A DNA stretch of 64,000 nt, taken from NCBI GenBank assembly GCA_964188305.1, contig OZ076889.1; one strand, 5' to 3'. Positions within the stretch are counted from its first letter, which is position 1. Every line of letters begins with the position of its first letter. Under the pieces are notes generated by a model. That model saw only the letters and a list, made by a program, of their open reading frames with translations, did not search any database and was not told the origin of the DNA. A program made the position numbers and the translations under genes. Shown here in pieces: positions 1 through 64,000 of this stretch. This DNA is from Podarcis bocagei (taxonomy: Eukaryota).

Positions 1-299
1 TGCTGTGATACCTAAAGCATTCATACAGCTGGACTATTGAAGCTGTGGGATACAGTTACATAAATACCAACTGACAATGCCAAGTTTGCCGCAGTAAACC
101 TTTAAACAGCTCAGAATGTTGTCTTGTGTTTTTAGACTAGCTGGTGCATTTTCCATCAAATGGGAAGGGCAAAACTAGGGACTGGATCTTGTAGCCGTTA
201 ATGTAGAAGGTAATTCATTTCGGTGAAACTAGATATACAAGCATATTCAGGATTAAGCCTTGTTAATAAACAATACAGACCAGTATACCACATCAACCC

Positions 300-2811
300 A
301 TACAGAGAGATGTTGTGTCTAATTTTATTAATTTAGTCTGCTCTAAGTCATACAATTATGAAAAACAAACAACAAAACGACTGCTGGAAGCCCAGGAATA
401 TTTACAGTCTCGCCTTGTTGTAGTGAGGTCAGTCTATATTGTTGCACAGATTGGTTATGTTTGGTACCACAAAAAAACTGGACAGATTTAACAATTTTTA
501 TATACAGAAAATAAAAAGGAAATAGTTCAAGTATCAAAATACAAAGACAGCTTAAATAACATTTTTATTACAAATCAGTCCCACTGCCATACATCACAAT
601 TAGCAAAGGAGTGTCTACATTGTAAACCAAACTGCCTGCTACCAAGAATCGACCTGCCCTCTTCAGGTGCAAGCATAGCGGAAATTCCTGCTGCTTGACA
701 TTCATACTGATCATGCAAAAGGAGACAATGTAGGAGTGAGGTATCACCCAACTCATTTTAGTTTCACAAGTGTAGAAGTTATTTTAAAAAGTGAGGTACC
801 CTCAGATATCTGGTCTGCAAGAGCAGCACAACTCTTAAACTGCTCTAGAATTTCTTTTATTGGGGGGGGGCAGAATTGTTATGTACCTCAGAAATCAAAT
901 AAGATTTTCATCTCAAGCTAAGAAAGTCAAAAAGGTCAGATCCTATGAGCCAACAATGGCATGTACAAAATAAAAAGATTGCAAGAGTTTGATTTTAATA
1001 ACGTGATTTCCCATTCAAGAGCTAAGGAGCAGTTCCTTCAGCCACCTTAACATTTATAGTGTTTTCTCCTGGACACAAAAGATAAAAAGAAGTCTACAGA
1101 AGACATACATCTTTTTGAAAAGGGAAACATTTGGAGCACTGGGGGGGGGGGCATTGATGCTGCTGCTTCAGCATAGGTTGGTGCTAGAACAGCAACAGCA
1201 TTTTCATTGAAGATCTCAAAACGCATTCAGTGCCAGGAATATAGGGCACTTTTCTCAGTGTGCTGCAAAATCCCACAGAGAGGCAAGAGTCTCAAATATT
1301 GTACTAGTATTCAGACTGCTTGGAGCCCAGGAATAACTAAAATTCATAGGAAAAGTTCAGACCAGAATGGCTTTGATTACCTTCTTATAAAGAATGCCTA
1401 AGCAGGAGATACTGTCATAGATATTGCTATGTCCATGTAAACTCTGAGAAAGGAAGCACCTGATCACTGGAAGAAGCAAGTTGGAAGCTTTCGCTCATTT
1501 TGTCACCATGTTCTAAGGCTATCCTCTCTATAGCAAAACAGTTCAGTGTGCATTCTTTCACAACAGTTATAAGTACCTCAGTATTTATAACCATCACCAG
1601 CATACCGTTCACATATGAATATAAAGGAATGTTAATATTTCCAAAATTCATCCACCAATTATTTCCAAAGCCAGGCCTTTGGGATGATGATTTGGTTTTT
1701 TCTCGATACCTTTTCATCTGGAATAAGACTAAATTACATTTTAAAGATACAGATGTCGAAACAAGCCATTAACAAAATAGCAGGGTACCACAAGCTAACA
1801 CAGACTTATTTGCACTTCCTCAGATAGGCTATAGAAAGATGTATATGTCACAGCCATAGCCAAAACCAGTGTTCAAGACTGTGATACTCAATGTGAAGCA
1901 TACAGTCATTCTTGGGTGGAGTAGAACAAGAAACAACTGTTTCAGCATAATGCCCAAAATCTCTCCACATCTTTTTCATATTGTGAAACTGATATACTAA
2001 GTATACTTAAATTATGAACTAGTATAAAAAGTGCTAATCAGTGAATTAACTACTTAAAAATCCCAAACCATCAGGGCACAACCACATTTTCAAAAATATG
2101 GTACAGGAATTAGATGCATGGAGCTACAGTCCAGTTATTCAATGTATACATAAATGTGTGACAAAATTGTACTTAACCAGAAAAGAAATACTGCAATAAT
2201 AAGAGTTATTTGCAGTAAAAGCACACTTGTACCAGGCATCAGTTCAGCAATGGTCATGAAGGGTTAAATATTGATATTTTTTATTAAAAACGCCCTGTTT
2301 CCCATCTGTTTCACTGCAGCTGTGAAGGGTGTACAGTACCTTCACAGTTGCCAGTACCTTCAAAGTTTAATATTGCAGTGACTTCAGAATCTTTGTCTAC
2401 TACTTAGCAACCTCAAGTGTATAATGCTTAATATTCTAGCATCCACTCAGCCTATGCTGTAAGACAGGTACATTCACATTTTCTTTTAACAGTTAAGATT
2501 CTCCACTTTCATCAACACAACATGTTATGCTGAAATTGTGGATTTCACAATATTGCTGCATGTACACCACTGTTTTAAATCAGAGCATCAGTCTCTTAAC
2601 CTCAGATGTTTCATTCTCTTGCTAAAAACACATACTGCTTTTTGTCAGCTTGTAGCTGGAATCTCTTTTCACTCAACTCTGGAAGTCCTTAATGAGCAGC
2701 CAAGGACATATCCCAGAGCCGGGTGCTGATCTTCATACATCACGGTTTCTCTGCTTCTTAGTGCTCTGCCCCTTTACTACATTTCCATGGAAGAACGCGG
2801 ATGTCTGCTGT
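300..2811 (-). other. ANKS1A: ANKS1A 3' UTR (end uncertain, ~545 or ~305)
   Basis: AU-rich sequence downstream of the stop, with no repeats I could recognise. Minus-strand AATAAA at 2280-2285, 856-861, 564-569 and 324-329. Confidence 0.6.
564..569 (-). terminator. Candidate polyadenylation signal AATAAA
   Basis: Plus-strand tttatt. On the minus strand it is followed ~15-35 nt later by the GU/U-rich element ctgtctttgtattttg. Confidence 0.5.
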
Positions 2812-2815
2812 TCAG
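2812..2815 (-). CDS. ANKS1A: ANKS1A terminal exon, coding part: AA|C TGA completing ...STN*
   Basis: Acceptor cattctgtttgccttctgccaag at 2816-2817 followed by C TGA. Gives the ...LSTN C-terminus I recall for canonical human ANKS1A. Confidence 0.8.
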
Positions 2816-3165
2816 CTTGGCAGAAGGCAAACAGAATGGGGACAATATTAATGGAAAGAAATATAGGGAACGAGCTATTCATTCATGTAAAACTACTGAG
2901 GGAAGCCTTCAGTTACAGTGATGGAGAAGTTAATGGCCACAGCTTTGTGTGTTTTATAATATGGTGGATGCCCTCTGTTCATAACCAACTGCTCTGATGC
3001 TTCTTGGATAGTTTACCATTAAAAGGCACATGTACTATGTTATCTGGTTTTCAGGAGAGAGAAAAATCACCAATAACTCCTGCAATTTACTGACAGAGAT
3101 TAAAACTATTCATATTAGGGAAATAACTGTTTGCTTTTTGAGAATAAAAGCAAAGCACAGATATA

Positions 3166-3171
3166 TTTATT
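3166..3171 (-). terminator. Candidate intronic polyadenylation signal for the KYETTIF isoform
   Basis: AATAAA on the minus strand inside the last intron, followed by ctgtgctttgcttttatt. Confidence 0.35.
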
Positions 3172-4592
3172 AACACTCAAATGTGCAGTAGTCTTCAACT
3201 GCTATAATTGTACCTCGTTACAATTTGGTATAATTACCTGGACATAATTCCAGGGACAGTGGGCAGATATCTGGCCCTACCTTCACCTATCATCAACAAC
3301 TGTCTCACTGCTGACCCTATTCTCTGAACAGAGAGAGATAAAAAATTGCTTGAGACCTTTGTCTAATATAGTGACTTCTCTACTCTAACAATATCAGAAA
3401 TAATCTCTGTAGGCCTTAACCTTATTATCAAAAGCTGGTCCTAATCCAACATTTCTTTGCAATCATTGTTTAATGAGCTACGTAAATTTGCCATTTGAAG
3501 AATGTAATAAGGCAAATACAACAGACTGCTCACCTGCTTGAAGAAAAATAAATGGCAAATATTTTGATAGTGTCAGTGTGCCTGGAATGCTACATTTAGC
3601 AATTTTTAAAGAGATGCTATTTGCATGAAATTTTGACCCCTTTTCTTCTAAAGGGGAACTGTGTTCTGTTACAGCAAAAGCACACCCTTGATTGTCAGTC
3701 TTTGTGTACAATTTAGTGACATGTGCCTTTGAAAGTTTCAATTTTAAAAAGAGTTTAGGGGGGGAATCAATTCAAAATTATTATTTATAAGCAGATTGGT
3801 TAACCTGAACAGAGAGTGATAATTCCAGGTAACGATTTTAAAAAAAGGCATCATGTTTAATGAACAGCTGAAAACATCCCTTTTTGGCATTTTCTTAAAT
3901 ATACCAAGCCTAACTCCTAGGAAAAAGGAAAAGCGGTTAATTAGAGCAGACGCACTGCCAAGTAGAACTTTATATTATACCATGCATTCAGATATCCAAG
4001 GACAGCAAAGATTGTGAGCAGCATCCATGCTAGGAAATCTGGTGAGCAAGAGGTTTGCAAGCAGTATCACAGTGGTTAGTGTCTTCTGAGACGATAAGTA
4101 GAAGAGTGCTACTTGTTGGAAACAGTTTTGTGGCCATGACTCAGTATGGAGGTATAAATCTAAATTGAGACAGCATGTACATATGAGACCAAAGTTGTAG
4201 AACAGTCCAAGGTTTAGAATGATAAATAGAAAAGGCCTATGGAGTGTTACTTCACCCCACAAATTCACAGTGTCAAAATGAAGAGAAAGTCAAGAAACAC
4301 TGGGTGTTTTCTGAAATCCACATATTTGACTCCTACAGGCTTCATTTCTCCCACCTCACAGACATCTGAAACAGGTAGCTCTCTCAGTGAGTTACACTTG
4401 TTTCCATTAGGAGTATTCACAGCGTTCAGAAGAGATCAGATAAAAAATGCTGTTTAGTCTATGGTATCCTAGTGCTGTTGCCTCTGATGGTGCCACACCT
4501 AGTGTCAGCAATGGAAGGAAGGAGGGATTTAGAACAGCAGACAGATCAGACTGCAAAGGCACGGTTAGACTGGATGGATGCAGGATTTGTTT

Positions 4593-4712
4593 TCAGAAGA
4601 TAGTAGTCTCATACTTAGTGCTGAGGGTCCTCTTGGAATCCTGCTTGGGCTCTACAACCCAGGACACACTAGCATGGGACTGGGAGTCTTGGTCCACTTC
4701 AGATGGCTCGAG
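4593..4712 (-). CDS. ANKS1A: ANKS1A penultimate/alternative last exon: [32 protein letters not shown] then KYETTIF* (read-through to TGA 4595-4593), or spliced at 4615 (AA|gtatga)
   Basis: gttttctag acceptor at 4713-4714. Internal donor gives a 98-nt exon 4615..4712. Read-through AAG TAT GAG ACT ACT ATC TTC TGA. Confidence 0.93.
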
Positions 4713-5418
4713 CTAGAAAACATTAGAAGGAGAGAGCATATCAGCCAAGCTGCTCATTTTGAAAATGTGAAGGCAAACCTGGATACATTTTTAAAAGCTC
4801 TGTACAAATACAGCTTTGGGAGGCAACTGCCTAGGTCAGATTTTTTAAAAAGTATTTAAAGCAGAGGATGTGCACATGTACAGGTATTTACCACTTAAAA
4901 TGTTACCATAAAGACTTGGACCACTTTTTCAGATTAAAGAAATAGATACAGCTCATTTTGGAAAAAGAACAAATTAAATTTTGTTTAAGCCCAAATCAAT
5001 TCTCAATTCAAGGTAGCAGTTTGTTGAAATTCACTAGAAACAGAATGCTTAGTTGGAGTTTAAAGTGTTATATTCAACTATCTAAGGTTAGGTTTTTATG
5101 ATCTGATATATTCTCTTAGACAACAGAACTCTTCTCCTTGAATGTTAAATTGATTTTAATACGGCAAAACTCGGCAAATGTTGCACTGAAGAAACATTTT
5201 ATGCTGGTGAGAAGTGTTACAAGCTTGTCCTTGAAACGCCTCTTGTGTAATGTATAGGAAAGCTTGAATGAATTAACCTAGCAAGGTCAAGACAGAAGGG
5301 AACATAGACAGAGCAGCAAAACTAAGGGGAAAGAATGAGGGAATCACTGAATGTGAGTTGGTTTGATAACAGAAAACGTTTGTAACGAGAGACATGTGAC
5401 TGCAAGAATGGTAAAGAC

Positions 5419-5517
5419 CTTAGCTCCTTGACTAACAGATTGCAGCGGCAGATAGGAGGGACGGTGTGTAGTACAGGTGTGACAGTAACAACAGCGACTA
5501 TCGGGAGGGAGCGGCAC
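5419..5517 (-). CDS. ANKS1A: Probable alternative cassette exon of ANKS1A (VPLPPDSRCCYCHTCTTHRPSYLPLQSVSQGAK); 99 nt, phase 0/0
   Basis: ctcccgttcctcag acceptor, weak AAG|gtcttt donor. Frame-preserving and CpG-retaining in an AT-rich intron. Resembles an insert I recall from some vertebrate ANKS1A isoforms. Confidence 0.7.
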
Positions 5518-6567
5518 CTGAGGAACGGGAGCAAGCAAAACACAGACAAAAGGTAACATTAAAGGAGAGCAACAAGTATAGAGAGCACATGGGCCAGTAC
5601 TCTGGTATGTTTATTTCCTTGCTAGATTGACAAGGACTCTTTATGGGAACTGCTGAAAAAAAGAAACTAACTACTCAGTAAATGTGTCATTGATTACATG
5701 TTTCTGTCAGTCCTACAGAGGAAACTTCAGAAAGAAAGAGAGAAAGCCTGTGTGCACAAGGCACCAGCAACTAGTAGTTCTAAAAGCAGTAAATTCATTT
5801 TAGGGTGTCAATATAGCCTGTAGGCTGCCCAAGCAACAATTTTGGAGGGAAAACAACTTTACAGCACAAACAGTCTTGATAGCAAAAATACTGTCCTGCG
5901 TCTTCATGGGTTCTCATTTTATTGCATTTCATCATGCACAGTTTTCAGCCAAGCAGTGGTTGCATGTAACATGTTTAACTTAACAGATTTTGGTCTAATA
6001 TCTATGTTGTCTAGAACTGTTGAGAAATGCCTCACGGCAGGCAGACCTTTGTCATTCAGTGGTATGCAAGCTAGGACTTTACTACTTCAATCAGACACAT
6101 GAATCCACCTCATGAGAAGGTAGTATGAAAGAGAATCCTTTTCTGCGAAAGTATTTCCCATCCACTACCCATCTTTTTTTTTTCACTTTCAAACTATCAG
6201 CATTGTCAAGACAAAACACAGGATTACCACGCAGGAGGAATGCAAGTTAACTCAGGAAAAAATATGAGCAAACACCCTGATTTACTTCAGTGAGCAGTTC
6301 TGGTATTTGGCCCTTGTCAAAATAGTGAATATATAATAAAAAGTTAAATCTTTGTATTAGTATACTTTTAAGCCTTTCCAGTAACTTGCAGTTCTTTCTA
6401 TTGTCTCATTGTTACTTGCTCAGCTAATTAGCTCTTAACTATCTTACTTACCTGAAAAGGCTCAATGCAGTATTTTTACAGTATTTTTTAAATCAGCTGT
6501 GGTGAGGCATCGTGTTAAAAACTAGCATTACTACAGGAAAGAACCAAAGTTCTTTTAACATACGTAC

Positions 6568-6738
6568 TGCTGATTTCCTCATGCTGGCTCGAGGTTTAGG
6601 CACCGGTTTTGAAGATTTTGTTTCTATCATTTCAGCTGTCAAAGCACCTGGAGGTTTTGATTTTTGGGCTTGGAGGGCCAGCTGGTAGGCTACTTCAAAT
6701 GCTTGTCCCAATGTCAGAATGATTTCATATGTTAGATT
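6568..6738 (-). CDS. ANKS1A: ANKS1A coding exon, PTB C-terminal helix and tail ([57 protein letters not shown]); 171 nt
   Basis: ttttctcaag acceptor, GCA|gtacgt donor. Overlaps ORF 6493..6711. Confidence 0.94.
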
Positions 6739-8029
6739 CTTGAGAAAAGAAACACAAAGTATAACTTACTTCATAAAGTAATGCCAAGAGTTATGATGCT
6801 AGTCTGTTTCTACAAACAAAATGAGTGCTGAGTGCTGTCTGGTATGTTGAAGACCATTTTATATCACAATCCTGTGTGTAAAAATTAGGGAATAAGCCCT
6901 ATTTTGTATAATGAGGTAGTGATGGCCATTGGGACTGGTAGGGCAGAAGACTGGGAGGCAAACAGTAGGTGGAGCTAGAGCAAATGACAGTCTAGAGTCG
7001 GCTAATTCTAGCTTTGCCCTCATCCTCCTCTCCACCACATGGACTAAAGAGGGGGAAGCTGTGAGCTGAAGCTCCCAACTTCATTTATTTCATATACTTA
7101 TATACAGCTTAATATGAAAAATATATCTAAATGGTTTACAAAAATATTATACAAGATATAACCAAACAACAACACCACCACCACCAGGTAAAACAATAAA
7201 ATCCCCCTAAAGCAAAATGTAACAGCACACTTTGAAAATATCTCAAGAGTCAGCAGACATGACTCAATAGCCTGGCCACTAAGTACCTGTAAGGTGGATG
7301 GAGGATCAGAGATCTACAGTCATCTAGAGCCCACCAAACCCTTCTTTGGAATGCAAAGCCACTGTGGAAATACCAAGTTTGTCTGAGCAAACAGCTTCTG
7401 AGGGGTACCTTTTAAAGTTATCCCTTTATTCTGTGTGACTTTGGGCTGGCTGACACCAGTCACAGGAAAGAAAGGATTCTGCCATAAGAAGGAATTCTGC
7501 CCAGTCAAGACAGGCTACTTCCCTAAGCTTTGTGAGGCTAGTACTGGTATTGCACAACTGCCTTGCTCTCAGGATTTAGGAGCCCCTCTGGATTATTAAC
7601 TGTGGATTGACCTGGCAATTGAACAGTTTCTGGGAGGCTTAAAACCCAGCACTTTTTGCACAACTCTCTGAGCAGTGATTAGTAGCAGTTCCAGAACAAA
7701 AATACTGATGAGGGCACAGAAAGGGCAAAGTGCGTTTGGGGGTAGTGAATTTGAAAAGTATTTCTACTGTGTAACCAAAAGTAATCAAGGAATGGATGGG
7801 AGGTGAGCAATTTGTATGGGAAGATACTCTATTCCCCCAACCCCACTATGTTGCCTATGGCTGCAGTTAATGTCCAGGATTGTAACAAAAAGCAGAAACA
7901 TACATCAGAATTCTGTGCAACATACATAGCTCTGCCATGAAAATCTTTTTTATCATGCAAGTTCTAAAATCCAAATATAAAACATTTGATACACATCCAG
8001 TATTTACTTCTCATTTCCTACACATTATA

Positions 8030-8365
8030 CAGTGGTGCCTCGCAAGACGAAAAGAATCCATTCTGTGATTCTCTTCGTCTAGCGGTTTTTTCGTCTTGCG
8101 AAGCAAGCCCATTGACGGATTAGCGGATTAGCGCTATTAGCAGCTTTTAGCAGTTTATCGGCTTATCGGATCAGCAGATAAGCGGCTTAGCAGCTTAGAA
8201 AAAGGGGGGGGGAGGAAAAAACCCCCGCAGGAACTCGTAAGACATTATCGTCTTGCGAAGCAAGCCCATAGGAAATTCGTTTTGCGAAGCACCTCCAAAA
8301 CGGAAAACTCTTTCGTCTAGCGAGTTTTCCGTCTTGCGAGGCATTCGTCTTGCGGGGCACCACTG
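8030..8365. mobile_element. Tc1/mariner-pogo (Tigger-like) MITE, family A
   Basis: TIRs cagtggtgcctcgcaagacga / tcgtcttgcggggcaccactg, TA target duplication on both sides. Confidence 0.9.
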
Positions 8366-8620
8366 TACCCTATATTTTATAGAGAAAGCACTGGATTTTT
8401 AAATGTGTTAGAGTACCAGGACTGCTAGCCATTTCACATTCAGGGCAAAGAAACTCTGGGGGAAAGTCCAGCATATGTTGCTTAAATCCTTGCACCCCAT
8501 GTTTGCGTATATGAATTACCAGCATTCCAAAAGCTTTTTGCTGCAAACCAACTACCTACAGATTATTTTTAGCAAGGCAAAATACAAAGAATCAAGCCAT
8601 TTATATTCTACATTACTTAC

Positions 8621-8758
8621 TACATCAATGGTACTGAAGACATGGCAGTAGTGGTGGCTAGTTTGCAGGTCCTTTGTGATATAGGCAAATGTACAGAGAT
8701 CCTCCGGGTCCTGTGCAGCACAAGAGATGTTCCGGATTTCGTGCTCAGCAATAACATT
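8621..8758 (-). CDS. ANKS1A: ANKS1A coding exon, PTB ([46 protein letters not shown]); 138 nt
   Basis: ccgtttggcag acceptor, GTA|gtaagt donor. Manual translation gives the PTB core. Confidence 0.96.
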
Positions 8759-9239
8759 CTGCCAAACGGAAACAAAAAGCTTTTTTTGCTCAGTAACTGA
8801 GATTATCTTACAAAAACACTATTCACAATAAAATAACTTTTTATTAAATTTATTTATAACTAAATAACAACTAAGATTTTGGGTTAGAATACCCTGGGTG
8901 GTATTCAACTGACTTTTACTCAGAGCAGATCCATTAAAATTAGTGTCTGTGACTAACTTCAGTCCATTGTTTTCAGTATGTCTACTCCCGAGACATATTC
9001 TTTCAGCAACAAAAGCAGTGTCCAAATACAGACAAGCACTATCCGAAAAACTGATACAAGGGAAAAATCAATCTCTACCTAACTTCTCTAGTGGCAATTC
9101 TTACAGGATTTACCATTACATTTTGATGTATTTACTGATAAGGAATGGGTAGTTGCATAACAGATTAATTTCCATGATGTCACTGTCATTTGACATTCAA
9201 GATTTTAAGTATTAACTACGAGCTTAAGATCGTCCTCAC

Positions 9240-9326
9240 CTTGTTAGATGCATCAATGAATTTCACTCCTTTGTAAGTGATAGATAATATTATAGTTGGG
9301 GTCTTCTTCATATGCTCTGTTGATTT
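9240..9326 (-). CDS. ANKS1A: ANKS1A coding exon, PTB ([29 protein letters not shown]); 87 nt
   Basis: cttttacaaag acceptor, AAG|gtgagg donor. Manual translation. Confidence 0.95.
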
Positions 9327-9728
9327 CTTTGTAAAAGAAGCATGATTAAAACATTTCTCAGGATGGAGTATACAGGCAAGGTTTTTTTTAAATCAGGTTT
9401 TGAAAGAACTATGCTAGGTTTTTGAAGATGCATTTTCAAGGCAATGAAAATTCAGTGAAGTATATATATAATATATTTACAACAAGGTACAATCAGACTT
9501 CATACATCCTAGCAGTAAATACTGCATACCAGCTGAAAACATATCTGCCAAACAAGTTGACTAAAACAAAGTAACAGATAATTGTAGGGCAATTATGAAA
9601 TTTCGAAGTTTTGTGGTTTGGCTGTTATATCTTGTGCTTGCGGCAATCTCCAAATCTTGAGCTACACAACACAGTTTATTTTTCAAGACTGGTATCAGAA
9701 GTTTTGATTTTACACAGTGCACACCTAC

Positions 9729-9800
9729 CCTCATCTTTGCACAGGCATCCTGTGTAGATTCTGTCCCTCGAAGATCTTTGATTAACATGGAACCTAGATA
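9729..9800 (-). CDS. ANKS1A: ANKS1A coding exon, PTB ([24 protein letters not shown]); 72 nt
   Basis: ttcaaacag acceptor, AGG|gtaggt donor. PTB YLGS motif. Lies within ORF 9561..9830. Confidence 0.96.
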
Positions 9801-10141
9801 CTGTTTGAAACGGGGGAACAGTAGCAGCAACTATTAACACAAATATTTGTACCCCAAAAGATATTCTTGCTTCCAAAAGGAACCAGGCAATCTTATAAAC
9901 TTCTGCCTGGATAAGGCCAAACTGTACTAAGTAAAAGCTGTTGTGTAAGTGGCAGGCCCATGCTTTCCAGCAAAGATAGGAAATCTGTTGCCTTCAAATC
10001 TTGTTGAATTGCAATTCCCAGTAGCCACAGTCAGCATAGCCAACGGTCAGGGATGATGGAGACTGAAGTCCAACATCTGGAAGATCACAGGTTACTCATC
10101 CATGTTTTACAGGAAGAACCAAGATTACGCACCAGATGAAT

Positions 10142-10471
10142 TAGAATCATAGAACTATAGAGTTGGAAGGAACCTCAAGGGTTATCTAGACTAGCAATGC
10201 AGAAATTACAGCTTAAAAATCCCTCAACAGATTGCCATCCAACCTTTGTTTAAACCTCCAATGAAGGAGAGTCCATCACCTCCTGAAGTAGTCTGTCCTA
10301 CTGTTGAACAGCTATTACCATCAAAAACTTCTTCCTAGTGTTTAGTGGGAATCTTCTTTCTTGTAATCTGAATCCATTGGCTTGAGTCCTCCCATCTGGA
10401 GCACCAGAAAACAAGTTTGCTCTGTCTTCCATGTGACAGCTCTTTAGATATTTGAAGATGGCTATTATATC
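10142..10471 (-). mobile_element. CR1 LINE 3' end
   Basis: agaatcatagaactatagagttggaagg is the reverse complement of the CR1 (ATTCTRTG)n tail and adjoining 3' region. Confidence 0.75.
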
Positions 10472-10512
10472 AACCTTAATTTAATTTGTCTAAGAATCTA
10501 GAATATACTTAC

Positions 10513-10638
10513 ATTGGCTTCATACCCACAGGATTCAAATATAAGCTTCTCTGGTTGATGCTGCCAGTGTTGGACAGGGGCATAAGCAGCAGCCAGACTA
10601 GGGGGTCTGAGCGTAAGTTTAGATTCACGGCGTTCCTC
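10513..10638 (-). CDS. ANKS1A: ANKS1A coding exon, start of PTB ([42 protein letters not shown]); 126 nt
   Basis: gtgttttcag acceptor, AAT|gtaagt donor. Lies within ORF 10498..10746. Confidence 0.95.
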
Positions 10639-12033
10639 CTGAAAACACAAGTTGCAGTTATAGTCGGAATTTGGTCTGGGATGCCTGCTCCACTGAGCAT
10701 ATTTACCAAGGACTCTGCCCCTGCTCAAGTTGCTTGCCAAGCTCATCTACAACCCTGCCTACCCTTCACCAATTCCCCCCACCCCACCCAGACGCCACTA
10801 ACCCAACAGACCAAGGTGGAAAATCTTTTTGGCTCCCACTACCTTTGATGGTAGTAGAAAAGAGGGGGAATCTCATGGACAATGCACTTGTCAATCATAA
10901 ATCTCTTACAAATAGGATGGAAGCAGAGAAGGGAAACAAAGGCAGCTGGGAGGCCCAAGTGTGATGACAGCCTTAGGGAAATGCATAATAGGATAAATGT
11001 TTTTATAACCACTTTTCCACATAGTTCAAAGCCATATATACTTACAAAACTATAATTAAACAACTATCACCGGAAAAGCACATATAAGACATAGCATCCA
11101 TGGAACATTTATGTTCTCATTTAAAAGTGTGAAAAAGGAAGGTTTTACTGGCTTTTTAATAAGCTAGCAATGCTGGTGTCTTCCAGAGTTTGGGGACTAG
11201 TGCCGAAACAGTCTCTCTGCTATCTTAATCAGTTTTATGAAAGCAGCAGACAGCAAGGCCAACTGAACTTCATCTGGCGAGTGGGCTCACATGGGCTATT
11301 ACAAATGTCAAAACAGCATCACACAATACCATCCTTGTGACTAGGGCAGTGTCTGGCTACCTCTAAAAATGTCTTGAACTAGGCAGGCATGTTTCCACTG
11401 TACCATACAAGATATAAAGGCAGACAAAGCTTGATAAACGACAAACTGGCTGCTGTATCTCAGCAATTATAATAATGTCAAGACTGAGAACACCCACAAC
11501 TAGACCTCTCTCCCCATGGCAATTGCACAGTGAGAACCTTAAAAACCAGTACTTCTTGCACAGCTGTCTGAGCAGTGATCAGTGGCAGTTCCAGGATAAA
11601 ATACTGGTGATCAGCAGCAATGCACTAAATCTGCTTCCATATTGGGGGTGGCAGAGGCAGCAGCCATACTTCACTACTATGGGTCTCCAGTTGGCGAAAC
11701 TGTGCTACAGCTCCCATCAGATTCCCCCTCTTTTCTACTACCGTCATAAAGTAACTTTGATTCTTCTTGCTACATTTCACAGTGCCATTTCCCAACTTGT
11801 GGAAACCAAACCAGCTGCAAGGCTTTCATGCCCCCACCCACCAATGTCAGTCATGCCCCTCAGATATCCTCACCAGAGCAGGTAGCCATCTTAGAGCATA
11901 ACAATCTATTTCTAATTTACCAGAGCCAACCAGTCATTCCCCTCCATGCCCCGCTCAACAACAGCTGTAAGGTTAGAGACTCCTGTTTTACAAGGTAATA
12001 GAAGAATTTCTAGAAGAAAAAAGAATGGAATAC

Positions 12034-12198
12034 CTGTGCCTTGAGTCTCTCTGTTCTGGGGTATGATGCAATGTCATGGCTGCTCTCATGCCTCTTCTTT
12101 CCAGCATCCCCCAAAGGCAGCAGGAGATCTGCAGATCTCCCTGTACAAGAGTCACTCTGGCTTAGGGGTGAAGACGTCTGGGATATCAAATCCTGGCA
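12034..12198 (-). CDS. ANKS1A: ANKS1A coding exon, SAM-PTB linker ([55 protein letters not shown]); 165 nt
   Basis: tgatttcag acceptor, CAG|gtattc donor, open phase 0/0. Matches recalled ANKS1[29 protein letters not shown]. Confidence 0.92.
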
Positions 12199-12768
12199 CT
12201 GAAATCAGAGTGGTACACATTACAAGAATTAGATTTTCACAGGGTATATTCAGAGCACCTTGCCCCCAATAAATAAAAATGCCACTATAAGGCAAGGCTC
12301 AGTCTTCCCCCCTTTTGTTTTAGTATGATCATTAAGGTCAACATAACCAGTAAAAAGGAAGTCTAGTTCATTTATATCCTGCTTTTCCACGATGCACATT
12401 ACTCAAAAGGGCTCACATTAACTTATCATAAAAATACATAATATTCTAAATGTTACAAAACATATCAATAAATTCAAATGAGACTTAGTTAACATCCATT
12501 ATGAAGAAAATCGATTTAATTTGGGGCTGTTTACATTGTAGAGACAGAAGTATAAATGTTGCATTTCTATTCTATGACTTGAGGTCCACCTGGAACTGTT
12601 CTGAAGCATCTGAGTTCTAAACTTTGAAATGGTTTCCAAAATCCAGAGGCATGTGCTCAATCTCAAACAAAGTTTAATTAAAATGGTGTGAAGAAAGGAA
12701 AGCAAGACCCACTGGGGACAGAAATGCGGTAGCCCGCCCCCCATTCTTCCTTAAAAACGATGACTCAC

Positions 12769-12876
12769 TCTTAACTGAGAGAACCGTGGTGGTTTCTGTG
12801 GGGGCTCCTCATATGGTCTGTCTGCCAGAGAGGCTATTATACGCTTACGATGACCAATAAGATTTACCTTAAGTAC
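12769..12876 (-). CDS. ANKS1A: ANKS1A coding exon, SAM2 end ([36 protein letters not shown]); 108 nt
   Basis: tttccctgcag acceptor, AGA|gtgagt donor. Contains GHRKRI of SAM helix 5. Confidence 0.95.
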
Positions 12877-13025
12877 CTGCAGGGAAAGAGAATGTCAGAA
12901 AAGCATGCTACAAAAAAACTTTCTACATTGTGGCTTCTCAGTATCAACACAGCGCTGCAATCTTTCACCTTGTGAATCACCAGAATTTTCATCTTAACTG
13001 GAACTGAATAGGGTTAGCAACTTAC

Positions 13026-13175
13026 ATTTACTAGTTCTAGTTCCCAGAGGTTTTTCACAGAGTCTATAGAGCTATAGCCACTCGACAAAAATGATTGAAT
13101 ATAATCCTGCAGCCCCAGGGAGTCAAGCCATACAGGAACAGAAGGCTGAGTCCCATCACAGCCCAGAGATTTCAC
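13026..13175 (-). CDS. ANKS1A: ANKS1A coding exon, SAM2 first part ([50 protein letters not shown]); 150 nt
   Basis: ccttctgcag acceptor, AAT|gtaagt donor. Manual translation gives the SAM motif [10 protein letters not shown]. Confidence 0.95.
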
Positions 13176-13280
13176 CTGCAGAAGGAGCAAGACAAAAAAG
13201 TGTTATAGATGCGTAAGAATCAGGTGTGAACATAGCGCTACGTTGGATACAAACCACGGTAAAAGTCACTTAGCAGTATA

Positions 13281-13972
13281 CAGTGGTACCTCAGTTTTTG
13301 AACAGCTTAGTTCATGAACAACTTGGAACCCGAATGCTGCAAAACCGGAAGTAGGTGTTCCGGTTTTCAAACTTTTTTTCAGAAGCCAAACGCGCTCTGT
13401 TTTGAGGTGTCCCCCCCCCCGTGTTTCCTGTTGCGCTGCTAATTTGTATCCCCTTGTTCCCTGTTGCGCTGCTAATTTGCCCCCCCCCTGTAATTCAAGC
13501 CTTCCATGTCCAATTGCAGTGTTCTAAGGTGATATTTGGTGCTTTTGTTTTTGCTATTTATTTTGCATTTTTTGTTTTGAGGCTTAAGTTAATTTGTTTT
13601 TGTGACTATGTGGATCCCAGTTCAGCTACTGATTGACTGACTGATTGTGTGACTGTGAAAATGGATAAAAGCCTCCCATCCAAACAATGACTATCATCAG
13701 TGCAGGTAAGAAAAAAATTTAATTTTAATTTTTATCATCTACAATACTGTTTTATTTATTTTATAGTACAGTGCATTGATTATTGCTTTCATTTTATGGA
13801 TCAATGGTCTCATTAGATAGTAAAATTCATGTTAAATTGCTGTTTTAGAGGTTGTTTTTAAAAGTCTGGAGCGGATTAATCCATTTTGCATTACTTTCTA
13901 TGGGAAAGCGCACCTTGGTTTAAAAAAAAATACTTCTGGAACGGATTAAGTCTGAGAACCAAGGTACCACTG
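13281..13972. mobile_element. Tc1/mariner-pogo non-autonomous element, family B
   Basis: TA|cagtggtacctcagtttt ... gaaccaaggtaccactg|TA. Confidence 0.85.
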
Positions 13973-14695
13973 TACTTGTTCAGCTGGAAAATTTTTGTGC
14001 CAGTGGAACATTGTTGCAAGTGGGTTGCTGGTAACTTTGTTGCACAACAAATTTACACCAGTGCAGCTGTTAAATTGGATTCTTCTGTTGCATGACATTA
14101 AAACTTGTCCATCCGCTAGCACAAGAGACCTTGCATTATTAGACAGAGAATATTGGATACGTCCCATTTTCATTTGACTGTGTAACTCCAGTCTGTATCT
14201 GGCTGTAGCAACTGTACAGTGATTAATAACTATGCAGTTCACTGTAGGTAGAAGTATTATCAACCTGAAGTGGAGGTGAGCCACTAGGGCTAACTACAGA
14301 ATGCATGAAATCCCAGGGCGGTGCCTCCCCCCCCCCAAGCTGTTTTGTGAATATGAGTGGGGAAATTAAGCATGGGAGTAATGGGAGGAGCTTCTTCATT
14401 TTTCCCCCCTCACCTGCTGCTTCTCTGTTCTAATGTACTCCCTAAAACTGCTTTTAATCCAAAGCACTCACTCTACAGCTGTACTCTGTAGGGGGAAATA
14501 CATGTATTTGTGTGTAATGTTTAATTATGCCCCACAGTTACTTAAGTGCCTGAGTTGAAGTGAGTTGGCTTGGAAGTGAATTAACTAAAGGTACAGTTGT
14601 CAGCAATAGATCAAAATTTTGAATGTCAGTGGCACAGTAACCATTGCAGAGAGAAGTAGAACAAATCCAAGAGGCACTGGTCTAATCTAGCAAGT

Positions 14696-14795
14696 GACTG
14701 TTGGTGGAACCAGAACAGTTGGTGGAACTAGAAGACTGTTGGTGGAACCAGAACAGTTGGTGGAACTAGAAGACTGTTGGTGGAACCAGAACAGT
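14696..14795. repeat. Minisatellite, 38-bp unit x ~2.6, each unit a dimer of gttggtggaac-containing subunits
   Basis: gactgttggtggaaccagaacagttggtggaactagaa repeated exactly at 14696 and 14734, and partially at 14772. Confidence 0.9.
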
Positions 14796-15791
14796 CTTGC
14801 ATAAGGAGGGACAATGATCAGGAACCTGAAGAGATAAAATTTGTCAAAACTCACTCTTCAAAATGCACTCTTCCACAATGACCAGAGGCTTTCATTGACC
14901 CATTGTGGAAAAGAGAGCAAGCTCAATGCACAACACCAGGCAATTAACTGAATTCAACCAGGGGGAAACATGCAGTGTAACAACATGGATCTATGGTTAA
15001 AACCTGTTGTTATCAGAAATTCAGCTTCTTCTGGAACTTTTAATTGATAGTGCGACCAAAAGCTTTCTGCATGGCAAAGCATAATATAGAACCTCATAGT
15101 AAGCTTTCTGCTATGGAATTTGCTTCTTAAAAAGCAGACACTATTGAACAAACAAACAAACCACTTTACTTGGCTCTGTAAGAAGCAGGCTGTTTTGGAA
15201 TGTAAAATTAAAATGTCTATTCTAGGAGGAGCCACTTCACTCACTTTAAAACCTTCCTGTTCCATTGTTTTAAAAAAGACTATGTGAAATTGTAATATAT
15301 AGAAACACCCTATATTTCCAATAATAGAACCAGACAAGGACATTTAAATATAGAAATATTTCGATTGGCATTCTGGGAGAATGGAGACCCTCCATTGTCT
15401 ACACAAACAGAGGAAAAACCTGTTGTGAAATCAGTAAGTCTTTAACCTCTCACAAGTCAAATCACTACTTTAATCTTAGTTTTATCACGATTAAACTGAG
15501 ATTTGTTCACAATGTTTGCACCTGCTTTGGTGATATCTTCTCATTAACTCAGTTTACTTAGAAGCTGCCAAAAACATGTATCTTTCGACACAATTCTGAC
15601 TCCACTATTTGGATTCATGCTTAATAGGAAAGCAATACTAAGCCCTCTCCTTACAATGTCTATTAATATGACAGAATGCAATTATTTGCTTCTCCTCCTG
15701 TAAAATTATTTGTTCACTCATAATTATGGAATTCAAGGTAGTCCAGTACTAAAAATGATGTTTTCATGTGAAAACACAAATTCATTCTAAC

Positions 15792-15890
15792 CTTAGGAAG
15801 AGACCGTGCTGCCTGAAGAAGTTTTCTGCGATGCTGTGGGTCACTAATACCAATCTCTCGAAGGTCCTGATCTTCCATGACATTACTGCC
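15792..15890 (-). CDS. ANKS1A: ANKS1A coding exon, SAM1 second half ([33 protein letters not shown]); 99 nt
   Basis: ttcctacag acceptor, AAG|gttaga donor. Lies within ORF 15714..15938. Confidence 0.96.
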
Positions 15891-16109
15891 CTGTAGGAAG
15901 ACAAGAGGCAGACGTGAAATAAGGCTCAGCAACAGCACAAAAATGAAGCTCAGCAGCTTTGCATTTCAATAAAAACTGTGTTTCATAATTTTTGTTTTTA
16001 CCAGGTCTTTGATTGTATAATAAAAATTGTCTTTGTTGTTTCACAACTCTGCATCATGCAAAAACTCCATGTAAATACAGAATTTGGGCACAGACTTCAA
16101 CACTCTGGG

Positions 16110-16190
16110 AATCATAGAATCATAGAGTTGGAATAGACCACAAGGGTCATCGAGTCCAACGCCCTGCCAAGCAGGAAACACCATCAGAGC
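16110..16190 (-). mobile_element. Short CR1 3' terminus
   Basis: atcatagaatcatagagttggaa...ggtcatcgagtccaac. A similar piece lies at ~51355-51500. Confidence 0.7.
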
Positions 16191-16699
16191 TTTGATTTTA
16201 AAAACAATGTTTCTAGTTCTTAAAGCAGTGAGGATAGCTTTGCAGATGTAGCGGAGAAACCCCAATGGAACCTCAATGGAACCTCAGCAGCCAAGGTGGA
16301 AGGAGCCTACTTTCTAGCATGAGGAACAGGATTTAAGGTATGCATGTTTTCCTTATGTAACAGCAGAATTAAGGAAGCGAATAAATTCGCACAACAGATC
16401 ATAATACAGCTTTTCTTGGCATTACCTTTGTACAGAATCAATATTTGATCACAGCTTCAGTCTTGGCCCAGGTATGAAAATTGAGAGCATCACAAGAGCC
16501 CTTAGAATAAAAAATCAGGGGTCCTCGCTAGCTGCTGCTTGGTTATCATAACACAGTGTAACAAAAGATAGCATCACCAGGGCAAACATTACACAGTTAG
16601 AAATCTAAACAACCATGAAAATAACAGGAGTAATCTGGTTATCGTCACAGCAGGACCTGAGCGCAATCAGTACTCTCATCTGTGATTTCCTAAAACTAG

Positions 16700-17093
16700 T
16701 ATTCTAAGGGATACTGCCTACAGCAGTTGAGGCGGAACACAGCTGTCTTGACTATTCTCCATGAAATTCTCTAATCCTTCAAAACCATCCAAGTTGGCGA
16801 CCTTCACTACATCTTGTGGGAGCGACTATCGAGTTTATCCATGTGGTGTGTAAAGTAGTATTTTCTTCCAACATTCAGCTTCACTAAATGGACCATAAGT
16901 TCTAGTAATATAAGAGAGGAAGGAAAAACTTTTTCCTATCCACTTTTCTCCACATCATGCATAATTTTATATAGCTCCATAATTTCCCCTGCTTGCCTTT
17001 TCTCCAAGTTAAAAAGCAACCTTGCCTCAGGAGAGCTGCTCCAAACCCTTGATCATTTTGACTGCCCTTTTCTGAAACTTTTCAAGCTTTATA
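16700..17093 (-). mobile_element. Old CR1 fragment
   Basis: Motifs ccatccaagttgg...catcttgtgg...cccttgatcatttt...gcccttttctg resemble reverse-strand CR1 ORF2 ends. Confidence 0.5.
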
Positions 17094-19529
17094 GGAGAAG
17101 GGGGAAATCTGAAGTCATGGACACTTATAAGCATCGAGTTCTTATTTGTTCCCACTCTCAATGACCCTGGCCCCCAAGGTCTAAGGCAAAGACCAATGGA
17201 TCCTCCAGCAATGGCTCCCTTGCTACCTTCTGCTGCTCTGCAATCTCACTGCATCCCTGCTTCTTTTCTCTCTGTAGGCTTCCCCCCTTTCACCTCCTTG
17301 CCTCTGCATCAAAGGAGCCTTTTTGTTAAGTGCACTGCATACTTCCCAGCTGCTTGGTTCAGGCTATCCAAAGCCTACTTTCACTGCTGGCCCCACTGCA
17401 TCTCATTCCGTCCAATAAATTTCAGTAGATTGATTTACATGACCTTCCCATTGCATACATGCTCGCTTTCATCAGTCATCCCTTTGATCATAGTTTAACA
17501 ATCCAGTATACCTGGACGCAGCTTCAGCTGCCTGCCCTTTCCTCATAGTCAGCTTTGCTAGTGCACTGCACTAGCATGCATGGAAAGCTCGTCTTTGCCT
17601 GAATTCCCTTGAGGGCCAGAGAGAGAAAATTGAATTTATTTTAGAGCATGCCAACAATCCAGGGAAGGTCAGTTTCACTGTAATCTATCATGCGTCTCCA
17701 TGGAGATGGAAGCAACCCAGCCCTCTCTAGAGGAGTGACTTTCATCATTACACTCTTTACAAAGCTCATTATCTCCACATGTGAAGTGTGGAAGAATGAA
17801 TGAATGAGTACATAGTGCTTAGCAAAGGCAATATTCAACAGCCATTTTACTATACATCTTGTTTTTCTTACTGCTCAGATCCAGCCCAGAACACCCCTTT
17901 TATTACTGAAGCGATTATAAAACCAAAGCTACCTTGTAGCTCATTTTTTGCAAATAAGATTAGCTAACCCAGACTACTGTCCAATTGTGCTAGATAGTGC
18001 TTATATATACATTCAAAACTAGACACAGTTTCCCACACTATTATATGTGATTTTTTTCTCTATTGTGCTTGTCGTAACTAAAACGTGAGAATGAACAGAG
18101 TGCTGAAAAGGTGAGCTAAAGTACATATAAATAGCTAAAAGCATAGAGAAAGGAACAAGTTTCTTTTTATCTTCACAAAAAGGTGAGCATCCTGTATAAT
18201 TCTTCCACATACATTTTTTTTAAAAGGTAACATTCAACATGAACTCCCTTTTTGTAAAAGACAATTCCTAGGGTACTACAGTAATTTTTACACATACAGT
18301 GAAAGAAGATCTAGATAAAAGCACTAGGATGCCTTATTGCTATATTAAGCACAGGCATACAACCATTCCTTTTACACGAAGACCGCCACTATCATATGAT
18401 GGCATAGCAATTTGAAATTCCCATCAGCTATCAACACATGTAAACAACAACCACTGAGGGGCAAAAATAGTTATTAACTGGTGATCATTAATTCCTAATT
18501 ATATCCCTCTTCAGTTCTATCAATAAAGGGGAGACTATTAGAAAAACCAACCCTTGTAAAGGCTGCTTACTATAAACAGAAAAAAGAGAGAGAGAGAGAG
18601 ATCCATTTGAGAGTGAATTTGCCATCTGCTGAATCTGCAAGGCCAGACCATTTTCTTCACACATGAAATGACAGCAGTAATTGCACATTGATGTAGGCCA
18701 TCATGCACTTTGTATGACAGCAGAGTAAACACAGCACAAGACTCTTCTTTTGCTTGCCTTGTTTGCTGTGGATATTGTTTAATGGAGAATTTTTACATGG
18801 CCGTATCCAGAATATTTCTGCAATGCCTTTTCTGTATTTTCATTGAGCTGCATTAGCCACTGAATCGGCAATGATGTCACATATTCTGGTAAAAGGGCAA
18901 CTGGTATTTTGTCTAAATTGTACTAATTTCCATGGTAAGCTCTTTTGCCGTAAAACAATCCTATGGAATAAAGGACATTTTGTAATCTTAATACAATAAC
19001 TTAATTTGCAATGAAAAGCTCAATGTTTGCTCCATTTTGAGTTGGTAAATATTAACATGATGAACAGCAGCTACAGCGGTTTTCTAAAACACAAAAGCTG
19101 CCTGCATGTTTTGATCTGAAGTACCACCAATTATACCCATACAACACTCACTTAGTACATCTCACAGGCAAATAAATCCTTCTGAACTTAATGAAATGTC
19201 CATTTCAATGGGCGCACATAGTGCCCTTTTCAGTGACTTGTTCATGTTTACACAGGCTGTATACATACTTCAGCCATCCAAGTGCTGCAGTTTGTGGTTT
19301 TCTAAAAGCACTTTTGTAGACATTGCTTTGCAGTTGTTCATGGAGGAAGTCTGGTGGCATAGGCTGCACAGGTTCATCATATTGCTTAGTGTATCACACA
19401 GACAACACCATGACTAATTTCTCTCTCTCATTTTTTGCAAGGTGTTGTATATTTATGCTCCCTCCCCTTTCAATGGCCACCACACTCCTTAACAAAAACC
19501 TTGCCCGTTATAAATGTTTGATGCTTTAT

Positions 19530-19650
19530 TTATTATTATTAATGCTAAACATTATTGTTTGACATTTTATTATGTTTTTATGTGTGTTGGAAGCTGCCCA
19601 GAGTGGCTGGGGCAACCCAGCCAGATGGGCGGGTATAAATACTAAAATTT
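19530..19650 (+). mobile_element. 3' tail of a lizard L2-type LINE or SINE
   Basis: gaagctgcccagagtggctggggcaacccagccagatgggcgggtataaat, recalled as a recurrent lacertid retroelement terminus. Confidence 0.55.
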
Positions 19651-20852
19651 GTTGTATCAGAAGTCTGGTAGCACAGGTTGCGCAAGCAGAGTAAGTTTTA
19701 TTGCACTCAGTGCATGCCCATGGGCTTCCTTCCCTTGTACAATGCAGGTGACTTCTTGACTACTTCTCTCAGGGAGAGGATGTGAGGCAGTCTGGGTTGT
19801 ATCCAGCTCTGAGTGTGGCTAGCGTTGGATACAACCCTCTGTTTATGTCCAGGGATGTTTACCCCCTTGTACCATGCAGGCAACCTCTACATATCTCTTT
19901 TCTTTTGGCAAAGCACTCTTGACCATGCTCAGAGGCTGCCTGTTCTGGTGCCATGCACACAGCTTATAATTACTAATTATAATGTATGTTTTATTGCAAG
20001 GCACTCAAGACAAGGTCTGCTCAGTTAAAGAAAGAAAGAACGAACCCAGGCCTCCAATATATATGCTCCCCGTTACAACAATTAATTTCATTTGAGTCAT
20101 TGTGGTTTTTTAAAGGGCAAAGTATAGTGATATTTTGTTAAAGGGCAACCCAAAAAATGGACACATCTTGAATTTGTTGAACTGCCAACATAAGCAGTCA
20201 GAAAATATATATCTTGGTGAAAAAAGTTTATAGGGATTGCAACATTATGTTGATCCAACCTTTGAGATTTTGATAAACTGGAAGGATTACTTTAAAAATA
20301 ATAAATGCTATGGTGGAAGCCAGTACCTTCCCAACTGTGCTTGAGTACATAAGAGAAAGAGTTGATGGCAGCTGTCTCCACCCATCCTTTTAAAGAGTAA
20401 AGCAGCAGTGAAACTTCTGTGACTCTCTAAAGACTGAAATATCAACATACTGATACACATGAGAAAAAATATTTTCAAAGCCCTATTTGATTGTCTTTGA
20501 GGTGGTATGAAACACCAGATGACTCAGATACCAATCAGGTCAGTCTCCACATAGGTGTCATAAGACCCCAAATGGAGGTCCACAAAGAAAGTGCTTCCAG
20601 TTTCCACACAAGACAAGGGGTGCATCAGAATGTGCTCTACTGAAAGGTGCTTTCAAAATACCGAAAAAAACTATACCAACTATATAGGGATGACAATGTT
20701 GTACGCTAAGCAAAAACTGCTTATGTGGAAGACAGTGCAGTGCAGTCAATCCATACAGTCTCATGCTTATTCCACACGTATGTGCCACTACCAGGCTTGG
20801 TGAGTGCACATATATAGGTAGGTTACAGAGCAGAAGGCTAAGACATTTAGGT

Positions 20853-21038
20853 CAGGGGTAGTCAACCTTTTTATACCTACTGCCCACTAATCCATCTTTC
20901 TTGATGGTAAAATTTTCTTACTGCCCACCAGTGCTCAATGGAAGGAGGATTCAGCTTGTGCCATAGAACCCCCTACCGCCCACCTAGAATCCTGAAACAC
21001 CCACTAGTGAGTGATAGGGACCAGGTTGACAACCCCTG
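20853..21038. mobile_element. hAT MITE
   Basis: TIRs caggggtagtcaacct / aggttgacaacccctg. Perfect 8-bp TSD atttaggt (20845-20852, 21039-21046). Confidence 0.9.
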
Positions 21039-21378
21039 ATTTAGGTTATCATTTTTCAAAATACTGCTTTAAATGAGACTTTGTAATGTAGGTCTTGTTA
21101 CATTAAAACTACTGTTTTGGCCTACGGTTTCCCTTATACTGTACAATGTTAACTTTTGCTCTTGTAATCAGTACTGCAGACATTGCTGCTTCTCATCTTG
21201 GATCTCTGTGCATGACTTCTCCACATTAAAGCAAAATGAAGCACACCTCTGCACCACCAGCTTGCAGCAGCAATGGGAATTACCCTTTGGCACCAGGGGA
21301 AAACAGGTGGATATTCTGAAAGAAGTGCATTGCTGTCTGCATGGATAAGGCAGATACTTCAGAGGCTTTACTCTACAG

Positions 21379-21505
21379 CAGGGGTGGGGAACATGTGACC
21401 CTCCTGGTGTACTATGACTCCAGTACCCATCATCTCTTACCATTAGCCAAGCCGGTTGGGACTAAGGACAACAACATCTGGAGGGCACCAGGTTCCCCAA
21501 TCCTG
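21379..21505. mobile_element. Older palindromic hAT MITE related to 48890..49025
   Basis: caggggtggggaac ... gttccccaatcctg. Degenerate TSD ctctacag/gtgtacag. A further decayed relative lies at ~9975-10100. Confidence 0.65.
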
Positions 21506-21731
21506 GTGTACAGCAAACCTCTCAAACCTTAACATAAAATGTGTGACACCCATTGAGATTATCAATGCCAAGAATCAAGGTCTAAGCATTATGATCTGCC
21601 CAGACTAGTTTTACTTAAGACCTCAGAAAGTGACCTCTTTTAGCAGTAGCAGCTTTGAGAGCTCCACTTGAATAGGCACTTGCTCTGGGATCAGCAGTGT
21701 CTCTGTTCCATACATTAGCACTTCACTAGTA

Positions 21732-21957
21732 CAGTGGTACCTTGGGTTACAGACGCTTCAGGTTACAGACTCCGCTAACCCAGAAATAGTACCTCGGGTT
21801 AAGAACTTTGCTTCAGGATGAGAACAGAAATTGTGCAGCGGTGGCACAGCTGCAGCGGGAGGCCCCATTAGCTAAAGTGGTCCTTCAGGTTAAGAACAGT
21901 TTCAGGTTAAGAACAGACCTCCAGAACGAATTAAGTTCTTAACCCGAGGTACCACTA
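21732..21957. mobile_element. Tc1/mariner-pogo MITE, family C
   Basis: TA|cagtggtaccttgggtta ... taacccgaggtaccact(a). Right end slightly decayed. Confidence 0.88.
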
Positions 21958-23280
21958 TTTTAGGAGCAGAGGCTGCAGTGCAGAAAGGACTCAGGTTCAG
22001 GGCACAGTAGGAGAGAATAATAATTTTCACAATCAAAAATTTGATGGGAGGATTTTTCAGGGCTACTTCTCTCATCATAGATCCAAGAACCATCGAGCAG
22101 TATTTAAATATGCACATCATATGGAGATTCCTCGTTCCCTGAACCATCCCCATATTCATGTATCCTGTGAATCCCCATTCTAAAAGTACTTAACATGCAT
22201 AGCATAATATTCAGGAAATCATTACAGGCTTATACCTTTGGCCCTGCTGAATTGTGTCCCGTCCCCCCCTCCCCCCGAGAAATGTCCGTCTTCCTTTGCT
22301 GAAAAAGGCCCCCCGCTTCCAACCTAAGCACAGAGCTGGCACTTCCCTAAGGCTGCCTATGAGAATTCCACTCTGCTTTTTAGAGCCCAACATGGCTCTG
22401 CGGGACTAAATGGCAAAGACTATTTTAGCTTCTCTGATAAGCAGGCAGAACTGAACACACAGGTAGAAAATCCATAGGGGAGGCAAGAGGCATTTTTACT
22501 TAATTGGTTCTGAGAGGAGATGCACATTTAAAAGCAGAGGGAAGTGTTCACTAGGTGGTCCTTCCTTACAAGCTTTTGATAACAAGATGGATTGGAGACA
22601 GACAAAACCTAGCAGGAAATCTCTTAATGCAATCATGTGAACCAAAGTAGTACAAAGTGTTATGGGCTGTTCTATCTGGGTGTCTGTTGTTTTAAAAAAA
22701 CCTTTGAAGAGACATTACTATTACTCAATCTAAGGGAGTTTTGACACTCCTACTTGACAATGTTATAATGCAATCATGACCTATCATTCACCTATTATTC
22801 ATTCATGAATAATTTAAGAGATCTATTCCTTGCTATCAGTACCCCAAAGCTCAGCTCCCCAAAAGCAGCTAGACTTGGTGAAAACATCTCAAGTCTGTCT
22901 TTGTTGATGGTTTGGTTTTCATCTAGATGAACTGCTCTTTGATTTGGTATGCTTTGGTTCCTTTTCTTTGGTACATCTACTCATTCCTGCTGCTACTTCT
23001 GTTATTTTGCATACCAGGCGTCATTCTGTACAATTTTGGTTATTGTTTTTATTATCATTTCCCTATGATATGTTTGCTCTTTTTCTTTTGACTACCTTCT
23101 GCTTTTATTTGTATTGCTATGTACAGATAAAAATGTTTGCTTGTCTTTGGAATGCTGAGAAGGGATAATGGTCACTAACTAGAACCTCAGTCACAAATTA
23201 CACTGTCCATTTTTGATCTCCAAACTGTTTTCCCCTCCAAGTCTCATTCTCCACAATCTTCAGAAGGATTCACCTACAGT

Positions 23281-23484
23281 CAGTGGCAGAGCTTCATGCT
23301 CTGGCACCGGGGGCATGGCTGGTGCATGTCCCGGGGGTGTGGTGCACTGCCTGTGGGGCATGGCATGCTGCCTGCTGGGGTGTGGCGCCCAGCGCGGGGG
23401 GGGGGGGAGCCACGATGGCACCCCACCGGGATCGTGGTCTGGGGGCGGTGCACTCCCCCTGCCCCACCTCTTTCTCTGCCAGTG
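23281..23484. mobile_element. GC-rich hAT-type MITE
   Basis: cagtggcagag ... ctctgccagtg. TSD cctacagt/ccaacagt. Confidence 0.75.
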
Positions 23485-24849
23485 CCAACAGTTTGTTGAA
23501 TGAAATGTCCTCTCAATCAATGTAGAGAACAGGGTAATTTTTGAGATGGTACTTGATGTAGAATGACTCCTAAAGAAAGTCTCGCCAAAAATGACAACAG
23601 CACCAGAAAGTCCTTTTCCACCAAGGCAAAGACAGGAGACTACTTCAGAACTCAGTGTGCATGTTGAAGGGATGACAACAGTATCTGGTAAGCTCTAAAG
23701 GCCCAGTCTCAGATATAGTCTTAGTTAAAATGAGGGACAATTATTTTGTGATTTTTCTTAAAAGACTCACAACTGCTATAGGAATGCTGTCTGTCTGTCT
23801 GTCTAATCTAATCTAATCTAGTTGCTTTATCTTGCCCAAGGCAGGCCAAAGGCTTGGTTATAGAGGAATACTTTTGTTTGGTGCCTAAAGATATATTATG
23901 ATGGCATCAGGCAACTCCCCCCTGTCCTAAGACAGGACAAATAGTATGCCCCTCCCCTTCTAAAGAAATGAGTGGCCATTATTATGCCTACATACTATGC
24001 AAGGTCATTTGCTTACAACAGTTATCACACAGTGCATAAAATTAGAGATTTAGCCAAAATGTTAGTGCTGTTAAGGAACTTTTTTTAAAAAAACCTTTAT
24101 ACTAAATATGCAGTTTTCTTGCTTCAAAGCAGCCTTATATTTATGCATTCATCTGGTAACAATAGGTGAGAAGGAATGAATGCAGGTGAGTGAGTGGGCT
24201 GCTGTATGACAGGCAGAGTGCTTCATTCCTCTTCTGCATCCAGTAGAAATCAAAATTCACTCTTCCACAGGCTAAAGGAGGGGTGCAACTCTCTGCATCC
24301 TATAGCAAACTAGTAAAGTTTATGATAGGTTAATGTTTGTGAACTTATTTGCAAGGCTGCTTTAAAGTTCTGCCCTAGTTTCATTTCAGCAATACAAGAA
24401 TATTTCAAACCACATTCATGGACATAGAATTTACAGACTTTGTCCTCTTTTGGATGCAATGCCAAACTGTGATTTAGCATTATGTGAACAACTCTGGGTG
24501 GGCCATGGGTTAACACACTCCCCTTTCCCAGCATTCCCCCTCCCCCACACTCCCCCTTCCCCTTCTCAAACTGAAGATCAGAAACTTTCACTTCCATTTT
24601 CACTAATCCAAACTCTAAACTGTGGTTTATATTACCTATGTGTTGTTAAAACACGCCATCTTAAAAAAACACAGGTTTGAAGTTGGATTGTTGCAGAACA
24701 CAATCGTTGATGGGACATAACCACCAGTTATGCACTTAGTTAGATTTGGAAGCAAAAGCTTCTAATCAGCTCCTAGCACCTAGACGGTAGCAGGAAATAG
24801 ATGGGCATGATCCTGAGGCTGGCTCAAGATTGTTCATGTTTATCATTAT

Positions 24850-25093
24850 TAGGGTTGCCATATGTCTGGAATTTTCCCTACATATTCGGAATACTGCGGT
24901 TGGAAGCAGTGACTGGGTGGAAATTGCAAAAATTCCCAGGAAAATCCCGACATATGGCAACCCATGTCAGCAGTGTCGTTTGGGGCCATTTTCCTTAAAA
25001 ACGGCTCCAAAACTTTGGGTTGTTGTGAATTTGTCAGAAAACCTCAACAACTTTTCTGTCTGGATTTTCACTGTTTGAAATATGGCAACCCTG
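24850..25093. mobile_element. hAT (Blackjack-like, TAGGGTTGCCA TIR) MITE
   Basis: tagggttgccatat ... atatggcaaccct. Homologous copy at 54795..55015. Confidence 0.8.
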
Positions 25094-28000
25094 GTATTAT
25101 CTCTGAATGAGGTCATTGTGTCAAATTGATCTTGAACATGCTATCCCTGAAGCTAAATTTGTATCAGAATAAAGCAAAATGGAACAGAGAACAATCGAGA
25201 ATCTTATGCTTGGGGGGAAGTTACCAAATTCAATGAAATAGAACCAAATGACATCAATATGCTGCTAATGTGTTGTATAAGCAATAAAGTGGTACTCCAA
25301 CACAATGAGCAATACTGTGCAGTAACTTAATCGCATCACAACAGCAGCAAGGACTACTAACACATTGGGGAATCCGGAAGTAGCCTGTGTACCTGTCACC
25401 AAGTACACAAAAACAGTAACAAGTGAGGTAGACATATATGCGTACAATTGTGTCCATGATATACTTGGTTTCCATAATGCTTTCACCTCTTTCTTTTTTT
25501 AGGTGAAGTTGGGACTGGTATTCTCAGTACATGTGTATAGCCATATCATACACTACTGCATGCATGGTGATCAGTGAGTGGGTCTAAAACCCACAACATT
25601 AACATGAACTGTCCTGAATATTTCTCGCCATACGCTTTACTAATGGAACCTTCATTATGGAATTAGAAAAAAAGAATGATCACAAACTTCTGAAGATGAG
25701 AAAAATGCTTTGTGCCACATTCAACAAACCTGTGGCCCCCTCTGCTCTTCCCATGTCCCCCTATGTCCTCACCAAATTTACTTTGAATTTGAACGTGAGG
25801 AGAGGAATCATTCAATCAAACACGTGAAAATACTTGTGCTGATGGAATGATCTCCTTAGCACTATGATGAATATCACCCTTTATCAATGTGGTGTTTTTA
25901 AACTTTTGTTTTCCCATTCATTGTGAATTAAATAGATGTGAACAGGAATACAGAGTGTTCTATAAAATGAAACCAAGCCCATGCTTGCCTCTTGGGAGTA
26001 CGTAGTCCAAACCACTGACTAACTGTGCTTACAAGGTCACTGAATATTTCCACAATGCTGTATCAGGTATGGGGTGAGAACTACTGGAGTCACCCGACTT
26101 TAAAACTAAAACCTTCGAAAGGAAGATGTTTCATTGTTATTCAGTAGTTTTCCTGCCTAACATACCCTCAAGCCAAGGGCACTGCTGAACCAATAACTCC
26201 ATGCTGCTAAGCAATACTAAACTGAAACAGCAAGATTACAACTGTGGAAATCTGTCAAAACATCTGCTGCTCAAGAAATCTAGCTATGTACCTTAAAACA
26301 AAATCAAACATCTTATGCTGTAATGGCAATGTAGCTTCAACCAGAACATTTTTGTTTCTTAGCTGGCTCAGTTAAATTTAAATTCAGACTTTTGCATATT
26401 AGCAAATTGCAGCCTACCTTAAGAGATGATGGCTATAAAATAGCACCACATAGAGACCAGCATAAATTACTAAAAACTTGTGTGTGCATTTGAAAGGAAG
26501 TTACATACTAATTAAAAATAACAGCCACTCATCTTTCTTATTGTGATGCAGTACATGGAATGTTTGGGGATTTGCGTAAATTTGAAGCTGAAAATATTTC
26601 TGCAGTGTGCTTTAAAGTGTGAATTATGGGATTAGTGTTCAATCAACCAACATAGATGTCAGCTGTTCAGTATACATTTGACTCCTCAAATTATGATACT
26701 TAACTTATTTTGCCTCAGTGCTTTATAATCTGTGGTTTTCTAGCATCCCACTCTTGAGGAATCTCTCCCATATTGGTTATTCTGTATTCCTGTAAGTCTA
26801 CCATGGAACCTCGGTATCTTACAGCATTAGTGGCCACATCTACTGAAAATGATTAATGGTCCTCAAAACATTCCCTAGAATATACTCAACAGTCCCCTGC
26901 ATTGCACAATACAAATAGGGAGATCAGTAGAGGTGGCCATAATTGCCTTCTGTGAAAAGTACTGCTTTATGACTGCCTTAATACCCCTTGAACTGATCCA
27001 GTGCCTAATGTTGCTGGATGTACAGCTCAGACCATAACATCTCTATTTTTCTACAACCAAATCAAAGCAGAAACTTGGAAATATGACCTGCCCTGAGATC
27101 TTGTGGTAAAGGGCGGTATATAAATTTTAATAACAACAATGCCAAGCTTTTCCCATGCAATCCAGGCTGTACCCCTGTGTCCCACAGAGAGACTCCTCCT
27201 CCAATAAAATAGTATTTATCTTTCAAGAAGCATGACTTCTTAGTATTAAATAATTCAGTTCTTGTATATTTCAAAAGTGTCTTAAGAAACGATAGCAATA
27301 GGAGACTACTGAAACTACAATTTGCAGTGTATATCCCTATCTGTATGTTCAAAGTATTAGGCACGTCATCTGTCACTCCTTTTCTCCTAAGTGGATATTG
27401 AAACCTTTCTAATTCCATTCATACAAAACTGATTTTATCATCTCCCTATGCCACTACAATGGTGGAAATCTCCCATCATTCCTTCTGGTTTGTACTGAGA
27501 CTTCCATTTCCTCTCCTCCCCCATGTGCCCCAAAAATCTGCTCTGGAGGGTTCCTCAAACCTACAGAGCTGATTTTGAGGGTGCATAGGGGGTTGGAGAG
27601 GACAGAAGAGGAAGTGGATAGGGTAGGGTCAAGTATATTCCTTATAGTCACAAGGCATCAGCGGACAGCATCGTAGTGAGTCAAGTAAAACAAAACTAAG
27701 AACAGAATTGGAGTACAAGTCATTTTCCATAACCATGAGAAGTAAAACTTTCATACCCAGTATGTCCTTCTTGCATCCCCTCCTAACTGCAGTTTAACTA
27801 ATATGAACCCTAGTTGCTAGCATCCTGAGATATTGTATGCTTGAAAAGTGTGAAGTGAACCAAAGCTGACAGTCGAACGTTTATATTTGATTCATCAGAA
27901 GCTTTGGGGCAAACAAATGCTTGTAAAGTGACAGCTAATTTTTTTACCCTTCATTTACACCAGTGACATATGACAATCCTTAGTTGATCACCATTGTAGC

Positions 28001-28643
28001 ACTGCCAATGTTACAAAATATATTGAGCAAAAATGAAAAACCATACTGATTCAGATTTATTGTGGGTTTGTGAATTTTAGTCATGCCTCCAAGTGCTGTT
28101 GTTTTTTTAAAGTAACGAGTGGTCAATTGATAACCCTTCAACACAAATTATTCCTTCCAAGTGTGAGTCTCCAGAACTTTCAAGCTACATTTTAGTAGGA
28201 AGGACATGAGAAAGAAAGCATTTGTTATTGGCCTTGGAGTATCTTGGAACAAGGAACTATGAACATACATATGCTTCTCATATGGGAAATAATCTACTAT
28301 GAGGGCAAAACTATTTCCCCAGAGACTACATATGGTTGTGCCTTAAATATAGCGTGTTATGTTTCAGAAGAGGAGTATTTCTTATTTCTATAGCAGATGG
28401 AAAGGAAGTGTAAGGAATGTATAAAACCAGCATGCAGAGACATGTCCACAATAGCATTCCACTTTTTCAGAATGCAGCTAAAACATAACATTCTCTTGTA
28501 TGCAAGTTACCTCTGCAATTATTATTATTGTTATTGTTATTATTCATTTCATTTCTATACTGCTTTGCATTTTAAAGAAAAAACCCTCAAAGCAGTTTAC
28601 AACCTACATTAAAATGTCAAATAAAACAACACAGAGCAACAGG

Positions 28644-28801
28644 AAACAAAAATATTATCTTAAAGATTTCAAAAGAAAACATTTCAAAGGAGGTAAACTA
28701 CAGAATGCACATCTAATGCAGCAAACAAAAAATATTATCTTAAACATTTCAAAAGAAAACATTACTAAAGGAAGTCAAACAAAATGCACATTTAAAGCAG
28801 C
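28644..28801. repeat. Diverged ~80-bp tandem duplication
   Basis: aaacaaaaatattatcttaaa..atttcaaaagaaaacatt..aaagga..aatgcacat.taa.gcagc present twice. Confidence 0.7.
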
Positions 28802-31764
28802 ATAAGTAGCAAGAGAGTAAGATATCACAAGCCTAGAACAAGCTGCTTTTGCTGCCAATCCTGCCAATGGCAGTGCATGACAGGCGATGGCTGTGCAAGC
28901 TCAGGCTCAATGACCTGGGTCTGCACTAAGAGACAGCCAATTATTGATTAATTCAAAGAATTCAAGTATTTAAAAAATGCATTGGCCATGATCTGTATGC
29001 ATGCCTTAGGACTTGGGCATGACCAATAGTTAGTTAGTTAGAATTATTGTACCCTCGTTTCAAACTGTTTTTTGAAACATACTTGAGTTTCAAAAGCAGC
29101 TAATTGTGTAGTATGGGATTGGACCAGTGGCAGCTGTTCAATGAGAAAAATCCCACAAATAACCACAAATAGTCTATTCCAACACATTGTTTCTCAGCAG
29201 ATTTTGATTCGCATATTTATATTATGAGAAGGCAGACACAGCCATGAGGCCTAAGAAATGCAGGAAGGTTAAGAGTCAGTAGTGTAAATTTAATTCAAAA
29301 CAGGATCAGTGCGGGTTGAAAAGCAGATTACTTCTGTGAAACGTATCACTGCTAATATAGGAAAAGTCTAGGGCTTCAGGCTAACTTGGTAACATACATT
29401 ATATGATTTCGCTTTTATCTGACAGGTTTTTTGTTAATATGCTGGGGTCTTACAAAAGAAGACAGGGAAATTTCTAATCTTGAGGTCAAAATATATGGGA
29501 CAATGAAAATGCACAAGCCACTTAGTAAACTTTTTATTAAATTTCTGTAAGCAGCAGTATTTCTCCACCACCAAAGCTGCTGGTTTCCCCTTTGTGAAAC
29601 ACACCCATGCTTATCTTATCAGGGCAAATGGCTTAAGGGAGAAAACAATTTTATTCAGTGAAAATTGTGTAGTTTTGCCCTGATTTTGGATATAAAGGAA
29701 TGGATTGTACACAAATTAATCGAGATCTCCCTATAAAAACCATGCGCTCTATCTCTGGTAGAAGGCAAATAGTCTTAGGTTATTACTCTCTACACAGACT
29801 CTGCACATTTAATTTAGACAAGATGGGGCAGGCATTTATGCTATTGTATCCAGTGTTTCTATGGCTCTAAATTCGACTGCTGAATGTAAGAAAGGGAGGA
29901 ATACCATGAACAAGTGAGCCTGGTAACGATCACTGCAGGCTAATCAGACTTGACAGTAAATTGCATTTAGTCAAATTAATGTCAGAACTTCAAATTATTT
30001 GCAAACATCCCGTACTTTAATACCCCTCAATTTTTACCTCATTCCTCCAATTAAAAAATGAAGCCAGAGGAGCCTAGGGCACTACATGAGGAGAACAGAT
30101 TTGCTTCTGACAAAGTCTCATTGAATCATTGTTGCACGCCACACTTTTATGGGAAGTTCAGTAGCAGAAAGCGGAAGAGGCAAAAAGTAAAGAAACAAAA
30201 ATGTAATGGCTTAATGTACCTAAAGAAAGATGTAAAGGGATGGACCTGTATTGGGATGTGGTACATATTACCCCTCCCATCACGAACTCAGAACTGTTTC
30301 TAGTATGCCGATTTTGGTAAACTCAAATAGCAGCTGTTACCTGTTCCCAATAACTACAAACAGTGGCAGACATTCATTCTCTACCCATGAAGGTTTTTAT
30401 TTTTTCACTTGGCTTTAAGGAGTGCATTGCTGTACAAAAAGCCTCCACCATGTACACTGAACTAGATCCTAATTTAAGTTTATAATTTCAGCTATTACCA
30501 CTGTTAACTACCTTTACACCCTGTCTTTCCCCCAAGAAGCTAAAGGTAGCACACATTGTTACCCTCTAATTTTCTTCTCAAAACACCCAGTTTAAAGTCC
30601 AATTCTCTAATCACCATACTACAGCTAGATTGCATAATAAGGACAATGCTACAGTTTTTTGGGGGGTGGGGCAGGAGGGATAACCTCTGAGTGAAAAGCA
30701 AGGAAAATACAATCTTCATGTTTACTACAGTTTTGACCAATGGGCGCCTAGCCACCGAGGCACAAATAAGTCACAGTATGGCTTATTATGTCATGTGAAC
30801 CCAGACCATAAATTGTTTGTTTCAAACAAGCCATGAGCAGTAAGCCAGAAACAAACCAAGAACAAACCTACTATATAGAACATATGCAGATGACTGAATA
30901 TAAACAAAGCAAGGGGAATTATATTTTAACTACACCGTGGCTGCTTCATCCAGAGCTTTTATACATGGGCCACCCATAAACTTGCCTTGTCAAGTTCCAA
31001 TAGCAGTACCAATCCTAACAGGTGTTACTGTGGGATTAGAATTTTGACTGCCTAAAGGCTGGTGTGACATTGTCCAATGTGGTGCACTGTGTATATGTAT
31101 GTGTGTTAAAAAACCTGAGTTGTCTTCTTTGTACATTTCATGATATTTTATTTTTATTTTTAAAAAACTATTATCAGTATAATCACTAAACTGTATACCA
31201 GTATACAATTTGTAAAGAGGCTGCCTCAGGTTGTCCATTAAATCAGTGATCAGAGATAGTGACATGTTACTGAATTAATGCAGCCCCATCTTGTAACCTC
31301 CTGTTATCAAACAACTGCATGTAGCATTGCTTAGCAGCTAACAGCACTAAGCTAGAGAATGAAAGAATCTGAATTCCATTACTGTCTTTACCCAAACAAA
31401 ATATGCCATTTCGGGAGTAGTGACTTTTCACAGAAAAATGTAGGCAGACTCCAGTTCTAATGCTCTGCAGCTATTCTCTTCCAAGCTGCATGCCACTTGT
31501 TCGAAAATAAATTATCTAGGGTGAAATGCATAGAAAAGTATACAAAATGTATATATTATGAAGGTAAAGCTTACATAGGGAAAATGCATACAGAAATTCA
31601 TTGAATTTAAATGCAAAATTCTGATGAAGTCTTTTTTTTTTATTAAAAAAACCCAGCAGAAAAGGGATGAAACAAACTTAAGATTGAATGCATGATAAAC
31701 TGACACATAACAGAAATAGGCACACCTTGAATCAAGCCTGGAAGGGAACATACAACCAGGGCAG

Positions 31765-31925
31765 ATCAAGCAGTATTGGAGTAATATGCTCTGACCCACC
31801 TGTTCCAATAAAATAACCTGGAGGTGGTGTTTTGTACCAGCTGAAGGTTCTGGACACATTTCAAGGGCAGCCCCATGAGCATGTTACAGTAGTCAAGGCT
31901 GAAGGTGACCAGAACACACCTGATT
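31765..31925 (-). mobile_element. L2 LINE ORF2 fragment
   Basis: ORF 31766..31966 peptide LVTFSLDYCNMLMGLPLKCVQNLQLVQNTTSRL matches the L2 consensus motif LVxSRLDYCNxLxxGLP...LQLVQNAAARL. Confidence 0.75.
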
Positions 31926-34900
31926 GTGGTGAATTTTAAGTGAATTGCTCTTTTGAAGTGGATCACAGAAAGAGAAATGCAAGCTGTTAATTATTTTTGG
32001 GTGTCACAGCAATTCCCATATATAGTGATTATTTTGTTACATGCAGTCATGATACTTATTTGGTAATCTTTCTATTTACCACCAACTTCTATTTACCACC
32101 AACTTGGTCCTTGTCTGGACATGAAAAGTGGCAGATTGGAAGGGCAGCAGACAGCACTTATCCATATCTTTATCTAAAACAGAAGTGTTCAAAGTAAGTT
32201 TCTACAGAAACCAGAAGGTTGCACTGTCATGTTTCCTTCAGTCTAGTGTAGATCCCAGGTGTCAGCAGCCAGGGCTAGTGCCTACATGCTATTTGGTTTC
32301 TAAGGAAGGAAGTTGTGATGGCTGAGGCAGAAATGGCAACTTCCAGGTCCTCTTTTTGAAAAAGAGTTTGCAAAGGTACTTCTTCCAAACAGGAGGACAG
32401 AGGAAGTCTACTGTTTCACCTTTCCATCTCATCCCCAGAGTCTAATCACACCACTTCCTACACACACCAGGCATGATTGTGAGTCCCCACTTGTCTATCA
32501 TACGCCCAACATCCTAACTAAAAATGAAATATTATTTACATGTGGTAGCTATAGCTTTCACAACATGACATCTTTTCTCAACCACCATATCAGCACTTAT
32601 TTTGGAAACTGTTTTCCCCACAGCAGATGCATAACTCTTAATTTGAGTATATTCACGAGGAAGCCAATAAAGTAGGAACTTTAAACAGAACAAAAACAGC
32701 ATTTGTCCAGCTCTGGCAAAATGCATTTCACACTAATATTACTTTCAATGCCTGAGATATTTGATCCTGTCTGAGGAAAGATAATTCTGATGCTTTTTTT
32801 TTTTTAAAAAAAAGAAAAACACAACTGGACAGCATCAGGAAGGTGTGTGTGCGTGTGCTTCACCTAATTTACCTCCTTCCATAAAGCAGGACATATATTT
32901 CAAGCACTTGTCCAGCTTTTCTTTGAAAACAAGATTATACATCCTCTTCAGACATCTTGCCCCATTGTTGAGCTATTGATATAGTTCTAAGCAGTAAGAA
33001 AAATTGTGCAGTATCTTGGATAGTTCAACCCAGAATCTCACATAATTTAGCCTACGTTCTATTTTTAAAAATCCCAACTTAATTTTTATTATTGCTAAAG
33101 CAATTAGCCTAATAGTCTATCTGGCAAAGTGCAACCCATTACCTAACATGCGTTGCTAGCCTCTGTGACAGTGAGATTTAATGCAACCCTTTTGATCTGT
33201 GCCAATCCTTAAGAACCATATAAGCTCACAAACACATTATTCAGTTTAACAAAAATCTGAAAAATCTGTGTTGGCAAAATATGAAATGAAGCAACAGATT
33301 TTTCTAGAGAATTCTGTCCCAACTGGCTTATGCTGTCTGAACCCTTTGTGAAATCTAATAAGTAGTTTTGGACTATGAACTATGTAGTTAACATGCATAT
33401 GCTTAGATTCTGGACTAGGAAGAAGAAACTGACTTTCAAAAGTGAACTCCTTTTGTTGCAGCTTTATTCAGTTATGAAAACCAAAAGCCAGATGTGAAAA
33501 CTACTAACACTGATGAGGAAAATAAGGGGAGTAGCATTTATGATCCTTTACTTTCTTATTTGGCTAAAACTTAAATCTGTTAAGCATGTATATATTGTAA
33601 CAGATAATGGAAGAATTATGAACTAAGCTGTTACTGAAAAAGGTACCCTTAAAGGCATCACTATGAAAGAAAAAATGGATTCCACCAACCACTTTAAAAT
33701 AGGTGCAGAAGCAATGTTAGGCTTTCTTGTGAACATCAAACTGCTCTGGGGTGTAGAGAACAGAGTTGCAGTGATTCAATCCCTAAAATGTGTTCTTTAA
33801 AGTAAAAAAATATTATAAATGAAAATCAGAATTGGAATGATGCCCTTTATATACATATATAGGTTGAAATAGCCATCCATGGAACTCAACTAAAACTCAA
33901 TAGAGAAACATCTTCTATTGATTCCAAGAAATGTACAAACTTGCACAGGGATCATACCATAAAATTTTAATCTTACAGTCCTTGAGGAAGAGATCACTTT
34001 AAACGAAGTGCAGCATGCAAACATGCTACTCTTGCTACACAAAGAAGCAGTTGTAATCCTTACACTTCTTCTACCAAAACCAAAAGGAGAATATTTGTAA
34101 CTCAAAATATCCCAACGAAAGAATGTAACCAACATCCATTTTTCTGTCACACAGCCCTTTATTTGGGGTTATAAACCATGTACTATATGGGAGCTGTCCA
34201 GGGTATTGAAAGTAATTATGGGTATGGAAAGGGCTTAGGGAAGATTCTCATGTCACTGTTCTATTTTCTGAAATTGATTATTCTGTAATAAAGAGCACTG
34301 CAGCAAGAAAAATAGTCACACAAGTACATGGTTCCTAATGTGCGCAAAAGTTACACCTGACACCCCATTCTTATTCAGCTATGTAACCTCATGAACAACT
34401 ATGCAAGAATCTGCCTTTAGGTCAGATAAGCTGCATCAAGTATTTGGGTTCAAAACTTCCCACTTCAGAAAGATCCTTAAAAAGGAAATGCAGAATAGCC
34501 GAAAGCTTGGAGCACTTCTTAACAGAACTAATATGGTAATACAATATATTACTTTCTTCTGTAGCCAGGAGTTTAAAAGTAGCATGTTAACTGCCAAAAA
34601 TTAATAAACCATACACTTAGCAGTGCTTTGTTTATTAAAATATTTAATGTGTATTTATGTCTGCCAACATTCATTAAGACACGAATATATCGCCACATTA
34701 TTATTTCAGAAGAGGTATCTAAAATATGCTGGAGAAAGTTATCTAATCATTTGCACTGGATGGGACTAAGATAGTAAATTGGTTCTCTTTCTTTTGTTAA
34801 ATTGGTTCTCTTTCTTTTGAAACTACTGGATATGGGCATTGTGACAGTCACTGTTTATAAGAAAAATGCCTGGCAAATGTATCCATGTTCCTTTTATTTC

Positions 34901-36618
34901 ATTTTCCTGCTTTGTAAAATATAAAGTATACTTTCCTAAAAATTCAAGGTGGCAGCAATAATGGAGTCCCAATAAAGACAGGTGTGGTCTTAAGTCTGAA
35001 ATAGAGGAACTTTAAATTTTAAATGCATGTAAGAGGCTTAGAAGGAACAATTAAAAATAAGTTGTCCCCTACATACTTTCCCCCTGACAGTATGAATGAT
35101 ACTAACAGTTTGTATAGGTGTTATTAATTCCAGTCATCCACCACTTACGGAATAGTCATTAACTGTAAACAGTTAATATTTTGTTAATATTCTTTGTTAA
35201 CTCTTAGTGAAGGCTACACCTTTAAGTGAACAAATAAACACTACTCTGATTATTTAAGAAAAGCACTACCTGAAGTGGTTAACCCTAACATGATTTTGTG
35301 AAAGCCTAGTCCACTTTGATAGCTAAAAGATTTGAGTTGTCTCCATTTCAAAAGAAAATTTACTTGTTTTGCATGGCTAGTGTTTTAACATGTTCAGGAA
35401 GGGATATCTGACCAGTTTTCAAACTCTGGACCTTCTGAAATTAGATACTGACCTTTCCTGAAAAATCAGCAAAGTGAACAGAGAGACATTCCTATGCTCA
35501 AGCTTTTTTAAGCAATTCAAAATCCTTCGCATCTGCCTTTAGGAAGGTGGACTGACAAAAAAATCTACTGTGATTACGGATTTGCAAATGTGTGGTTTAC
35601 ATTTTCTGTGAAAATGGACCAAAGGGTGATAACCCATCATTTTAGGATACTAAACCTTTGCTTCTTTCATAAAACGACTTCTTAAAGGAAGTTGGCATGT
35701 TAATAATTCAAACTCAGCAAGGATCCCCTCGGTAAGGATCTATTCCTTCCTAGTGCTGATGAATGATTGAGCCTAATTTAGCTAAGTGCTGACAGGGCCA
35801 ACTAATGTTCAGCAACAATGATTGCATAAACAATGTTGTGCTTTAAGCAGCTAAGTGATATGAATACCAAGGCAAGGATACTACACCTATTATGTAATTT
35901 AACCAGAATGGCCAAAGCTTATTCTGTTTTGAACTGTCCTGTCCATAGATATCAGGAAGTATTGGGAACGGGTTCTTAAACAAAATCAAAATAGTTGAGA
36001 TCCATCCTACATATGTGAAATGGGTTAGAGAGGAAAGCACAGGAGTTTGCTTCTGCAATACTTAGTAGAGAATGCATCTTTACCAGCTGAAGCAGCAGCA
36101 TTTAAACAAGCCCCCAAATATACATGCATATGCAATCATTCCAGCAACATAATCTCTAGCCTGCAGGTTGCTGAAAATGTTCAAGGAGTTAACAACTGCA
36201 GAAAGAATTCAAACATTTTTCTGTCGTTCATTTCCATCTGAAGCTGGTAGCTCAACTCTCAACTCTACTACTCAGGTGTCAACACAGCTTGAGTTTAACT
36301 GTTCATCTAGAAAAGCTTTCTTGATGTTCTTTCTATGAGTTTGGGATTTTTATGAATACATAGGAGAACCCCCCCCCCAAAAAAATGTTTTTTTGTGTGT
36401 GCTATGTCCGTACTCATCCAGACAATCAAAAGGAATTCAGCCTTGCCTTTGATGTGTTTAATTTGATCTGACAGTGCTGCATAAACTGTTTTATCTGAGA
36501 ACCAAATAATGCAAATATATATCTGTATTGTACAAAACAAGTTTCAATTTGCTTTCCAAAAGGTAAGCTCTGCAAGTCCCAATAAAACCTTGTAACTTTT
36601 TCCAACAAAGCTACTTAC

Positions 36619-36725
36619 CAGGAAGCGAACATCATCAAAGCCATTGAGAAGCAGTTTGCTCTCATACTGCTGTAAGCCGATGGACTCCAGCCACTCCCCA
36701 ACACTCTGCTCCAGCATCCGTGAAC
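36619..36725 (-). CDS. ANKS1A: ANKS1A coding exon, SAM1 first half (G|[35 protein letters not shown]); 107 nt
   Basis: ttcctctctcgtcag acceptor, CTG|gtaagt donor. Lies within ORF 36544..36930. [25 protein letters not shown] is ANKS1A-type rather than ANKS1B-type. Confidence 0.96.
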
Positions 36726-36822
36726 CTGACGAGAGAGGAATCGGCAGACGCTTGAAAAAGGAAAACCCATTAAGGCGGTAGCAGCGGCACTCTGAGGAAG
36801 ACAGGTGGCATTGCCACATCAT
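36619..36822 (-). CDS. ANKS1A: Predicted alternative first coding exon of a short ANKS1A isoform: 5'-extended SAM1 exon starting [33 protein letters not shown]
   Basis: Open frame continuous with SAM1. ATG ATG at 36822-36817, with further in-frame ATGs at 36828 and 36834. Strong similarity to the recalled AIDA-1/ANKS1B short-isoform N-terminus. Confidence 0.72.
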
Positions 36823-37238
36823 AGTCATTACCATAAAGAAGCCAAACCAAGGCCAGAGCACAACAATTAGCTGACAGACAGTTCCTCTTCTGTACACAAA
36901 CCATGAACAATAAGCTTCTGTCCTGTTCAAACTAGAGTGTTAATCGGTCTCCTGGTTATACTCAAACAAACTCTGAATCCAAGCTGTTTAGAACCATTCC
37001 TGGGGCCAAGGCATCACATGCACTGATTTTCTGGCTCAAGTGCGCTCCTTGCCAGGCAAAAGCATCCCAAACCTCACAAGCCTCCTGGGTCAGCTCCTTG
37101 TTTCATCTGAGGGGGCTGAAAACTTTCCAAGGCATCATTCCAAGCCAAGGCTACAGGCACGAGAGACAAGAGAGGGCCAGCTCACAAATAAACACAGCCC
37201 AGCAGATGCTTGCATCCATGCAACTTCAGATGCATTAC

Positions 37239-37317
37239 CTTGTACAACAGGCCAGTAAGGAAGACTGTTAGCACTGGAGGTGCAAAGCAGTTAGAGAGAA
37301 AATACATCTTCATGCAG
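37239..37317 (-). other. Candidate 79-nt alternative exon (5' UTR or poison type) with clustered Rbfox motifs
   Basis: gtctgtttgtctctctcag acceptor, CAAG|gtaatg donor. Four minus-strand TGCATG motifs within 37017-37402. Confidence 0.4.
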
Positions 37318-38689
37318 CTGAGAGAGACAAACAGACACGATGGGTGTTCAGAAAAGCAGCAGCAGCCAGATTAGTGAACAGCTGTCCAAAGGAAGACATG
37401 CAAGACAAATAAAAACAAAAACAAAAAACACAAACTGCAGTAGAAGAATAAAGATTTATACTTTTTTTCCCCCAACAGTCCCGGAACAGGCAAACCATGG
37501 TACGGGCTTTTCTTTGTTATTTTATTATAAGGAGTGGAAGCATGAGGGACAACAAGCCTGAGCTTGGAAGTCCTGCCACTGTCATTTTATCACCTATCCA
37601 GATGCATGACATCCTGACAGCCGGTATTGACTGATCTGGGCTGGGAACCAGCGTCAACATCTAGACTGGAACAAATAAGTATACCGGAGCATCCAGTCTG
37701 AGCAAAAAGATAAATGGTCAGCTCATTTTCCACCCAACATGCCTGCTCCTGCCAGTTCTTTGTTCACTTGTATTTGCCCGTCCTTCATTTTCTTCCACTA
37801 AAGGCAAGTACTACCTTCAAATTCCTTACTGAGATAATGAACAGCTTTCAGAACAAAGCATCTTAGCTTGTTGGTTTAAGGGTGAGGAAAGCCAAGCAAG
37901 ATGAACACGCCCCCTCCCCTTTTCTCCGCAGCAGATAGGGTTAGATATGTCCTGGCACCTCCTTTCAGCCGGTTAGTCAGAAATAAATTCTTCCAAGAGC
38001 CCCGTAGAAGCTATATGGAACGCCTCTTCTTCCCTCCACACATCAGAGGAGAGTCTAGGAACTTGTTACTTTCCCTGTGCAGAACTGGTGATATTTGATG
38101 AAGCAAGGAAAGTTCAGAGCCCACGTCTTTGCAGTCCTCAGAGGAATTGCTATGCAAGTCACGCAGAATTTTCTCAGTCTTCCTAGCATGTCCGTCACTG
38201 AAGGGCATTTGCAAAATATTGATGAAGACACCGGGGTTGCAGTCTTTGAACCCTGTGGTTATCAGAAGTTCTGAACATCCTAAACTAGCCTCCACCCCTT
38301 TCTTTCCAGACTGCCTACACAATGCAGTGCTGGCTATTATCTGAACAATCGAGGGGTTAGAGATCCTGTTACGCTGGCCTTCAGAAAAGATCCTCTGTTA
38401 AGCAAGTCAGTGTTAATGAGTGCTCGGGAGCTGGCCAGCCTTCTTAATGCATACTGCAGCACAAGGGATGCAGCACTCACAAAAGATTTCCTCCTCCCTT
38501 CTCTGACAAAGCCTGGGCAAAGGGACAGCATCTATATCCCCAAATTCCAAGCAGCAGGCTCTTGCTGGCCAGAGATTCTTTCCTTATCCAGGGCTGATTC
38601 CTTTCTACTCCATAAGCAGGCAAAAGGACTCTGGTATTTTCCCAGGCAAGCATGTGTCCCTTTCAGAGAGCTGCAGCAGACTGCTTTGT

Positions 38690-38960
38690 CTAAAGGCAGC
38701 AAGCTCCACACTTGCAACGTCTCTCGCTCTCTCACTGGCTGTTCCCTCCCCTCCCCTCATGCTCACACCCCTCCCAGAAGCAGCAGTGATCAGGTTTCAG
38801 AACAGAAGCTGGCAAGGGAGAGAGAAATAAGACGGCAGCTTTGCAATATTCAAATTGCAATTTCAAAAATTTGTTTGATTACCCTGAGCCATGTGGTGTG
38901 GTTTTTCAGCATAAAACGGATACAGTATGCGGGGATTAATTTATCAGACGTGAGCTGAGA
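38690..38960 (-). promoter_or_regulatory. Possible internal promoter region for short isoforms
   Basis: Minus-strand GGGAGGGG/GGGTGTG boxes, GA-rich GAGAGAGCGAGAGACG and CRE-like TCACGTC (~38946-38952). Sits at the head of a ~2 kb stretch with no recognisable repeats, upstream of the MMWQCHLS start. Confidence 0.3.
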
Positions 38961-41900
38961 TTTTCAGATACTGAAAGGTAAGCATGACTGAAGGGAGTCA
39001 GACCAATTGTAAACAAACATATTACACCAGCTTTCTATATGCCTGCATGTAGCATTTGCTTCGTCTTGGATTATTAAAGATGCTTTGCCTCCACAGATCT
39101 GATCTGATACTGTAGTTATTACACCAAAGGCAACTTTTGTGAAGCTACTGGGGAACAGAATTGCCATTGTGGGGGGATGAAGAAGTCAAGTTACTAAACT
39201 CTCTCATAATTATTTGGGAGCAGCAGTGTACAAGGGCCCTGAAAGTTTTTAGCTTGGATGTTCGAAAACCAGAGCCAGAATATACGCAAAGGCCCTAAAC
39301 AGCGTTTTCGTAGTAAGTATAATTTCCAACACCTAACTATTGGAATATAAAATCAAAATCAAAACACAACTCCATTTCAAGTTTGAGAGTCTGAAGAAAT
39401 TGCTTATGTTGTGATACTGATGAAGACAGCCAACGTAGTTTCATAGTTTTCCACTTAAGTCTAAAGTGTTTTGCATTTGCATAGCATGGCAAAAGAGAAT
39501 TAAGCTAGAATTTGCCAGTTGGAACTAGTTTGCCAAATGAAATTATCCTCTCTCCTCATGCACTGTTCTGGGGGTTCTCCCACCCACCCCAAGCCAATTT
39601 TGGAGATGCTGTGTGGAAAGCCCTGTTGCCCAAGAAAAAGCCCTTGCATAGGGCTTCTGCTAAAAGAATCCTACCCTCTGTGTTTAACTAGGGACAGCTC
39701 ACTCAGGCAGCACCAGACCATTTTTGGCCACCAGGAAGGCTACTACATTAGTTTAACCCTGAGCACCTTGGATTTGGTAGCAGTTTATTATAATGGGATT
39801 GCAACCCTCTGACTGCAAAGCAAAATGACCTTGATAATCAAGACTCTGTACCTTCATGTTTGTACACCACTATAAGACTATGGAGAAACCACTCATTCAT
39901 TTTGGGCATGTGCCTAGACATAAACAGACAGTATCTTGATACATGGTCTGCATTAGAGAATGCATTTAATGCAAACTTGAGTGCTAAATTGAAAACATAT
40001 CAACTACAGCCACCAAGAAAAAGCTACACCAGGGGCTCTCAAACTTTCCATCCCCAGGGCCTGCTTCAGATAGCTGAAAATTACTGAGGTCCACCAGTTA
40101 CAAAATGGTGGGGCAGGGGCAGAGCCCATCTCAAAATGGTGGCAGATAGAGGCAGTTTGACATAATCAGGTGGCAATTACTGACATCATTTTCTACAAAT
40201 ATATAATCCATCTTTGGAAATTGCTAAATTATTTGTCACAGCATTTTCATTGCGCTGAGGAGTTTCATAGCTCAGGTTTCCTCAAGCTAAGCACAGACAT
40301 TTGCTCTGGAGGTATTGTGACAGCCTCCTCGTTTTAGGTAGAATTTGCTGATCCAGAGGCTCTACATGAAGAAGACTTACTCTTTTATATTTTTCCCCAT
40401 CTCACCTCCACATGCCTCTATTTTTAGTCATGTCCTGTAATTTCTTCTCCCATTCTGCTTTCACACTCAACTGGACCTTAACCCCACCCCTAACCTCAGC
40501 ATGCCAGCTTCTTCCTGGTCCTCTTTCATTCATCCCTCCTATAACAGCTCTCCTCTCTTATCCCTTTCCTTTCTATTCCCATTTTATTTATTATTAATAT
40601 TCATTAACAGCAGCATTTTATCTTAGTTTCTCATTTCCTTCAACACCTCCCTCTGGCTCTTTCTCCTCAGAGGGGGGAGACATTCATTCCCTCCTCCCTC
40701 ACTGTACTTCTGCTTCTCAATCACTTGTACTCAGCATGGGTGCTGGCACTGGTCCAACCAAAATGCAGTGGCATGGCTAGGGGGTAGGGCAGGCATGTGA
40801 GGAGGCCTTGGACAGGCTGTGGCACTGAGGCCACTAGCGGATCCTAGTCAGTGGTTTGGGAAACCATTAGTCTGTACCAATCTGTACCAAAAGGAGAACA
40901 TTGGTGCAAATTGCCAATCCTTAAAAAGAACAATAGGTATTAACTCACTGCACTGAATAATACTGTCAGCTTTACTACAGTGTTTAAAATAATGAACTGG
41001 ATGCAAATTGCAATGAGCTTTTGTGCAGCAGAATACAGCACATTTTAGCTATACTGTTTAACTAGCTACCAAATTCTCTCTAATGCAACAAGACTTATGT
41101 AAGCAAACTGACGTTGCAGTGGCCACTCATTCTTCTCTGGCTTTGGGTAATAAAATGACGGATGAAATCACTGTAAAACCAGCACACTATATACAACCTC
41201 TCCATGCCAAGGGAATCCTCTCCTGCAAGAAAACTGCAGCAAAGAGAGGGTTATTTTATGCCATGAAGCCATTTTGCTCCAACACAGTAATTTTTTCAAG
41301 TAGAAGGGTAAGAATATTAAGTGGATTAAGACCAGATGGAAAGTATACAAACCTTACATTGCAAATAGAGGCCCGAGGCCAAGTTGTTGCAGAAAAACAA
41401 ATGCTTTTGTTTTCATGTGGCAGACCCCTTTTAAAGATATGTTTCTGAGGATGTGTTGCCCTTTTAATAGATTTCTTAATCAGTGGTGCTAGTGAAAATG
41501 TTCATGGACAAGGATCAGTGAGCACATTTCTATTGGGACAGAATGCTCACTCTTTGTAAAGCTTTAGAATCCCATCTTGGCAGTAGCAGTTTATATTGAA
41601 CAGGGCATCCGCACATCCCAAAGGAAAGAAAGGTCTAGAGCCTCTGCCAAAGTCTCTGCAAGAAGACCCCAAGCCTTTTAAATTTAAAGGTTGGTTACTT
41701 CAGTCACTGGTACATGAACAGAGACAAGGGACATCCATAAGAGACCCTTTCGCACATAACCCCAATGTGTGGAAGGAAAAGGAAGACTGTGCCTGCTGCC
41801 CCCATTATTTGAGTGGATCCTGGCACCAACTCACATGCTGCTCAGAACATAGGCAAGGGGGCTGTGTGCATGCAGACTTTCTATATCAGCAGGAACTCAG

Positions 41901-42151
41901 CTGCACATGTATAGGCATCCCTTGCCATAATTCCATTTAGCATGACCCCCTCCGCCCTCCATGCTTTGAGTATACCTGTGGACTTGTGAATAGCCCTTTG
42001 CTCACTTCTAATTTTAGAATTAAAGGAAAAGCAAACCCTAGGAATTCACGTCTTTGAAGTGAGATCGGAAATGACGAAACAAAAACTTGACGAGCGACAC
42101 CGGGAAGCTCTAACTGCCAGCAGTCTAAGTGACACTGAACAACAGAATATA

Positions 42152-42506
42152 CAGTGGTACCTCGCAAGACGAATGCCTCGCAAGACAAAAAACTCGCTAG
42201 ACGAAAGGGTTTTTTGTTTTTTGAGCTGCTTCGCAAGATGATTTTCCCTATGGGCTTGCTTCGCAGGACGGAAACGTCTTGCAAGTTTGTTTCCTTTTTC
42301 TTAACACCGTTAATACAGTTGCGACTTGACTTCGAGGAGCAACTCATAGAACGCGGTGTGGTAGCCTTTTTTGAGGTTTTTAAAGACTTTGGTGATTTTT
42401 GAAGCTTTTCCAAAACTTTCCTGACACCGTGCTTCGCAAGACGAAAAAAATCGCAAGACGACAAAACTCGCGGAACGGATTAATTTCGTCTTGCGAGGCA
42501 CCACTG
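42152..42506. mobile_element. Tc1/mariner-pogo MITE, family A, opposite orientation to 8030..8365
   Basis: TA|cagtggtacctcgcaagacga ... tcgtcttgcgaggcaccactg|TA. Confidence 0.9.
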
Positions 42507-45500
42507 TAGAGTGTTATGGTCCACACAAGAGGGAGGGGACAACCCATTTCTAATGGTAGTACTCAGTAGAAGAAGCACGTCTCATTTGATGGGCCACACA
42601 TAAACATGTAGCCTAAAGGCTATGCTTCTGGGAGTGGCACAGTTCCAAAGGCCTCGGATCAGTTCCTTCCACTAGGCAATTGTTATTTCTACTATGTAAA
42701 AAGAACCACGTTCAGCAAGGCTGAATGCTATGCAGTATTTCCTGGAATGTTCATTGCTCCTGTATCAGAGGATTATGACTATGAACACAATGGACCCTTC
42801 CTCCACTTACAATGTCCATTAATAAAAATATGTATCACAAAATGCCTTTAAAAGCAGATGACAAATTTAAGCGCACAGCTACACATTTGCAATATTTATC
42901 CAATTTAAGCGAGTAAATTTAGGTAAGTTGAAATGATCGCTGCAGGCAGGCAAGCAAGGAGGGAGGGAGGGTTTCTTTATGCGAACAGGACCAATTACTG
43001 AGCCTCTTCAGAAAGGGGCATAATATGCTGAGGTGGGAAATCCAATCCAAAGAACAGCCTGATACGTTTCTTTTGAAACTTAAACTAATTTGAAGATGAT
43101 TCCTTATGTTGAACTTGTTACAGAATAAGAAGAGAAAGGATCTGCTTGGACTGCAGCTCCAGCAAATTTCCTTCATATAACTTTTGTTCTACAGTCACAT
43201 AGTCAGATTTTATAGGAAAATTGAATGACTTCCAGTAATGTGCTCCAATAATGGCATACACTTTCTGTGGACACACACGAGACTCCTATTTCACTCCTCC
43301 TTTAGTCAGCGCAAGCAACAAACCTTAATCCGTGACTTAGCATTACATCCAAACCAGGAATCATTGTTCGTTTCACTCCAAATGAACCAAGATGTTACGC
43401 CAATATTTGTTCTTGGCTTACCAATCATGGTTCATTGGAACCAAAACAAATCTTGATCCCCAGGTAGGACATAATGCGAAGACAATGATTGTAGTTAGTT
43501 GCTCCCACTTGCTGGAAGGGAGAATTGAAGCAGGAGCAATGTCCGCATTCACAGTGAACCATTGGCTGTAGTTTGCTGTAACATATGAACTGGGCCAGCA
43601 ATTATGAAAGGTTGCTGATAAATTTATATTTTTAAATAAACAAATAATCAGAACAGCATTATGGAGTGCCGGGGGGGGGGGCGACGACGACTGACAGAAG
43701 CAAATTATATATGGCAGTCAAATGCACCTCTGATCTGTTTTAGTTTAACTGATTTGCCAGAAAGTACATTTTTCTGCATCAACCAAATTACAGAAAAAGC
43801 AATTCTGCCAAACAAGGAAGATCAATGAACATAAACACACTGGTCTTCTTTAATACCCACATTGAAATAAGTGACTCCCACCTTGCAGTCTTTTCTGCAT
43901 AGATTACTAGGTGCTTGGCCTGTATTATATTACTTGTGTAGAAGATCCTATAAAAAATTTTTATATAAGCTGTTCCATTAACATATAGGTCAATGCAACA
44001 CTTTTGAAAAGTCTGTGGTATCAGATAAGGCTTCTAGGTTCATGTATAGCACTACATATTTGTTTCTATGTTGTCTGCTACAAATATGAAAGATATACCC
44101 AGCAAAATACTTATATTGTTTGGCCTGGCATGGATTTTGTTTTTTTAAGTTCTCAACCAGGGGGGAGAAAGTTTTAAAAGTGAATGGTGTATTTATTGCT
44201 TCATCTTAGAAAAATAACCTATTTCCAAAATGCATTCTTTAAGAGTTGTTTCTTTATATTGTTATCTTTACTTGTTGTAAAAATAATTTGCTTTATAACA
44301 TAGAAAAGTGGAAACTGCAACAATATGTTGCGGTGTACCCTCCCTCCTAATACAAGTTCTCTGTTCAGAGGTCCAGCCAGCCATTTCATCCAAACAGGGC
44401 ATGCCACTTTCTCTCTCCTCCTGCTTTTTTTCTTTGAAAAATTCCTTGGCTACTGAATATGATCAGTCCTCACTGGACTGTTTCTGTGGTTTCTTCACCA
44501 CTTTAGGCTCATTTAAGATTTTTAAAAATGCTTCTGCAAAACTGGGTGGGGCAAGGGGGTATAACAGTCTTCTCTCTGAGGACCTGTGGGGTTATCAGAA
44601 CTAAGCAGTAGCTTACAGCTTGTAGCTGTATTTCAATCCACATTCTTACTTCATGCTTCCATTCCAGGTGTGGAAGTAAATGTGTGGGTTTTTTTATTTT
44701 ATTTTAGCACCCTTTAATGAGCTGTAAAAACTTGGAACATTTCTGGTAGTTTTCTGAAAAGCAAGTCAGTCTGCTGCAGCACCTCTGAATGTTTTCATGT
44801 TTTTGCCATGGGCTGTCACTGCTGCTTTGTTCTGCATCACATTTTTGAACACCGTACTAAAATATTCCACAAGCTGCCACAAGGTTTAGCCAAAGATGAA
44901 CTCCTGATAATTTAAAAATCACTTATTCTCTACTCCTTATATGAGGAGGTATTGCTGAAAAAACCTTGCTATTCCCCTTCCTCTTGCCCCAGACTACAAG
45001 ACTCCTTAAAGCAATCTGATGAAAATTGTGCTTTAATTATTACAGCAAGGCTTTTTCAATGACTTGAAGATGCCACCTTCAGGACTTCATGTTGCTACAA
45101 ATTAGTGTTGAAGGCTTGAGAAGATGGGGGTGGGAGTAGAACTAGGATGCAGTCTTCCACCTTTGTCAGAAAGTCTCAGTCAAGGTTGCCACGAAAGAAG
45201 GCAAGGGATTGAGGAAAGAGGTATAAAAGGCATCTTTTCCCAGGGCAAGTGGGGCTCTGGCTCATGTACATGCAAGAATCAAGATCCAGAAAGTGATTTT
45301 TCATGAATGAAATCAAGCCAGGAAATTATCAGACATATGGGCCCTTTATACTGATGGTTTAAGGTTTCTTGAAAAGTGCTTTGTGTCCCACCCTCTCCTC
45401 TCCCCTTTCTCCTCTTTTTTTTACAGACGGTAATTTTTTTCTGAGTATTTAAAATGTCTAAAAATGCAATATAAAAACTATACAAAAGGAAAGGGAAAAA

Positions 45501-46325
45501 AGAGCCAAATAGACCTAAGTAGAAAAAAGGCAGCAGATCAAACTACAAGGAATCCATTGTACTGTGTCTTTTTAAAGCCCTGCTCTTGCTGCATCTCGCC
45601 CTGTAGTCTCTTTTTGCCTAACCCCGCCAAAGATTGTAAACTCTCTGAACACAGAGCCCATTTCTGCTGTGTGCAGCACATAACAAAATATAGAGGCGCT
45701 TCCTTCCTCAACAAGCCTTTTAAGTGGAGATCTTTATCCTAGTCTGAATCTGTACTGGATTTAAAGCTATTTTCATATATGATTTTTTTTTTTTAGTGTG
45801 TGAAATCATTTTGAGATACTTTATGGTTAGTAATTCATGAATAGACTCAAACAAACAAATATATAAATAAGTGAAGGAAGGCAAAACTGGGGTCAGATAA
45901 AATGTATGGTATCAGCAGCAGTGAAAGTGGAGTTGTAGTAAAGGGGTAGGGGTAGCCAGTCCATTAAATTAAGCATGAGAGGTGATAATCCAATATCATG
46001 AAAGCTGGCTTTCTCTTCTCCCTTGTACAGCTCTAAACCTTGCACCCTCAAATTTACTCGAGGGGGATCCCCAACCTTGGCCATTCCGCTGGCAGATAAA
46101 TACTGATGGGTATCCCCATCTAATTAGGGACTGCAGAATAGCAAATTGCTGCCTCTTATCTGGATTTCTGGTCTTAAAGGGAAGCCTTAAGATAGCTGAA
46201 TATCTCAACTATGGGTTGAGAAAAACAAGGTTCCTCAATGGTAAGTCCCAAATGGGCCCAACTTTTTGTACTGCTCTCTCACTTGTTTGAATTGACTCAT
46301 ACCCTTTAGCAGTTCAGTATGGTAC

Positions 46326-46392
46326 CTGAAATCCTCTGCTGTTCCTGAGAAAAGTCAATGCCTTCACCAATGGAGCTCATTATTTTTTCAAT
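46326..46392 (-). CDS. ANKS1A: ANKS1A coding exon, linker before SAM1 ([22 protein letters not shown]+G); 67 nt, phase 0 to 1
   Basis: Acceptor tttttcag, ATT GAA AAA ATA ATG AGC TCC ATT GGT..., donor TCAG|gtacc. Peptide matches recalled vertebrate ANKS1[18 protein letters not shown]. Phase fits the next exon. Not in the ORF track. Confidence 0.93.
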
Positions 46393-48023
46393 CTGAAAAA
46401 CATAAGAAATTATTAGTGATAATTGAGCAACACCTGACTAGAGAGCTTCTTAATCCTATAATTGTATAAAGGTACACGTCCAAGAGATATGTATTGCTGT
46501 CTGGAAATAATAAATTCATGGTAAATATAAGAGAGAGAAATCTATACAAGCATCTTACCAAGCTGATGACTAGCAAGAAAGTGATAACATTTGTTCATAC
46601 TATAGAATAATCTATTCCTCTGATCTCACCTTAAAATACAGAAACTCCCCACTACCAATAAAGAATATGCCACTTCAGCTAAGAAGGGAACCTTCAAGGC
46701 AAATAACCCAATACCAAGTTGCTTCTACTGAAAGGCTGCAAAGACATTAGGATGAGCTGGAAAACATGAACTGAAAGCAGCAGTATTCTAAAGTACGTTT
46801 CAACCAGGAAGAGAGAAGCCAGTCAATCTAACTGAACTACAGGTTCATGTAGATGCTCCCAAGCATTTACATCTCAAAAAAAGGAATCCATTGTTGCAGT
46901 CAATGCCACATTCTGGATTTGATTTTTTAAAAACAAAACAAAAACACCACCTCTACATCTTTTAAAAAGTACTTTGACAAGTGGTCTTAAGTACCAACAT
47001 CTAAGCAGATCTTCAGCCTACAGAGCTTGATGCCCAGGCGCTTCTTGTGCAATCCTGGAGAAAGAAGGAGGAGGAGGAGCTTCTTTGGGTTTGTTTGTAT
47101 GCTCAAAGACCTAGGAGTACTGTCTAGGAATAGACATGGATGGCAAATGGTGTTGATGGGTTTATGCCCAATTCCTGCAAGACAACGATATCTAATACTC
47201 CATTTAGTTCTGCACTGTTCAATCCACAAACCTTGACATATTAAGTTACTGCACATCTCATTTAAGTTATCAAGTTTAAGATGCACTTTAACAGCAGTGG
47301 AAATAGACTTCTGAGGTATGTCTTCATAAGATCTGCTATCTTATGCTACCATAATAAAATCAACTTATTATGAAAGAGAAGACTGAATCTCAAGATGACA
47401 TCCCTGACAAATTACCAAATTAATGTAGAACTGCTTCTTATGAGCAAATGCCTAAGGACATTTAACAGACACATTCATTTATTTTCCCTGTTCATCTCAC
47501 TTCTCCTGCATCAACTTTTAGATTGTAAACTTTGGGGGGAGGAAAGTACCATGCACATTAATTGCACTACAACAAGTAAACAACATCAAAAGTAGCAATA
47601 GGTTAGATTTACTCCTGCTGAGACACCACTGCTTTGTTTTAGCAATTTTTTCAAAAGCAATGAAAGGCCACTCCTCTCATTTTTTTAGGGTCCTCTATGG
47701 GCTACCTCTAAAAAATTGACATTAAATTCACATCCCCTCAGTATGATTTTATAGAAGTAAGCTTGTAGCATAATGTCTAAATGTCAAAGACCTCCAGCAG
47801 GAAAAAGCATTTTTATCCAATAAACGTATGAGTTACAACATGTTTGATATAGCACGTTGACTTTTATAGGACTCTACAAATAGCACCAGAACAGACTCAA
47901 ATGTTTTCAAAACCCAGCAAAGGAAAAACACAAACACCAAGAAAGCAGAAAACAACTGCACACTAAGCAACCCCAGCAGTCAGCCTGCTTCCCAGATTAG
48001 GCAAAGTTTTGCAGGTTTCTTAC

Positions 48024-48074
48024 ATTGGAGAAAGATTGAACTTCGACGACATCAGGCACCTGCTGGTGAAACTG
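48024..48074 (-). CDS. ANKS1A: Candidate in-frame cassette exon (QFHQQVPDVVEVQSFSN); 51 nt, or 48 nt via a NAGNAG acceptor
   Basis: tttgctctttcccagcag acceptor, AAT|gtaaga donor. Phase 0/0 matches the downstream exon. TGCATG at 48091-48096. Confidence 0.45.
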
Positions 48075-48889
48075 CTGGGAAAGAGCAAAACATGCATTTC
48101 AATCCATTAAGTTAAGCACAATTTTGTCTAGGAGAATGGATTATGCAAGGTCTCTTCTTAAGACTGTTTGATTCAGAGCAGCACAAGTTCAGGCCATAAT
48201 TTAATAAAGGGCCATGTCCCCCCCCCCTTTTTTTTTTGTACCATGAGTTGCCTCCTGGTCTTAAGCACTGCAGGTAAAGTTTTAAACTATTCTACAACTT
48301 CTATGGTTGGCTGTGCAATTTAACATTAAAATGAGGTAGATACTCAAAAGCAGATGTGGAAATAGGGTTCCCAATGTTTTTAGTGCACTAAACTATTTTC
48401 AGATTTCCTGTTTCTCTTACTGCTAAGAAGCAGGTACTTTACAGATAGTTACTTTATGTTACTTTATGTATTTCTTGTGGGGCAACATCCTGAAAGGAGC
48501 TTTCTTAGATTGCAGTCATGGGGACCAAGGGGATGCAAGAATAAAAGAAACACAAAGACAAGCATTTTTAAGTCCAATATGCACAAAACAGTCCAACCCA
48601 ATAAAAAAATTTCCTGAGTACATAAGATGACCCAATAGAAACATGGATTTTGATCAGTTATTTCAGCTGAATGACGTCTTTTTATTCCTGACAAATGCCA
48701 ATATGTATAAGAGTGTAGAGAACTTCTTTGAAGTCTAAAAGTATGCTTCTCCCAAAAGCATATACTGCAGCTTAGATAGCAAGACACATGAGCAGTGCCC
48801 TACTCATGAAATGGGACTATCTTGCTCTCTCTTCCTGATTGCAGCTCAGTGCTTTATGAAAAGCCTACCTTGTGAGATATTGTGTAGAG

Positions 48890-49025
48890 CAGGCATGGCC
48901 AAACTTGGCCCTCCAGATGTTTTGGAACCACAACTCCCATCATCCTTAGCTAACAGGACCAGTGGTCAGGGATGATGGGAATTGTAGTCCCAAAACATCT
49001 GGAGGGCCAAGTTTGGCCATGCCTG
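48890..49025. mobile_element. Palindromic hAT MITE
   Basis: caggcatggccaaacttggccctccagatgtttt ... aaaacatctggagggccaagtttggccatgcctg. TSD gtgtagag/atgtagag. Confidence 0.92.
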
Positions 49026-51726
49026 ATGTAGAGGCTCAGAGGACAATCTTTCTACCCCCTTACATGAGTTGAAGTGACATTTCAGTCATGCTAGAGACCC
49101 TTGGATCCAAATCACATGTTCAACTGCATTCAGATGATACACCATTCATTTTCTCCTTCCCCACATACACACACTTGCTTACATCACAAAAAAAAACCTC
49201 ACGTGAGAACTTTGGGGTTGCTTTTTTTTAAAAGGAAAACACCCTCAGATTTCTTATGCACCAAAGTTATATAAGAGTAGCATGGGATGACTTAATATCT
49301 GAAGGGCCTTGTGAAACCCACAAGCTTATAATCAAGTTAAATAGTAACCACTAGGCAAATTCAAGTACCTATTCTCTGTGGCCCACCTGGCAACAATTCC
49401 CTATACTTATTACTGTATTTATTACATTCATAATTTTCAAAGGGCACCTCAAGTTTACCCTTGAAGAACAGTTGCAATCTAGAAGGTCAGAGATTTACAG
49501 ATGCTTTGAAGCCTTCACTAGCTCAATGCTTTGTTATCCAAAAATGTTGGCGGTAGATTTTTTTGGGTGGGGTGGGGAGAAATAGAGGAGTCCAAGTAAA
49601 CAGTCCATTTTGGTAACAGTAACTAGCTCTGCTCTTTTATCGCTCCACTGACAAATCCTATTATGCACACCCAACATGCAAGTGCCTCAGCATTTAAGCC
49701 TAACAAAGTCCCTCCATTTAGAACAGCTGTGCCCCTCCCTTAGTGGAAATGTGGACATTTGCCAAAAGGCTTCATTTAGCATGCACTAACAAAAGCAGCT
49801 TGACATACTCTGTGCTGGAAAACAAACAGAACTTCCATGTCTGTTAATATCTTTTGCCTCTTCAATCCCAGCTGATGCATAAAACACTTAAACATAAAAT
49901 TCTTCTGTAAAAAGGTAAATGCCCTGAGGGATGCTTCAAGGCTGCCCACCTTACTTTTCCCAGTCTCTGCTAATTTGTTTCAAGAGTGTTTTTAAGGATA
50001 AAAAATAGCTCAATGAACTTCAATGAAGGGAACGCATAGAACTCCCTTCTGTGCCAAGTTACTTCAGTTTTGATGAAATAATTAAAAATGCATCACAAAC
50101 GGCACTACTTCTGCCTTCGTGCTGCAGGGCCGTCAGTATCAAACTGACAAACAGGGAACGAAAGGTGTGTGCACCCCTCCCATTTAGATACTTCTCACGA
50201 AATCCCATTGAAACAGTTTCCCCATGTAGAACCCCCCATAACCCCTGAATTTAAAAAGTCAAAGGGCATTTGGGCATGAGAGCTGCTTTAGGCAAAGCTG
50301 CTTCCTGGTATGCCCATGCTATTTTTGTCTGCATTTTGCTTTACGCAGTTCTCAAGTCAACTTCAGAAATTGCTGTTTAATTTTTGGGTGATGTCTCTGA
50401 AGCCCTGGCTTCTGATCACTAACAATCCTATGAATTGCTTCTGAGGTTAATCTAGCTATCCCTTTGAACCTACTGCCATCCCCATAAGGCCAAGAACACT
50501 GATATTTCTTTTTTTAAAGTGCTTGGGTTACAGATTTCTGTGCCAAGCATAAAATTCCATGCTTGTGCACAGCCATTCATATAAAAACAGTACAGCAGGG
50601 AGACACAGCTCAGTGCATGTTGTGGTTTACATATGGTACGTGTAGTAACTATCTGTAGATAGGCTGAAAATAAATTCAAAATAAAAGGTCTCTCTGTGAT
50701 CAATGTTTTTAAGTGCTACAGAAAAGGAGCAACATACAGTTTGCTGCCTCAACAATTTCTTGCAAAAAGGACAAATCATTCCCATTGCAACGTAACAAGC
50801 ATCTAACTGTGCCAACATTATAAATCCAAGATAGTATAAAAAGGAAATGGTGATGCTGTTGCAAGTCAACCTGGTTTAACAGCTTCCAAAACTGTGGGAG
50901 GTGAACTGCTACCAGGGAATTTAATGTGTGGGCAATCCATGGGGCAAAAATTTACACAGAATCTAGTGAGCACTCTATCTTTGAAAAAAGCAAGATTTCT
51001 CATTCTAATGATTGCAGGAATATATTTGGAAGCATTTGTCAAGTTGCCAGTCTTCATGCAATATTGTCAACCCAGCACAGATCAAAGCTTTCACATGCTT
51101 CTCCCATCTTTTCCAGGGGAGTGCTATTTCTCAGAGTGCAAGCACAAAAATGTTGTTGAAGGTTAATTCTAACCAACGTCTATTACTGCTTTTGTCAGTG
51201 CACTCGATCATGCATCAAGGTGAATGCCACCACCTAACCAACCCCTCAGCATGTTTATCCTGGCAAGTGCCACTTAGTTCTATGAAACTCCATAGTGGAG
51301 CATTCATGTGCTTTGCTCACTTTTCAAGCAATTTGGTATTCTTAGGATTTCACAAAATCATACAGTGTAGAGTTAGAAGGGACTGTGAGGGTCATCTAGT
51401 TCAACGCCCTGCAATATAGGAATCTCAACTAGAACCTCAGCTTAAAAATCTCCAAGGAAGGATAGTCAACCACCTCTTATGGAAGTTGGTTTCACTGTAA
51501 ACAAGTGATAGCCTGGAGTGGAGAATTTCTCCAAAGGCCTAGTCAGATTATTATCAGCCATGATTGGACATATTTTTTAAAGACACTCTGAAATAATTTT
51601 TGGTCAGCAGCACCGAAGAGCAGCTCAGATTTGTTGGTTTCAGCCCATCACCATGCAAGTTTGAAGGGGAGTTAAAGCTTCTTGTTTAAAGCTAGAAGCT
51701 AATATGCATCCAAAAAAGGCCTATTA

Positions 51727-51968
51727 CAGTGATACCTCGGGTTAAGAACTTAATTCGTTCTTGAGGTCTGTTCTTAACCTGAAACTGTTCTTAACCTGAA
51801 GCACCACTTTAGCTAATGGGGCCTCCCGCTGCCGCTGCGCTGCCGCCGCACGATTTCTGTTCTCATCCTGAAGCAAAGTTCTTAACCCGAAATAATATTT
51901 CTGGGTTAGCGGAGTCTGTAACCTGAAGCGTATGTAACATGAAGCGTATGTAACCCAAGGTACCACTG
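51727..51968. mobile_element. Tc1/mariner-pogo MITE, family C, inverted relative to 21732..21957
   Basis: TA|cagtgatacctcgggtta ... taacccaaggtaccactg|TA. Reverse complement aligns along its length with the 21.7 kb copy. Confidence 0.9.
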
Positions 51969-53994
51969 TACTATGTTAACCACTAATTCTTTATGAAACA
52001 CAAGCAACAGGCTTTTTCCTTCTCAACTTTATTCAATATTTAACTTTTCTTCAGCAAACCAGTGGAGGATCAGTTGTTGGACAAAGTGGGGCATACCCTC
52101 CTAATATTCTGAGTCTCAGTCTCTCCCCCCCGCCCCACGTCCCAAATCTGCAAAGCCATAGTTCAGCCTTTCTACTGTCACCCGCAGTCATCATTAATGC
52201 ATTTACCACTGAATGAGATGCTTACTAGATTTTTCTGCTTATCTCTGCTTAGCCAATCAAAATAATCACTACCAGAATGTCTCGAGTATCTTTCTCCCAC
52301 AGAAATTGCTTTGGTGCGGCAATGGATTGTTTTGCTCACTTTCCTCCCCATTTTCCTCAGGAGTGATGGGGGGAGCTAAGATTTAGAATGAGTAGTGGGG
52401 GGGGGTGTCCACTAGTAGCGCTCTCTGTTAATCAGCCCATCCTAAGCCAATTAGCACCATGCATTCTTCACAAGCCAATCAGAACCATGTTTTTTTCCTG
52501 TGCTGCCATCTGCAGCATGTGCCAGAAAGATAGATACTCAGAGTGGGACCCTTGTTTACTTATCTTTTGTGTAAGCATGGAAGGGGGGGAAATATTAACC
52601 TAAAGTATATTTTTAATAATATTTAAAATGCATAATGTGTTCTGATTTTCATTTAGGGTTTTAACTAAATTAAAGGGAGGTGATATAACTACAGTTAATA
52701 AATTAACACCAGTTACCCAGGAATAAGCACTATTGAATTCATTAGGACTTATTTCAGAGTAGACAGGTAGCTAACAGAATTAGATTGTTCATGTTGCTGC
52801 TCTTCTATAACCAGCTTATCTTATTGAATCAATTAAAGCAAGTGAGCCTGTTTTCTTTTCATGCCATTCATGATTCTTCTCTTCCACATTTTATCCTCAC
52901 AACCCAATGAATAGCCCAAGGTCACCAGGGCATTTCATAATTGAGCAGTGGTTTTAACCCTGGTTTCCTACACCCTAGTCCATTTAATATTCCTCTGCAT
53001 TCTGGAAAGAAGGCAAAGTAGTAAGTAAGTTGGAGAGGGGAGGACAATCTTTTTCCATAAGCCTGGAAGGTTAGGGGGACATTTGGCACCTTTAAGAGTA
53101 ACCAATTCACGTTCCAATCCTAGGTGGAAGCCATCCCAACAGAATTTAGTAAGACTTGCTTCCGAGTAATGTATGGCTGTTGTGACATTAACTCACACTA
53201 TGAATTTTGACAGCAGGACCCTTCCTTAGCTATGGTTAGACACTTTTCAGTTTACTTAGGCACCAAGTACTCCTATAACTGCAATGCATTTGTTTCAACA
53301 CCTCTGCAAGCGAGGAGGGTGAATAGAAAATCAGAACTTTGTCCTGTCAATGCGACCTCCTTGGTCCCACCCATGTGACTTTATTGGCCCCACCTACATG
53401 ACCCCCTTGGCCACAGGTAACCCTATCTGGTCAAGGAACTACCAAATGTCACTGTAGCAAATCTAGTGTTTTAAAAAATATTGTATACAACTTCAGACGT
53501 CCTTCATCCCTTTCAGAACATTACAGAAAGAGGCTGACAAGCTTACCTGGACTTGCTGCTGCCACATAAAGCTTGGTGTATGTACCTTTGCATGAGGTTC
53601 CAGGGAGTAGCAACAACATATCTATAGGGTGCATCCCCAAGTGTTTCTCCTTTCTATGGTTTTTTCCCCCAGTCAAACTGGGGCCATTACATAAAATGTC
53701 AAGCAGCTCTGAAAGTAACAAGTTGCTTCTCTTGCCTACATTGTGTGTTCCCACTACAGTTCAGTGCATCTGTCAACTATCATGGAACTCTAAGGAACAA
53801 TGTTTTATTACTGGAACTTCAATTATTCTTTCCTATAAAATCAATGCATATGAGGTAATATTACCCAGTAGTGACCGGTTTAATGATTATGGGAAAGAGG
53901 TTGTGTTTATTTGTAGCAGGGATTTGTGATAACAAAATAGTAAAAAGGTAATCAGCAAAACAGTGGGTGGAAGACACTGCGGAAGAACTATATG

Positions 53995-54121
53995 CAGTGC
54001 TTTTGGGGGGTAAAAAAAGTGAGGTGTCAGTACTTATATATTGATATAAGTGTCATAGGTGCCAGCACAAATTGGGTGCCACAGGCAGCAAAAAGTGAGT
54101 GGTGTCATGAAAAAAGCCCTG
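53995..54121. mobile_element. Short hAT MITE
   Basis: cagtgctttt ... aaaagccctg. TSD actatatg/actacatg. Confidence 0.65.
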
Positions 54122-54529
54122 ACTACATGTATATTTTGGGCTACAGCTGAAAAGTTGTATAAAATATAATCTCTTTTTGTTCTGTGTTATGTTCTATACT
54201 TCTAAAAGCCACAAACTAGAAGTGCACAGTATTTTGATTTGACAGTCCAAACTATATCTTACAAAATAACAGCAAAACAGAACTCTGGATAAGGTTATGT
54301 TGGTGTTAATTTTCAATTCTTTGTTTCTAAATGTACACAACAGCACAATGGAGAAGAAATCTGATTAAATTTGTAGTGAAACTGACTAGTTAGCAAGCAT
54401 CAAAAAGAACACTATGGGTTTAGGGTATGAATGGATTTCCCTCACACCGCACAAAACATGAGAATTTAGATAATAGTTAATTGTACAGTAAAACCTAAAA
54501 CACAGGCCATATGGATGTGGAATGCTATA

Positions 54530-54774
54530 CAGTCATACCTCGGGTTACGAATGCTGCGGGTTGTACATTTTCGGGTTGTGGACCGCACTGAACCCAGAAG
54601 TACCAGAACGGGTTACTTCCAGGTTTCGGCACTTGCGCATGCACAGAAACGCAAAATAATGTCACGCGCATGCACAGAAGCACCAGATCTCATCACGTGT
54701 GTGCGCAGACGCAGCGCTGTGGGTTGCGAACGTGCCTCCCACACAGATCATGTTTGCAACCCGAGGTATGACTG
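54530..54774. mobile_element. Tc1/mariner-pogo MITE, family D
   Basis: TA|cagtcatacctcgggtt ... aacccgaggtatgactg|TA. Confidence 0.88.
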
Positions 54775-54794
54775 TACTATGCTTTTCATTACAG

Positions 54795-55015
54795 TAGGGT
54801 AGCTGTATGTCTGGAATTTCCCAGACATAACCGGGATTCGGTCGTCAGATACAGTGTCTGGGTGGGAATTGGATAAATGTCCAGGAAAATCTGGATGTGT
54901 GGCAACCCATGTCGGAAGTGTAGATTTTGGTGAATTTCACTAAAAATAGCTCAAAAACTAAGAGCTCAACAACTTTTGTGTCTGGATTTTCACTTTTTGA
55001 AATATGGTGACCCTA
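54795..55015. mobile_element. hAT (Blackjack-like) MITE, second copy
   Basis: tagggt ... atatggtgacccta. TSD cattacag/cattactg. Interior colinear with 24850..25093. Confidence 0.8.
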
Positions 55016-57951
55016 CATTACTGTTGGGACAAAACAACAGCCAAGCTTCTTAGGATTTGTTTACTTAGCTACTAATGACCAAAATCAACTGTAGCTTACA
55101 GGTGTACTTGTGCCGTTGTACGAAGTGCACACAAAAAGACTCATAGAAATTAGTAAATGTTAACTGCATTTTCATTCTTGCTTTAGCTTAATTATGAGCC
55201 ATACAAAAAAAACTCTGTTTGAGAAGAGCCTTGCTTTTTTCCCTGAGGTTGAGTGCTAAGTAAATTAGTTTTTTAAAAAAGGCAAGAACACAGCCAACAT
55301 TTTTTTCTTAATCTAATTAAGAAAATTTAAATAGAGGCGGTGACCATTTTGTGCATGTCCAATTGACATGCAACTGCTGACACGTGCATTGGTCTCAGGC
55401 CCGGGACAGGGGTGGAACGGGCTTACGCAGAAATGCTGACATGCACAATGACCCTGAACTCAACCCCTGCACAAACGGGGAGTTGCCTGTATTTTAATGT
55501 AATTAGTCTCTTCTATTTTCTGAGGAAGCTGAAACTTCATATGCTCAATTTAAAAAACCTCTTGACACAAATATAGTTTAGAAAAGGCAAAGCTAATAAA
55601 TAGGCTTTATGGAGCCTAAGCTCTTGGCATATGGGCACATTGTAAAATATAATTTACAATGCAGTGCAGGCTAAGAAGCTGCTGAGCAGTAACAGCCTCA
55701 ACTAAAGCTGAAGTTCTATTTTCATTGTGAAAATAGAGCCCATTTCAAGACAGCCTAAAACAGGAGTGGGCAGAAGGTAGATCAGAACCTACTGAAAGAT
55801 CTCTATGTGATTTGAAGCAGATCAGCAAGAATTTCTGACTCCCAGTTTAACAATGACAACAAAATTACTCTGCCATCCTGCTGAATCTGCAGAAGCCAAA
55901 AAAAAAAAAAAAGTTTGTGTGTTTCTGTTTGTGAAAGGGTTGTAATTTCAGTTCAGTTTTGGCATAAAATAAAACTTCTAGTCTCAGAATTCTTTAATTC
56001 TAAGCATCTGCTTCTTGCATCTGTCTCTAGTTGGTGAGTGACAAGTTCTAGCAAAAAACAACAACAAAGTTCCTGCAAGCATGAAGCCTGCCTACCCCAG
56101 TCTATAGAGAAGTAGCACTTCCTGAAGATAAAAAATTGGTAATCAGCTTATTTCCTAGCAATCCGTAGGTCTGGCAGACCTCTGCAAATATGGCTTCCAA
56201 TACATTGTTATTTCTTCTCATTGCTTCCTGACATGCAATGAAACTAGAAACACCACAAAGGTTGCTTTTTGTGTGATCATAGATACAATCCATGTTGGTC
56301 CATAGAAAAGTAAGCACAACAACATAAGACTAAAACCAAAACAATTCTCATACCTTCAGGTTTATAGCGCTGTAGATACATACATAGAAACTTTATTTGC
56401 ATTAGCCACTAGCCATAGCAATAACGGTGTAGATACCATCAAGAGCATGTATAGAATCTATGGTCTTCTGCACAAATAAAATTATGTTCATTTATACACA
56501 TACAGACATTATACACATTTCAGGTAAATCAGCTGCAAATAAGTTAATGCTGATATTGCCTTAGAAAGGCAAAGCCAAGTAATATGTCCCAGAACATGTG
56601 AAAAGCTACCAATGAAGGACAGCTTTAGCATTTGAGAAGGGTAAAAGGAAAATATGAAGTCATATTCTTCTCAGTAGCCAAGAGCAGTAAAAACCGTAAG
56701 ATTCAGTTTATGAATTACATGACCACATTGGACCACAAGTCTTAAGGGAATCTAAAACCAATGCATAATTAAGGTAATATATTACTTGTCACTATCCTTC
56801 CTATAAACCAAAACCAGGGCTCCACAAGATAGCAATTACTACACAGAGAGAAAAGCCAGGGCAGTTTATGATGCTTGGCTAATTTGGTCAGCAGCTTCAT
56901 GCCACAGAATTAGAGGTTTGTAAGTTCACTGTTATTTCATTCCACATATACATAATATAGTAGGCTTGCCTGTTAAGAGCTTGGCAGCACCAATATCGAA
57001 GACTTGAAAATTTAATGCTATTCTTATTAATCTGAATTCAAAGTAATAAAATAAAGTCGCATGCCTTACAAATTACCTAACCAAATGCATGGCCTTTCCT
57101 TAACAAGGAATATTATCTGGACATGGACTAAAGACATAGCAATCTTTGCAGAAATATGTACCCTGGCTGCCTTTCCTTTCAAAAAAATCAGACAGCTCAC
57201 TTTCATCTTGAATGGATTACGATGGAAAGGTTAGCAGCACAGACTGAAAACTAGATCCTAAGCAGTCAGGTAAAGATCAGCTGGGAATCTGGAACAAGCT
57301 TGGGATCTGAAGCTCTGAAACAAAACATGGATGACTAAAGAATCATCCATGTATTTTCAAGAAAGCAAAACATGTTTTGAAGAAGAGTCCTCTTCTTCCA
57401 CAGATAAATTAATGCTGCTTTAAAAAAAGAATGTGTAGTTTCATTTTTCACCATATACAGTAGTGGCAGCATTTACCAGAAACTTTTCCAATTCACCTGA
57501 CAAATTTTTGCCGCTGCATATAACTTTTCTTATTATATATAAGCACTGCAAATTCATACTAACAAAAAAACTATTGCTCTAGCAACGTGTGATCTTTAGT
57601 TAGTGCAAGAACAAGAATTCTATATTTAATGCCCCAAAATCTGTCAGATCAGAATTAAAGCTATCTCATGTTGGCTCGGGCTCCACAAAGCTGAGAAACT
57701 GAAAATCAAAGCAGGTGCTCTAACAGGATGTTTGCATTTTAAAGTATTTACAGTGGTGATATCCTATAGATTTGTGTACAGTACTTGCAATACAAACCAT
57801 ATATAGTATATTACAAGCTTCAGTTGCAAAAAGCATTGCTTCACATGACTTGTTGCAAGGCAAATGAGCATGTATTCTAAAGACAGACTAGGAACAAATT
57901 AGGAATTATAGAAAGGTCCATGCAGAAGGCAAAAGGGAAAGTTGCAAAGTA

Positions 57952-58167
57952 CAGTTGTATCTTGGATCCCAAGCACCCTGGAACTCAGATGTTTTGGCTC
58001 CCGAACGCCACAAACCTGGAAGTGATTGTTCCGGTTTGCAAATGTTCTTATGGAACCCAAACGTCCAACGCGGCTTCTGAATCAGAACCCAAGATTTGGT
58101 TTTCAAACGTTTTGGAAGTCAAACGGACTTCTGGAACAGATTCCTTTTGACTTCTAAGGTATGGCTG
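57952..58167. mobile_element. Degenerate Tc1/mariner-pogo MITE
   Basis: TA|cagttgtatcttgg ... ctaaggtatggctg|TA. Internal motifs shared with family B. Confidence 0.7.
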
Positions 58168-58649
58168 TACACTAAAAAAGGGGTGGGGGGAAAGTAGCAT
58201 GGGATAATTTGGTAAAGGTGTCTCAACATTAGACTAGAGCACTATAGTTATGCTTCCAGGCATTGCAAATTATGAGGCTTTGCTACATAGCAGTGATATA
58301 TATCTGATCTAAAATCAGAAGTGACAAATATCTGAGAATCCTTGGCACAAGTATTCTACACACCCAGTCAAGCTGGCAGTGTTTCCAGTCCTGGATGCAG
58401 CTGATCTACATAATAGGGAGAGTCCATGGGCTGGCTTTACATAAGCTGCACAAAGATGCACAAATGAGTTGCAGTTCTGGCTGCTCTACAGCCTGCGTTA
58501 CGCATCACATTTTTCCTAGATGACCTCTGTGTGGAGAACTGCATATGCAACATGTGTCTCACAATATGTCATGATTACACATGTTTGGAAACCATACAAG
58601 TCCCCAATGTGCAAACTGTAACAGCACAAAACATTTTCTGTTAAAATTA

Positions 58650-59541
58650 CCGTATTTTTCGCACCATAGGACGCACTTTTTCCCTCCTAAAAAGCAAGGG
58701 AAAATGTGTGTGCGTCCTATGGAGCGAATGCAGGGGGGGAGGCAGGCGGGAAAAGCCCTCAAGAGCCGCACACAAGCTTCGTGCGCTCTTGCGGGCTTTT
58801 CTCCAAGAGGGAGAAGGGACTGACTGGCCGCATCAGTCCCTTCTCCCTCCTGGGGGAAAAGCCCCCAAGAGCGGCACCCTCTTTAAAGGCTGTGCGGCTC
58901 CTGCAGGCTTTTCTACGAGGTGGGGGAATGCCCCCACCTCCCAGAAAAGCCAGGAGAAGCCGCACAGCCCCTTTAAAGAGCGCGCAGCTTCTGCGGGAGG
59001 TGGGGGAAGCTGCAGCGGATTCCCTCCTCCCGGGCTCCCTTTGAAGCGGCAATGTGGGAGGGGAGCAGCTTACACTCATGTAAGCAGCTCCTCTCCCACT
59101 TTCCTGCTTCAAAGTGGAGGGAATCCACTGCAGTTGCGAGCAGAGGATCCATGGCTCCGCTTCCTTCCCTCGAAGCAGGGTGCGGGGGTGCAGGAGGGAA
59201 AGAGGGCAGGAAATAGATGCCGGGCAGGAAGACACAACCACACTTTGACCACTGAAACTCCACCTCAGCCTCCCCAGATTTCCACTGAGACAGCCAGGCT
59301 AATCTCGATGGCCATAAGTCAGGCTCAGCATTATTAACTGGACTTAGATAAGCCATGGTTCCCCTTCCTACCCTCCTCTGAGGCTCAGTTTAAAGCAACA
59401 AAGCGGACAGGAGCCGCCCGCTTTGCTCCTTTAAATAGTTTAGTGCAACATTTGATTCAGAATATTTTCCCCCGTATTTTCCTCCTCTAAAAACTAGGTG
59501 CGCCCTATGGTCAGGTGCGCCCTATGGAGCGAAAAATACGG
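58650..59541. mobile_element. Tc2/pogo-like non-autonomous DNA transposon with GC-rich interior
   Basis: TA|ccgtatttttcgcaccataggacgcac ... gtgcgccctatggagcgaaaaatacgg|TA. Confidence 0.88.
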
Positions 59542-59692
59542 TACTAGTACATTTACAGGATGTCTCATAAAACTGATGCAAGCAGTTTAAACTTGTTTCA
59601 CAAATTATGATTGGAAATTGATTACAGTACATTGTTAACAAGGTCCTATCAACTAATGGTAAATAGAAATACTAACTAGGTAGGATTATTAA

Positions 59693-60280
59693 GGTGGGGG
59701 TCTTGTAGAAAGGTTAAAGCTTACTGGGAAATGGTATGTAATGAACTGAAAAAAGATGTTTAAAATAACATTTGTAAAAAAACCAAAAAACCCAGAAGCT
59801 TTCCTTTGAGGAATTATAGGGATAGAACTACCAAACTGTATAGAAATTTATTAATGTATGTGATTACAGAGGCAATAACGTGCCCAAAAATGGAAAGAAG
59901 TCGTCGTCCCAGCAAAAAAAGAATGGATACAAAACTTATGGAATATGCAGAAATGGTGAAACTTACCAGAAAACTAAGAAATCAAGATAACAAACATTTT
60001 ACAAAAGAATGTAAATGGTTTATGGAATATTTACAAACAAACTGTAAACAGATAAGAACATTGGCAGGATTATTGTAATAGCCTGCAGCTTTATAAGAGT
60101 ATATATTTAAAGTAGATTAGTAAATGAGCAAATTAAGTTAATTTGGATTTGTAGAAAATATAAAAAATAAATTTAAAGAACTACAGAAAGGGGGGGAGGA
60201 AGTCAAGTTTTGAAATGGTAAAATGATTGTAAAATTATTGAAATCTATAAAACTGAAAATCATAAATAATAATATAAAAG
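59693..60280 (+). mobile_element. 5'-truncated L1/Tx1-type LINE 3' end
   Basis: A-rich degenerate ORF2 tail (ORF 59806..60078) and A-rich 3' end. TSD ggattattaa at 59683-59692 and 60281-60290. Confidence 0.7.
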
Positions 60281-60344
60281 GGATTATTAAATTAGGGGAA
60301 GAAGAGATGTGTATTGTAAGCAGGACCAGACAAATTTTAAACAT

Positions 60345-60517
60345 TGTTTATTACATTTATATTCCACCTTTTCTCCAAAGAGCTCAAGGTGGCATACATG
60401 GATCTCCTGCTCCTCATTTTATCCTCACAACAAATTTGTGAGAAAGGTTAAGCTGAGAGACAGTGACTGACCCAAGGTTAACCACTGAGCTTCATGGCTG
60501 AGTGGGGATTTGAACCC
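60345..60517 (-). mobile_element. MIR-like CORE-SINE fragment
   Basis: ttttatcctcacaac...gtgactgacccaagg...gggatttgaaccc core motif. A weaker copy lies near 52885-52980. Confidence 0.65.
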
Positions 60518-60779
60518 AACTAAGTCATAAGCAAAGCCGATCACTAAAATCAATTACTTAAGTGATTTCAGTGAGTCTACCCTGAGTGCAACTTAGTTAG
60601 ATACCACCCTTTGTATTTTCTAATTTCTTAGCTATTCTGTTGTTTGTAAAAGATATTGCTTCAGGCCACTCTGTTTAGATGTCCCTAAAATTGTTGTATA
60701 TAAGCACAACTGGATTTCAGAATTAGCTGAAATCCCTTGCATATAATTTTTGTTATGATGTCTCTGAATTAAATTTAGT

Positions 60780-62210
60780 TGTTGTGTTAGTCACTTTCTT
60801 CACAAAGGTGACCAACAACATACAAAAACAGTATAAACACTAAAACTGATTATGACAAACACAACCAATAAAAAGCTAAAAGCATGCCTATATAGCCTGG
60901 AAGAAAGAAAAACACATCACAGTAGACAAGATAGGTCTTACAGATTCTGCCCACTAAACAAAGCCACAAATTCAAATCAAGGACCCTGAAAAAACAGTTT
61001 TTGCCTGGCACCTAAAAATAGATAAAGATGGCACCGGGCATGCCTCTTTATGGAGAGTATCCCACAAGCAAGGAGCCACCAGTGAAAAGGCCCATTCTCG
61101 TGCTGCCACTCTCTGAATTTGCTATGGAGGGGTCAGATGGAGAAGGATTCAGATTATGAATGCTGGGTCCAAGTTGGTTCATGAGGGGAGAGGTGGTCTT
61201 TGAGGCATTGGGATCCTGAGCTGCAGAATACTTCATAGGTTAAATGGAGAACTTGAATTGGAGACTTGAAACTAACTGGCAGCCAGTTTTGTTGTTCCAG
61301 AATTGGTGTTACATGTACAGACCACTCTGCCCCAGTCAACAATCTGGCAGCTGAATTTGTAATAGCTGTCGTTTCTGAACCAGCTTCAAAGGCAGCCCCC
61401 TGCAGAGCTTGTATGAGGTCTGGGGTGGGAGTCTTGTTAGAATAAAGTTATAAACTCAAACAAAGAAGCAACCTGTTCTTGGTGCAGGGCACCCAACCAA
61501 CTTAGCCTTCCAAGGCCGGAGAGAAGTGTACTCAGCTGCCCCCACACTCTGCACAGGCTTGTTCAAAGGAAGCCCCCCCCCCCAACGCATTGCAGTAATT
61601 TAACCTAGTGGTAACCACAGAATAAAGGTAAAGGTATAGGGACCCCTGACCATTAGGTCCAGTCGTGGACAACTCTGGGGTTGCGGTGCTCATCTCGCTT
61701 TATTGGCCGAGGGAGCTGGCGTACAGCTTCCAGGTCATGTGGCCAGCATGACTATGCCACTTCTGGAGAACTAGAGCAGCACATGGAAATGCTGTTTACT
61801 TTCCCGTCAGAGCGGTACCTATTTATTTACTTGCACTTTGATGTGCTTTCGAACTGCTGGGACCGAGCAACGGGAGCTCACCCCGTCGTGGGGATTCATA
61901 CCGCCAACCTTCTGATTGGCAAGTCCTAGGCTCTGTAGTTTAACCCACAGCGCCACCCGTGTCCCAAGCAAACCACAGAATAGTTAACAAAGTTGGTGGA
62001 AGACACTCAGTGCCACCAAAGCCACTTGAGCCTCCAACAACCGGAACTGATTCAGAAGTACCTCCAAGCTGCATATCTACTCTGATCCCATCCATCTGGT
62101 CAAGGGAACCACCCACTAAGTGCCTTTGTCTTGTTTGGATAGATCTTCAGATTATTGGCTCTCATCCAGCCCATTACCAGGTGAGACATGGTGAGAACAC
62201 CCATTCATAA
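60780..62210 (-). mobile_element. L2 LINE 3' fragment, interrupted by insertions
   Basis: Degenerate ORF2 C-terminal peptide (LTGAEWSVHVTPILEQQNWLPV, ORF 61154..61342) typical of L2. Split by the Sauria SINE and a ~175-bp insert. Confidence 0.7.
61625..61965 (-). mobile_element. Sauria SINE
   Basis: aaggtaaaggt tail (ACCTTT repeats on the minus strand) and diagnostic body ggtcatgtggccagcatgact...cggtacctatttat. 12-bp TSD aaccacagaata at 61613-61624 and 61971-61982. Confidence 0.9.
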
Positions 62211-63647
62211 ATAAGTAAAAATAAGTATTAAGTACTGTTCTGCTCATTTGCTTGAATGGGACAGACGGTCCTTTAAAATAATCAAAGCCATACAAAGTGG
62301 AGTCTAAAGTTGTTCTACACCTGAAAAAATGAATATATACAAGTTAAACATGATTCTGAAACTGGCATGCCAGCATTTCACATCCTGGCAGAGGCGTCAC
62401 ACATCCTACTCCAACCTTCAAGTACAAAAGCAATCTATTCACATTATGTAAAATTTAGTGTGCTTTGACTGCTGCACACTGCATTCACGTCAGCTGAATA
62501 TTTATGAGCAGATTACAGAAACAAATTTACCACTTTAGCCTTCAGCTAAGTTTAAAGGCATTCAAATATTTATACTAACTACAGCCCACTTCAGACATAA
62601 GTTCAATCCTTAATTTATTCCACAGTGAAGTGAAGCAATAAGCAAGGTTCTGCTATATTATGTTTTGCTTCTTCCTTTGATATTTCTACACCCTGCTTTT
62701 AAGCCATTGTCAGGGTGCCGACTTCAGCCTTTGCCATTCAACAAGTCTACAAATTGAAGCAGGATCTGAGGTATATAGTGTGCCCCATGGGCTCGGAAAA
62801 GGCTCTTACTGACAAGCCAGTAGTATCTGTCATACTAAAGGGCTCAAGGTAGGGCAGAACTCTGCCTTATGCAGCTTCAGATTGGGAACAAAAGTGAGCA
62901 CCTATAAACAAGTCATTCCTTCCCATTTTAACCTAACTTATACACAGTGCTGGTTTTCTAGAAAAAGATGCCGGAACTCACCATGAACACCATCCTTGTT
63001 CTCTTATAATGATAGGATCAATATATTAACACAGGATTTTCATGAAAGTATCAAGGTATTTTAAAAGAACATAAATTTCTAATGATGCCTAGTGTAGACA
63101 TAACTTCAACTTAGCTAACTATTTAAGAAATTATGAGTAAATTTCAATCTCCCCACACTTGAGTTATTTCCCTCTCCTTGTCAGTGTTAATCATGAGATA
63201 GCTTTGCATCTGTTAAGAGTTACATTAAACATGGTTGCAAACCAGTGCTAAACTCCTGGTTAAAACGCTAACCTAACAACTTTAATGTGCCCTGGGTTAG
63301 ATTCAGATTAAGTTAACTATACTTATTTCCATATAAAATCAATGAAAGCAAAAAGAAGGTGCCTTGGTCCACAAGAAAAATATGCAAAAATCCACAACCT
63401 GGCAACAGCTTTATTAGGAGGAAGCAACATGTCACAAAATAATGAGCAAGCTTTCCTTTAGCTGTTTGGATGCTGTGCAGAGGCAGGGGGTTAGTGAAGA
63501 GAGGAAGAGCAAAAGTTTGGCTGGTCTGGATATAACTCAGCCTACAGATGGAGACTGCAGACCATACTGGATTAGTCTCTAGTCAGCGCAGGTTTCAGGT
63601 TATACCTAAATCTGTTCTGGGGGTTCCATGAACTATCTGGAGCAGAT

Positions 63648-63822
63648 AGATTCAGGTAGGTAGCCATGTTGGTCTGACACAGTCAAAATAAATAAAAAAT
63701 TGTCCAGTAGCACCTTAGAGACCAACTAAGTTTGTTCTGGGTATAAGCATGCATACGAAAGCTTATACCCAGAACAAACTTAGCTGGTCTCTAAGGTGCT
63801 ACTGGACAATTTTTTATTTATT
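63648..63822. mobile_element. Penelope-like element remnant with inverted terminal duplication
   Basis: gtagccatgttggtctg...tccagtagcaccttagagaccaactaagtttgttc in inverted copies. Flanking direct repeat tggagcagat at 63638-63647 and 63823-63832. Confidence 0.7.
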
Positions 63823-64000
63823 TGGAGCAGATGGGGAGAGGAAATTCTGTGTTGAAGGCAAAAATCCTTGCGCTAACAGGATGACTTTGTTGGATACCAG
63901 TCTTCATCTAGACTCAGCTAGATAATGGTTAATGCTGACAAGGAAAGAGGAATTTCACATGGGAGAAGAGGAAGGAGTATGATCTCCTATGAAAGGAAAA

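Follow-up and report, generated by a model that had tools for sequence, protein, structure and literature searches.

Choice at the last 5' splice site of ANKS1A in Podarcis bocagei probably sets an ancestral KYETTIF tail or a single asparagine as the C-terminus

We analyzed a stretch of 64,000 nucleotides from the lizard Podarcis bocagei (the whole of which we call the window) and propose that the 5' splice site at position 4614 of its minus strand decides between two C-termini of the ANKS1A protein. When this donor is left unused, the protein would end in KYETTIF, which with its stop would be the C-terminus that the ANKS1 family inherited from its ancestor and that ANKS1B still has, and the front of the last intron would become a conserved 3'UTR with a miR-124 seed match. 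When the donor, which is rather weak, is used, a 1.8-kb intron would be removed and the protein would end in …LSTN, without the class I motif (T-I-F-COOH). Since the choice of donor sets both the tail and the sequence that follows it, PDZ ligand and 3'UTR content would be toggled together. We assign a probability of roughly 0.7 to this reading of the last intron, that is, to an alternative KYETTIF/N C-terminus decided at the 4614 donor, with an ancestral tail and a UTR-like intron front.

The window carries, on its minus strand, the 3' half of squamate ANKS1A (Odin), and all features given below lie on that strand. Coding exons were placed by tblastn with the coelacanth ANKS1A protein (P0006) and with Podarcis and lizard models, followed by splice-aware mapping. 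In the direction of transcription these are a coding exon ending at 36619, exons at 15890-15792, 13175-13026, 12876-12769 and 12198-12034, exons at 10638-10513, 9800-9729, 9326-9240, 8758-8621 and 6738-6568, a cassette exon of 99 nt (5517-5419, …PLPPDSRCCYCHTCTTHRPSYLPLQSVSQGAK) placed by the same two steps, and the last coding exon that the two C-terminal forms share (4712-4615), which encodes …LEPSEV…KRTLST and closes with the letters AA. The cassette exon is 97% identical to that of a skink and 90% identical to that of a rattlesnake, with annotated isoforms that include it and others that lack it, and the last common exon shows 96 and 93% identity in the same two comparisons. The model assembled from the window exons has 98% identity to RefSeq ANKS1A X1 of Elgaria multicarinata and 55% to a short form of ANKS1B. 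Its exons form the series SAM1-SAM2-PTB and the sequence is of the ANKS1A type, not the ANKS1B type, as befits an ANKS1A ortholog. In the rattlesnake locus aligned with the window (L012), a convergent TCP11 (Pfam Tcp11) lies just downstream on the opposite strand; the window stops short of it.

The 5' splice site in question reads TAA/GTATGA (4617-4608), its GT (4614-4613) falling within the Lys and Tyr codons. An earlier interpretation made from the letters alone (the sequence-only reading) had described a donor AA/gtatga at 4614 that overlaps codons, and it is indeed present there on the minus strand. Read through, the codons K-Y-E-T-T-I-F and their stop occupy 4616-4593, with K at 4616-4614, F at 4598-4596 and TGA at 4595-4593. 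This end, E-T-T-I-F followed at once by TGA, has the features of a class I PDZ motif, namely Thr or Ser at position -2, a hydrophobic residue at position 0 and an immediate stop. The other path leads to the terminal exon, whose polypyrimidine tract and AG acceptor (…tttgccttctgccaag) span 2840-2816. The acceptor ttgccttctgccaag, a good one, ends at 2816. Next come C (2815) and TGA (2814-2812); the terminal exon adds no more than these four letters (2815-2812) to the coding sequence, the C completing AAC (Asn). Splicing of 4615 to 2815 removes the 1.8-kb intron between donor and acceptor and yields a protein ending in …LSTN, with one residue in place of the tail. The sequence agrees here with the earlier proposal that the terminal exon contributes only C and TGA, and every coordinate of that reading proved correct, including that of an AATAAA at 3171-3166. 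The donor at 4614 matches CAG/GTAAGT at 5 of 9 positions, the other donors of the gene ranging from 5 to 8. Donor weakness was considered as a diagnostic and dropped, as three further ANKS1A donors of the window also score 5/9.

Junction DNA was collected from ANKS1A of a bird (L001), non-primate mammals (L002/L003, L004 and L008), fish (L005 and L006, with the mRNA contig L009), a skink (Lerista, L011) and a rattlesnake (Crotalus, L012), together with two ANKS1B loci (L007 and L013). In 10 ANKS1A sequences, from fish to mammals, the tail codons read AAG TAY GAG ACY ACY ATH TTC, followed by TGA or TAA. Apart from one exception, variation was confined to the third letters of the codons for Tyr, Thr, Thr and Ile and to the letters of the stop; the exception, the single non-synonymous change, was TTC to TAC in one mammal, a conservative replacement of F by Y. 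The KYETTIF codons, which vary almost only synonymously, are under purifying selection. The sequence-only reading had made its proposal depend on conservation of the YETTIF codons, which these 10 sequences bear out. The acceptor is conserved as well: over 22-30 nt, the lizard block that carries C and TGA is 90-95% identical to that of two mammals, and CCAAGCTGA was also found in the skink and the rattlesnake. On this comparison both the TIF and the STN outcome are selectively maintained from teleosts to mammals. In one teleost lineage the stop after TIF has been lost and the open reading frames continue as KYETTIFW… (P0019, P0021 and P0022). STN is the end of related teleost ANKS1A transcripts whose tail exon is nearly identical, suggesting that the tail can be lost where the spliced form has come to prevail.

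Full-length reference proteins were found by an exhaustive protein search with the 39-residue tail. Among the best 120 ANKS1A-type matches, 110 end exactly in KYETTIF and 10 use the splice instead (five of them ending exactly in STN), a list skewed to TIF by a query that itself ends in TIF, which still shows intact codons in the genomes listed. The TIF-ending proteins of these best 120 come from birds, turtles, crocodilians, seven squamates (Pogona, Sceloporus, Podarcis, Anolis, Varanus, Rhineura and Heteronotia), gorilla, gelada, wombat and coelacanth. Prediction pipelines already list a KYETTIF-ending ANKS1A isoform in more than 100 species. Models ending in STN were found in Anolis carolinensis, Pogona, birds, mammals and a frog, and several teleost proteins derived from transcripts, P0154 and P0158 among them, have this end too. 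For part of their support, Gnomon and Ensembl TIF models may draw on homologous proteins and not on transcripts.

Two fish mRNA contigs document the two ends directly. In one (L010) the junction reads ACC AA/C TGA, which is the spliced form; the other (L009; 2215 nt, with an open reading frame of 616 residues) is fully spliced and has KYETTIF as its end, beyond which lies a UTR with GTGCCTT. As one ends in TIF and the other in STN, both mature forms exist in teleost ANKS1A, and the dual-end arrangement is older than the split between ray-finned fish and tetrapods. Judged from their protein tails, all eight members of a primate protein cluster that derive from Logan assemblies (presumably assembled from RNA) have the STN end, and certain lineages may thus use read-through only rarely. 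In the lizard itself both forms are probably produced. The small runs X1-X14 were tried as a source of RNA and set aside: across positions 2400-5200 they hold about 95% of the content of DNA runs, introns too, and they may be DNA.

These distributions could also be read as lineage defaults with little switching inside any one organism, KYETTIF being the end of fish and sauropsids and STN that of mammals, and the other form a minor by-product in each. The dominance of TIF models in sauropsid and fish annotations and the eight of eight STN ends among the primate assembly-derived proteins fit such a division. The counts are biased, however, by the TIF-ending query and by the reading of clusters, and the division is crossed from both sides, with STN models in Anolis, Pogona and birds, STN transcripts in fish, and intact TIF codons in mammals. 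As both outcomes are also conserved within one and the same genome, we consider lineage defaults rather unlikely, and prefer a choice at the 4614 donor.

The read-through form would run from the TIF stop directly into a block (4592-3994) that resembles a 3'UTR in its alignment to skink and rattlesnake. All of these 600 nt were alignable, with 79-88% identity to the two species. Ordinary introns of the gene were mostly 1-13% alignable to skink and rattlesnake, and coding exons were 85-97% identical; the introns that aligned beyond 1-13% were one of 149 nt and, in the skink, also the intron directly upstream of the tail exon. The 3'UTR of the terminal exon is 68-84% identical to skink and rattlesnake, so that the block at the intron front is at least as conserved. 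Conservation weakens at about 3990-3700, and the remainder of the last intron could not be aligned to skink or rattlesnake. The bird sequence aligns as far as 4385, which is all of the 210 nt that its contig offers. A conserved intron front of this kind could alternatively be a splicing-regulatory region and not a UTR.

Within this block, 31 nt past the TIF stop, lies the heptamer GTGCCTT (4562-4556), a 7mer-m8 match to the seed of miR-124-3p. Positions 2-8 of miR-124-3p are complementary to GTGCCTT, as checked against an antisense probe sequence (PMC7177327). The heptamer lies 28-33 nt past the stop in the bird, the skink, the snake and three mammals, 55-96 nt past it in three fish (the spliced mRNA included) and 33-38 nt past it in both ANKS1B loci; none of the ANKS1A and ANKS1B sequences that we examined lacked the seed match of this predicted site. 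By chance, a 100-nt window would contain any one heptamer in about 0.6% of cases. Over the whole 64 kb GTGCCTT occurs 9 times against 11 expected, without enrichment, so the signal lies in its conserved position. MicroRNA sites act only in mature mRNA, and conservation of this one therefore suggests that read-through yields a functional mRNA. On the strength of the seed match, TIF mRNA may be under the control of miR-124, and if the site works it would be lowered in neurons. ANKS1B is neuronal and carries an equal site, so the site neither supports nor excludes a synaptic role for ANKS1A. We found no paper on ANKS1A or ANKS1B as a target of miR-124.

Conserved intron fronts are common beside regulated or weak splice sites, and the donor at 4614 might simply be constitutive in this lizard, the TIF codons and the block behind them being kept for non-coding reasons (splice enhancers or silencers, or U1 binding) and the read-through RNA being unspliced precursor. 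The uniform STN ends of the assembly-derived proteins in the primate cluster would also follow from this. We hold it to be very improbable, because variation in the seven codons is restricted to synonymous positions and the stop remains a stop despite changes of its letters, and because TIF closes the protein of a fish mRNA that is fully spliced. Moreover, the paralog ANKS1B uses the identical heptapeptide as a real C-terminus, and the block extends over at least 600 nt and has a microRNA seed match in common with the 3'UTR of ANKS1B.

The read-through mRNA would most likely keep the whole intron and end at the distal poly(A) signal (569-564), which serves the terminal-exon 3'UTR (2811-540, the latter end being approximate); a non-canonical site within the intron would be an alternative 3' end. 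The distal AATAAA and its flanks are conserved between lizard, skink, snake and a mammal. The sequence-only reading had instead given the retained intron an AATAAA of its own. This hexamer does exist at 3171-3166, and its role as a conserved poly(A) signal is doubtful: one AATAAA was observed against 1.12 expected in an intron of 1777 nt with 62% A+T (P = 0.66), and it falls in the part of the intron that could not be aligned with skink or snake. Neither AATAAA nor ATTAAA is present in this intron in the rattlesnake and two mammals (whose introns are about 1.09 kb long), and we found no canonical poly(A) signal where the conserved block fades out (about 3990-3700).

The competing view, that of a composite terminal exon, has the read-through mRNA cleaved about 20 nt past 3171-3166, with splicing and cleavage in competition. 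It can point to the hexamer itself with a T/GT-rich stretch downstream, and to the skink intron, which also holds AATAAA and ATTAAA, at places that are not homologous. A composite terminal exon would call for a conserved functional poly(A) signal within the intron, and what we found was a hexamer at chance number, in unaligned sequence, with no AATAAA or ATTAAA in the rattlesnake and the two mammals; we judge this view improbable, and the read-through mRNA probably does not end at the AATAAA of 3171. With that AATAAA at chance level and the distal one conserved, plain intron retention with use of the distal site is the most economical account of the TIF-ending mRNA.

An alternative first coding exon (36822-36619), with its ATG at 36822, starts with MMWQCHLS and runs into SAM1. 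From this ATG to KYETTIF the frame is open, with no internal stops, over 512 residues with the cassette exon and 479 without it, and the resulting model is 97-98% identical to predicted isoforms of Elgaria and Hemicordylus. An MMWQCHLS start joined to a KYETTIF end is likewise predicted in Elgaria, Hemicordylus, Heteronotia, Euleptes and the snake Pituophis, as well as in Terrapene, Pelecanus, Athene, Sorex, Puma, Elephantulus, Chrysochloris and several teleosts. This is the layout of an AIDA-1d-type short isoform, which has no ankyrin repeats. Both ends may meet in one product, as had been suggested: the frame is open in the window, and the identical combination stands in predicted isoforms of other species.

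Taken further, the arrangement might amount to a dual-use intron kept since the ancestor of teleosts and mammals. Retained, the intron would give an Odin anchored to PDZ domains and an mRNA with the miR-124 site; spliced out, it would leave a protein that is unanchored and an mRNA that escapes the site, so that cell types would set localization and dose, and with the MMWQ start the read-through form would be an AIDA-1d-like paralog at PDZ scaffolds. We put this forward as tentative, and as a whole it is more doubtful than the donor choice itself.

ANKS1A (Odin) has been studied as an adaptor in Eph and EGF receptor signaling, and we know of no PDZ link described for it. The ANKS1A sequences and isoforms discussed here are not new, having been catalogued by prediction pipelines; because they already stand in databases, the gain lies in interpretation and not in a new gene product. 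The interpretation as an on/off switch of a PDZ ligand coupled to a conserved 3'UTR was found in no paper. A search for papers on a PDZ ligand or on C-terminal isoforms of ANKS1A returned none, and in a 2023 review of the ANKS1 family the word "isoform" is absent and the sole mention of PDZ concerns another protein. A vertebrate-wide alternative tail that equals the PDZ ligand of AIDA-1 leads to the hypothesis that PDZ scaffolds tether one class of ANKS1A isoforms and leave the other free. The switch would also explain why conservation is exon-like at the start of an "intron". Work on ANKS1A that is blind to isoforms (antibodies, knock-outs, and expression constructs based on the STN form) may overlook half of what the gene produces.

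The closest known system is the paralog ANKS1B. Human ANKS1B ends in KYETTIF, and its C-terminal peptide binds the Shank1 PDZ domain with a Kd of 4.8 uM (PMC8244488). AIDA-1 uses its C-terminus to bind the PDZ domains of PSD-95 (PMC4565644, citing Jordan 2007). The premise of the sequence-only reading, that AIDA-1d ends in KYETTIF and binds PSD-95 PDZ domains, stands on these two sources. All ANKS1B-type matches end in TIF. The tails of the two paralogs agree in their seven residues and stop far beyond chance: the final seven residues, the position of the stop and the exon phase are identical, the codons in both are AAG TAY GAG ACN ACN ATH TTY, and GTGCCTT follows about 30-40 nt after the stop in both. 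They also have in common a SAM-SAM-PTB body and a short start of the MMWQCHLS type. PDZ binding has been measured for ANKS1B, whereas ANKS1A-TIF is known here from sequence; with last seven residues identical to those of ANKS1B, it would be expected to bind PDZ domains.

The paralogs differ in that the ANKS1B tail appears to be constitutive and the ANKS1A tail is removable by splicing. Within 2.4 kb past the ANKS1B stop (one locus, L013) we found neither a homolog of the ANKS1A acceptor nor an AG/C plus stop with a pyrimidine tract. The claim that ANKS1A keeps the same switch as its paralog was accordingly mistaken, there being no equivalent switch in the 2.4 kb of ANKS1B examined. On this view the ancestral tail persists in both paralogs, and so far as we saw only ANKS1A is able to remove it.

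The predicted ANKS1A proteins of RefSeq and Ensembl (among them Elgaria multicarinata X1, Hemicordylus capensis X12, Pogona vitticeps X5/X3 and Anolis carolinensis X1/X3) are automatic models in which either end, TIF or STN, occurs both with the cassette exon and without it; no experiment or paper tied to these predicted isoforms was found. PDZ ligands under the control of splicing are familiar from other proteins, an example being the alpha1 isoform of SynGAP as against its other C-terminal isoforms. SynGAP-alpha1 binds PSD-95 PDZ domains (PMC5040590). SynGAP and ANKS1A are alike in that alternative 3' processing sets whether a class I PDZ-binding end is present. Unlike in SynGAP, the form of ANKS1A that bears the motif is the unspliced one, with the codons of the motif at the start of an intron; the Lys codon of ANKS1A spans the donor, and the alternative end adds a single residue.

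A cassette exon of 99 nt was located on the minus strand of the window (5419-5517), where it encodes a Cys/His-rich peptide (…PPDSRCCYCHTCTTHRPSYLPLQSVSQGAK) and has a weak donor, AAG|GTCTTT. It shares 97% identity with the skink sequence and 90% with that of the rattlesnake, and occurs from coelacanth and gar through mammals, with both included and skipped forms present among the annotated isoforms. To our knowledge, no function has been assigned to this exon. Further upstream in the gene, between exons 13175-13026 and 12876-12769 of the minus strand, lies an intron of 149 nt (12877-13025). The skink and snake sequences aligned over its whole length at 63-67% identity, unlike the other ANKS1A introns, which could not be aligned in full to these two species.

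Read data were compared over 2400-5200 of the window, introns included, using fourteen small runs (X1-X14; 65-145 million letters) that were taken to be RNA by guess. Five studies contributed these runs, which represent three related species. The words found in these runs were nearly as many as in whole-genome runs. The runs represent either enriched DNA of some kind or RNA rich in unspliced ANKS1A. Later analyses covered the window from position 500 upward, which leaves out 424-473, a stretch that falls within the distal 3′UTR end or immediately past it.

Variants of the read-through tail were seen in other lineages. In one teleost lineage the KYETTIF stop has been lost, and the open reading frame continues as KYETTIFW… (fish genomic ORFs P0019, P0021, and P0022). 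Related teleost transcripts and models (P0158 and P0161) carry a tail exon near-identical to that of this lineage and end in …STN. One duplicate appears to be losing its PDZ-ligand end. Two rare variants were also noted: one mammal (L008) has KYETTIY, and an ANKS1A-like protein of a catfish (P0190) has KYETQIY.

Just 3′ of the KYETTIF stop we identified a conserved miR-124-3p seed match, GTGCCTT (window 4556-4562, minus strand). This motif was present 28-96 nt past the stop in all of the ANKS1A and ANKS1B sequences examined (L001-L013), from fish to mammals. A literature search found no paper describing ANKS1A or ANKS1B as a miR-124 target. In the ANKS1B sequence L013, three clustered poly(A) signals (AATAAA, AATAAA, and ATTAAA) were observed 123-143 nt past the stop. 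The cluster, at approximately 125-140 nt after the stop, suggests an ANKS1B isoform with a very short 3′UTR, within which the GTGCCTT site would still be contained.
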